DNA of 64,000 bases from Trichoplax adhaerens (GCF_000150275.1 NW_002060950.1:2654106-2718105), one strand, 5' to 3'. Positions 1-64,000 are shown, numbered from the stretch's first letter. Notes: generated by a model from the letters alone, not told the origin. Numbers and translations: made by a program.

Positions 1-920
1 AATCAAAAGCAATTAAATATTAAAAATTGTGTTATATTTAAGTTTTCTCGTGAGAATGATGAAATCATGTAAAAAGAACTTAATCTCAGATTATTTTGAA
101 TTTTTCAATAGGACTAATTCCGAAAACGATTACATGTAACCTTATTCAGCTGCTTTTATTCTTATAATATATATATCGATAAAGAACTAACAATAATTTC
201 ATAAGCAGCAGCATACTTGATTATCAATCTGAGCTTATTGTTCGAAACCACGAAAGTAAAGTTGAATTATTTTGAATCTAACGATAGAGTAGCTTAAATA
301 CGATTGAGATCTGACTTTTGATGTAAGGTATATCATTGTAAAACTCTAACACATTAAACAGTATCTAAAATCGCTGAGTAATTGCGTCATGATAAGTCAG
401 TTGCAGCAAAATGTAACCTAGTCATGATAAGAATTAAAACTCTGTAACATATATTTTACTATGCATGTAATATCAATATGTAAAGCTCTCACCTACAATA
501 AAGCATTTCGTAAATTTAGCTAAAATAATTAAGTATAGTTTAAGTAATTATAGCATAGTTATACGCTTCCATAGGTGAGAAAATTTTAAGAAATTTTGAA
601 ATATTAGCATTAAGAGAATAGCAAATTATCTCCATTTCCATAATTGCAAAATGCATATTCTATAACATCATAAATGAAACTAATCTAGCCGTCCACCTAG
701 ACCCCTTGTTTCTAGCATTTATTGTACAGTATGTGTGGTTTTACTTACTAGATAACAGTGTTAAATTTTACTTTTCCAAAGTTGCTTAAAAGAGTAACTA
801 TTGAGTTGGTAATTTAAGTCATGTAGGTTATTAAAATCTTTTTATAATAAGATTCATGCAATTGATATCTTGCCAATATCGCATTAAAATCCTTTTCTTC
901 TATATCTAACTGTAATCTAT

Positions 921-1240
921 AAGTTAAGCAAAAATGGAACGACTTTCTGTAAAAATGTCACAGTAGGAACTTGAGCAAAAAAGCATTTAAATAAAGAATA
1001 TTAACTAATCAAAGATCCTTTTATTAATAAGACTGAATAGCCTCACCAGTAATTTAACTCTATGATCCTTTCATTCTATGTCTACAGTAATCGATAAGGT
1101 AAGCAAAAATGAGACAGCTTTCCACTAAAAAACCACAGTAGGAATTTATGTAAAAATGTTTAAAACAAAGACTGTTAACTAATCAAATATCTTTCTGTTA
1201 ATAAGATTAGAAAGCCATATCAGTAATTTAACCTTAATGG
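921..1240. repeat. Diverged direct duplication, 2 copies about 175 bp apart
   Basis: taagcaaaaatg...cacagtaggaa...ttaactaatcaaa...ttaataaga...cagtaatttaac occurs collinearly at ~925-1060 and ~1100-1235. Confidence 0.75.
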
Positions 1241-3096
1241 TACAGTAAACAACATGCAGTAATCCCATATATTCAGCTAGCCAGCCTGATGGATATTCCA
1301 AGCGCGCTTTTATTTATCAAACCAGGAATTATGCCAATACTTCGATTGCTCTAACAATATAGGTTACATCAATATTCATGCCTGAGTTAGAATAATGACT
1401 AATACTGTCTTATCCCCTACTTGCTGAAGTGAAGTTTTCTACATGCATACAATCAATCACAACGCTTAACTAATATGTTTGATATCCAAATCGCGAATCA
1501 TAATCGTTATTCTGCCCCAAAGTTGATGCTCAAGTAGATATTTACTGGTATACTATCATTTTCTAAGCTTGTGGGCTAATGACTGAATAGCAATCATAAG
1601 GTCTTTGTCGATTTGGTTCAGGTTGAAGATTTTATCAATCATTCATTTAGTAAGGAAGGTTTATAAGAAGTCAAAAATAATTACTGGAATAAAAATTGAA
1701 AGTCGTTTCGCAAGCATGAAAGATAATTAATTAAAATAAATAGCACCGGTATTTGAAACCATTCACTTTAAAAAAAATGCGATATACGTTGTTAGGCTAT
1801 AAGTTTTACATGTAAATAATAATAATTATGTTGCATCTCGCAAGTGCAATCACATTTGATTGATCATATAGTTTTATTCCAAGTATTAGATATTTGCCTT
1901 AATCTTGTTATTTAATGAGAGCATATAACAATTTTTCCTAATTATCTTGGTCAACTAAGCGGTTAATAAATTCACCTGATTTATGCGTTGCTCGTTTTAA
2001 TATGTCTCGTTATCTTTCATGTTTTGGAAGTTTCATTAAATATTTAGCATGTAAACTTATTGGTAGAAAATTTCCTTCTAGATTGCAGTCAGTTTTATCT
2101 CTGTCTGAATGAACCTCAAGTAAATCATGTGATTTCAATTTAGATTGAAATAACAAACTAAAGCAGAAATATGTTACTGCGGCGCGAAGACATCATCATA
2201 GGAAGGCTTCTTTCAGGAAAGCATCTTGCTAATTATTCATGACCATTTGCTCTTCCTTTAGTGAAATTAGACTATGATATAGTCAATAAATATTATGATA
2301 ATAATAGTAATAGATTACGTACATATATAGGATAGTTTGCGCAATCTTTTTGGAGGCATATTTATCAATAATTAGTATTAAATTAAAAAATAAAACTTAA
2401 ATGTATAGTATAAATTTATATTCAATTATAATGAAATGAAAGTGAATTTTAGACCTTAATAAACATATCATTGACCATCAATGGTGCTCAATGAGATTAT
2501 CCGTAAAATCTGCCATCCGCCTTAGAATTCTAACGCTATCATAGAACCCCATGTACTTATATAAAAATTTGCAGCTTTAATAATGAACCTCATCTATTCG
2601 ATTTAAAATATTCATCCCTATAATTTTTTACTTCATAATATACAATTATCAAGAGATTAATAAAATGAAATTAAAGTTAAATTTTTATCGTAACAATGTT
2701 CAGATAATAGCCTAAAGCAATAACTTTTCCGCCGAAAGCAAAATTAAATAAAAAATTCAATTTCAAGTCATTTGGACTGGAGTAGAAGTATAATAATATT
2801 TTTATTTACTGTATAACGTCATCCACTGTTGATATTGTGGGTATAGCTTTTGGCTGACGTTTTCCAATAAATCTATAGCTTTAGTGTAATCTTTCTCACA
2901 TTAGGTCTTTACTTTGGTAAAATTGTGATCTAATGGCTTACTTTTATGACAAAGTAAATTATTTTTAAGTTACCGTATCACAAGCCAGGCTTGTAATTAG
3001 CAAAATAATGAATCATTGTGAAAAAAAAACATCAATTAACTCATCCACTATGTTTTAAATATAACTGATTCAATTTAGTCTAATGTTTATTTGTAG

Positions 3097-3412
3097 TAGT
3101 ACGTGAAATGGTCGAATGAAATAAATCTACTTTCATTTCACAATGATTCAGTTTTGCTATTGAAGCACGATCTAGTCAATATTAATATTAGTCAAGGAAT
3201 ATCCTTGCAGATTCTAGATTTATTCACTTACAATTGCACTGATGGAATAAAAGCATTTAAAGATAATTTAACAAGGCGAGCTGGCAACCTTATTCATATA
3301 TTATTATTTAATGTGGAGATCAACCTAAAAGGTAAATATCAGTTGAGCACGACCAATAAGTATGGAATCGTCATAGTGATCTACAATCATAGAATAATCA
3401 ATTTCAGGCAAG
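3097..3412 (+). pseudogene. Possible isolated or degenerate exon with Ig-like C-terminal motif
   Basis: Open frame after ttgtag acceptor (3096) and before caag|gtaact donor. ILLFNVEINLKGKYQL resembles the Ig L-x-I-x-N-V-x(3)-D-x-G-x-Y motif but lacks the Asp and Cys. Confidence 0.25.
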
Positions 3413-4282
3413 GTAACTATGATGATGAAGAGAAAAGCACAGTAAACATTGATTTTATTATTTTTAAATCTGAGGAAACAACCATTGTCAAGCCAATCAA
3501 GCCTTGATTCAATTAATATATTGCATCAAATCTATTAAATTGGCCTAAACAATAACACAGTCTACAATCAATTTCCGCCTCTTTATTCCAGTCTTAGACT
3601 ACAATGGTCTATCGTATACTTATTGCCTATTGCCTCGTCATTTTAATATTGGTCTATACGATATAAAGGTCTTAATATTAAGGCCTGACATTTAAATATT
3701 ATTTTCAATGCAATTTGTATAATATTTTAGTTCAGCCCGTGTACAATATATATGTCTTAAATAGAAAGAAGCGTGGTATTATACGATTTTCTGTAGTCTA
3801 GACATAAATTGGCAGGAAAAATTAAAAGAACAGTAGTTCATATCGCGCCACATTTGGCTAACATCTCTACCTGCATATTCTGATTGTACTGTCATTGGCC
3901 AAAAAGTCAAAAAGTTATACACAAGATTCAAAATCGAAAGCGATTTCTACTTTTATAATTACTGCAATATTCATCTTTTTCCATTTATAAAGTTCTTGGC
4001 AATCAATCTCCTATGCAAAGTTACATAGCGATATCGAAATCTTTCATCTTTACCAGCCATTTTTTTCGTGGCAACAAAAGAATTTCTAGGACCTGCTTTA
4101 GCTTTTTCTCATGAAGAGTATAATGTTATTCTCTTCATGTAATTTTGATTTCTAAATTTCTAAATTTCTAATTATAATTATCAGTATTGCTTAAGGTTTC
4201 ACCTCTGTACTATTAACTTGATATTCGATCTATAATCTAAATTTAATTAGGCCATAACATTCCAAATTTTTTAACCTTAACC

Positions 4283-5425
4283 ATGGATTCTATCAATTCA
4301 ACGCAATCTTCATTGCCATATTATTCATCAACCAACTATCTGGCTATTGTTATTTTAATTTTGTTAGCCATTGCCTGCATATTAGGCAATTTATTATCTA
4401 TTATAGTTATCTATCGCAATAAGAATATGCATGATCCGTCTGGCTTACTGATGGCCAACTTAGCCACTGCTGATTTATGCATCGGATTAATATTTATGAC
4501 TACGACCGTTGTATACACATGGAAAAAGTCTTATATGTTTAACGAGTTAAGTTGTGCAATGCGTGCATATCTTATTACTGTTATAGTCACTGTCTCGCAA
4601 TTTACTGCCGCTTATATTGCCATAGATCGCTGTATCTATGTCTGTAAGCCATTGCATTATCCAATGTGGATTACAAAATGGAAAATGGGATCCCTTATTA
4701 TATTTACATGGATATTAGCAAGTTTATTTGGTTCTATTCCGTTAATGCAGTTGGAACAATATGGCCTCGGTCGTTATACCTATGTCAGTTATATGTATTC
4801 ATGCTGGCTAGATATAAAAAAATTTCAACAAAATGGCAGCATCTTATTATTGCTATTTAATACTTTTATTGGACTCTTGCTTATCGTTTCAATATGTTAC
4901 ATTATTATCCTGTATAAAGCTAAAAAAGTACATACCACTATTCAGCCATTTAGAAGGCAATTCAATATACGGCAGCAACTACCGACACGAATGGTTAAGC
5001 TATCATGGATTAATAAGCCTACTAAAACGTCGGTTATACTCGTTGGTGTTTATTTGATTTGTGCAGCGCCAACAGCTATATTTGGTATAACTATGACATT
5101 AAATTTTGAATATTATAATGTTAGTGATGCTTACTATCGCGTTCTACTTTATTGGTGTATGTACGCTAACGCCTTAGCCAATCCATTTATCTTTGGATTT
5201 TCACATCGAGATTTCCGTCAGACATATCGATCGTTGTGTTGTAAAAATCCTATGCGATACATAATGCAATTTCTACCGGTTAAGAAGCAGCCACCCAGTG
5301 GAAGTTTATCGTTTACGATTGTGCGATCATCCGATAGTAACCATCATAGTATATCGCATTATCCAGCAAGCCGCTCAATGAGAGTGAACGCTGCTGGGGG
5401 GAAAAATTTATTTCTTGACTTTTAA
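4283..5425 (+). CDS. Intronless class A (rhodopsin-like) GPCR, orphan, amine/opsin-like branch
   Basis: 380-aa ORF with 7 hydrophobic segments; GN in TM1, NLAxAD in TM2, IAIDRC (DRY variant) then KPLHY, W in TM4, CAAP in TM6, NPFIF in TM7; aataaa at 5442. Confidence 0.95.
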   Translation: MDSINSTQSSLPYYSSTNYLAIVILILLAIACILGNLLSIIVIYRNKNMHDPSGLLMANLATADLCIGLIFMTTTVVYTWKKSYMFNELSCAMRAYLITVIVTVSQFTAAYIAIDRCIYVCKPLHYPMWITKWKMGSLIIFTWILASLFGSIPLMQLEQYGLGRYTYVSYMYSCWLDIKKFQQNGSILLLLFNTFIGLLLIVSICYIIILYKAKKVHTTIQPFRRQFNIRQQLPTRMVKLSWINKPTKTSVILVGVYLICAAPTAIFGITMTLNFEYYNVSDAYYRVLLYWCMYANALANPFIFGFSHRDFRQTYRSLCCKNPMRYIMQFLPVKKQPPSGSLSFTIVRSSDSNHHSISHYPASRSMRVNAAGGKNLFLDF

Positions 5426-8400
5426 TACTAGTTAAATGAGCAATAAAATAGTATTCTAATTCACTCTAGAAGTAATCCAAAATTGTTTGCGAAATTTTTG
5501 AACTATGAAATATTTTTTGGATGAAATTAAATTATAAAATGAAGATTTCGATTTTACGATTGAGCACTCATTTGTTATGGTATTGGTTAGCTTAACAGTA
5601 AATCCACTTATATACGGTAATCGCTACTAGATGAAAATGTATTCTCAATTTTTAAATTCGCTCTCACTTAAAATTGATGAATTGCTATAATAAAGTATTC
5701 AGATTAAAATTTATAGATAATTTGTTTTTCCTTGCAGAATATCCAAACGTAAAATCGATTTGCTGGTCATGATATACAACATATTATATTCTGTATCGAG
5801 ATAAATATAAAAGTAAACAGTAAAACCACGACCCTTTAGGCAATGTGATCAAAATTTTTTATCTATACCTTGTAATCCACTATAGCTAGTATCTGAAATC
5901 GAATGCATGTTTCGTATAATTTTTAAGTATTCTAATTTACGATAAATGCAGACTGATCCATCATTTATAGTGGATAAGAGAGACCCTAACGCAATTTGAC
6001 CGATCGATTTTCCTTTCTTATTACGCGATGTGTTGATATCATCGCTCCCCCACCAATGCCATAGTAATATACGAAAATAAGTTACTCTGAAAATTAGAAC
6101 TCTGCGCCGGTTAAGATACTTATAGGACCAGAGCTACTAATTTTCTTATGAAACTACATTATTTACTCAAGTTAATAAAACAGCTATATCGAATCGCTAT
6201 TACTTTTCTACATTAATCGCAATAAATTGGCTTTGTTAGCAAGTACCCGCCTGCAAGGTTGCTATTCCTGCAATGCTGTATATTAATACTAGTACTGCAA
6301 CATCGAAATTCTATACAGTATTTCTAATGAAGACAGTAGTTGTTATTTTAAGAAAGTATACGTTTAAACATTAGAAGAGCTTAGGATACAAATAGTAGGG
6401 AATTGAGCTATTTCATCTTTTTTAATTTAGCTCAGTTTACTGACATTGACTTTGTTTTTTTTTCTAGCTACAAAATTTTTCGACATCTTTCTATAGGAAA
6501 TATTCATAGTAATCTTTTAAAGTATGGACATAGTGCCATTTTAAGTAACTAGAAAGATGGTTATTTCGTGAATAACATTAGCATCAACATCAATTAGCCA
6601 CAAATTGAAGTATACTGATTTCTAAGCGATTGAAGTGAAGACAACGTAAATAAATTGTTTCGTTGGTCCTTTTATAAAAGTTATTTTAATGCGATCTGCA
6701 CCATCGATATGCTGAAAGAAATGACAGGAAACAATAACGTTAATGAGGCTGTTCTTTGATTAACAAGGAAAATTCCGTGCATTGCTAGGGTAATTTTAAA
6801 GTAATGAAAAATACTCTAATTGTGTTTATAATGCGTCAATGCTGGCTTGCTCAATTTGAAGTGAAATTGCATCTATAGCAATTTAGATTAGCTAACCTTT
6901 TCTCGCTCACCAAAACGATTTAGATGGAATATTTAGTATAAATTTTTAAAGTAAACTAGGGCAGAATCGAAATTAAATTAGCAGATTTTGCAAAAGAAAA
7001 ACCTATTAACGTCATAGAAACATTTATTTTTGCTTACTAGTGGGAGTATGGGGACGCCATTGATACAACGTTACAAGTTTCAATTTTCATTTTTTGGAAT
7101 ATCTGACAGAATATGCGGTACACCAATATTCGCATTTTAAATAATAAATAGTTAACTGTAAGGTTAAAATTTCTAAATTTCACACATTTGAACTACATCA
7201 ATATTATATTTGATTTGCTATAGCTTCGAAACATGCAGTATCAGACGTGCATGGACTACGACAGTCTTGTAGTACAATCATAAACAGGAGAGAGAGAAAA
7301 AAACATCAAGCAATTGTAACTTAGATTTCGTTTCAATGATATTAAAATTTCATATTGGAAGAAAGTACAGTCAATATTCCTGTCCAAAAATAGCAAAATT
7401 TATTGTTTTTGGTCTGACGTCCGATAATTTGCTTAACTGTATCAGCACATATTAGAGAATCATCAGCGGAATTTCTATTGCAGTATTTTCCAAAAACTAT
7501 TCCAATTTAATTCTTGTTTAGAAAGGAAAAGATACCGCCAATAACTACAAACTTGAGATTTTTCAATTCCATCTCTGATATAAGAAAATTGTAAGGATTT
7601 TACTTTATATTCGAAATCATCACATCTATTATATTTATCTTCCAATTTCTGATATAGTACCAAATATTTGACATCTTAACCCTATTAAATTACCCCGAAT
7701 ATTATTATTTCTCAAGATGAAATGGCAATTTCGTCTCGCAGAAAGCATTATTGTCGTCCATGACGTTCAAATTAAATATATTTACGCAATAGGAACAATA
7801 AGTACTATATTCACATGTTGTCATAGTCAGACTATAGTATAATTTCATTTAATGAATAAAAATCAATCCAGTTTTTATTATGCTTAATTAATGACACTAA
7901 AAATTACTTTAATAACTTTAGAGATAAATCGCCCATTTAAAATGTGTACGTATTTAATAGATATTTTTATCGCCTTGAGTGCTAATATCAACATCAATAC
8001 TATGTAAGTAATAGCGATCATGAGATAAACAGTTAGGCGTTGTTTCTTGCTCATTTATCTTTTCTGTCACAGATCAACATTCCATTGACTTTATTACTTG
8101 AGATCCTGGCTTAGCATAAAATTCAAGTAAAAAAGATTATTTCTTTTAACATGTTTCAATTTATTTCCCAGTTTTAGATAATATGATCAATATTTAAAGA
8201 TTATATCTAGCCTATGGTATGTCTACGATAGACCTTGCATTTATATGATATTGGAAATCCTATAACCTCCCGATAAGCGATTTGAATTATTTTTATAAAT
8301 CCTTCTTAGTATTAAGTCCACTTAAGCCCACAAAATGTTATAGAACGATAGCGCTGATGTACGCATACAATTTTCAAATACCTAATTTCCTATCCCTGGA

Positions 8401-11400
8401 AAAGCTATCTAGTAAATTTAGGCTAGAATAATCCACTCGTATACTGTCACAGAATATTGTACTATCGATGAAATAGCCTATTGGATAAAACTTTGAGCGT
8501 ATAATATATAGATACTCCAATATTTTAATGTAATTTTAGGATAACAGTTTTTTCGATTAATAATATTAGAGAAAAGTCAATTTTTAATGTCACCAGTAAA
8601 TGGTAAAACGTGTGTAGTAAAGGACTAAAGTAGAGTCCTTTGTAGCTTTTAGTATGTAACTAGTATTGTTTTACACTAGAAAATACCTATAAAGTCATAG
8701 TGTCTTTAAGTTTTACCCTGCCAAATCATCATGTCGCCATCTTTTTTTCTTCGTTATTTTACAATGTATTATGTAGATTACTATAGAAGTAGCCCTAGAG
8801 CAATTGCCTAATCTAATGAAAGGGCGTTTGATCGTCTATTCAAATTGTAAACGAATTTGACTTAGCAACAAAACCCTATCTATAGAGAAAGAGGATTTAT
8901 AACGTGACGGTAAAGTACTGTAATGTAGTCTATAATCAATCGTACAGTTATCGTACAACCTGACACTAAAACATCAACTGACAATGCTAAGCGATACTAA
9001 TGTCAGAAAAGTAGTCGTATTAGTCATATAAAATTTTTTGTTAAGCGATTACTGTGATCTTTATAAAATCCGGATTTTTGGGATTGGGATTCCAGAACCG
9101 GTTGGATTCATGCCCGATATAATTTTTCTGTATTAATTTATCTGTTTTAATTTTTCTGTTTTAATTTTGGATTTTAGTTTATGGAAAATATCGTAAGAGT
9201 TGATTTTTGAAATTTGTACTTTTTGTTATGAATTTAAAAATTGGGAATTTTATGACGTGACATGAAAGTCACATTAGGAAAGTTTAGTTAGGAAAATAGA
9301 AAATAAGATGGAAATTGGCAGAGGTTGTGTTGATTGTTAAGTAGTTAGACTGTTATTTTTATGACTAAATCTTGATTTTTAAAGGTTAATTTTTAGACTT
9401 TTAGAATGTATCAATGATAGAAATTATGTTAGAAGTGAAGTTTGACATATTTTATAGTTAACTTGTTGGTTTTATAGTGTTTTGTAAGGGAATTGTAGGG
9501 TAAATTGTGTCTGAACTTTGAATGATTTTTGTTTTCTTAAATGGTGCAAAGTAGTTTTGTAAAATGGATCTTAAGGGCTATTGGTTAGTAAATGTTTAGT
9601 TTGAAATACCTCTGACGGCTCTGCGAAGCCTATAAAAGATGGTGCAATTAGAAAATTTAGAGGAGAGTAGAATAAGATTCTTTTGAAGAACTTGATAAAT
9701 TTAAAAGGCCTTCGGGGTCGAATTGTCCTAAGTTAAAACGTTCTTCTTTTTTGAAAGGTTGTTTGGTTGTTGACAGTTTCCAAGTCCGTCACTTATTTTA
9801 TTAATACTTAAAGCTAAATGTATGTAAGGTTGTTCGTTTTATACTTCTCTCCATTTTTTTGTAATAAATTGTTGATCGATTATTTCCCCAGATTTTATTT
9901 GGTGTCAAAGTTTCGTTAAGTCGACCGGAGTGCAACGAAAGTAGAATCAAAGTTTATTAAAGTTTTGTAGCTTGATCTCTACACTTTTCATTTCATTACA
10001 CGTGTTAATGACTACTGTTTGGTAATGATTACCCCAATTCTATATCATGATGCATTAATGGTTATTGATAGAAAAATTTTTGAATGGGATATATTTCTGT
10101 AATGTAACTTAGTATTGTGATTGTAGACTGTTAGCCATGTGTAGTATAATGTACGGTAGATATTTATCCTAAGAGATATTTGGTAGCTGTAACTATAGAC
10201 TGTAGTGCTAGAGACTCTATGCTAGAGTACAGATGACTATATACAGTACAGTAAAGCTGTTGAGTTACTAATATGGCTATAGGTAAAAATAGAACTGTAA
10301 ATCATATATTAGGATATGGTTAATTCATTGTACTTTGGCTGGTGTGAATAATGTCTACGTAAGTACTGTAGTCGTATCCATATTGGATTAAGGATGGTCC
10401 GCAGTAGAATAGTCTTACTAAGAATAATTTAACTATGTGTAAAATAAGGTAAAAGGTTGCCATGCGGATTGTAGCTGCGAATGCTACGGAAAGTATAAAA
10501 GCATGCAACTTTAGATTATTCTGTTAGTTCGTTGTAGAAGTCTTTAGAAGTAGTATTCGGCTAGAGTAGAGCTGTGTAGTTAATCTTTGTATAAGATTCA
10601 ATAAAGCCCTTATTTTTCTAAAATTTGGAATTTCGTGATTGGTATATATCACAATTTCATATTAGTTTACCATTTTAAGAAAACATTCATTACCGTATTG
10701 AAAATAAATTGTATTTATCAACCAACAAAAGCATCACAAATTTGCAATTGTTAGCATGTGCTCTTTGAAAGCCTAATTTCTCTATTTTAATATAACACTA
10801 GGGGAAATAAATGATAATATTACGGATATTGATGTAAATCTTAATTCTTAAAACATGAAAGCCAAAGCAGCAGTTTCAGTAAAACTCAGGAGCTAAAAAT
10901 TATTAAATTTATTCCTTGTAAAATATACAACTAATCACATGGTCTCACATTATCATGCTAGCTCCATTACAGGTACTCCAATTTTTCTACTATATTCTTA
11001 AACAGCAAGAATCGGCGCCTTATCATTCTACATTAGCATAATAGTTGATTAGTTTTAAAGCTCTCTAAAAAATTGCAATCAAAGTTTTAAAATACAGTCA
11101 ATTAAAAATTCGTTAATATTCATTATTGCCTGTAAATGCTGATGTCATAACATCATCCTGCATTGGTTAGCTAATAGATAATCATGATAATTTTTCCCTT
11201 TCAACTGCTGTATTGATGAAATTTAGTATTTCTGCAATTTACTTACTTCTAATTAAAATATCTGCTAGTATGCTCGTACATAGACCCTCTATGTAAAACT
11301 GTAAATATACCCAAGGAAAAAATGGATATTCGTGAATGACAGTGAATAATTGCTCGGTATTAGTTATGGTGATGAGATGATTTACAAATTTAGTAACATT

Positions 11401-12978
11401 ATTTAAAGGTTCATTTTACTCCCAAGATATGCAATAATTTAATATCTGAATCATACAATAGCAATTGATTAAAGGGTTCTTCTATAGACTTTAATTTAAG
11501 TTATATTCTAAATTGATCGTAAAGTTGCCATAGCCTTGAGCATTATGATTATGAATGCACAGCTGCTGTATATTATTTCCTTTCAATCAAGCATTTTAAT
11601 ATTTATCCTTACAATACTTTTTACTTAGAGCAATGGCAACTACTTCGTGCATGAGACTGGTTATTTAAATAGAAATGATACACGTTAGTTGTCTTCACTC
11701 AAGCGTGCACTAATAGCTGGCAAGTATTGTATACCTATAAATGTTAATTGTACGTTTTTAATATCGAAAGACAGTGATTTACATTATGAAGATGGTTGCC
11801 ATAAATTTAAGAGAAAGTAAACTGTTATACAGAAGTTTGCATTTATTTTTCATGCGTCATAAACTATCATAATGTCCATACAAGAGTATCAGTTGCTCTA
11901 GTCACATTCTTACTTATAGATGAACTCATGATATACGCAGCTACGCCATAAAAATGCATTGAATTTACTATGTTTCATCGTTAATTATATCATCCATATT
12001 TTTGAAAGCTTCATATAATTCAAGTCTCTGTTTTTGCTAAAGTAAAGAAAAATTTGGAAACGATAGGTTTGCAAATGGTGAAAAACAGTTTCATGTCTGT
12101 AGCAATAACATCATAGCAGATATCTACACGAAAGAATTTACACGACCTATAGCACTTACGACGATTTGATAGCAATAGGAACGATCATAGTTTAATGAAA
12201 CTGGGAAATTGAAAGGCTATATATCTATCGGCTATTAAATGCTAGGATAGTGCTTTTTGCTAACTTTAGCAAGCAATGCAAATTGTATTGGATTGAAGTA
12301 AGCCAGATCTTACAGTTGTATATGATTCCAACTAGGTTATCAATATGCTTATGGTGGTTTCTTTTTGCTTTAGCAAAAAGAATTTCAATATAGTAATCTC
12401 CTTCGCGTTTAGAATATTGTTTGCTGCGCGTAAATTTTCTGCTGCCTTTCATAGATGGTATTTAGTAGTTAATAATTATTGTTGTCAGTAGAGTGAGAAA
12501 TAACTGCCTTAATAAATAGTGTTTATTTAGCAATCAATGAAGTAATTCTAAAAAATCGTTTAGTTAGGATTAATTTTGTTGAAGCCGTAATTAGGTAATT
12601 TAATTGTTGTAAATATTATAATATCAATAATAGGGCTTAAGTAGTAATGAATAGGAATATACGCTACCTTAATAGTTTACCTTAATATCAGGTACTAGAT
12701 GTGCGATAAATTACTCTTTCTGTAGTTTGATATTCTATTTCAAGGTATACAAAGGTGCAGTAATTGTTTGTGACTACGAGATAAAGAATAGAGGCGAAAT
12801 TAGATGGATCCAGACTTACTTAAATAAACATAGGTTATTCGATAGTATTTAAAATTCTATGAATTCTGTTGTCTTGCATTTGTGATTGCACTCCAGATTT
12901 GTGCCAAACAACACTGATATACAGATAATATCTCAGAGGCATCTCGATCATCGTTTGCCAGTAATATTGAAATGAAAT

Positions 12979-14075
12979 ATGATTATTGGAAATACTGACA
13001 TAACCTTATCCGTCGCTATCATGGAGCTCCCATATGTAATTGCAATAATATCAGTATCCGGAACTATTTGGCAATCATATCCTGACGGAATCACATTCTC
13101 CAGCTACAGTTTTTATAGATTGTCAGTATTATCGATGCATCTCTNNNNNNNNNNNNNNNNNNNNNNNNNNNNNNNNNNNNNNNNNNNNNNNNNNNNNNNN
13201 NNNNNNNNNNNNNNNNNNNNNNNNNNNNNNNNNNNNNNNNNNNNNNNNNTTATCGCTTTTGATAGAGCTGCAGTTTTAATTTTAATTTTAAATCCAGTCA
13301 ATCTCTCAATACAACATATACTATTATTCTGTTTACCTTCTTGTATGCTGTGCGGATTTATTTTACAGTATCCTTATGATTTCACTATCTCCTTGATTAA
13401 TGTCATTATAATTTACATCCCATGTTAAGATGGCTATATTTTTTAAACCTCTTGGTTGTGAATTCAATTCGTGAATGTTATATTAAATTGCTATAGCACT
13501 ATTTTATATTGATTATTTGGCACTGAAATGGATGGCGCTATACAGTCTTGTTTACGGTCTGTATGTCGCATTTCGCTTAATTCTAGCAAGTGCTCGTCGA
13601 GATTGCTTTTCTTCTACTTAATAAATTGATTTGGTTATTTCGGAGGTTTTGCCTGTATTGAGGGCAACATTGACATACTGCATTTCACATATAAAATCTT
13701 CTTTATGATTGATCTCATGCCATTGATCACCGAGGCATCGTGATAAACTGACCATCTAAATTCTACAGTAGTGTATTTGTGAAGATATTTCGCCCTGGAT
13801 ACGAAGCTATTTTTCGCATCTTCCGTACTCTCTCTATCGTTAGGTAACAGACTGAAGGCGTAAATATCGGCGCCTGAAGATGTTATATCTCATAGAATCT
13901 TCTTTGAATGATGACAGAGACTCCGATTTAATCAAGGCGTCTTGTTTGCTCAATTTTACTTTTTCCAATTTCAATCAGAAGATACGCTATTGAACACTGC
14001 ATTAAAATCCTACATTGAGTAGCATTGAATCATCCATGGTTATATTATTATTTTTCGTCCAACTTTGTCCATTTT
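12979..14075 (+). pseudogene. Decayed class A GPCR spanning the assembly gap
   Basis: IIGNTDITLSV (TM2-like), SMHL..IAFDRA (TM3 DRY-like), and LNHPWLYYYFSSNF at ~14024-14066 (NPxxY/helix 8-like) at GPCR-like spacing; stops in between. Confidence 0.55.
13145..13249. other. Assembly gap (run of N)
   Basis: Run of n characters. Confidence 0.99.
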
Positions 14076-14624
14076 GAATTAGGTAGATCAATGCAAGCTG
14101 TCTTCTTGCTGATCAATAGACCGTGTAAAATATTCATTTATGGTATAGAATGATTGAAAGCGCGTGACTTTATTGCATTATGAGTTATGTAATGATGATT
14201 GATTAATCTATTTGCAAAACAAGTTCCATCATTGCATGTTACGTTTTTAGTTTATGTACGCGTAAATACTACCATGTCGGTATTCTATTCTCTATATCAC
14301 AGAATATATGTTGCTGTTGATTGTCCAAGAGACCATTGTACTTGATTTAGAATCACTTATTGTAAATTGTTAATACTTGTACGGATAAATCCATGCCATC
14401 ATTGTAACTTGAATTACTGAGTGCAGTAGTCTGCATTCTATCGCGCCATATCCAATACTGGCAATGTGGCCACATCTACTGCATAGGTAAAACCGCAATT
14501 TTCCCCTCTATCGACAGTATCCTTGTGTGGTGCCTACGGCATGATGCTGTGATTATGTTTAGTAGAATTTCTACTAATTGAACCTACACGATGGATGGGC
14601 AACAGCCAAATCGGATGCTTTGAA

Positions 14625-15061
14625 CTCTCCCTTTCTTTTCCGAACACTAATATCGCGGATTATAGTAAGAGAGAGAGAAGGAGACGTTGGAAAAGGGGTA
14701 ACAATTTTACTTGAGAGGTCCCAGCGTATCGCTAGGACCACTCAAGTCAAACTATTACCCTTTCTCCACCGTCTATTGCTCGCTATCGCTCTCCCTTTCT
14801 TTCCTAACACGAATATGGAGGATTATAGTAAGAGAGAGAGAAGGAGATGTTGGAAAAGGGGTAACAATTTTACTTGAGAGGTCCCAGCGTATCGTTAGAA
14901 CCACTCAAGTCAAACTATTACCCTTTCTCCACCGTCTATTGCTCGCTATCCCTCTCCCTTTCTTTTCCTAACACGAATATGGCGGATTATAGTAAGAGAG
15001 AGAGAGAAGGAGACGCTGGACAAGGGGCGACATTTTACTTGAGAGGTCCCAGCGTATCGTT
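14625..15061. repeat. Tandem repeat, ~163-164 bp unit, ~2.7 copies
   Basis: ggattatagtaagagagagagaaggaga...ttttacttgagaggtcccagcgtatcg recurs near 14657, 14820 and 14984; explains the overlapping near-identical ORFs. Confidence 0.95.
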
Positions 15062-15069
15062 TCAGATCG

Positions 15070-15285
15070 ACAGTACTGTATCGTATCTTACTGTACCCTA
15101 CAGTGTACAGTACGCACTCTACAGTGTGCAGTGTGAAGTACTGTAGTGGAAAGGCCGCAAAGCGTTTTGGGAAAAAAGGAATTACTGTACACTGTACAGT
15201 AACGTAGTCAGCTACAATACTGTACAGTATAAGGAAAATTCTTGTCTTGTTCTGCACTGGACATTAATATAGTGTACTGTACTTT
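15070..15285. promoter_or_regulatory. TACAGT/ACTGTA-rich cluster, candidate promoter-associated element
   Basis: Dense tacagt/actgta/tgtaca/agtact words; the same type of cluster lies between the divergent PBDC1 and beta-TrCP genes. Confidence 0.4.
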
Positions 15286-16723
15286 AGGTGAGGGTACCGC
15301 ATTTGCGCGGCGATACTGCCTTAGGTTTCTGTTTTCTTAAGAGTGGGACGGTCTTCGCTCCATTTTTGCTGAGATCGGCTGTAATGAAAGGCTATTTACT
15401 TTATTTTGGAGACGGCACTGATGAATAGAGAGTAGCTACTGTCACTATTGACCGGATGGACTGCTCCTATGAGAGTACTGTACACCGTACTTAGGAGCAT
15501 AATCGGACTCCGCTGAAACCGTAAAGCATTTTCACCAGTTGTGAACCGTTTGGTAAGACTGTTCGACAGGTGTAATTGCTATGCAATCCAACTTGACCGC
15601 CATACACAACTGAATGGCAACATCAAAAAGTTGCAACCTGACTTGAAAATTAATATTCTCCATGTCAATGACTGTCGTGGCACCTTTGAAATGCAAAACG
15701 ACGGCGTAACTTATTGATGATTTTCTCTGCTACTGGCTGGACCGCCATTTTCAATTGGACGCCGTCAAATTGGCTGAAAGTGCTGTGACGTGTGGCAGCA
15801 GCTGAGGCGATACAACGTCATCCACCTGGACGCCAGAGCCCAATAACAACACCAACTTGATACTGTCAAGGCTCCACGTGGGTCCAGCTGGATGCAATGG
15901 CTGCTCTTGCTCTCTTTCTATTCCTTGATGATCATCAATCACAAGCTCGCTAAGCAACTGCATCACTATGGCAGTAGAAGTCGTTTTCTTTTTTGGCCCT
16001 CCACATACTGTAAGCTAACAACAGAGCCATCATGGTCCATTGAACAGTCTACTATTTCGCTTGCATGCAATATCGAGCTGCATGGTATCTTGTTATGGCT
16101 GCATCGTAGAATGAGCGAAGAGTAGTCAATCAAGGCCAAAATAGTCTAATTTTAATTTACCTCCATGTCCAATTAAGCATGCAATTAAAGCAAATAGCCA
16201 AGGCCATAGGGTAATTGATATCTTGGACGGATAAAATGTTTCATTAAAGGGTGTTATGGCTAACGGAACGCCAAAGCGTCTTAATAGAGTGATCTGGCTA
16301 TGAGTCAAGTTTTGATTAGGATGTTGTTTACAAAATGAAACACCCTGTGCATAATCAGGCTTGCGGTAGTTGAGCAGGGATCTCATCCGATGCATTTGCT
16401 TCCTTTTAATTTCTACTCACTTTGATTCTAAGCTTTTACTCAATTATACTTATACTGTATTGATGTGTGTGCGATGAGAGGTAAGCATCATTGTTTACGT
16501 TTTGCAAGCAAGTACTGATACTCTACTACAGTAGCTACAGTAGTTATCCACTGTCGATCCGAAGAGAGAGTGTTTTAGTTACTTTTTGAATAATGTCAGC
16601 CTTGGTGTCTATTAGTTGGTTACAACTTGATCGATATTCATATCTTGACAGTTATTGGTAGGAGATATATCACCTACGTACCCTACAACCGTATCTGATA
16701 TACAATATTATTTTGCTTACTAG

Positions 16724-19700
16724 GGTAAAACTTGTTACTACTTGAAGCATTTTGCTGCCACTCATCGCAGAGTTTCAGCTCGAGAGCTTTTTCTTCGTCA
16801 ACCTGATACTTGCTTGCGTGAAGTTATTCTAAAAGTTGTTCAAAATCTTAGGCAGGTAGGATGGAATGGAACTGGTATTGTTGAATCCATGCGATCCTCT
16901 CACTACGCGCATATTTAGAGTATTATTATAGCTATAAGATGGCTTGATTCGTTTTCACCTACTCTTGATAATATATTCTGTACATAGGCTGCTGTATAAG
17001 AGTATGTTTCAGTCAAGCCTGTAACTACTAGCTTACATTCCTGGTAGCTAAACTTTACCCCCGACCAATGTCGCTAAGTGCTGATGGAATCAATGTTGCA
17101 TTATTTGTATTGATCTTAACAGGGTTTCAATGTTGTTGTCGATGACGAGCATTGGTCTGTCAGTACTAGAAACTCCTACCTTAAAATCATAAAAGATAAA
17201 GTAAGTCAAGAGAAACTATTTGTAGCGACTAAATGATAGATAATACTGTAGAATTATTCGTTACATTATAGACCGCGTACTATCGATCAGTTAATCTAGC
17301 ATTTTGTCTCCAGGTCCCAAAGTGCACCTTTGCGTGTTATGTCTTTAATCCGCATCCAAATCATGGTAGATTGCAGTGTTGGTGGGCTCGAGAATGGGCT
17401 CTGGCAAAGTTTTCATTAGTTAAAATGCATCATAGCCCCAATCGTAATGCCGACTATAATTATCCTAGCCGGCCTATGGAAAGCGATAAGAAATTCGATC
17501 GGTGGTTTGATGATGAACTTGGTGGCAAAATGTATGGAAATAAATTATCCGAGCCAGGTTCGCATTGCGACAATAGATTGAATTAAATTGTACAAAGTAC
17601 AAAGTATTTCAAATTTTTAATTTTATTAATTTTGCGAAAATGCTATTACTCATAAATTTGCTCGTATTAATGTTGAACTGTTACTTTACTACGCGTACTA
17701 TAGAGAAACCAACATGGGAAGAATTTGAAAACCTACACCAACCCAAGCCTACACTGTTCTGTAATTCACCGTATCAATTAGAATTACCTGCCCTCTTTAT
17801 AGAATGGGAAGCTCTTTTAGTCGAGAAGGATGAAGATAACAAATTTTCCATTAAAACTAAAGATGGTATTGTAGATGCCATTCGTCTGTGGTCAAACGCT
17901 AATCCTACTGGTAGGATAATAGTCGTACGGGTTGGAAGACATCGTTGTGGTACGCCAACATACTAGCTAATTCTATCATTCTTCAGATATGCATCAAAGA
18001 CAGCAACGTATAGATTGGCTGTAATTTAACATGTACAACTTACTTATAACATGCTTTACAAATGTAGTCAAAATATGGTCTACTACATAATAATCACACT
18101 TAATCAATTATTCAACACTAGGTCAATCTGACTCAGAACAAAGCAGTCTAGAACTGGATGAGAGCACTGCTACTAAAATTACTAATGCTAAAATGTGCTC
18201 CTGTGTCAAAGATATGCGCTACATGATAGGAAAAATCTGCACGGAGGTACTGGAAGTTATCTTTCAATTTGTTTCTTCAACACGCGTGTGTCTCCTAATT
18301 TAGTAATTGTATTACGATACATTATTGTTGCTAGCTAACGGCGGTCCCAGTTTTTTTCACTTTTGTTAACGATCCGACGAAATCAGGCCTATTTACGTTA
18401 TTACCACGCCCTGGCATTATTGCATGGCTCCAATTTATACACAGGCTAAATCTCTTCCATCAATCCACCTTGTATGTTACGAGTTCACATTATCATACTC
18501 AATGTGCTGACAATGCTGGTATCAAAAGTATTCCCATAAAGAAGTTACTACGCAACCCACGTCAGGTGCATATTTTATATGTATTTATTATCATTACTGC
18601 GATAGTCTTTCAATATTTTATGAAAACTGCTCTGAAATGAAGCTAACTCTGGATACCACATTATAGATTATAAGTATTCGCAACAATGCCCATGTTTCGT
18701 GCTTGCCCGACATTGTACGAAATTTCGAATACACACGGTCTGATTACGTCGATTTAACTCAGAGTACTAATGAAGCAGAAGTTATTCTGTCAAAAGACCG
18801 CGATATAGTGCCTTTTTATAAATGTAATACCTCGGATTGTCACATTCTCCATAATGAATTGAGCTGTTGTCTAATATACCATATGGCTGATTATGGTCGC
18901 CTGCATGGTGCTTGCTATAAGACACAAGCCGTTTTCGATAGGTAAAAATGATAATTACAGTAGTTATTTCCCCTGCTTGTTGTTCATTATTTCTTTCTAA
19001 TATCTCACGCATACTTCCAAGTTATATTAACTTCTACGTGGAAAAGGCCTCGCGAAGTATTGTACGTAAAGTATCACGAAATTTTATAGAAAGCAAATTA
19101 TCACAAATATCTCAAGAAAGCTGTGACTTAGCGGATGAAAATCCCGTTTCAAACAGTAAGTTCATCCAATTATATTTGAAAATAGATGTAAAGCTCATTT
19201 ATTTGATTAGTGCAGACGGGAAACGATTGTCTAGTATGCTAAAAAGATTCATGTATCACTTACATAATAAAGAACAAACACCTAACAAAATTAAAGTGAC
19301 ATTGAAAGATATCCAAAAAATGGCAGCTAGCCCAGCTCATTTTTCACGCGGCATGCAATACAAAGATAATATAGAATCATTGACACCCATACGCAATGAC
19401 AGCAACGGCTTAATGACATTAAATTGTGTCTGTAAGTGAATTTACTTTAATAAGATGTACACATTAGTGAATTATACCGAAGTTGTTATTTATCAGACGG
19501 TGTCGACAATATTCTATTGGAGACTACATTATCAAACTTTCTGCTACCATCTTGTATAGGCAAAGGAACCCGAGATGTGCCATACAAGGCTTCAGCTGTT
19601 ATTGGCTGTTCCGGTAATAAGACAATCAGATAGTACTTCTAACTGCGTACTCAATCGCATTTATGCGTTTGCTTGTTTACAAGTTAGCCATGTTGTGTTT

Positions 19701-21676
19701 ATAGGTATACTCTCCGCTCAATGCTCCTGTCCTGTTGGTATGACAGGCACATGCAAGCATGTTACTGCTATGTTGTTAGTCCAGTTAGATCAACAGAGAT
19801 CAAATGAAGATGATACTACGGTATTGAATAATTATTGAATATCATGTCTGAGCATGATCAACGTAATGATAACATCGGGCATATTCTTAGGATGAAGAAA
19901 GCGGATCAGAAGAGCGGACGATGCGCAAACCATCACCTACACTAACACGTAAACAGTCAAATAAATTCCGGTCGCTACCATCGTGGCTGAATTCCACACA
20001 GGTTAATAATCACTTTCTAATAGCTGTAGATTTTTAATTTTTATCATAACGTTGACTCGATGAATCGGTCATGTTGTATGGATGGCTTATGCATACTACA
20101 CGTATCTTCCGTCAATGTTATAATAGAGCACAACGGATAACGAATCTGTTGAAACTAAAGGCGCACAACAAGAAACCTCTAAGGACATTAAAACACAACT
20201 CGATTTTAGTGATTCAAAGTTAGAAAATGCTACCCCAAATTTTTCAAATTCAGTCAGTGATGACGATTTGATAAATGACTCCGAAGCAACACAACCCTAT
20301 GATATGAATAACCAACAAACAAATGGTGTGCAATTAACTCGCCATCTAACGCCTGATCTCGCACAAGTAAAAACAAGTTCGATGGGATTTAAGAGAAAGA
20401 AAATGTATGTAGTATTCGTCATCACTGAATATTCAGGGTTAACTAAGCAGTAATTAGCATTTCCCTTCCTTACTTTGATATTTATTTTGAATGCGAATTT
20501 GTGAATAGCATACTCATTTTAATAATTTTTTAACCTTAATTGTAACCCACTAGAAAAGCTAGAAGATTAATTGCAACGACCTTGATTCGCGATTATTATT
20601 TGTGACGCCATATATTTTAATTTTAAACTAACATTTTCTTGTACCAGAACTAAGCAAGAAGCAGTAAAAAGAATTATATACCATATGTCGGTGCAAGAGC
20701 TGGTTGACACTGCTAGAGAAATTGTAAATGTTGAGGTATAGACAGTTGGACATTGCTAATCTAGCTAGATGTTTTAGAGCTTAGATATGTTACATGGTAT
20801 GTGTTAATGAGAGTACCAATACACAAACTTTTAGCGCATGAAAACAGGAGAGAATCTGAGCTCCGATAGCAATGCTCATACAAGTCAAAATTCCAATGAC
20901 AAAGACGATGAATCGGATTCCAATCGGTATTTAAATTTAGTTACACTTAATTTATTATACATATATGTACTCAAATTCGGTAAAGAAATATGATTTAGCA
21001 TGACTTTAATATTTCTTTGTGGTCAAAGTGAAACGAAAACTCAAAAAGCAAACATTACCTGTAATGATATTCTGGATGAACTATTTTCCGATAATCTCAA
21101 CGGCCAACCCAATACACTGTAAATAAATATTGCAAATATTGTGTAGTAATTATAATCAATCTAATAAGAAAGTAGATTGCACTATTGATATTTTTTATCA
21201 ACATATTCTTGAATAGGCCAACGCCGAGTGAATCTTTTAAAAGGAATCGTAATCGTAGCAGCCTCGGTGACAGTAGGATTCTGGTTCAAAAATCATTTCT
21301 ACAGAATCAGTCTGACTCGATTTTAGAAACTGTACCTGGAAGCTACATTCCAGAAACTTTTATTGATAGCATCCAACCAAATAAACGAAAGAGTATCTGG
21401 GTCGATCCATCCCCCGAAGCTACTTCAACGACAAAGTTACAAAAATGTCATGATGATAAGGACATTGTAAGCTACGTTCCGGAAACTCCAACGTCAAGCG
21501 AAGACGCTATTCCTAGTGTAAATAAATCTTATCAATCATCATTACGTAGTAGTGTTAGTCAAACGAATACTGGTAATCTCTGGGAAGCGAGTAATGAAGG
21601 CAACTCTTTGAAGGAAACAGATCGTGGCAAAGTTGAACCTGTAATTGATTTATCATTTTTGGATGAACTAATCTAA
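16724..21676 (+). CDS. Multi-exon ~1000-aa protein: PNK-like P-loop kinase domain + degenerate HAD-IIIA phosphatase + SWIM zinc finger + CYREN/MRI-like Ku-binding region (5' end unresolved, probably 16470-16680)
   Basis: In-phase GT-AG exons 16724-16855 (GKTCYY), 17123-17200 (GFNVVVDD..TRNSY), 17314-17557, 17704-17949 (EKPTWEEF..ALFIEWEALL; this donor least certain), 18122-18246, 18335-18565 (LPRPGII..LYVTS..ADNAGI), 18667-18941, 19022-19155, 19216-19431 (FSRGMQY), 19560-19613, 19705-19820 (CSCPVGMTGTCKH), 19891-20001 (RSLPSWL), 20127-20404, 20648-20735 (RIIYHMSVQELVDTAREIV), 20835-20926, 21029-21118, 21217-21676 (DLSFLDELI*). Confidence 0.8.
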
Positions 21677-22299
21677 GTCTGGTTGAATTATTAGCCAATC
21701 CCCTGTACAGGACTCCTGATTTGAGATTTCTATCTGTACTATTGGCGACTATTACTCAGTTTCTACAATAGCTATCAAATTGTCATTTAAATACATATAT
21801 ATGTATATATATACTCACGACTGCATGATTTTTCTATACGTTGCGTATTTGTTTTGTATTTATACTTGTTAACCCCTCCTCTATATTGTAGTATATCTGA
21901 GTTACAGTAGTTGGATTTTACTATGATTTTATAATGATATGTAATTTAAGCAGCAAATTAAATATTTCTAAATCTTAAAGTGCCGGTATATGCTTCCTGC
22001 AGTAGATCTGGTATTGAAATTATTTCTTAGCTAGTGATGAGATATGCATTCATTGAATGCCGTGAAAGCATTACTAACGACAACGCAAAAAGAATTACTG
22101 GTTCCTGAAATCGCCATTCATTACAAACTGATTAGTCATCATTTCAACAATGCATTTGTCTAGAAACTCCATAGTGTCATTTTATTAACATCAAAATGTA
22201 TTAGCAAATTAGCATTTCCATTTCTAATTTTATATATACAAGTATAATCGACTAGCAACAATTAGAGAGTAGTTCGAAAACAAGAGTCGATATTTTACA

Positions 22300-24480
22300 G
22301 CGATTAAATCTTAAATCGTCTACCGTCGTTTCTTATGCCTTAAATCAAAAAATTGTCAACGTAATTCAGGTCGTGAACAAGGAATACGGATGCTTAATCC
22401 CATCCAGTAGTAACAGTTTTCGACTGTTGTAACTCATTTCTCACTAACTTTCTTTTGATTCGTCGCTACTAGAAATAATAGCAAGAGTCTAGCCGAAGAC
22501 ATTTCCTATTATGGTTTGTAATTGAATATTGATATTGTCTATTCAGACATACTCCACTTTAAAAACTATGCTATATATAGTAGCGTTCAAAACTCCCCTT
22601 TCATTTGAAGACATACTCAAATTTCAATCATTACGCACGCCATCATAAATACCTGTAACTAACGAATAAAGCATACATATAGGCGTATCTAGCCTATTCA
22701 AGATTGTTCATAGCGCTTTGTTACTGAATTGGAGAACTACTCTATTGCACGCTAATAAGTAGCCTTCAACTCGTGGGATCCATCGCAATCAGTTTGTTCT
22801 ACACTTGATATGATAATAGTCAATTTATACATGCCAAATCTAGCGATGGTGGTTGTCGTCTTTCCATTATTGACTAACAATGAGACAATTAAGAAATGAT
22901 AAAAGGGACGATTAATAAGATGTAAATGAAGTCAGTATCACCTTGATTAATTATAAATTGGATAATAATTCAATTTTCATCTGTAATTAATTTATTGACT
23001 GATGAGTCAAATATGAAAACAACTGTGTCGGTTAAATAAAAAGAATAATTAAAATTGGACCATTTTGCACTTAACAATGACCACTATGGCAACTTCAACG
23101 ATCATTGGATAATTAATATTATCTTATCAACAACAAGATAAATTTATACAGTTCATCTAATTCATCTTCTTTTTTTTAATCAGTCATTGTTGATGATAAT
23201 ACTATTCAACACGGATAATTGCCTTGTCCATGATAGAGTCAATGCCTAGAAGCAACATTGTACCCTTCTTCATCAACTTATTTTAATTTGCCTTCTACCG
23301 GTAGCACCATCATATCTAAGTTAACCCTGAGCCGATTTTAATCGCAGAATACACGCTGAGCTAGATAGGAAGGTAATATGTGCCAGGTTGATCGTGCCGA
23401 GTTCAAAAAGTATTATCCCTAAATTAATTCATAGAGAAGATTCAAAAAAAGTGATCCAAAAATTGACTCATCCATCCACTTCGCATTTTACTCACAAAAT
23501 CGATTTATCTATATACATTTTTAGCTAATAACTTTGAAGCCTTATCCGTTCTTTTCGAGAACAAAAGCAACGTTATCAAAATTGGCCTGAAAGCATCATG
23601 ATGCTGCCACAATCAAGTTGAAAAGATCTTATAGTAAGAGCACAAAAAACAACGAAATTGCTTCATCGATCACATTATTTCCCATCATTAAACGATCTAT
23701 GCCATCCAGCGTCTTCATTTCCAACTCTTCTCGTTGAACCAAGATAAGTAGATCGAGCTGTCATCGATTTCACACAATTTATGAAAGGGTTTACGAAATT
23801 ACAAAGTATCAAAGGTAAGCGTTGTTACAATTAAACTTTGGGGATGTTATATAAACCATCCATAGCACGATAGTGACTGACAAGATATCTAAGGACCGAA
23901 TGCGTCCAATTTTTCGTACCCTAATTATCCGTGTTTAGTCTTGTTTGCATACTGTACTTGGCGTTGAAAATGACTGATAAAAGACTTGTATCTTTACACG
24001 AAGTAAATCTACCGCTTTATTCACTTATAATTCCTACATCCATCTAAGCGATAATGATAATGATAAATTCATTTGCTACAGTCTTAAAAATAGTAAAGCT
24101 CTTCATAGTGTTGCTAACGCCGGATAAAATTTGTTAACTGTGTCTTCGTAAGCCTTTACAGTTCTTCCCATGCTCAAATAGAAGCAGAAGATATATACTA
24201 TCATTTGTGAAGTGAAATCTTGATTACGCAAATAGATTAATTAATGATGAAATTAATGATCACTCCAATATTAGATCTCAATCACAGATATGAAGATTAT
24301 GAACCCCATTCATTACAAAATAAAGGAGTTTTAATATTCTTATCATTAAAGTAACTCGGACATTTTGACAACACCAGGCTTTCAGAGTTTATCAGTGAAA
24401 GTGATGGTAATTCTCGGCCACTGTAGATTAAGGTAGATCTACCAAATAGAACTAGCTTAACCCTATATAAACATATCAAT
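22300..24480 (-). pseudogene. Heavily decayed coding sequence, possibly NACHT/STAND-like
   Basis: Minus-strand fragments in NACHT-like order: MLLLGIDSIMDKA (~23260), DTVVFIFDS (~23030), IKVILTS (~22945); upstream KQFRCFLCSYY (~23650); many stops and frameshifts. Confidence 0.25.
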
Positions 24481-26619
24481 TCAGTAAGAAATGAAAGATT
24501 ACTGCAATACTCTTATAGAATAATCTATGGATAAGAACAAAAACGCCTAGGCTAGATCGAATACCCAATAGGATTATTTCCTAACTGATTTATTCAATTT
24601 ATTGGAAATGTAGTTTAGCTATTGGTAAAAGCTGTATCCTATTGCTATAGCGTGCTTCTACTAATACCGTCATACGGGTATGTTGGTAAATAAAGGCTTT
24701 CGAGATTTTTTCTTAAGTGCCGGTACCACGCGATTATCGCCATCACGTAAATGAAAAATTTCGTTTGCAGTACCCAACAGCAACATCGATTCTCAATTTT
24801 TATTCATCGTTCGTTTGATCAGTGAATTTAGAGGCGCTTTCATAACTATCAAGAGAATCAATTTTGTCGTTTTAATTTAAGATTTCCTGCCGTAATTCGA
24901 GACGTGCTCATATAGCCCATGGTCCCCATTTCCCTCAGCACCATTGTCGTACCGTATTATTTTTTATTTTTTATTCGTTTACAGATTGACACTTTAATGA
25001 ATCAAGTAACTTTTAATCGCTTTAGCGTACCTTCAGATTATAAGTCTCAATGGTTCATTACAATTAAGATATCCTTCTCTATCAGGAAATGTTTTTGTAG
25101 TCTGTTGGATATTGCTACACCAATACAACTGATGTTTATGCGAGTAAATTGCAATACAAATCAACCAATCATGGTTATATAACGGAATTATTTGTTCGTT
25201 TCATCCGATTTATGAGTATTAATGAATCGCAATGGAATAGTGTAGTGGCTAGGGTAATCTTATTCAATCTATTCATGCGTTCCATACGGTAATGAACTTG
25301 AATTTTGGGATTCTCATATTAATCTATAACTATTCTTACTATAAGCCAATTTTACAGCAGTTGGGTAGTTGATGCAAAGATATAGCGTAATTTGTTTGGC
25401 ATATCATCGGAGATGAAATTCAAGATCGCTTTAAGCAAGGAGTGATGGCTGCTATCGACTTTAGGGTTAAAATTTTTAAATTATTACTTTTGCCCTAATT
25501 TACAACACTTTCAAGACATGTTATTGCCGTCTATCACATCAATACAGCCATTAGCATCTTTCTTTAGCATATCAATAAATTACAATGAAGTCCATAAATA
25601 TTAAAACCTATTGCCACCTTTAGGTATTAACACACTTTTATCCCCCGGCATGATTAATAGTTGAAATTTGTTAAGGATTGAAATTAATACGCTGAAAGTA
25701 AATCTACTCTTTGTTTGTAAAATTGAACAATTAGTCTTCAAAAGCTGCAAAGCTTCGCAAACTCTCGAAATTCGAATAGAGTTTGAATAATTGAAGATTC
25801 CGTGCTAAAAAAAATCGATATATCCACAGTATGTAGCTCAGAAACACTTTATAATTCTTGTAGTAGAATATCTATGATATCTTAAATAAAAGAAGTCACA
25901 GGCCATAATTTTCTTTATACGTTTATCCATCCACTAGCATTAATAAATCTATAATAGTTATGGAATTTACATACCACAAATTTCAATTCTTCCTGCGATT
26001 AAAATGCCGATAACAAAATAATTCAACTGACTCATCAATACTTTATTGAATTTCAAAAATGGAAGGATGAAAAAATATTTTATCGGGCATTCCTTTAGCC
26101 TAATTATTGAAAATTATCCATATTATGAAGAAGTCTATTAAAAGCAATCAAGAATTTATATTATTTGCCAATAACTCCCACATACTACGGTTCAATAACG
26201 CTCTTCTATTTTCTAACAATAAATATCGTAGATATAGTATCCTGTAAAAGCTTTCAACAAACTATCGATAGTTTTTTAACAGTAATACACGCTAATACAA
26301 TCTTGAGTTTGACCACTATCAATAGCTTTATCCATGTATCTTGAAAGGAAGCTGTGGACTGCAATAATTCATTCATGAATTATCGATGGATAGAATGGAT
26401 CCAAAAATAGTAATAGGACTATAGTATGGTAAATTGAACTCGGTATTATTCTTATACTAATCCTACGCCAAAATTGACAGCAATCTATCTGGTTCTATTC
26501 ATTAATGGAAGGGACATTCAAGCTTAAAGTTGTTCGATAATGTTCACAATGAATCGAAAATCATGGAATGATTGTATATCTCAAACAGAGAGGGAGGCAA
26601 TAATCCTAAGGCGATATAG

Positions 26620-27320
26620 AAATAGAAAGATTAATTTTCCATTTTGGGGGAAATAATACCAATAGCTGTCATTTTGAAATGGTTATAGACAATAATTCAT
26701 GGACTATGATTTCATGGCTTAGCTTGATTATAGTGTTAGGCATTGATAGAATTAAAAATTATATCGATAGAAAGATTGATTTTCTAATTTTTCGTAAACA
26801 ATCCCAATAGCCATCATTTTGAAATAGTTATAGGCAATCATTTTGATGTCGAGACTTATTGGCTTAGCTTGCTTACAATATTAGACATTGGTAGAATTGA
26901 AAATTAGATCAATAGAAAGATTGATTATCTAGCCTTTCATAAACAATCTCAAAACTGTCATTCTGAAATAGTTATAGATAAAAATTTAGGTGTCATGATT
27001 TCATAGTTTAGTTTTCTTATACAGTTAGACATGGATAGAGTGAAAATGGAAAGATTTGATCTTCAATTTTTTATAAATAATCCCAATAGCTGCGATTTTG
27101 AGAATGGCTGCGAGCAATAGTTTGTGTGTCATGATTTCATGGCTTAGCTTGCTCATAGGGTTAAGCATTAATAGAATAAAATTGGAAAGGTTGATTTTCG
27201 AATTTTGGGGTCAATAATCCCAATAGCTGACATTTCGAAATAGTTACAGGCAATAATTTGAATGCCATGATATCATGGCTTAGCTTACTTATAGAGTTAG
27301 GTATTGATAGAATTTTAAAT
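26620..27320. repeat. Diverged tandem repeat, ~136-145 bp unit, ~5 copies
   Basis: gaaagattgatttt...aatcccaatagc...ttttgaaatagtta...atgatttcatggcttagcttg...ttag(g/a)cattgatagaat recurs near 26622, 26767, 26912, 27048, 27183. Confidence 0.85.
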
Positions 27321-27875
27321 CGAGGCATAATCGATGAGCATCAAATCGATGCAGACAATCCTGTAAGTAAACATTCAGCAATTATTATCTCTATTCAGAA
27401 TTCGAGTGCAACTTATTCTGAATTGATTGATTGTCTGTAATTTAGTATCTATATTAGAGCACTGGCAAGTCATGACAACGAATAAGCACGTGTATTTTAC
27501 TGGAAACTTTATTTAACAGTAGACTATAAGTACTTTAATATTCCGATTACCAATTCTCTATTGTTTTGCATTATCTAAGATTTCTACACTTTAATTTTTA
27601 TTGAATAAATTTATCGTGAGAAATGAAAAGCAGATCACAAGTGCCTTCATATTTAGATTGCCAGTTCTCTATTTTATTCGCCATTGGCTGACTTTTCTGG
27701 GCTTCAATTCTCATTGAAAAACATTATCATGATGAATATAGGATTTATACTTACTCGATTTATTTCCGTCAGTATTTCATTTCCACTCTACGTATCGTTG
27801 TACTCCGTCATCGCAGTATATATCACCATGAGTTAAATTGAAATTTAAAAAGACTTTTTAATACTGTGTTCTAAG

Positions 27876-28570
27876 AAGCGAAATGACTATAGGATGTTTG
27901 TGAAATAGTAAACTTGATGTAGAGTTGTTACGGAGTAACTTTTGCATAGCTTTTATAACATAGTTTCCATAAGATAACTTATCTAAAAATGTGTTCACAT
28001 TAGTTTATCTATAACGTTTTGCATCTTTTCAATAGATAACGGTATAGTTAGATGATGTTATCTATAAACTAATAATAAATGTTTATGTCGATTTACTATA
28101 AAATTGACTGGCGTTTCAAGAGAGACTAGCATTGCTGTTCCTCTTGATGATAGGAGATTGTCAGTATTTAGAGCCGCACTGTAAGTAGATATCGGGGAGG
28201 ACAAACTTGACAGTAAACTCATAGGTTTATTTTTTGTGATAGCTTAATTTTCTCCTCGCCACAAATTTCGATTTGTGGTAACAGTTTATTTCATGGATAT
28301 GATCATCGCATCGATCTATACGGATTGCGAGTATTTGGTATAACTTAAGTAGTATAAGTATAGTAAATACCTTATATGATAAACGCATAAATTTAAATAG
28401 CGAAATGATCGTTGAATATTTGTGAAATAGTAAATTTGATGTACAGTACTGTATATTCCATGTATATGATAATCATATCGAGCTGTATAGATACTAGTAA
28501 CGTCAATATTTACTACCCATTGCGAGTACTTGATGTGACTTAACTAGTAGGCATATTGTGGATACTCTAT
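27876..28570. repeat. Short local dispersed duplications
   Basis: agcgaaatga...tttgtgaaatagtaaa(c/t)ttgatgta at ~27877 and ~28399; ttgcgagta...acttaa.tagta at ~28325 and ~28520. Confidence 0.6.
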
Positions 28571-28871
28571 TCAAGATGGCCTATTTCTTTACCATGATAA
28601 ATTTTATGTTTACTTGCATACAATATTTACTCATGGCAAAATCTTGCCCACAGGCAAGCTTAACTGTATCTTTTCTAATATTAATTTGTTGTTTTCTATC
28701 TTTCACAGAACTATACCCGGCATGATTAAGCATCGATCAAGCAGTCAGTAATTTCATATTTAACCTATTAAGCCTTTCTATTGCTACAATTTAAAGAAAA
28801 CAAAACTTGAAGAAATATCTTATCTCCTATTAAATTATTTATCCTTTCTATTTGTTAACTGATCCTTTATT

Positions 28872-29804
28872 ATGGCTAGAAGAAGCGATCCATTAGCTCA
28901 CTCTTGGTCTGGTAATAGCATGGTCTTACCGCCGATACCAAATCAACATCATAGCGAAGCTCCAACTCCTTTACGCCATCATCGTAATCATGGGGTAGCC
29001 ACATCAAGTCATGATGCCAATCATAACGTAAAGTTAGTTCCAAATCATATAGGACGTCTGCTAAGTGAACAACATGGACGTAGCAGAACATTAAGTAGTC
29101 CGATGATGTTTGATCGCCAACGCGCCAATTCATTTACAGCAGCAGCCTCCAATTCAATTTTAGCTATAAGCGAGAGTGAAAAAGCTATGAAACAATCCAA
29201 TTCTATTGATACTATCGATCATAAGAAAATGTTGAAAAAACTACATCATCGTTCGGTAACTATGATCTCCATTAATGGTAGTTTAGGTCATGATAATGCA
29301 GGGGCAGTATCATTAACCGATAAAGCACTATTAAGCCCCAAGTTGTTACGTTCAGCACGTTATTCCACACCGGCAGCTGTATCCAATAATATTGAATCAG
29401 AATCAAGTAGAGGTGGTTCAGAAAATCCCAGTCGGCCTGTATCCATCGATGATTATAAAACTCTATTAGGAACAATGGATCAAGAAAGCAATAAATTGCA
29501 GTCACTAAATGATCCAGATACACGAAATCATCAATCACATCATGCTGATCAAGGCACAAACGACGAAAATGATAATTCAGCATTAATTGACGACGATCAT
29601 TCCAAGAAACAACAAGGCAATAGTGTGGACAAAAATCGACGTATTCGTCCAAGTCAAAATAATCCAACAGAAGTCGGCCAGCACCAAGCTGATCAAGACT
29701 ATCGAGCTGTTAATCGTGCAAAATGTGAAAGCTGGCTGGATGGCTTAAAGGATATTGATTATAGCATGCCTACAGCAGACGTGATTACCGATTATAACGA
29801 TTAA
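28872..29804 (+). CDS. Uncharacterised 310-aa hydrophilic, probably disordered protein; intronless CDS
   Basis: 933-nt ORF in AT-rich DNA with raised GC; upstream acceptor tttcacag at 28708 suggests a 5' UTR intron; S/H/N/D-rich; VLPPI near N-terminus and AKCESWLDGL near C-terminus. Confidence 0.85.
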   Translation: MARRSDPLAHSWSGNSMVLPPIPNQHHSEAPTPLRHHRNHGVATSSHDANHNVKLVPNHIGRLLSEQHGRSRTLSSPMMFDRQRANSFTAAASNSILAISESEKAMKQSNSIDTIDHKKMLKKLHHRSVTMISINGSLGHDNAGAVSLTDKALLSPKLLRSARYSTPAAVSNNIESESSRGGSENPSRPVSIDDYKTLLGTMDQESNKLQSLNDPDTRNHQSHHADQGTNDENDNSALIDDDHSKKQQGNSVDKNRRIRPSQNNPTEVGQHQADQDYRAVNRAKCESWLDGLKDIDYSMPTADVITDYND

Positions 29805-31099
29805 GTACTACAGAAATGTTGTACTGCCTTCCATCACTACAAATTACCTCTCTTTCATGAAGTTTCCATTTTAAATGATCTGTAACTATTTAGTATATTT
29901 TTGATTTTAAAAAATTAGTATGAGCAAGTAGTCGGTCATCAATATGACCAGATATTGCAAGCAAAATCGATCTGAATATAATAGGGAAACTTAGTTTCTG
30001 TTGATGTAAATTATTGAATGTAATGTAGTGGTTATTTTGGAATTTTGAGGACGTTCTCATTTTTGTTCTTGATAAATTCACACGCTTGAAAACAAGTTTT
30101 ATTTCTCCTTGGTTAGCGCGATCCTTACAGCTGCTAAAAAAATATTCTTGAAAAAAATTAAGTCACTGTAATAGTACTATCGGTTTTAAACTATCTTTTC
30201 TTTCCTATACACTAAAAAAAGTTAGAAAACCAGCGAATCTATATTGCAATATAGGCAGTGAATGTCTAATTCTCGAAAGATATTAAAATTGCGTGATATA
30301 GGAAGCTTATTTCGCTCTTTGACCTAGATAATTTTCAGATTTGTAGATCCTTCAAGAGGCTGCTACTTGATCTGTATTAATGTACAGAAAATGATGTAAA
30401 TATGATTTATCTATTTTTCGTTTTAGCGGATTAATGTAGGCAAATAGTCTACCGTGTAATAGGACCAATTTTACGCGGTACTATGTCTAGTAAAAGTGGC
30501 TAAAATACAATAAAATGTATTGCATTCTTGCGAACATTAGTGTCTGACTAAGTTCAGAGAGAAGTGCATAAAATACTCTGTAATTATAGATTCTATCTCA
30601 ATAAAATGAGCTATCGTCTGTATCAACGCGTATCGAGTGTTTAGAGCGGCATTTCCGTCATCTGTTGGCAAAGCGAGTAAGCGAGGATATCCTATTTCAT
30701 ATTACTGTTTGATAGCTTAGTTAGTCCATTCGTCTAAATGTGCAAGGATACACGTATATGGCTGAATCATCAGAATCAATGCTAATGTCAATCATTGTAT
30801 CTTGATTAGATATATCCTCAGTTTAGCTAAGCAATTTGCTAATGGTATCGCCATGTTTGTTGATCGATCAAGGATTGCAGCGTATATCTTTTAATCGGGA
30901 GATTATTATGTTTTATTACTAAAATGAGAGTTTGATTTACCTTCTAGTAGTCTTCTTGCTGAATATGCTTAGAACTTTATGGTAATAGTATCTGATTCTA
31001 TACCGATTGCATTATATCTAGTTTACTCGATTTAAAATATATTTTATGTGAACGAATAATTTTTACCACGATTTATGGTTCTATAAACAAGAATGGTGT

Positions 31100-31800
31100 T
31101 ACTTATGAGATTCTCTTCCATTTCCCAGCTTATATCTCAATCGATATTAAATTGTACGATTTCCGCAGAAGGCCAGTATGGTTCTTTGGCAATTGGGTAT
31201 AACAAGTTTCCATTTGTTAGACTCTACTAAACTGTTCCGTGTACAAAAGTGATTAAATCCTATTGAAAACGTGATTTCAAACTAATTTACGCGTAAGTTA
31301 GAGGTGTATTAATCCTGCAAGGCACAAGGCTTTAGGGCTAAGGCAGGGGTATGGCCTTCAATCATGGCAACCTTGAAAACGGGTAACAAGCATTATCCTA
31401 GTCTTGATTGATTTTATTATTGCAAGGGGAATGGAGTATTCTTCCCTCCATTTAATACTCATTGAATGGATACTAATCATTTTACTTAAGCCTTACACAG
31501 GCGAACTTGCAGTCTAAAATAAAGTCTTTCGTTTGTATATTCAAAGCTGTAATTATAATCCATTGTAATTTGCAATGGGAATATTAGAATAGAGCAAGGA
31601 ATGATATGAATATGCAATTGCGTAAGTTCTGATGGCAGAAAAACAGGTTGATTCCTGAACACAGTACGTCTAAGTCTATCGGCGTCGATTTAGATCTTTA
31701 AAATGTTTTATACTATCAAATTGCTATCATATTGGAGGATTTATTACATTTTTAATGACTTGATTAGAATACGGTATATCTCCATATTCCGATAATAGGA
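31100..31800 (-). pseudogene. Possible fossil of a tyrosine-kinase C-lobe
   Basis: SEYGDIPYSNQVIKNV (~31790-31745) resembles the YGxxPY..NxxVI subdomain X. Downstream METCYTQLPKNH and frameshifted PSAEIVQ (~31214-31155) resemble MxxCWxxxPxxRPxFxEI. Confidence 0.3.
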
Positions 31801-32004
31801 ATATTAGAATATATCGCATTATTATTATCGTAAGGATTCCGTCAAGAAATTGCTGTAAGAAATGATTCCAGAACCATCCTTCTTGTATGATTCTGATGGA
31901 GATGCTACTAAACATTTATTATATTTATAACAGCTTAGAATCCATATCAATATCTCAATAGCATATCGTAATACATGGTATTTCGGTTCAAAATTACTAT
32001 AAGA

Positions 32005-33410
32005 TGTATTTTTGGAGTAGTCCTAGGACTACTCCAAAAATAGCCTATGTAGCATCGATTTTCATAGGCCACTAGGTATTTTTCTAGTGGTTTATTTATT
32101 TTTGGAGTAGTCTATGGGCTCGCATAGACTACTCAAAGAAAATCCGAGTAGTAGTCGTAATTCTGATGTCTATAAGGCAAATTCTTCTAGTCGTCTATAT
32201 ATCTTTGGAGTAGTCCAAGGACTACTCCAGAGAAAACCCATGTAGTAATGGAGATTTTCATTGGCCCTAGGTATTTTGTAGAGGTCTATCTATTTTTCCA
32301 GTAGTCCATGGGCTCTCACAGACTACTCAAAGAAAATCCAAGTAGTAGCGGTGATTTTGATGGGCCACTAGGTATTTTTGGAGTAGTCCAAGGACTATTC
32401 AAAAGAAAACCCATGTAGTAGTGAAGATTTTCATAGGCCACTAGGTATTTTCAAGTGGTTTGTGTATTTTTGGAGTAGTCTACGGGCTCGCATAGACTAC
32501 TCGAAGAAAATCCGAGTAGTAGTGGAAATTTTGATGGCCATAATGCAAATTCTTCTAGTCGTCCTTGGACTACTGCAAAGAAAATCCATGTAGTAGTGAA
32601 GATTTTCATAGGCCACTAGGTATTTTCTAGTGCATAATGTATTTTTGAGTAGTCTATGCTAGCCCATAGACTACTCAAAGAAAATCCAAGTAGTAGTGGA
32701 AACTTTGATGGCCATAAGGCAAATTCTTCTAGTCGTCCTTGGACTACTGCAAAGAAAACCCATGTAGTAGTGAAGATTTTCATAGGCCACTAGGTATTTT
32801 CTAGTGCATAATGTATTTTTGAGTAGTCTATGGGCTCGCATAGACTACTCAAAGAAAGTCCAAGTAGTAGTGGAAACTTTGATGGCCATAATGCAAATTC
32901 TTCTAGTGGTCCTTGGACTACTAGTAGTGAAGATTTTCATAGGCCATTAGGTATTTTCAAGTGGTTTGTGTATTTTTGGAGTAGTCTATGGGCTCGCATA
33001 GACTACTCAAAGAAAGTCCAAGTAGTAGTGGAAACTTTGATGGCCATAATGCAAATTCTTCTAGTGGTCCTTGGACTACTAGTAGTGAAGATTTTCATAG
33101 GCCTCTAGGTATTTTCAAGTGGTTTGTGTATTTTTGGAGTAGTCTATGGGCTCGCATAGACTACTCAAAGAAAGTCCAAGTAGTAGTGGTAATTTTGATG
33201 GCCATAATGCAAATTCTTCTAGTCGTCGTTGGACTACTGCAAAGAAAACCCATGTAGTAGTGAAGATTTTCATAGGCCACTAGGTATTTTCTAGTGCATA
33301 ATGTATTTTTGAGTAGTCTATGGGCTCGCTTAGACTACTCAAAGAAAGTCCAAGTAGTAGTGGAAATTTTGATGGCCATAATGCAAATTCTTCTAGTCGT
33401 CGTTGTATTT
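32005..33410. repeat. Hairpin-rich satellite/minisatellite array, 174- and 158-bp units
   Basis: gagtagtctatg-ggctcg-catagactactc (or close variants) at 32105, 32473, 32647, 32821, 32979, 33137, 33311; spacings 174,174,158,158,174 in the regular part. Confidence 0.97.
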
Positions 33411-33664
33411 TTCTACTCCATGGTAAGCTCTCGGCTATCATCAGCAACATAGCAGTTAGCGGTATCGCGTGCATACTAAATGACTACGATGGAGGTCTTG
33501 ATTCGGCTGTAACGAGTGTCATGGTGCGATACCCTAGACACTATACTGTAGTGTAGTGCGAGGATATCGTTCTCTACACAAGCAATCCGTAGGTTGGTGC
33601 TGTCTTACTTCAATTTCCACCGAATTGGCGCTAGTCTTCTTCTTCTTCCTCCAGCAAAGCCAAC

Positions 33665-36600
33665 ATGAGTGCAAAGTAAGTTGAGAAATGATGTCAGTAC
33701 TAGGCAGACATAGCTTGCCTCTTATTAGAGTATTTAAAACGCGATTGCAATCGATGATGGTATAGCATGGAGAAGTGTTATGAAATGAGATTGTCCTTCG
33801 TTATGTTCATAACTTTCTACATTACCGTCGAGAAGCTCACTACAACTTGAACTTATTCCGCTTGACTATCGTAGCACAGTCACTTAGGCATAAAAGTTGT
33901 AGTATGTAAATCCATTTATTGGACTTGTCTACAGATTTCGAATAAATCTTCCTTGTGACAATGTAGAAGAATTTACAAAACGTAACAATCCATGACTAGC
34001 TTGATGAAGTGTGAAAATCATGCTCCATCGTCGATATCAACAACGCTTATTTGGTTGATTGTATTTTTTCTTGACAGCGATGCCTACCTTCCTTGCCAAG
34101 TTACGGCAGTCTCTGATCCATTCGATGCAAATTACTCCTGTATTGTACTGGTTGCTACCTCCATTGATGCTATAGATGATAGCTGGACTCAAATCAAAGG
34201 TGCTCTTCAATCCCGTTCGAAGGTAAACCGTTCTACAATCTCATCATCAATATTCGAGCGTCAATTGGAATTGTAATGGATGCTTTTCATTTTTCAATCC
34301 GTAAAATAGCTAGGAATAAAAAGTACAGTAGTCACCTTTATATGTATAATACATCTGTAGCATGTTTTCACATTAGCATCGACGAATGGATGTAGAATTG
34401 CCAGTCTGCCATCGTAGTCAAGAGTAGCACGAAGGATTCAAACAACTGCTAGTATCAGCTCAAAGTAGAGAGATAGACATATACAACATAAAAAGGGATC
34501 GTTGTGCATTACACGGAATAACTTGATACTTGTATTGGCGTAAAGCAGTAAAGTAGAATGATGCAATCTTTGAAATTGTAAATAGCGATTACATCAAGGC
34601 CATACTAATTACAGTACATTCGAAAAAGGGAAAGGCTTGATAATGCAGTGCCACTACACTGCAGAAAAATCATTGCCTTCTTGCAATAAAATGCAACAGC
34701 AGACTATCAATCTTGCTATCACACAACAATAACAAAGTTTAATCGTCAAGTTGAGCAACTTTCTACTGCTTTCATTTTATCTTATAGATCGATGCCTCCT
34801 TCAATTCTGGCACTCACATTTTAGAAGTCACCAACAGAGCCTTGGTAAAAAGGACATAACTATAAATTAACCTCGTTGAGACGATTGTAACAACAAGTTA
34901 TCGCTCACGAGATTTGTCAAATCGTATCCTTAATTCATTAATGAATAATGATGCATTACTTGCATTAGAAGACGCATAGATCAAATCTCCTATGCAATCC
35001 TGTACATAATTAACGAATGACTGATGTTATTTTAGTTTACTCTAACTTGTTGAATCTAAAGTGTAAAGCTGTTCATTCTATCACAGTTTAAGCTAGCTTT
35101 CATTCGATAGACGTATACCTTCATGCAGTTAGTGTAGTAACACAATTACCAATAGCACTTGCGGCAACGGTCAATGAGTCCTTATAAAGAAGCAATAATG
35201 CTGTCCTCTTTACTTTTCAATCATTTTACAGTGTATAGAATGAATTGGTTACTTCATAAAATGGTAAACTTACGATTTTGAATATTAATAGATTTATGCT
35301 CCCACTGGACCTCTTAACCGCGATTATGACGATGTCAGGCGTATTACCGATGCTGCAAAAGCAGGCATAAATAGGTCAATTTTACGCCTGAATGATATGG
35401 AAGTATAATAATTCATAGAGCAGTCGTTCATTGATGTTCCCATCTTTTATTAGAGCGTCTAAAGCTGAAAGCAAACGCCCTCTACTCATATTACCTAGCG
35501 AAACACCATTCCCTCATTCCTTTGAATCGGGCGTGTTGGGCGCTTTGAGTGCTGCTTATGTTGTACGTTAATACACATAATAACTTTATTCAAACGTGAG
35601 TAAACTTAATCATTGCAAAAGTTGATCAAGGATATATCATGTCCTATTTCAGCCACTGGAATTGAGAGAAGCAAGACAAACGCGTTATATAGAAGAGCTA
35701 GGTGTTTTTGTCAGAAATGAGGTAAGTAATAGTACTGTAGAACATGTGCCTTGTGTTTAGTATCACCATGATATCATGACCTTAAGCAATCTGAACATAA
35801 TCATTGTTACAACACTAATGGGGATCAATATGCTATATACCGTACATAGAATGAAAAATCACTAATTCCATTCCTATCGGCAATCGAGAGTGGCAGGTAC
35901 TGTCTCCAATATCATACAAACGATTACAAATGTACCCAACAACTATTGCGATATTGCACACTAACAATTATCATCTCAATATTAATCACAGATTAGTCTG
36001 TCGCGATATCGGTGGATCAGATCCCGAGCGTATGGCTCCACCGAATGCCGCCAATTATGTTCAAGATGTTTTCAAGGATACACCTGTTAAGGTTATTACA
36101 GATCGATAGCTTTGACAATACCTTAGTTGACCAAATTGTATTCTGTTGATTGTGAATTAAATTGGCCATATTGGACATAGTATACAACTTTAAGTAATTC
36201 ACTAATAAAATCGAAATCATTATGATAACATTGCAATTCAGGTCCAAGTAATCTCGGATGTAGAAACGATTGGCAAGGAATATCCGCTCTTTGCAGCGGT
36301 CAATCGATGTAGCGAAAGTAAACACCTTGTTGCCTTATCAATTATTAGCTCATGATATCAAGAGTAGTTAGTCCGAAATTCCTATTCTCAAAAATGGAAC
36401 CAATTTTTGTATTTCTTACGCTTTAGCTGTACCTCGTCATAACGGTCGCATTGTGTATCTTGAATACAATGGCGAGGGCACTCCTGATGAGACTCTCCTC
36501 CTTGTTGGCAAGGTAGCTCTATAATTTATTGCTCTTTAAAAATTATAATAATGCAATATATTTTAAGACTACATTTCTTGCCGTATGCAAACAATACGGC

Positions 36601-38929
36601 TGACTAATAATAGTTGTCCGCCAGGTTCTTAATAGAAATGATTATCGTTAATATGGATAGGGAGTAACAATGGACACTGGAGGTGCAGACTTGAAAGTTG
36701 GTGGTGCTATGCGAGGAATGAACAGGTTGCTTATTAAAATAAATGCTCTTCAGTCCTCACCCACGTAGAATTACATTATAATTTTTTGTTATCGTTATTG
36801 ATAAGGGATAAATGCGGAGCTGCAACAGTTGCTGGCTTCTTTCAGGTATGCACACTGATTCCGTAAAAGTTGATAATTTCTATTCAACTTTATATTGTAC
36901 CTTACTTTTAGCTCGAAGTTGATCTTGCGGCACTTTTACAACTTTAATTATCGTTTATATTGGCTATTGAAGCTAACTCATAGTCAAAGATATTGCAACT
37001 ACGCTGCGCTATCTGTTATTTTATTCTTATCCATATTTGACATTGTTATTATATGACTCTAGATTTTGGCTCGCTTCCGCCCAAAGAACATTAGAGTCCT
37101 AGGAGGCTTAGCTCTTGTACGAAATAGCATTGGAACAGGTTAATATACAACTGCAACAATTTAATCTCGAAATAATGAGTTTACCATGTAACATAGGACT
37201 TGTCATGACTGCATCCTACTTCTACAATTTCAGCCAATGAATTAATATCTGTAGTTGATATTTATTTCAATCTGTACTTGATTTAAATTGAATAAAATGT
37301 AGACTGCTATGTGTGCGATGAGATTATAACTTCAAGAGCAGGAGTTCGCGTTCGTGTCGTCAATACTGATGCAGAGGGCAGGATGGCAATGTGCGACGTC
37401 TTATGTCGTATGAAAGAATTGGTGAGTCGTTGCTTTTTAGCTGATTTACTGATTTAATAATAATAACTATTGTCATCATAATTAGCACAATTGGTGATCA
37501 AAATTTAGTAACACGGTAACTCTTTTTTCAAAATGAACTTACAATTATATAGGCACAAAATGAAGTGAACCCTCACATTATGACCATTGCAACTTTAACA
37601 GGTCACGCAGTGATCGCCGTTGGAACCAGTTACTCTGTAAATTTCGCCCTTTTCAATTGTTTTTATTTGTAGAAATTATAACTTGATAGCACCTGAATAT
37701 TCAATTTTCTTATAGTGTGTCTTAGATAACGGCCCAGCTAAGAAAGTTCAAACTGCATGTAAATTACAGTGTGGTAAGTTTACAAACCCAAAATGCATAC
37801 TTAAATTTCTGAGTTCATCAGATGGCACTGTAGCACTTATTAAACTATCATTATGGGCAAATTTAATGTTATGCTGCAGCGTAGTGCTTAAGTCACTGTG
37901 CGCATTAGTATTCATTTAATGTTGTAGGAAATATAGAAAGTACGCAAATTTTGTAATTTCTAACTTTGCTCGTACGTAAAACCGATATTGATAATTCTAC
38001 ACATGACACTTTATTTGTATAATATACGTTAGCCGGAGATGAAGTTGGCGATCCATTGGAAATATCAACTCTGAGACGAGAGGTTAGACTTTTGCACTTA
38101 GTAATTATCACGATGAAATTTGTACTACTCGTATCCTTCAGTGGTATCCATAGCATTATAAATTCGAAAGGTGATCATTTCTCTTATTAATGCATCATAA
38201 TAGGATTACGACTTTGTTGGACCAGAATCAGTATATGAAGATGTAAGACAATGTAACGATTTACCATCTTCTAGAACTCCGCGTGGACATCAATTTCCAG
38301 CAGCCTTTATGATTCGTGCTTCTGGACTTGACAAGGTAATTTGATTAATCATCATTTCTAATTACACTTGCAAGAGAGACTGCAATATCATGTCACTAAG
38401 TTCGCAGTCACATTGTTTACGGGTGTTTACAATTTTAGCTTGATCATGAATATCGAAAAATCCATAAATGAATAAAAGTTCAATAGTAACATCCATAGAG
38501 AAATAAATATTCGTCTCTTTAGCGTCAAAGCTTATTTTCTAGTTCTAGATAGTACCCACATGGTACCGAAGACTACTAAATATTTTTTTCGAGTGTTATG
38601 ATCACTGAAGTATCATTACTGATATTGCAATTTCAAAGCCTGATTGCCATAGTACTCTTGCTATTGATGTTGTCTGATTTGCGTAATTTGATTTACATAA
38701 CATCAAAATCTCCTAAATTGCAGTGCAAAGACTAGTAAAGATATAATCGTATGTGTAAAACTCATGAAGGCCTTATAAATACTCTCTATAGTTCGGTATT
38801 GACGCAGAGAATCCTATTCGCTACACCCACTTTGATATTGCTGGATCAGCCGGTTTGTCTCCTAGAGTTATCCCTACGGCAGCCCCATTGCCTGCTCTGG
38901 CCCAGAGATATCTTCGAGACAGATCCTAG
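33665..38929 (+). CDS. M17 leucyl aminopeptidase, paralogue 1 (W07G4.4/LAP-2-like), 19 coding exons
   Basis: ATG 33665 (MSAN|DAYLPC); spliced motifs CRDIGGSDPERMAP, VGKGVTMDTGGADLK, RDKCGAA, NTDAEGRM, ATLTG, RGHQFPAAF, HFDIAG; TAG 38927-38929; aataaa at 39186. Confidence 0.93.
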
Positions 38930-40933
38930 ATGATAGTGTTTAGAGAATCGTATTGCGATTTTTTAATATTTCAGGTTACTAAACTATATATTATGTTAGA
39001 TTTTCTAGCGAAGATGGATGTCACTATGTACTAGATTCTTGAAGATGTTTAACAAATGGTTAGGCAAATACTGCTGTTAACTATTAGAAATCAGCAGTCG
39101 AACATCTGACTGGCAGATTTCGGATTAAAAGTAGCCGTATACGTATAACAAATTAAAATTTGTTTTGTTGTTGTAAGAATAATTCAATAAAGTGACAATT
39201 TCTTAAGTTACAACCTGAATATCAGTTATTGATGTCATGCAAGCAAATTGACCGAGATCTATTGATGATATTATAAACAGAACGCTGTTCGAATGAACTG
39301 TAGTAGACTCGTGAATTAGTAAGTATAATCACGATACAGTAAAAGTAAAGATTTTATATCAATTTTATTTCTCGAAATCCGATCTTATTTTAGTGGTATC
39401 CTTTAGAAATAAGTCTTAGAAGAGCCTATTGCGTAGTATTCACTATACGAGTATTTCCTGGTAAGCACATAAAGCGGCGCAATTCAGGTTACATTTATCA
39501 CTTATTTAACATCCTTATGACCGTTACTTTGATCTTGTTGTAAACTAATACTACAGCACTAAAACTAAGAATAGGTAGTGAATAATTCATCACGGTAGTA
39601 AATTTCAGATAAAAAATAACTACTGTACTTCGGTCATCATTCCGGTATTATTCACTTATTTGTATTTAATATATATTATAGTGCGTATAATGCACTCATA
39701 TAAATCGACCAGTATACACTTTTAAAGTGAACTAAGGTAGTAATTCGACCAAACCGTAAAACCTTGTTGATATGTAAAAGTGGAGCCTGCCAAAAGTTGA
39801 TCATTGAATATCGAATTCTATTAATTAGTTGCTTTACAATATATAGAAGATCATGATTTGAAACTAGGAAGGCATTGCGGTCAATTATCAAAATCATTAC
39901 GGTAGTTATTATTATACCAGATTGCCAAACCTACAAAGAAATAAATATTCATCGTACCCCATATTTTCTTATTTCAGTGACAAAGAAAGTAAAACATATA
40001 AACGGCAAAACGTATTTGCATGCTATGAATAAAATATGACACATGATCACTAAATGGTAAATATTGAATCTATGTAACCAGCTACACTCGTGACTACATC
40101 GTGAGCGATAATTATATCTGCAGGGTGGCAATTTGATTTTAATGTAAACGTAAATTGATACACAAGCAACAAACAAAAGAAAATAACAGATCGAGCAGGT
40201 AAACGATTTTAGAAGCTTCTAAACCTTCAAAATTGCACCATTACAAGATAAAACCATACATGAATCATGCGTTTTCTGTTCAATCTCTCATTGACGGATG
40301 GCAGGCTGATGATAAATCAGTCAATGACCGCGTAATAGCCTGCTTGCATTGCATGTGCACATTATACAGGAATAAATTGCACATCAATTTTATCGCCTAT
40401 TTAGTAGCTAGTCGACTTTAAATTCAACTGCTACCACTAATTATATAATTAAGAATGGCTTCTATTATAGTGGATAGTCCGGTCGTCTTGTCTTGTCCGA
40501 TTAATTAAAATAAATATACTTTACTTTAGTACACAACTCCACTGGCGTACCACCTAATTTGTATGCAATCCATATTATTAGCGTCATTATAATTTCATAT
40601 ACTACTATAAAATACACATTCAATGGTAGACAAGTAACTATATATATACAAATGAAAAGGCCTTCTAGAATCCTTTTTTGTCGCGTTGATTCTGTCAAAG
40701 GCACGCACCTCAGCAAGGTAAAATTCGCTGTAGTCTATTTTATCATCTGCACAGTTTATATTTTGGTATTTAATGATTGCGTATTCTAATGTATCTATAC
40801 TAATAGAGTGATCGTGGAAAGAGGTAATTTATCTCTATAATGCTAGCTCAGTATCTAATAGCTATCTTGCCCATTTAACAGAAATTTACCAGCACTCAAT
40901 CCATCTGACCTGATACCATAAACGATCTCAGAA

Positions 40934-43900
40934 ATGGCAGACAAGTATGAAAGTTTTTGTTAATATTTAGCAATATCGTGTCGTAGACTGATCATGAAGG
41001 ATTCTCTTGGTTACATTATCACCTACCTCTTGAATCTATTTCAATTTATTTTTATCTTTATTGCACACAGTAAATTGCAGTATTGTAAAATGGTCAACTA
41101 AAACTACTAATGAACGATAGAGTAGTTCGTGAAGAAAATTATCTTTTCGATTGCTTAACACGAAAAATAATGAAACATTTGTGATCCACTGTTCTCAGTC
41201 ATGGACTCTTTTGCGTCTTTATGATAGCGATCAATATCTACCTTGCCGGGTAACAGCGGTTTCAGATCCCTTCGATGAGAAATATGACTGTCTTGCTATC
41301 GTTGCGACATCAATTGATGGTCTAGATGACAGCTTAAGCCAAGTGAAAGAAGCCCTTCAAGCACAAGCCAAGGTAGCATTGGTTATCAATAAACTCATTA
41401 CACTTTATTGCTCGAGCTGAAGCTAGTATGTTTAGCATAATCAGAGGCAAGATCTAATCTACAAGCCGTAAGAATCTAATCCTACTTTCTTAATTCAAAG
41501 TTATAGTTTCGTATTTATTGGATTTTATCATGTTATGAATAAAGAATTTTTTTATTTTCTATCGTAAATCTCTTCAACGTAGAATGCTATTGCATTTACA
41601 ATAGTACCTACGTAGGAGCTTCTTTATTTACAATTTTGTGTACATTCCACTACCGCGATTCATTTTTGCAGTCTTTATAAGAGACTGTTAATCTCTACCA
41701 TTTAGCTTCTTTAAAGTCTAACGATTCATTTAATATAGATCATGATTAGTGAAATTATTGCATGCGGTAGCTACTATCAAGTACTTACGTAGATAACATC
41801 TTCCAGGCTTAATGAAGCGAAATTAATTTTAAAATAAATACGGCAAATTCTGCTTACTTTAGTTAAGTAGGCTACTTCAAAGTATTACTTCGTTACTATC
41901 AAATTTAAAGCCTTTATCTACTTCCTTTCAATTAATACAACGTAGTCGGAATTATACAATCACCAAGTCAGCTATCCTTTCTACATTTCCAATATTAATA
42001 ACCACCATTTCTTAAATTATATGATTGATGTTTTTCTAAATCATATAGGTCGATGCTACCTTTGGATCTGGTTCCCACGTCATTTGCTTCCAAAGTAGAC
42101 CACTGGTAAAAAAATTGACACCAACTTTAGTCATTTGCAATAAACACTACATATAAATAGTACAAATTCGGGCAATAGCAATGTGCATGCAATAGCTATT
42201 GGACGTAATAAACATAGTTAGTTGGTTACCTTCAAACAGCTAAGCACTCTGCCATCATAATGCGATACTGAAACTACGGCATGGGAGCTTAGCATGTGCT
42301 TGCATTGTGCTAGTATATATTTTCGTACTTGATAGCATGATACACGAATGGTACATCTTACTTTACTATAGCTTTGTGCAATTTGTTAAGGAAGTAAAAT
42401 AAATAAATAAATGTTTCAACATCATGAAGATGCGGTAGTATAGTATTTGGCGTACTAACTTTAATCTGTTAATAATCTAGATTTATTCTTCGACTGGGCC
42501 AGTCAATCGAGATTATGATGATGTCCGACGTGTTACTGATGCTGCCAAAGCAGCAATCGTCAGGTTTTTCTTCATTTTATTCTACCATTAAGTTAAATAT
42601 CAAAATAAAAATACACTGCTAACATTCATTTATTAATTAATGTAATTGTATCTTACAGGGCTTATAAAGCTGGCCACAAACGTCCAGTACTGGTATTGCC
42701 AAAGGAAACCCCATTTTCAAATTCATTTGAAGCTGGCGTATTAGGTGCCTTAAGTGCTGCCTATGTTGTATGTTTTCATTTTCCTCTGTATGAAGTAGAG
42801 CTACATCTTTCACTGACTAAGCTACATCTATTCATTAATATAAATAAATGTCCTTACTATTTCGCTTTAGCCGCTGGAATTGCGAGAAGCAAGACCAAAT
42901 AAAGCTCGCAATATAGATGAACTTGGCGTTTTCGTCAGAAATGGGGTAAAGTATAAACTATTTTCTAATTTACTTATCTACTACTCATAATCACCATTTG
43001 CATTTTCCCCACCTTATTCTGCTGATCAAGTTTATTTGAATTTACATATGTTATTACGCAGCAAGAAGAAGCCCTTGTACCTTTCCTTAAAGCAATTGAA
43101 AGTGGCAGGTATGGAAGCAATTTAAGTTATAGACTGCATCATGTACCATTTGTATTTAAAGGAATAAAACAACAAGTCTTTAGCAAAGACGTCAATTTAA
43201 ATTTCTAGATTGGTTTCTCGCGATATTGGTGGATCGGATCCTGAACGTATGGCTCCTCCTAATGCAGCTCGCTACGTTCAAGAAGCATTTATCGATACGC
43301 CTGTTAAGGTTATTCTAGGATTACCATATACATATTACTTACTGTAGTTAATAATATCGCCGCCACACGTTTTAAGCATAGACGAGAAATTTCCAATTAA
43401 CTAATAAAATGAAAAAGTAATGCAAAGTAAAATTAATTATGACATCCTATATTGTCAATGGATATTGTTCATATTACCTACAGGTTAATGTTATATCAGA
43501 CGTTGACATGATCGAAAAGGAATATCCACTATTTGCCGCTGTAAATCGCTGCAGCAAAAGTAATGTCTTATTGTCAATTAATTCGTATTCCTATGTAGGG
43601 TAGTAGTAATTTGAATATCCCTTGCCTAATTTGACGTATTTATTACTCCATTTTCCATCAATAACTGGCTACCTACTACATAAATCTTTCTGTAACCATG
43701 TAATACAACAGCGGTTCCTCGCCACAATGGTCGTATCGTATATCTCGAGTACACTGGTGAGGGCGCGATCGAAGAAACGCTTCTTCTCGTTGGTAAAGTA
43801 AGTAATTAAATTACAATGAGTTCAACCATTTTGTTAGTGTAGAAACAGTCTTGCTGTCATTTCTCTAATATACATCAATAAGAGAGCAAATGTGATATAC

Positions 43901-46900
43901 TGGGCACTGCAGTCCAATATAAATAGAAAACTATTGAAATAGCTTTTGACTTTATTTGATCATGTAGGGTGTAACGATGGATACTGGAGGTGCAGATTTG
44001 AAAGTTAATGGTGTTATGCGTGGAATGCACAGGTAATTATTGAAATTAGAATTAAATCAGCAAGATACCAATGATAGTTGAGCAACATAAAAATTTAAAC
44101 ATTAAATGGCCTTAATTTACTTAATACGGTCTCTTATCTCATCATTTAAGGGATAAGTGTGGAGCTGCAACAGTAGCTGGCTTCTTTCAGGTACTTCGTC
44201 TTGTGTATTTTACCAGTACTAGTTAGAAACGATTTATTGATTTAAGCTTACTTCCGCTGCGTAGATACTCTATAAACTGATAACATAGTATATCAAAATA
44301 CTGATGACTACCTTATTGATTCTCTATTTCTGCCATATTTGATTGAAATACTATCCATAAACATTATGTAAAATATTTTTATGAACAGATTTTATCTCGA
44401 TTACGCCCCAAAAATATCAAAGTCATGGGTGGTATGGCTCTCGTACGAAATAGCATTGGAACAGGTTAATTGATTAAATGACTAAATTTAAAGCGTTACT
44501 CTATTAAGCCAGCTTATCTTGCTCATAATGTGATATGGTCCAAGTTGTTATTAATAAGCAGCAAGGATTTGTTATAAAAAGTTTTATAGAAGTTTATAGA
44601 TAGAAGAATAGCTACGCGTAGAATGAAGTTTATCGGGCCTGTCTATACTCATTCAATGGCATTCATAATTATGAAAACGATTACAAAATTACGTTATAGA
44701 TTGCTATGTGTGTGACGAAATCATTACATCTAGAGCTGGAGTTCGAGTTCGTGTGGTTAATACAGACGCAGAAGGAAGGATGGCAATGAGTGATGTCCTA
44801 TGTCGCATGAAGGAAAAGGTATCATCTATCAGTAATGGAGACTAATTGAGGAGCTTACTCTCTTCAGCTTGGCAAATTAATGAAGTAATATTGATTAATC
44901 TAGATAGACCTTTCACTTTAGCAAATCCTTCTCAATGTTGTAGGCACAAAATGAAATTAATCCCCACATCATGACTATTGCTACATTAACTGGCCACGCA
45001 GTGATGGCTGTTGGAGGAAGCTATTCTGTATGTCATGAAATTTTGAATCACTTCTTTACGCAGTATATTCGGTATTGCTAAATCTTTTGTTCAGCATGCA
45101 AAAGATCACCAGTTGTAATTATTGTGAATCTCACATTAAGAAATGATAAGGAAATTATTGAGATATTTCTTATTTGCTAAAGTGTGTTTTAGACAATGGA
45201 CCAGCCAGCAGACTTCACACAGCCCATAAACTACAAGAAGGTAAGATTGCTAGCTAAGCGTAAAAATGCATCCGTATAAGTTTTCTTCTAGTCTAGGGAT
45301 CCATTATGACCATATTATTGATGCATCTATGCTTATAAACTATTACGATTTATCTCGTTCGTTATCCCTACGAGCTTATGTCATACCTCATCACTGCATG
45401 TATCCAGTACATTAATGTAAAATTTAACTTGAACAAGTATAAATGTACAACAATTTGAATCCCTGACATTTTGCATAATAATATTTTTATGTTAGCAGAT
45501 GGGCAGAGCTTATGTCATACCTCATCACTGCATGTATCCAGTACATTAAAGTAAAATTTAACTTGAACAAGTATAAATGTACAACAATTTGAATCCCTGA
45601 CATTTTGCATAATAATATTTTTACGTTAGCAGATGTGTAGAGCTTATGTCATACCTCATCACTGCATGTATCCAGTACAGTAAAGTAGAATTTAACTTGA
45701 ACAAATATAAATGTACAACAATTTAAATCCCTGACATTTTGCATAATAATATTTTTATGTTAGCAGATGTGTAGAGCTTATGTCATACCTCATCATTGTA
45801 TGTATCCAGCACAGTAAAGTAGAATTTAACTTGAACAAGAATAAATGTACAACAATTTTAAATCCCTGACATTTTGCATAATAATATTTTTATGTGAGCA
45901 GATGTGTAGAGCTTACGTCATACCTCATCACTGTATGCATCCAGTACAGTAAAGTAGAATTTAACTTGAACGACTATAAATGTACAATAATTTTAAATCC
46001 CTGACATTTTGTATATTAATATTTTTACGTTAGCTGGACATCAGATAGGAGATCCTTTAGAGGTTTCAACACTTCGACGTGAGGTACTGTAATAAATAAA
46101 TAAACGTTGATGTTGCATCTTGTACGCTTCCTGTTGGGTCTTTGGCTCGAATAGAAATGTATTCATTTTTATCATTTTGGTAATCATTGCTACAGGATTA
46201 CGACTTTGTTGGCCCAGATACAATATATGAAGATGTTCGACAGTGCAATGAGCTACCATCCTCTAGAACCCCTCGTGGTCATCAATTCCCAGCAGCTTTC
46301 ATGATACGTGCGTCAGGGCTTGATAAGGTATTGCAATCTTGCATCATGCATCTCTATGTACTCGTATATAATGAATTAATTATAAGTGCGACTAGTATAC
46401 CTTATAATACACTACACGTATGTTTGATCCTTTCCATATCGTGTTTATTGTCAATATTGCAGATTAAGCAGAGGATTACTTATTGATTAACTGATCAACT
46501 AAATAGTACAGCACCTACGTTTACATTACAAATAAAGTTATAGGCTAATTTGTAACCCTTCATAGACTGCCTCTGGCATGTAAAATCGCTGCTGTATACT
46601 GTAGTAGTTGCAACATTGGCATACCGGTATATACGCATATATAGTATATATTATATTGGTATATCCAAATTACAAAGGAGATGGCAATACTACACAGAAA
46701 TTCATCTCACGCTATTTATATTTCCTATTTACTAAAATGAAATTATGAACTTAATCTATTTTATACTATAGTTTGGTATAGATGCTGACAAACCCATTCG
46801 CTATACACATCTTGATATTGCTGGTTCATCTGGTCTATACCCGCAAGTAAATCCAACTGGTGCTCCATTGCCGTCGCTAGCTCAACGATATCTTCGCGAT

Positions 46901-46909
46901 AAATGCTAG
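40934..46909 (+). CDS. M17 leucyl aminopeptidase, paralogue 2, 19 coding exons
   Basis: ATG 40934 (MADN|DQYLPC); same intron positions as paralogue 1; VGKGVTMDTGGADLK, HRDKCGAA, NTDAEGRM, ATLTG, HLDIAG; TAG 46907-46909; probable 5' UTR exon ending at donor ~40717. Confidence 0.93.
45372..46033 (+). repeat. Intronic tandem repeat, 134-135 bp x 5, ending at the functional 3' splice site
   Basis: gagctta(t/c)gtcatacctcatca starts at 45372, 45506, 45640, 45774, 45909; last copy ends ttttacgttag at 46033, the acceptor of the next exon. Confidence 0.97.
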
Positions 46910-48192
46910 ATCAAAAATCCTTTTCATGTGCAGTTGCACCAATGACGTAGGATGATGTTGTTGACAATTGCAATTTTTCTTTCTTTTCTCTAAACTTGAC
47001 GTTATCAAAGTCCCATATGATTTTAAGTGCAACTACATTCCTACGTATGTCTCATGTATTTTTGATGGGGAATGCCTGCAGTAAAATAGTCGTAGCGTAG
47101 TCCATGTCCAATTATCTACCCTAAGTCGTTACTGACATTATACGTAGTAGGTTAGAATGTGTGATCGTAATTTTCAGAGTTGTTTGCAACTGTGATCTTA
47201 ACTTGCTAGATCTAACGCCTGTCAAGGAGAAATTGAACATGTCCTTTGCGTTTCGTTCTCGTGCATGTCCAATAGTACCATTGTACTTTCCTATTCCTAA
47301 CGGCGTTCTTCGATAGATAGATGTGATCACAAGATATTTTACAAATACGTTTCATGTCGAAGACTTGTTCTGAAATAAAGTCAATAAAATAATTAATGTG
47401 TCCCCCAAAATTGAATCAAGACGTCAACATTATTTGCATAAACGTCATCATCATCCATTGATCAAGACGTTATAAATTCAATTAAATGCTTTGTTGCAGA
47501 TAGGATACGCATTGGGAAATGTTTTGATTCTAATGTCGTCACTCTGTTGATAAACTAATTACATATTACAGTAGGGATATATTGAATGAAATCTTAAATA
47601 CTATGCTATCGATTGCTCAATTTTACTGCTCAATCTTGCAGTAAGGTGGCATATCAACTGTCTTGATATCTACTATATGGACAGTGCACTATACCAGGGG
47701 CTATGAAACCCTTCCCTACATCCAACCATGAAATTCACCTTTTTACTCGGATTTTGCCACTCTGATCTACAATTTGCTGCTTCACTCTGCATTAGTGGTA
47801 TACTGTATACTGTACAGTAAGTACACTCTAAGTTAGTCTCGACCAGTGATCTATCTGCGCTCAAGGACTTTTTGTAGTCAATAATAAAGATCGCTTATTA
47901 ATGCCATTCAAGACTTTCATCTTTGCGAAATTCTATGAAATACTAAATCCTAATATTGAATAATCGATGGAAATGATCCAACCATTTCAATAATAAGGTA
48001 CAGAAGGTGACCTTTAACCGTCTAGAAAACACAAAGGCAATCGCACGCTAAAAGCATTAAAAAAATCAGTTACGTCACTTTGAAATCAACATGCCCTACG
48101 CTAGAAAGCGTTAAGACCACTATGATTGAGCTTTTCACATACACGAAAAATTACCCATTAATTATCAGAATAGTTTAATCAACATTTGTATC

Positions 48193-48214
48193 CCCCCCCC
48201 CCCCCAAAAAAAAA
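48193..48214. repeat. Poly-C run followed directly by poly-A run
   Basis: c13 then a9. Confidence 0.9.
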
Positions 48215-49839
48215 TGAGATTAAACGAGAAATTGATCGCTTGGACTGCAAGTGGGTAGGAGCTTGTATCATGATGAATTTGTAGATGATTTTACAAAGTG
48301 CAATGTTGGCAATAAAATGCGGATGGACAGAATCCGTGTTGCATTTGAACGTATATAACTCAATGAAATACTGTAGTTGCTGCAGCCTTGTCTAGCCTAT
48401 TACATAACATCCATCAATGACGAGAGAGGAAATAGTCGCTAGTCTGTCTCGGCACAATCCAGTGCACGACTTGCTGGCTAGAAATAAATCACTTGGATTG
48501 ATATTAAATTAGCATTGTCGTTTATCCTTATCGAATCTCCGTCTAGTCATTTTATTTGCCCATCATTTCCCTCTAGTACAAGGCTTCCATGGACAGCCTA
48601 GCCTACCCATTCAATCTACAATAACAGCCTTCAACAACGCATGAAATCTACTACCCAAATCCAGCTTGATTTTGTCTTGGATTCCCTTGCCCAAATTATT
48701 TGACCTACTGCAATTTGCAATAGTTCAGATATCAGGTTGCAGGTAGGTTCAGGTGATTTTGCACGAGTGACGGTACCAGCAGCACGTCCACCAGGGCTAC
48801 ACCTCTTGTACGTTCAACCAAATTGACCTCATCCGCATTTGTATAGAAATTCTGATGCAAATCGAGTACGCAGTCTATTTGCCTATTGTGGCGTACTGGA
48901 TCAAGCACTGCTAGTCCAAAGATTTCTTTTTTTTTTTATCTAGTGGTCGTTGACGCCTTAGACTGAGTTGGGTCAGTAACGTCATGGTAACGTCATCATC
49001 GCGATGACAAAAGATCGAGATAACAAGACATAACACAATCCTCTTGGATTGTGTCTGTCTGTCTATAACCAATAGGTTTGTTTACGTCGATGAGAAAAAA
49101 AGTAATGACGCTCCTCCTCCTCAAAGTAAACCGACCATCCCACAAAATATCACATGATGTCTTATCTCAAAGCGTCACTGTTACGTTTTGTCCAATCAAA
49201 TTGCTGCACCAAATAGTGTCATCGCATGAATAATTCATGACTTTCATCTGCGTCAACAGATACTTGAAGAAAAAAAAAAAAAATCAGAAAAACTTGGGAC
49301 TTTCCCCAACCATCGACCATCCTCATACTCAAGAAAAGACAAAAAATAGACAGTAATCATGATCGGTAAAGCCTTCCATTTTCAATCTAATCAATGCAAT
49401 TCGGTCGATGGAAGTGACGAACAAAGATCCACTTGGGTCAAGTGGACCTACTGTCCGTAGACCAGCCTTGACATGGACGGTACACAATGCCCTATTGAGG
49501 CAGCATAATACGTGACTGGTTGGTAGTGAGATATGTATCCTTCAGTCTACTTTAAGCTACCCTACTACCATGATTCTTTTTTTGCATGGGAGGCTTTCAG
49601 ACAGGTCACAACACCACAGTCGCTTTTCTTTTCACTGTAGCGACTACAGTACAATAGACTGTAGCCTGCGCAACCACAACCACAATACAAGCCATACTGT
49701 CGGAGAGTACGGTACCATGTTGCCGAGAACGACTCTACTGTACCATGTAGTAGTCACACATTTTACCAGCCATCCTTTGACGGCTGTCCTGTCCTGGCAA
49801 TGTGGCTAAGTACTGTAGAAGTGTGGACTGTAGATTGTA

Positions 49840-49857
49840 AACAACAACAACAACAAC
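49840..49857. repeat. (AAC)6 microsatellite upstream of PDCD4
   Basis: aacaacaacaacaacaac. Confidence 0.9.
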
Positions 49858-50240
49858 TTTCTGGACAATCTCATTCGACCTATCAGTAGAACCTGCTTAG
49901 ATTGCCATCAAGGAAAAAGAGAAACGCCATAACATTTCCGTCAGTAATTTGCGATCCCATTTGGTATCATTGGAACCTCTTGAACAACAGCTGCAACTGT
50001 TGCAAACGCAAAATTAATACAGCATAGAACTGTACTTGGCTATTGGGGAATAGGGATTGATATCAAGTAATACGGTGTGTTTGTCCCCAGTGTCCACAGT
50101 ACCACAAGTGATCGCAATCAAAACAACACTATCGTGGGATCACTTAACACCAGACAATCTTGGGCCTAGTTTATTAGTCGTCAACGTCATCAAGGAGAGC
50201 AATTCCACCTAAAAGTACCTCTAATCAATACAACATCCAC

Positions 50241-53200
50241 ATGGCTGACATTGAGCAAGGAATTGAAGAGCGAAATGGACATAGTCCACAAAACGATTCC
50301 AATGAAGAAGATACTCTTTCGCCTCTCAAAGATTATAAACGAAAAACAAAACGTATTTCACCACCACCTGGAGAAAAAAGCCCACAGGCTGCAATGACGT
50401 ATGGTTCCAATAAGGCAAAGCTGACTGATAAACATTCACGCATTGGGAAAGGTAGAGGCCTTCCTAAAAAAGGTACTGACGGACTTGCAACATGCTTTCC
50501 TTCTTTCTTTGCACATACTGTAAAATTGGATTGTAATCATTTGCGGAACACGATTCTAGCGTCTTTTTCAACCTAGCTCTTTGTTGCACATCCGTCATAA
50601 TCAATTGGAAATGAACTTCCTTAATTAATTTAAAAAACCCAACAGAAAGTCAAACTCATCGCTGTACAGTATAGCATGATAACTGCACGTATAGCACGGT
50701 ATTCAATGCTTGCACAAGTGCTTAACCAATTGCAGAAAAAGACCTTTAGTCAATGCAATTACAAAATAAGATCAGCGCTACAATTGATGCATAGGATAAC
50801 CAGATGATTTTGTAGAAGTACTGTACTGTTCAATGACTGACCAATCTTGATGCACAGCATACGACTGGTCATTTACGTAGTTTGCTGCGATCATCACCTT
50901 CTACTGCTATCGATTCGAAACTACTAGAAAGAAACAAAACAACGACGGTAGCTTTACAATTTGGTGTTATTGATAGGGTAGAAGATTTCAAGGATCACTA
51001 TACAATTTAGTCTAATAAACTCACTACTGTTTGGTACAGTACCCTCCCTACATGTCCAAGAGAACTCTTGTAGACGGCCGATTTGAAGCCTTATTAAATT
51101 ATTTATAGATTCAGCAGCCGTAAAAATGCACTAAAATTTCCATAGTCTAGTTTAAAGACCATCATTACCCATAAATCCTAATGGATAAAAATTACCCAAC
51201 ACTGGTCAACAAGTCTGAAACAAGCGCTATGAGAATTGACTGTCGAAAGACCCAAACCGCCTACGTATCAGCTCTGTCTAGTAGATTATTTGCTAGAAAT
51301 TTGGCTCAAATTTAGTGCTAGCGAAACACTTCTTTACTGAACTACATACAATGTTGATCCCTTACGTGAGAATTGTTTTAGATTTATTGACATACTCGCT
51401 TGCAGACGAAAAGCAGATCAACTAGAGTCTGATGCAATACTGTAGGCTGGTGTACGCGTGCCTACGCTAATTCCAACAGGCACCCTGGAGCTTTTATTGC
51501 TGCCACCCCGTCACTTGTGGCAATACGCATACGCTATTATGGGATGATTAAAGGCGAGAATAACTTAAATTAACTGTAAATAAAATGTCTATACTGTACT
51601 CTAGTATGCTGATCAATGGTTACGGACGTCATTTTAAGTTTATTCTCCGTGACTTCTCACTTAGTCATCGCCCTTTTTTGAATAAAGTCTCTGTTCTCTT
51701 GGCTATACATTCAAATACAGCTAAACACAAATCGAGTTTGATATCAACACACGCACTATTCATTAATGCAATTATTACAGCATTGGCAGCAGTCGTAATC
51801 ATCAGCAAAATCATTCCAGCTAAGTCGATAAAGATTGACTAAAAATTGACACAATTATCTTCTCGCTGCTCAATCTACAATGTATGTTTGCTAAATGTCA
51901 TGCCAAAGACAAATAACAGTAAAAAATAACAAGAAATGTTTTATACTAGCCGCTTACACTAGCGTACTGTCGATATTATAGTGAGACATTATGGATGGAC
52001 TATACAGTACTGTAGTTATAGCTCGCATAAACGAGATGGGGGTTATGCTTGTTTATAGACGTACGCTATTTGTTAAATTGCGTATAGCCATGATAATAAT
52101 AATAATTAATTATTATAATCATCAAATCACATTGATAATCTTATTTTGTTCAGGCGGAGCTGGTGGAAAGGGCACTTGGGGCAAACCTGGAGTAGTCTAC
52201 AGCCAGGAAGAATTACAATGTCGCGATGAGAAAGATATCGACTACGAATCCGATGAAGTAGGATAATAAATTACAATTGTATCCCTCCTACATAATGAAT
52301 AGTATAATCAATGATTTAGTAAATTACTATAGTAAGACTTGATCTTGCAATTGTATACAGACAGAATGAATGATGTAGATAAACTTTCCGCTATATAAAT
52401 AAAAGAAGTATTTTATTCTAGTCAATTAGTGCCAGCTAAAAGTAAATATATTAACCATAATTTAGGAATATGTTGTTCATGCGACTAGTCCCGAATTAAC
52501 CGAAGAAGAGTTTGAATCCAATATCCCCCCTATTTTAAAGGTAATTTTGTACTCGAAAGTAAGGAAATAACTGTTTATATTATCGAGTTGTACGTACGAC
52601 TTAATCAGTAGGCTATTAGATGCTAATTGTTGCTGCTAAAATACTGTCCATTCCTGCAAAGTACAGTAATTAAATTCATTATATCAGCAAAGACAAGCGT
52701 AGTTCTTGATCTCACTAATTTCATGTTGTAAAATTATAGGACTATCTACATCATGGTGACGCAGACGAGTTAGCGGTAGGTGCACACATATTCATATTTC
52801 CTAAATTAAGACATAAAAACAAGCGGTTACTGTGTCTTAATAATTAAGTAAGCGATATTTACTGTGCATCACTGAATGTGTTATAGGGTGCTTTAGCGGG
52901 CCTAAATGTATCAACACAAAAGCACAAGGTTAAAATTTTTAACTTTTCAAAGTTGAAATAGTACTCATTTCGTTAGATTAATTGAAACTCTGCTTTATAG
53001 GTGGTTAGTTTTGCTATTAATATGGCGATGGACAGGAAGGTTAGCCCCCCTCGACACACTAACTGACGATTTGACTAGCATTGGATTTTTCATAAATCCC
53101 TAACATCCTGCATATTTCTGTTAATTTAGGCTACGGAAAGAGAGTTGGTTTCCCAGTTAATCTCGGAGTTATATGGAAGTTTCATTTCTCAGAAAGCCAT

Positions 53201-54655
53201 GCAAAGAGGTGGGACAATTTTGTACCTTTTCATTAATCTCGATAAATTCACAATTGATTTTATATTTTCAATATACTCTTATTTCAGGATTTAGAGATAT
53301 CCTAAACAGCTTGGATGATATGATTTTGGATATTCCTGGTGCTGCGGAGGTATAGTACTGTGGTTTCACAAATCGTCTTCAATCTGTAATGTATTGATAA
53401 ACAAATAGTGATAGTACAAATATAGCGGATTAGTAACATTAAAAATTAAATTGTATCTAGATGGCTGGTCAATTTATTGCTCGAGCTGTTGCTGATGACT
53501 GCTTGCCACCTGCTTTTGTTAACTCGAATGCATCGTCTGAAAGCGGAAGGTATGTAATAAATAATGTACATTTCAATGGTAATTTAGATCGCTACAGTGT
53601 ACTACATTTTTCACCTAGCAACTTACAAATCCTTTACGTAGTCACAAACTTCGACTGTAGAACGTCTACTTAATATTATAACCACACCAATATTACAGAT
53701 TTGCTTTAAAAAAAGCTGAAATTTTGCTCAAAGTTAAACATGGCATATCAAGATTGGATAACATTTGGGGCGTAGGAGGTGCTAGGCAATCTGTCGAGCA
53801 TCTACGAGAAAAGGTAAGGATGGTTATTGCTGCATCAGAAATAATCAATTTATTTATGTAGTATTAAAACTTTACTGTCGTCTAAGTAACTGATGATTAT
53901 TTACCACTGTCATAGATAATACTGCTTATTAAGGAGTACTTCTCGTCAAGCGACTTGGAAGAGGTATCTTACGTTTATTTTTCGGACGTCTTTTAATCAT
54001 TTTCCTTAATAGCAGCATTGCAATGATTGATAATAAACCAATTGATATTATGATATCTTGGTAGATTAGAATGTTAGTAAATATGGATAATATTGATACA
54101 CTTAGGCTACCCGTTGTGTTCAAGACTTGGAAGTCCCTCATTTTCATCATGAACTTGTTTATCAGGCACGTAGACCAAACAATTGAATTGTTATTCTTAT
54201 TAATATGTGTATAGTTATAATTGTTATAAATACTATATCAACTACATATGGGATTGTAGATTATAACGCTCACACTGGAAGACGGTACGGATCGAACTCT
54301 GAATTTAACGTTAAAATTTCTCCAAAGTTTGGCCGCCTCAAACATTGTAACTCCCAATGAAGTACGGCAGGTAAGCTTGTATTAGCCTAATTGAAACTAT
54401 CATTAACTCGACCTAATGATATTTAAATATTGTCTGTAGGGGTATCAACGAGTTTTCGATTCAATAAGCGATTTGGCTCTTGATATTCCGTATGCGCCCG
54501 CAATGCTGGAAAAGTTTTGTGTATTTTGCGTACAAGACGATATTATACCTGAATCTTTCGTCTCAAAGATACCAACGCGTGGACGAAAGAGATACGTTAG
54601 TGAGGGAGACGGTGGTCAGGTGAAAGAAGGAATTACGTATGGAGTGAAAGCCTAA
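50241..54655 (+). CDS. PDCD4: Programmed cell death protein 4 (two MA3 domains, eIF4A inhibitor), ~14 coding exons
   Basis: GRGLPKK|GGAGGKGTWG across 50472/52154; FIARAVADD, LDNIWGVGG, DLEVPHFHHELVY, DLALDIPYA and C-terminal RGRKRYVSEGDGG are PDCD4 hallmarks; aataaa at 54803 and 54814. Confidence 0.95.
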
Positions 54656-55559
54656 ATTTCGCACTGCACCTCGTTTGTTTTAATTTAGAATTACTGTTGT
54701 ATCGTCTGTGATAGCCACTTAATGATTTTTAATTGCGAAGCAGTGTGGTGATGTTGCGCCATGTTTTAACTTTGGTACTTGTAAATGCAACTAAAATTGT
54801 AAAATAAATTCCCAATAAACTGTCATACAGAAAGTTCAATCGTTTCGCATAGTCATGTACTCTTCAAGTAAATACTGTATGAGTACAAAAATGCGTAATG
54901 TGGACTCTCTCGATTCAGACCACGATCGTACTAATTTTAATCTTTAAACAATTATATTAAAACATTGACGGGATTGACTACTAACTAGAAATGACTACAC
55001 TTTCACATAATGTGAAGTATAATGATTGCTTTAGCGGTAGCCAGGAAGGTAATAATTACAGTTCACGAAAATGTTCACGCGGAGATTGTATAGTAATTGC
55101 TACAAAATTTTTATAGTTTTCATTCCATTGAAGAACGATTACAGTACTACATAATAAAGTAATGATCACATTTTGAAATAATAGTTCCTAATTGCACTTT
55201 ACTATTTCAACTACCCATACTTGGTATGGACTAAATACTATACACTCACGTAACACTAACATACCACAACAAAAGTTAAGCGAGTCCCTTGATATAGTAT
55301 CCAAATATCAGTTACAGTTGCGCACAATGCGAATTACTACGATATTTTACCTCATTGCGAAAAACACACGGTTTATTTTATTATCTTGTAAATTTTCATA
55401 TCATGTAATTAAACTGTACAGTACTAGGAATATAGAAAAAGTGAATAATTATATAAACTGTAAAATCATCTTCACGCGTAGCATAATGGCTGCTAGTAAT
55501 CTCATGGTAGTACAAGTATAATCGCTGAAACTGCTTGCACCGAATCATCAACCAAGCGT

Positions 55560-58274
55560 TTATGCTTCGTTTGGTGCTGGTTTTCCATAGCAAGCCGCGT
55601 TACATCCTTCACGATTTCTTGCAATTTCAATAGCGTAAAACTGGATACGGGTTACTGAATATATTAATCATGCATGGAAGGCAATAATTAATACCAATAG
55701 GATAAATGGATACGGTTTCTAACAATAACAACAAGAGGTATTGACTAGCACAAAATCATACCTAAGATGGTATTTTCTTCGCTGTAATCTTTCTTAGCAT
55801 CAATTCTGTTAAGAACAACAGTCAATTAAAATAAGTTCTACGTAAAACAACCTAAGAATGACCGTTACCAGAAACTCTCCAAAGCAATGCCTTAAACTTG
55901 GAATTACCTTATTAATGTACCGAAATTAAAGTCTTCAACTACATTTTCAAATTCATTGCAGAATGTTCTCCATAACTAACATTATACAGTGCAATTGCAA
56001 TCAAGTAGTCAAGAAAAGTTTGAACATCAATTACGTTAAAAAATTAATTTACCTTATTCTTATATGAGAATGATATTATTATACATAAAATATTTAAGAA
56101 GTAGTGAAACCTACAGCTTTACTTTCCTCGGATTTTAACTCTTCATTATCCAGTATATCAAGCTGTAGTGAAAGTGATTATTGTTAATTCATTGTTTTAT
56201 CTAAAGATGGTTAAATCTAAAAATTTTGGCTACTGCAACTCATTTCTTTCTCATTAACACTATGTGCTTTATACAGTTATAAAACAAGAGTTAATTACAC
56301 AAATTTAGAACGATTAATTTACTGTGTTAGACCTTGAATTTAGGAAATTTCTGCTTAAATTTGGAATATATTTCGTCATCGATCCTACAGTTAATATTTA
56401 ATAACCACTAGATTAGTCCAAAATTTACAAGGAAGACAGATGTCATGGTATCGAGTATGGTAGATAATTTTACAGCATTAGCATCAATAATAAATACTTG
56501 GTTCTGTGTTACATAGCTTAGATATGAAACGTAAATCGATTAAACGCACGCGTATCTATAATTGAAAGCCGGCAGCACAACTGAAAACAGAAGCCGTTAT
56601 GTACTTTTGAACACTAACCTGGTTAATTTTAAGCCACGAGAATCAAGGGTGGAAATTAGCTACGAAAACAAAGTATCACATTTATTAAACTTTATTAATC
56701 CCTTTCAACAATACTGTACGAACACCAAAGGCAAGGTATTAAATTCTTGTAATCATTGCAATTGCTCATAATATTTTTTACGAAAGCAAATTGGTTTAAA
56801 CACGCTATGGATATAGCACTAATTACTAATTAAGAGAATGTAAGCTTCACGAGGCATAAATGTTCAGAGGGCTGAAGTAGGCAGGCATTCATAAGGCAAT
56901 ATGCAACCTGTTAACCATTCATTTTAAGACTGAAATTCTTCTTTTTCTTACCTTAAAATACGTGTCCGCGTGATGGTATGCTTTTATTGCCCATTGCATT
57001 TCTAAGTTTCTCTAATGAGGTAAGGAAATAGTGTATAAGAAATTCTGTTTATTCTTGTAAATATTCATTAATCTAGTTATTATTCATTACTCTACCGACA
57101 TAAAGAAGGAAGACGTGTATGCAATTTACAAAACTAAGGCAAATTCGATATCCAATTTTAGACCAGTACAGAGTAAGCACGAAAAATTATTATTTCACTC
57201 TTTGAAAAGGTTTCAAAATTGCGATGTGGCTAATATTACCGTTAACCTGTAATCATGAGTCAGCTTGTAAAATCGGAAAACAACCGTAGCAACCAATTTA
57301 TGCATTGACTAATGGATGATGTTAGGAAAGGTATAGTGCAGCGTTGATAATGATAAGACGAATTTACCTAAAGTTCAAGATACTGATTCGTGTATCAATG
57401 CTAGCAACGGTATATTTTTCGCATCATTCATATACGAGTATACCCCATTAACGGTACAGTCGATGTTATTGGGCAATTACTGTTCAAAGCCGTGTTGTCA
57501 AGTTATTTATTATGAGAAATAGAAGACTCAGCAAGCGTTGTGGGTTAGAAGACGGTAATATTAAGTTATGGGCTAGTTGGCAGCTACAAGATGACATCAT
57601 CGTATCAGCCCTATGTTTTGCTATCTATTTAACGTTAACAAAATTTAAACTGTATACCGGTATACATAATCTATATACGTATATCATTGATGATATTATA
57701 ATCGATCGTTTGGGTATATGATCATGGATATGCTTTATCGTTGCATAGCAATTGGAAAGATAGCACTTGTTTGGTAGAGTTCGACTAATACTGTATTCGT
57801 GCTATAATAAATAAATAATAATGTGGAATGACTCCATGTCCACCGACCGGAAGAGATTTATCATCAAGGTTTGATGATAAAACATGGGTGGACAGAGATT
57901 GGTCAACCACCTGCAAATTGTCTATCGGATTGTAACATGATGTACCTACGGTTCGATTTATACCATACAATGTTTCAACTACTTGACCCTTACATCATTT
58001 TCGTATTTGGAAGCGTCGGTATCCAGAGCACGAGCAGCAGTATGCATTTCTTGCACTCCCTAAGTCAAGTAGATGATGAAAAGATCAATATTCAACATTT
58101 CCAGTAGCGATCTCAACAGGTAATATCATGTATGTGATTGAGAAAGCAATAATAATTGATGCAAGTTTTTTAGTCTTGAACATGTGTTTTTATCAATTTA
58201 AATCATTCTATTCTGTTGTGTAGTTATCATCCGATGATCAAACGAACCAGAGAGTCTAATCCAAACTTGTCCAT
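55560..58274 (-). CDS. PBDC1: Polysaccharide biosynthesis domain-containing protein 1, 9 short exons, ~165 aa
   Basis: Spliced translation MDKFGLDSL|GVQEMHTAARALDTDASKYEND|RNLEMQWAIKAYHHADTYFK|LISTLDSRGLKLTR|IDDEIYSKFKQKFPKFK|LDILDNEELKSEESKA|LWRTFCNEFENVVEDFNFGTLIR|IDAKKDYSEENTILV|TRIQFYAIEIARNREGCN...*; all junctions GT-AG and in phase. Confidence 0.93.
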
Positions 58275-58399
58275 ACTGTATTAAACTACTCTTCTATCGG
58301 GAATAATAACTGTCTAGCTTTCAATTTGGAGCAGCAAGTCGATTTAAGCTGGCAGCGTTGGAGACCAATCAGCCATAAGCGAAATGGAGTTGCAAACGC

Positions 58400-59415
58400 A
58401 AGTGGCACCGCTGTACCGTACCGCACCGTACCGTGATGGCCTGCTGGGGTCTTCTTCTACAGTGTATAGTACAGTGTACACCGTAGGGTTCGGGTTAGTA
58501 CTGTACACTGTACACTGTACATTTACAGTGTACAGTACAGCTCGTACTGTAGCTAGCGCTCCCAAGTACTGTACTGTACAGTGTAAAAGGTACCGAAACT
58601 ACCGTACTGTACTGTATTGTACTGTACAGTACAGTACAGTACACGTCATTACGGTGTGAAATTGAAATTCACTGTAGCACATTTCTTGCTGATACGATCA
58701 TGGCGTACTGTACAGTGTACACTAGTACTATACAGTACAGTGATGGACTACTGGGGTCTTCTTCTAGCCCAGTAGTCGATGGATGGCTGTGTGGTAGAGT
58801 ACTTTACAGTACAGATGGACTACTGGCGTCTTCTTCTAGCTCAGTAGTCGATGGACGAATGTGTGGTAGAGTACTTTACAGTACTATACTGTACGGTATG
58901 AAATTAAAATTCACTGCAGCACATTTCTTGCTGATACGATCATGACGTCCACTGCACATTCGTGTTGTCCAACAGCTGTAGCCCGCAGCTGCACACGGTG
59001 CACAGTATAACGTCACCCGTCCAGTGTCCAAGGTTTTTGGGTTGTTATTACGGTAGCCCCCATCAATAGGGTAAATTATGGATGAGATCATACAGTTTAA
59101 CCTGTACACTATACTACTGTACTGTATACTGTATGCAGTACTACGGGATACGACTGTACACTGTACAGTACAGCAGCGATTACTCAACGATTTTTCCCCT
59201 CGAAGAATGACTCAAGTAAAATAAAATGGAACTTGCGTCATCGCTGGGTCCCATTTGGTGGTAACCGGGTACCCTTGTCTACTCGACCTCAGCACTTCCT
59301 GTACTGTCCGTCTGTATACCGTGAAAAGCCCACCCTGTTATTGCACCTGCACCGATCTCGGTACGGTACGGTACGGTACTACAAGCACTCTCGCCTATTG
59401 ACTGACGTATTGATT
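58400..59415. promoter_or_regulatory. Bidirectional promoter region between PBDC1 and beta-TrCP, TACAGT-rich with internal duplications
   Basis: Divergent start codons at 58274(-) and 59511(+); raised GC; many tacagt/actgta words; ~72-bp tandem pair at 58742/58814 and ~55-bp duplicate at ~58655/~58897. Confidence 0.7.
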
Positions 59416-59510
59416 GTAAGTGAGTATATGAACGACTGACACCAAAGAAAAATTGATATTCCTTTGCAGTTTGTAAATGACTGAAAAAGTCTAGTCAATA
59501 TCTCAGCAAA

Positions 59511-62500
59511 ATGCAACAAGATGAAGGTTTTGGAAGTGAAGTCGGATGCGTTGTAAGTGTATGAAACTCAATTGGTCTCTTTTTTCTTCATTATGATATC
59601 CAAGGGATGATCATGGTTGCTTGCATGGCAACTTTATTCAATTCAACTTGCTGCTTTGAATGTCGTTGTGGATAACCTCTCTCTATGTCCCTTCACTACA
59701 GTACTGTACTGACCATTTCAAAGGATTGATCGTGTCATCTTCAACGGTGACCACGACTTGTTCTACTGTAGTTACAATAAAATGGTCCGTCAGGCCAAGG
59801 ACGACACGATAGTCCAGTACGAGTACAGTATAGCATGGCAGTAATGAAAAAGTTTGCAGGCTATTTTCATTAGGCCCCCCAAAAAGCAAAAGTGGAAATG
59901 GGCTCCTTCTTCTTCTACTTTACATGATTCTTTTTAATTTCTTGGTTGACTTTAACGAGAACAGATCAATTGACGGTAATAGCAGTCATTTTTCTCCCTT
60001 GTACCAATTCATCATACCCACTGGTGGAGTGATAAGCCGTCAGGATAAAGATCGTTTTCAATGAAATCCTTGCCCCCATGTTTTGTCGATAGCGCCGCCG
60101 TCAACCAATGAAAAGTATATAGGAGTAGACGCCCGAAACAACCAATTCCTGACTGTAGATAGATTACTGCTATCCTTTGAAGGGCATGATACCGTCGTTG
60201 TTTAGTATGGACTACTTTCCACAGAAAAATTCCAAGTTCCGTTATAAACTCAATGTTACCTCTGTACTTTTCCTATGATTGCTCAATTCACCTTCAATTA
60301 TTTCTTGAATTTGTAGGGTGACGAGAATTCAGATGGCAATGAAAGTGATGACAGCGACAGCATAACCTTAAATTCCAACAACAACTGTGCCAGAGCAGAG
60401 AGTGCCACTACTAGGCGTAGAATCTCCAATGATAACAAAATTTTCTATGAAGAAAGTAGACTTTGCTTGGCTTACTTTGATCGCTGGACACCGGAATTGC
60501 AAAGTCAACATATCCAGTCTCTTATTCATAGAATGAATCATTACCAACATAGTCAAATTAATAATTTCCTAGGCCCTATGTTGCAGCGCGACTTCATTTC
60601 GGTCTTACCTGGTGAGTATTTTTGCTTAACTTGTTCTTTCAGTAATGGTGTTGGTGTAGTTACTTAACATCGACATGTTTATTAAACCCGTCCATACCGA
60701 CACCTACGTAAACATGCAAAATATCCTATACTGACCACAGTACCGATATTGCATACACGTCCAACGACTACCTACAAACGTAGAATTCAAAGCTTTCAGT
60801 AATCCACCGTACAGTCTATACCTGTTCCGGAACGTCCATGGATGGATTTCGATCGTGGACAATATAGTCCTATCGCATGTAGAATACTGTACGTAGAAAG
60901 AATTTGTTCTTTTACCCTTTCTCAGGGATATTTCAATTGGATGAAAAATGGTAGAGCCCGTAGAAGCCCATTACTTAGTAATTGTGGATAAAAAAAAAAA
61001 CTATTTTGCCGTCTAGTGTACGAGTACTTTAATTACCCAAAAAAATATTTGTTGTGACAACAATGCTGTGCTACTAGACATAATCGCTAATTTGGATCAT
61101 ACTCTATACTATTGCAGTATTTTTGACAGTAGTATGCGTCTATAGATAGTAGGACACTGTGCTGGTGTACTATTACCATGTACGTTCCCATGGAACGTTG
61201 ATGATATACATACTTAGTATAGGACAGGCCGTCTTGTATGTGCAAACTTACCCTACTCAGTCTAGGAGTGTACTAGATGGATGCCCTTTTGGCATCGAAA
61301 TATTTTTTCCATCCCTTGCGATATAGTACTGCTCTCTAGCGAGCGAACCAAATATCAAAATGATAAACTGTTTCACACCTTTAGCCATTGCATAAGTTCA
61401 ACTCATTAGTATCGCGTACTGAAAGATTGACATCCAGTGTTATGAATACTCTTGTAGGAAGATGAAGAGTATTACCTAGTGCCAGAGTGAAGAATTGCTG
61501 TATTGACAACTTCATCATATCCATAAAATAGCGTCATTTTACAGTTGATTTAGAAAAGAATAGGTTATGTAGTCGACTTGCTGTCAAACTGAAGACCACA
61601 AGCTTTGAAATGTAAAAACTATAAATGATTTATTCTACAGTTGTCAAAGCAGAGCTAAAATCGCCCTCAACATAGCGTCAGCGTAGCCTACTCACCATGA
61701 TGAATAGAACTCAAACGTCAAAAACATAACCCTTGACATTATTACAAACTACAAACATTGACGCACAACCACAGTGACTGAAGATTAGTTGAATTTCTCT
61801 TTGTAGGTGGTTCCTTAACCTGAATACCCTGTCAAGATGAACATAAATATCCTTAGGACATTTTGCATCTTGTTCAGTAAAAATAGATCACTTAACAATT
61901 ATCCTATACGATCGTAGGATTGGATCTTCATTAATATTAAATTTAGAGTAGACAATAGTATACTGTAATTTAAAACAAATTCTCAATCAAATAGTTAGTT
62001 ATACGTATATTGTATATAGATATGTTCTTCATCAAATCACAACGATATTAATAAACGACATCGTAGATACCCTTAGTGCAATATTTTATTGTAAAGTGTA
62101 TTTGTAGAGATCCGTACCTGTTAGGCCCCAAGCTGAATTGCAATGTTACCCCCAACATTAGGAAACGCTTTCCAACGGTTGTCCAACCATATTACCATAT
62201 TTACTGTTAATATAGACAGAATCAATGAAAAGCATATCTTTAATATATATATTATAATCACATTTTCAATATTATAAAATTGGACCTATACAGTACTTAC
62301 TTCCAGTTTGTGTCTACTTAATTTACGATTGAAAATGAAAGAATGTGGTGTACACATTACAATAGACGATCATGACAACTATTCCTGGAAAGGTGTATTT
62401 CCCAACGGGTAAAGGATATTTTAGCAACGAATACAATCCATAAGTGTATTGTTGTACATGTAATCATGCTGTAAATGGAACAGCAATGGAGAAGGATTTT

Positions 62501-63539
62501 CAATGTAGTGAATATGTTTAGTCGCTTTTGTTGAAAAAGTACGTTTCTGTTATGTTTCCTTTGTACAGTAATTTTATTCTGCACTAATCTAAGCTTTGTA
62601 ACTAATACTGATGTAGCATTTGATGACTATGTATAATCTACAAACTGCGTATACTGCAGCAGACTTTTCTTCCACCCTCCGTTTCTAAAGTTTCCATTAG
62701 ATATGATTCTGAAACGTAATGGTCACGCGATGATATAATGAACTTATACTCTTACAGTCTTTTATTTGGTTAACTTTTGACCCTTTTGATTATAACTATT
62801 TACTACGGCGGTTGATAATAAATATAAGGATGCCAGTAACTTCGAATGCTGAATAACTAGAGTAAACTGTTGGTTAAAAAATTTTTTCGATTAATTTTAC
62901 GTCGCTTGATCGATTTCTACTACGCATGTAGACGTCTGTTGTTAAAGATCTTAGATAATTATTCCTTTCTGTTCTGTACTATTACTGGTATACGAATTAG
63001 GAAGAAAGAGAAAAACGGAAGACAATTTACAACTTTTCTATTTAATCATATTATACAGTTTCCATCTCATACCAATTTACTAGTACCTGCTCATACTACT
63101 GCTTCGTAATATTTTTAACTACAGCTTTGATGAGAAGCTAATTAGTGCACATTAGTTAGTACTTTACTAGAAAGGTAGATCTTTTAGAGGATTACATGTC
63201 TTCCTTCGATAATTACGTCACTTAGTATCAGATGCATAGTGCATACATGAATACATATATAATTATATTAAGATTGTGGGGAGTAATTTCGAATCAAATT
63301 TTATTCGCTAAAACATTACATGTTTTTGTATTTTATTCAATCTTGAATGTAGCACGCGGATTAGTTCATATCGCAGAAAATATTTTAGGTTACTTGGATG
63401 CTAAATCTCTTTGTGCTGCTGAACGAGTTTGCAAGGATTGGTATCACACTATTGATAGCTGTATGCTTTGGAAAAAATTGATTATGTATAAAGTTCATAC
63501 TGATAACTTATGGAAAGGATTATCTGAGCGACGAGCATG
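59511..63539 (+). CDS. BTRC: beta-TrCP / Slimb F-box WD40 protein, 5' part (continues beyond window)
   Basis: Exons 59511-59552 ([14 protein letters not shown]), 60317-60611 (D domain: [27 protein letters not shown]), 63353-63539 (F-box: [30 protein letters not shown]...[11 protein letters not shown]); BTRC versus FBXW11 cannot be distinguished in an invertebrate. Confidence 0.93.
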
Positions 63540-64000
63540 GTAAGTCAACTGGATCGGTAACTTATATATAATTTTACAACTTACTTTTATGTTTATTACA
63601 ACACGCATTAATATCATCCAGTGCAATAATTTGGTGATATTTTACTTTTATTGAATTATTCTGAACTTTAGCGATTCAGTGCATCGACCTTGCGCTTGTT
63701 TAATGCTCAGTGGTAGTTTTATCTGTATGTACTGTATAATTCAGTCTGTTAAATACCATGCTAATAGTAGTAGATAGTCAGATGTTAAAATACTCTCTTA
63801 CTCCACCACGTAAAATCGCTTAAAGGGTATCATTTACTGTACATTATTCATTAAAATATCATTATGACGCAATGGTTAGTGACAAATTTTATTTCGTTTT
63901 AATTCTTAAAATTTATACCAACTAAATAACAAGTAGAAGTTATCTAGTAAATTGAAAATTGGATATTAATGAAGGCAATATTGTAGTTATTGATATTGTT

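Follow-up and report, generated by a model that had tools for sequence, protein, structure and literature searches.

In the window, that is, the whole 64,000-nt stretch of DNA analysed, positions 15968-21676 of the plus strand hold one gene of 18 exons coding for 984 aa, as read from RNA contigs together with the reading frame. We consider it about an even chance (probability roughly 0.5) that its product is an NHEJ accessory factor tethered to Ku and a long form of CYREN/MRI. CYREN/MRI, known as a vertebrate microprotein, is said to be the least conserved of the NHEJ factors; its roles are disputed, with end joining said to be either stimulated or inhibited. To our knowledge, no origin of CYREN/MRI outside vertebrates is known. 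The order of features along the protein, namely a P-loop domain, a HAD-like domain, a SWIM finger, RSLPSWL, a CYREN-core-like segment and an acidic-hydrophobic C-terminus, is as stated in the preliminary description of this DNA, and all of them lie in one frame.

Gene structure and transcript evidence

Spliced RNA contigs from runs X5, X9 and X11, which belong to different studies, connect all the exons proposed earlier in this small, AT-rich animal genome, probably that of a placozoan. Fifteen GT..AG joints are listed for the gene from contigs of these runs, and a sixteenth, 20404/20648, was taken from a loose contig end in X11. Together, the 16 joints connect 17 exons (16724-21676), which give 970 uninterrupted codons when joined, and the whole gene is covered by one contig of 4325 nt in X5 and by one of 3189 nt in X9. 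The junctions 17949/18122 and 19820/19891, which had been singled out for verification, were both found exactly in contigs of X5, X9 and X11. The claim that the in-phase exons form one frame and one transcript was thus borne out by the RNA joints and the open frame, with a length of 984 aa against the approximately 1000 claimed. The exon layout needed correction in two places: the exons are joined as proposed, but the open frame 18942-19436 contains a real intron (19156-19272), and the start lies earlier, at 15968. This additional 5' exon (15968-16009) supplies an ATG and 14 codons, ends in the donor ACT/GTAAGC and is in phase with 16724. We infer the splice 16009/16724 from contig break points, because an unspliced contig begins at 15981 and the spliced contigs at 16724, as for a branch in a k=31 graph. 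Reading frame, composition, positions of motifs and chance expectations were worked out on the spliced 984-aa protein, while family and structure searches were run exon by exon. The exons, all on the plus strand, are as follows.

Exon 1, 15968-16009, plus strand: MAVEVVFFFGPPHT, 14 codons, with the start codon and the N-terminal half of the Walker A loop; putative junction
Exon 2, 16724-16855, plus strand: GKT of Walker A and start of the P-loop domain; joint 16855/17123 in X5, X9 and X11
Exon 3, 17123-17200, plus strand: Walker-B-like NVVVDDEH; from RNA joints and translation
Exon 4, 17314-17557, plus strand: remainder of the P-loop domain, rich in Cys, His and Trp; RNA joints; single copy in the genome
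Exon 5, 17704-17949, plus strand: first part of the HAD-like domain, with LFIEWEALL (17796-17816) at the place of motif I; 82% identity in a related organism
Exon 6, 18122-18246, plus strand: middle of the HAD-like domain; RNA joints; 93% identity in a related organism
Exon 7, 18335-18565, plus strand: C-terminal third of the HAD-like domain, with LPRPGIIAW, LYVTSSHYH (18470-18496) and CADNAGIKSI; 91% identity in a related organism
Exon 8, 18667-18941, plus strand: Cys/His-rich region; RNA joints; single copy in the genome
Exon 9, 19022-19155, plus strand: joints 18941/19022 and 19155/19273; 60% identity in a related organism
Exon 10, 19273-19431, plus strand: presumed N-terminal strands of an extended SWIM domain (HFSRGMQY...); 73% identity in a related organism
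Exon 11, 19560-19613, plus strand: RNA joints; 88% identity in a related organism
Exon 12, 19705-19820, plus strand: SWIM zinc finger CSCPVGMTGTCKH (19722-19760); 94% identity over the first 16 residues in a related organism
Exon 13, 19891-20001, plus strand: KFRSLPSWL, with RSLPSWL at 19969-19989 (residues 639-645); joint 19820/19891
Exon 14, 20127-20404, plus strand: disordered acidic linker with KRKK at its end; joint 20001/20127
Exon 15, 20648-20735, plus strand: MRI/CYREN-core-like strand-helix RIIYHMSVQELVDTAREIV (20670-20726; residues 750-768)
Exon 16, 20835-20926, plus strand: acidic linker rich in Ser and Asn; RNA joints
Exon 17, 21029-21118, plus strand: first ILDELF acidic-hydrophobic motif; RNA joints
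Exon 18, 21217-21676, plus strand: disordered tail with two SY[IV]PET repeats, FLDELI and the TAA stop (21674-21676); joint 21118/21217

The homologue of exon 8 in the related organism (P0001) is an 83-aa exon ORF with 76% identity by BLASTP and 74% by tblastn over the full exon. A protein search whose length window left full-length relatives outside found no homologues of exon 18 or of the SWIM exon frame, and the exon-junction pattern had no match in JGI metagenome contigs. Variants over the gene comprised 5 synonymous and 11 non-synonymous changes, which indicates weak constraint overall. The non-synonymous changes fall mostly in the tail (5 of the 11 in exon 14); neither CYREN-like motif carries a variant of either kind, and the single variant of exon 13 is synonymous.

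A Ku-binding motif and a CYREN-like core in the acidic tail

About 600 aa of folded-type sequence precede a tail of 385 residues that is acidic and poor in hydrophobic residues, judging from the composition of the joined protein. With 984 aa and this folded-type N-terminal part, the protein is not small or wholly disordered as CYREN is. Residues 639-645 of the tail, RSLPSWL, lie in an exon supported by RNA and agree exactly with the A-type Ku-binding motif R-x-L-P-x-W-L. In MRI, residues R11, P14, W16 and L/M17 contact Ku80, and RSLPSWL places R, P, W and L at 0, +3, +5 and +6, which is the spacing of MRI R11/P14/W16/L17; the Ku-binding motif claimed for this gene therefore matches the residues of MRI that touch Ku80.

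The strand-helix segment RIIYHMSVQELVDTAREIV begins 111 aa after the Ku motif. The conserved core of MRI covers residues 49-81, with a strand (T52-V53-Y54 / 54-YCMN-57) that contacts ERCC6L2 and a helix in which four positions (V64, L66, I68 and L69) are needed for multimerisation. The strand of the present protein reads I-I-Y-H-M-S against T52-V53-Y54-C-M, so that Y, M and the hydrophobic character are kept. In the helix, I68 is retained as I and L69 is replaced by V, but V64 reads T and L66 reads R, and two of the four contact positions thus differ. Aligned to the human 19-mer, RIIYHMSVQELVDTAREIV scored 36 in BLOSUM62, with an exact chance of 7e-8 to 4e-7 per position; the human 19-mer was taken from the preliminary description, and residue numbers given in two papers bear out 11 of its 19 positions. 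Either motif alone is expected by chance 0.3-2 times in a proteome of 5e6 residues, and both in the right order within 300 aa 6e-6 to 9e-5 times.

The likeness to the CYREN core accordingly appears to hold for the strand and part of the helix. With its cut-off of 27 bits, the MRI profile of Pfam had no match in exons 13 and 15, searched singly, or in a six-frame scan of the genome. This negative weighs little, because the profile fired in no control and short exons cannot pass the filters of HMMER. The C-terminus (...VIDLSFLDELI) is acidic-hydrophobic with no basic patch, unlike the basic XLF-type motif at the C-terminus of CYREN/MRI, of which none is recognisable here.

The N-terminal P-loop, HAD-like and SWIM regions

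The Walker A loop GPPHTGKT is intact and fits GxxxxGK[ST], its halves coming from exons 1 and 2. Searched exon by exon, exons 2-4 had no match in Pfam, NCBIfam, PHROGs or the PDB, and exon 4 was recognised poorly in the ESM-Atlas, with SPASM/DUF3463 neighbours. The locus was not among the 22 AAA_33 (PF13671) matches of the genome, a weak test because the P-loop domain is cut into four exons. Of the PNK-like kinase described earlier, the Walker A loop stands, but at this locus neither the exons nor the six frames matched AAA_33 or PNK3P; the P-loop is the one feature that would make this a PNK-like kinase, and it may have kept the ability to bind or hydrolyse ATP.

For the HAD-like domain, exon 7 matched the C-terminal end of Pfam HAD_2 at 11.8 bits (E 0.26), and its best ten ESM-Atlas neighbours were all HAD or PNK3P (0.92-0.90), including phage PNK3P clusters. 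The PNK3P profile (PF08645) had no match at the locus in single exons or six frames. AlphaFold models built from two-sequence alignments reached a pLDDT of 47 for exon 7 and 37 for exon 8, too poor for a fold search. When placed by eye against the PNKP of the same genome, whose exons (L001) read FDLDGTL and DAAGR, the position of motif I (DxDGT) reads LFIEWEALL and that of motif IV YVTSSHYH, so that the catalytic motif I and the acidic pair of motif IV appear to be absent. This alignment has no statistical support, because tblastn of every exon against the PNKP locus gave nothing above noise. The proposed pseudo-phosphatase fits in that the catalytic positions are replaced and the HAD_2 and language-model neighbours point weakly the same way, but it lacks a PNK3P profile match. 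The HAD-like part is also the best conserved region between the two species, at 91-93% identity where the next exons reach 60-74%, as would be expected if a pseudo-enzyme had been retained for binding. A canonical PNKP is encoded elsewhere in the genome, and the present gene is therefore an extra one.

Exon 12 contains a SWIM-type CxCx7CxH finger, CSCPVGMTGTCKH, which is kept in the related organism. It scored 15.5 bits against Pfam SWIM (PF04434; E 0.013; cut-off 19.6 bits); in the six-frame scan the locus reached 18.2 bits against the same cut-off of 19.6 and ranked fourth among the six SWIM matches of the genome. Exon 10 we take, from the known SWIM pattern, to supply the N-terminal strands of an extended SWIM domain. 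Matches of four exons to PDB entries (RxLR effector repeats, ErbB3) were spurious, and the Pfam, NCBIfam and PHROGs matches of exons other than the weak HAD_2 and SWIM ones were noise.

Ku80 and ERCC6L2 in the same genome

The partners of mammalian MRI are Ku80 and ERCC6L2. Two loci gave Ku_N matches, and a Ku80-like gene lies in L007; the Ku80 von Willebrand domain of this genome is spread over at least five exons. An ERCC6L2 orthologue (L009) was recognised by SNF2-rel_dom (180.7 bits), Helicase_C, VIGSSK (29.1 bits) and RHH_ERCC6L2 (53.6 bits). When the core peptide was modelled together with the RHH exon of ERCC6L2, the complex scored 0.08 (mark 0.34), which points neither way.

Comparison with known repair proteins

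The present protein shares with CYREN/MRI (C7orf49; PF15325) the spacing of the A-type Ku motif, a downstream strand-helix segment that resembles the core (residues 51-69 in MRI, which multimerise and pair with ERCC6L2 in mammals) and a disordered acidic context, all in the same order. CYREN/MRI differs in being only 157 aa long with no folded enzyme-like domain, and the distance from Ku motif to core is 111 aa here against about 40 in MRI. Judging from the human isoforms, an exon boundary of CYREN falls at residue 46/47. With PNKP and phage T4 Pnk the present protein shares a P-loop adjoining a HAD-like domain, the P-loop-then-HAD order being that of T4 Pnk; it differs in that an FHA domain is absent, in matching neither AAA_33 nor PNK3P, and in reading IEWEA for DxDGT and TSSH at motif IV. 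APLF, too, is an accessory factor that binds Ku80; it has an A-type motif, a module that binds zinc and an acidic tail at the C-terminus, but it carries an FHA domain and PBZ fingers and has no P-loop, HAD, SWIM or MRI-like core. SWS1/ZSWIM7 and other SWIM proteins have the same CxCxnCxH finger after RG..Y strands, but are small or parts of other architectures. We know of no SWIM-finger protein that combines a P-loop, a HAD domain and a Ku-binding motif. The architecture had been put forward as a candidate undescribed one, but it is not entirely so: a 2023 preprint mentions, in a single sentence and one cell of a table, that a PNKP-like protein of a sea urchin is fused to a Ku-binding motif like that of CYREN. 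By its description, our only basis for comparison, this invertebrate protein embodies the same idea as the present gene.

Proposed role and competing explanations

By analogy with MRI and APLF, RSLPSWL would dock on the Ku80 von Willebrand domain, and the core segment, as happens in mammals, would self-associate or pair with an ERCC6L2 strand. The N-terminal module, made up on this view of a P-loop NTPase, a PNK-type HAD domain in which the catalytic Asp residues are lost, and a SWIM finger, would be brought to Ku-bound DNA ends by the docking, and may bind or sense these ends rather than dephosphorylate them.

It is unlikely, though a serious contender, that the gene is real while its CYREN-like motifs are chance products of a fast-evolving, low-complexity tail, the P-loop/pseudo-HAD/SWIM part having a role not linked to Ku, for example in RNA-end metabolism or, like other SWIM proteins, as a recombination mediator. 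The missing MRI profile match, the concentration of non-synonymous variants in the tail and the last exon without a detectable homologue all fit such an origin; either motif by itself should turn up about once in a proteome, and rare coincidences will appear when very many windows are scanned. Their ordered joint occurrence, however, is expected only about 1e-5 to 1e-4 times per proteome, both motifs are free of variants, the genome has both MRI partners, and the sea-urchin PNKP-like protein bears the same kind of motif. That last protein can also be read differently, since the preprint describes it as a fusion with a Ku-binding motif only. The gene might accordingly encode a Ku-recruited PNKP-like paralogue and not a CYREN homologue, with a Ku motif gained independently in place of FHA-mediated recruitment and a core that is convergent or irrelevant. 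Short linear motifs arise easily, A-type Ku-binding motifs are carried by the unrelated APLF, WRN and MRI alike, and the core helix is just half conserved. Such an independent gain seems to us rather improbable, as the core, with a score of 36 over 19 positions (about 3e-7 per position), follows the Ku motif in the same order as in MRI, and its ERCC6L2-contacting strand is hydrophobic and keeps the Tyr.

A merger of two adjacent genes, one enzyme-like and one small and CYREN-like, by contigs spanning both is very improbable. Assembled contigs by themselves are no proof of a single transcript, but in three runs of different studies a GT..AG joint (19820/19891) connects the SWIM exon with that of the Ku motif. 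The frame runs on across this joint without a stop, and the downstream part lacks a start codon of its own with a suitable context; a split into two genes before 19891, which the preliminary description had allowed for, was not seen.

If the product is indeed a long form of CYREN/MRI, its occurrence in a basal animal, where the Ku motif and the ERCC6L2-binding or multimerising core would be joined to a folded module akin to one for recognising ends, would give MRI an evolutionary history. CYREN/MRI might then descend from a multidomain protein with P-loop, dead PNK-type HAD and SWIM parts and a tail binding Ku and ERCC6L2 that predates the placozoan-bilaterian split, with the vertebrate gene as its detached tail and a Ku-MRI-ERCC6L2 axis as old as animals, a scenario that we advance tentatively and hold to be somewhat doubtful; that vertebrate CYREN is a truncated remnant of the long form, as was suggested earlier, is speculation. 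The long form would also hint at what the adaptor first delivered to Ku-bound ends, and would add a conserved pseudo-phosphatase to the pseudo-enzymes of DNA repair. With a single-copy gene, a small genome and both partners present, this animal would offer a simple test system for the Ku-MRI-ERCC6L2 bridge.

One transcribed gene carries the enzyme-like and CYREN-like parts

The window is AT-rich (G+C 29-42%) and its introns are short and bounded by GT..AG. Transcript evidence came from contigs of four public sequencing runs compared over 15800-21790. Contigs of X4 include introns and behave like DNA, while X5, X9 and X11 belong to separate studies, X11 being registered as RNA. Spliced contigs of the latter three runs gave 15 listed GT..AG joints, each verified against the sequence, and single contigs of X5 (4325 nt) and X9 (3189 nt) span the whole gene through to 21790. 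The junction 20404|20648, read from a loose end in X11, lies outside these 15. The parts of the gene referred to below are:

15968-21676, plus strand: long CYREN/MRI-like gene, from ATG to stop
18335-18565, plus strand: exon 7, HAD-like
19705-19820, plus strand: exon 12, candidate SWIM finger
19891-20001, plus strand: exon 13, Ku motif
20127-20404, plus strand: exon 14, linker
20648-20735, plus strand: exon 15, MRI-like core

All sequence features listed in the preliminary description were found in the three-frame translation. Its claim that in-phase exons form one frame held, as the exons joined from 16724 on make 2913 bases with zero internal stops in spliced contigs from three runs, and the two junctions it named, 17949|18122 and 19820|19891, were observed exactly as predicted. 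The SWIM exon is thus joined in frame to the Ku-motif exon, which makes it very unlikely that the enzyme-like and CYREN-like parts are separate genes. Two corrections were needed. The first is a genuine intron (19156-19272) inside the long open frame 18942-19436.

The second is an upstream exon, required because the open frame at 16724 starts right after a stop, with GKT as its first residues. Exon 1 (ATG 15968, 14 codons, donor ACT|GTAAGC) gives, when joined to exon 2 in phase 0, an intact Walker A loop (GPPHTGKT). In X9 and X11 the spliced contigs start exactly at 16724, unspliced X11 stops at 16753 and unspliced X9 starts at 15981, the signature of k=31 graph branches at 16724 and 16010. 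From these contig ends and the sequence, the splice 16009|16724, outside the listed joints, is very likely real. The full gene, with this exon 1 junction, has 18 exons encoding 984 aa and is single-copy in the assembly scanned (105,631,681 bases, 1,414 contigs).

Surroundings of the gene

A minority of the RNA retains the first intron (16010-16723, 714 bases), whose depth is about 1/4 of that of the spliced body in X9 and 1/3 in X11; this intron contains a five-variant cluster at 16573-16641, where contigs are broken. A transcribed stretch (15586-15980, contig depth 26-29 in X9) adjoins the start codon. Starting 2 bases from the ATG, a minus-strand ORF (15751-15966, 71 codons, no Pfam match) has the look of a gene arranged head to head with this one, the 5' ends of the two overlapping. 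Upstream, in a G+C-richer stretch, a 163-base unit occurs three times in tandem (14625-15061, copies 93-100% alike), giving open frames that recur on both strands. Elsewhere the window holds an intronless 380-codon ORF for a rhodopsin-family 7TM receptor (4283-5425; 7tm_1, 122 bits), an assembly gap at about 13150-13255 (a run of N, read as X in translations), and a 310-codon Ser/Asn/His/Asp-rich ORF (28872-29804) with no Pfam match.

The folded half probably contains a dead HAD domain

Family searches were run exon by exon, and they are weak because splitting by exon leaves domain fragments 14 to 91 residues long. Pfam on single exons matched SWIM in exon 12 (15.5 bits, E 0.013) and the C-terminal end of the HAD_2 profile in exon 7 (11.8 bits, E 0.26) and nothing else; NCBIfam, PHROGs and PDB sequence searches of single exons gave no genuine match. 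A six-frame genome scan ranked the locus fourth among six SWIM matches (18.2 bits vs a cut-off of 19.6), so that exon 12 encodes a near-threshold candidate finger, and the locus was absent from the AAA_33 and PNK3P matches in genome-wide scans. Language-model features left exon 4 unrecognised and placed exon 7 among HAD and PNK3P clusters (0.92-0.90; recognition 3435), the ten best named neighbours all belonging to the same clan.

Judged by eye, every HAD motif is degenerate: LFIEWEALL replaces FDLDGTL, PRPGIIAW replaces RKPxxGMW, and YVTSSHYH stands where the motif IV acidic pair is expected, followed by CADNAGIKSI. BLAST of the window exons against the genome's own PNKP exons detected no similarity, and these placements are therefore a reading rather than a result. 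The proposed pseudo-phosphatase is weakly backed by the HAD_2 match and the language-model neighbours, and the degenerate motifs fit it; this part is probably a catalytically dead HAD domain. The N-terminal domain is predicted to be a P-loop NTPase; the label "PNK-like kinase" is plausible by analogy, since P-loop before HAD is the order of phage T4 Pnk. Canonical PNKP is encoded at another locus, L001 (G000:C1403:1639500-1646500), where FHA is accompanied by a phosphatase whose FDLDGTL motif is intact and by a kinase bearing VVIDNTN, and the window gene is therefore an additional, divergent locus.

A search with exon 8 returned a single protein from a related animal (P0001, 83 aa, 76% identity by BLASTP) on four short metagenome contigs, which carry orthologous exons 5 to 12 in unchanged order and stop before the tail with its Ku motif and core. 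These are low-coverage contigs from environmental metagenomes (L003-L006; ENA ERZ27263980, ERZ23499240, ERZ27263986; Logan SRR6854575), with exons 60-94% identical to the window gene in protein and introns diverged.

Amino-acid identity of window exons to the related animal
Exon 5: 82%
Exon 6: 93%
Exon 7: 91%
Exon 8 (full-exon comparison): 74%
Exon 9: 60%
Exon 10: 73%
Exon 11: 88%
Exon 12 (first 16 residues only): 94%

The candidate finger CSCPVG[ML]TGTC is kept between both species. Conservation is highest in the apparently dead HAD region, as would be expected of a pseudo-enzyme retained for binding. Of the variants among RNA contigs, 5 are synonymous and 11 non-synonymous; the tail has seven of these 11, exon 14 alone accounting for five, whereas the Ku motif and exon 15 have none of them.

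The tail resembles CYREN/MRI, and its partners are encoded

Two recent preprints map the functional residues of MRI: R11, P14, W16 and position 17 (L in humans, M in most species) serve in the A-type Ku-binding motif, which folds onto the von Willebrand domain of Ku80. Multimerisation is assigned to a domain spanning residues 49-81, comprising a strand (54-YCMN-57) and a helix carrying V64, L66, I68 and L69; T52, V53 and Y54 pair with an ERCC6L2 strand, and MRI therefore bridges ERCC6L2 to Ku. The window protein has RSLPSWL at residues 639-645, with R, P, W and L at exact MRI spacing and basic residues ahead. Its core-like segment RIIYHMSVQELVDTAREIV (residues 750-768) retains the hydrophobic strand, including Y and M; the helix has I and V at the I68/L69 places, but T and R at the V64/L66 places. 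The tail also repeats SY[IV]PET and [IF]LDEL[FI], twice each. MRI has an XLF-like C-terminus, whereas the window protein ends in an acidic ...SFLDELI and is six times longer.

Ku von Willebrand domain matches occur at two genome loci, of which L007 reads as Ku80 and by eye keeps D, I and D at what would be D109, I112 and D116 of the human Ku80 helix named in work on the Ku-binding motif. An ERCC6L2 orthologue is also present (L009, G000:C1408:1676000-1685999, minus strand), with SNF2, Helicase_C, VIGSSK and a C-terminal RHH_ERCC6L2; it appears to end directly after RHH_ERCC6L2 (stop at L009:5569-5571), so the long extension at the C-terminus of human ERCC6L2 is seemingly missing.

Origin of the tail

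We read the window protein as a Ku-tethered end-joining accessory protein and long relative of CYREN/MRI, at a probability of about 50%. That chance motifs sit on an unrelated P-loop/HAD/SWIM protein is rather unlikely. Against membership of the MRI family stand the acidic C-terminus, the sixfold length and the Pfam MRI profile, which matched neither exons 13/15 nor anything else in the genome, nor any control. Exact score distributions gave chances per position of 7e-8 to 4e-7 for the core, scored with the 19-mer quoted in the preliminary description (residue numbers in the papers confirm 11 of the 19 positions), and for the Ku motif about 1e-7. Either motif alone is expected about 0.3-2 times per proteome, and both in MRI order within 300 residues 6e-6 to 9e-5 times; coincidence is unlikely even with scan size allowed for. 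The short tail motifs may still have arisen by convergence, and a PNKP-like factor that gained Ku recruitment independently, with no CYREN ancestry, is an unlikely origin. The observation of one spliced gene with all its listed features is confirmed, and its interpretation as a long form of CYREN is supported in part.

A eukaryote-wide survey of NHEJ factors (bioRxiv 10.1101/2023.05.26.542399) ranked CYREN/MRI least conserved and mentions a sea-urchin protein in which a PNKP-like body is fused to a CYREN-like motif for Ku binding. The CYREN column of its Table S1 lists A0A7M7HMK7 (sea urchin) and K1RRV0 (oyster), leaves Nematostella and Amphimedon without an entry and includes no placozoan; our literature search found no further paper naming either accession. 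The survey independently supports an invertebrate PNKP-like plus Ku-motif architecture, so the bare observation is less novel than first proposed. What is new is an RNA-proven gene in a basal animal, an MRI-like core in addition to the Ku motif, a candidate SWIM finger, a HAD domain probably dead yet highly conserved, and the co-occurrence of this gene with ERCC6L2.
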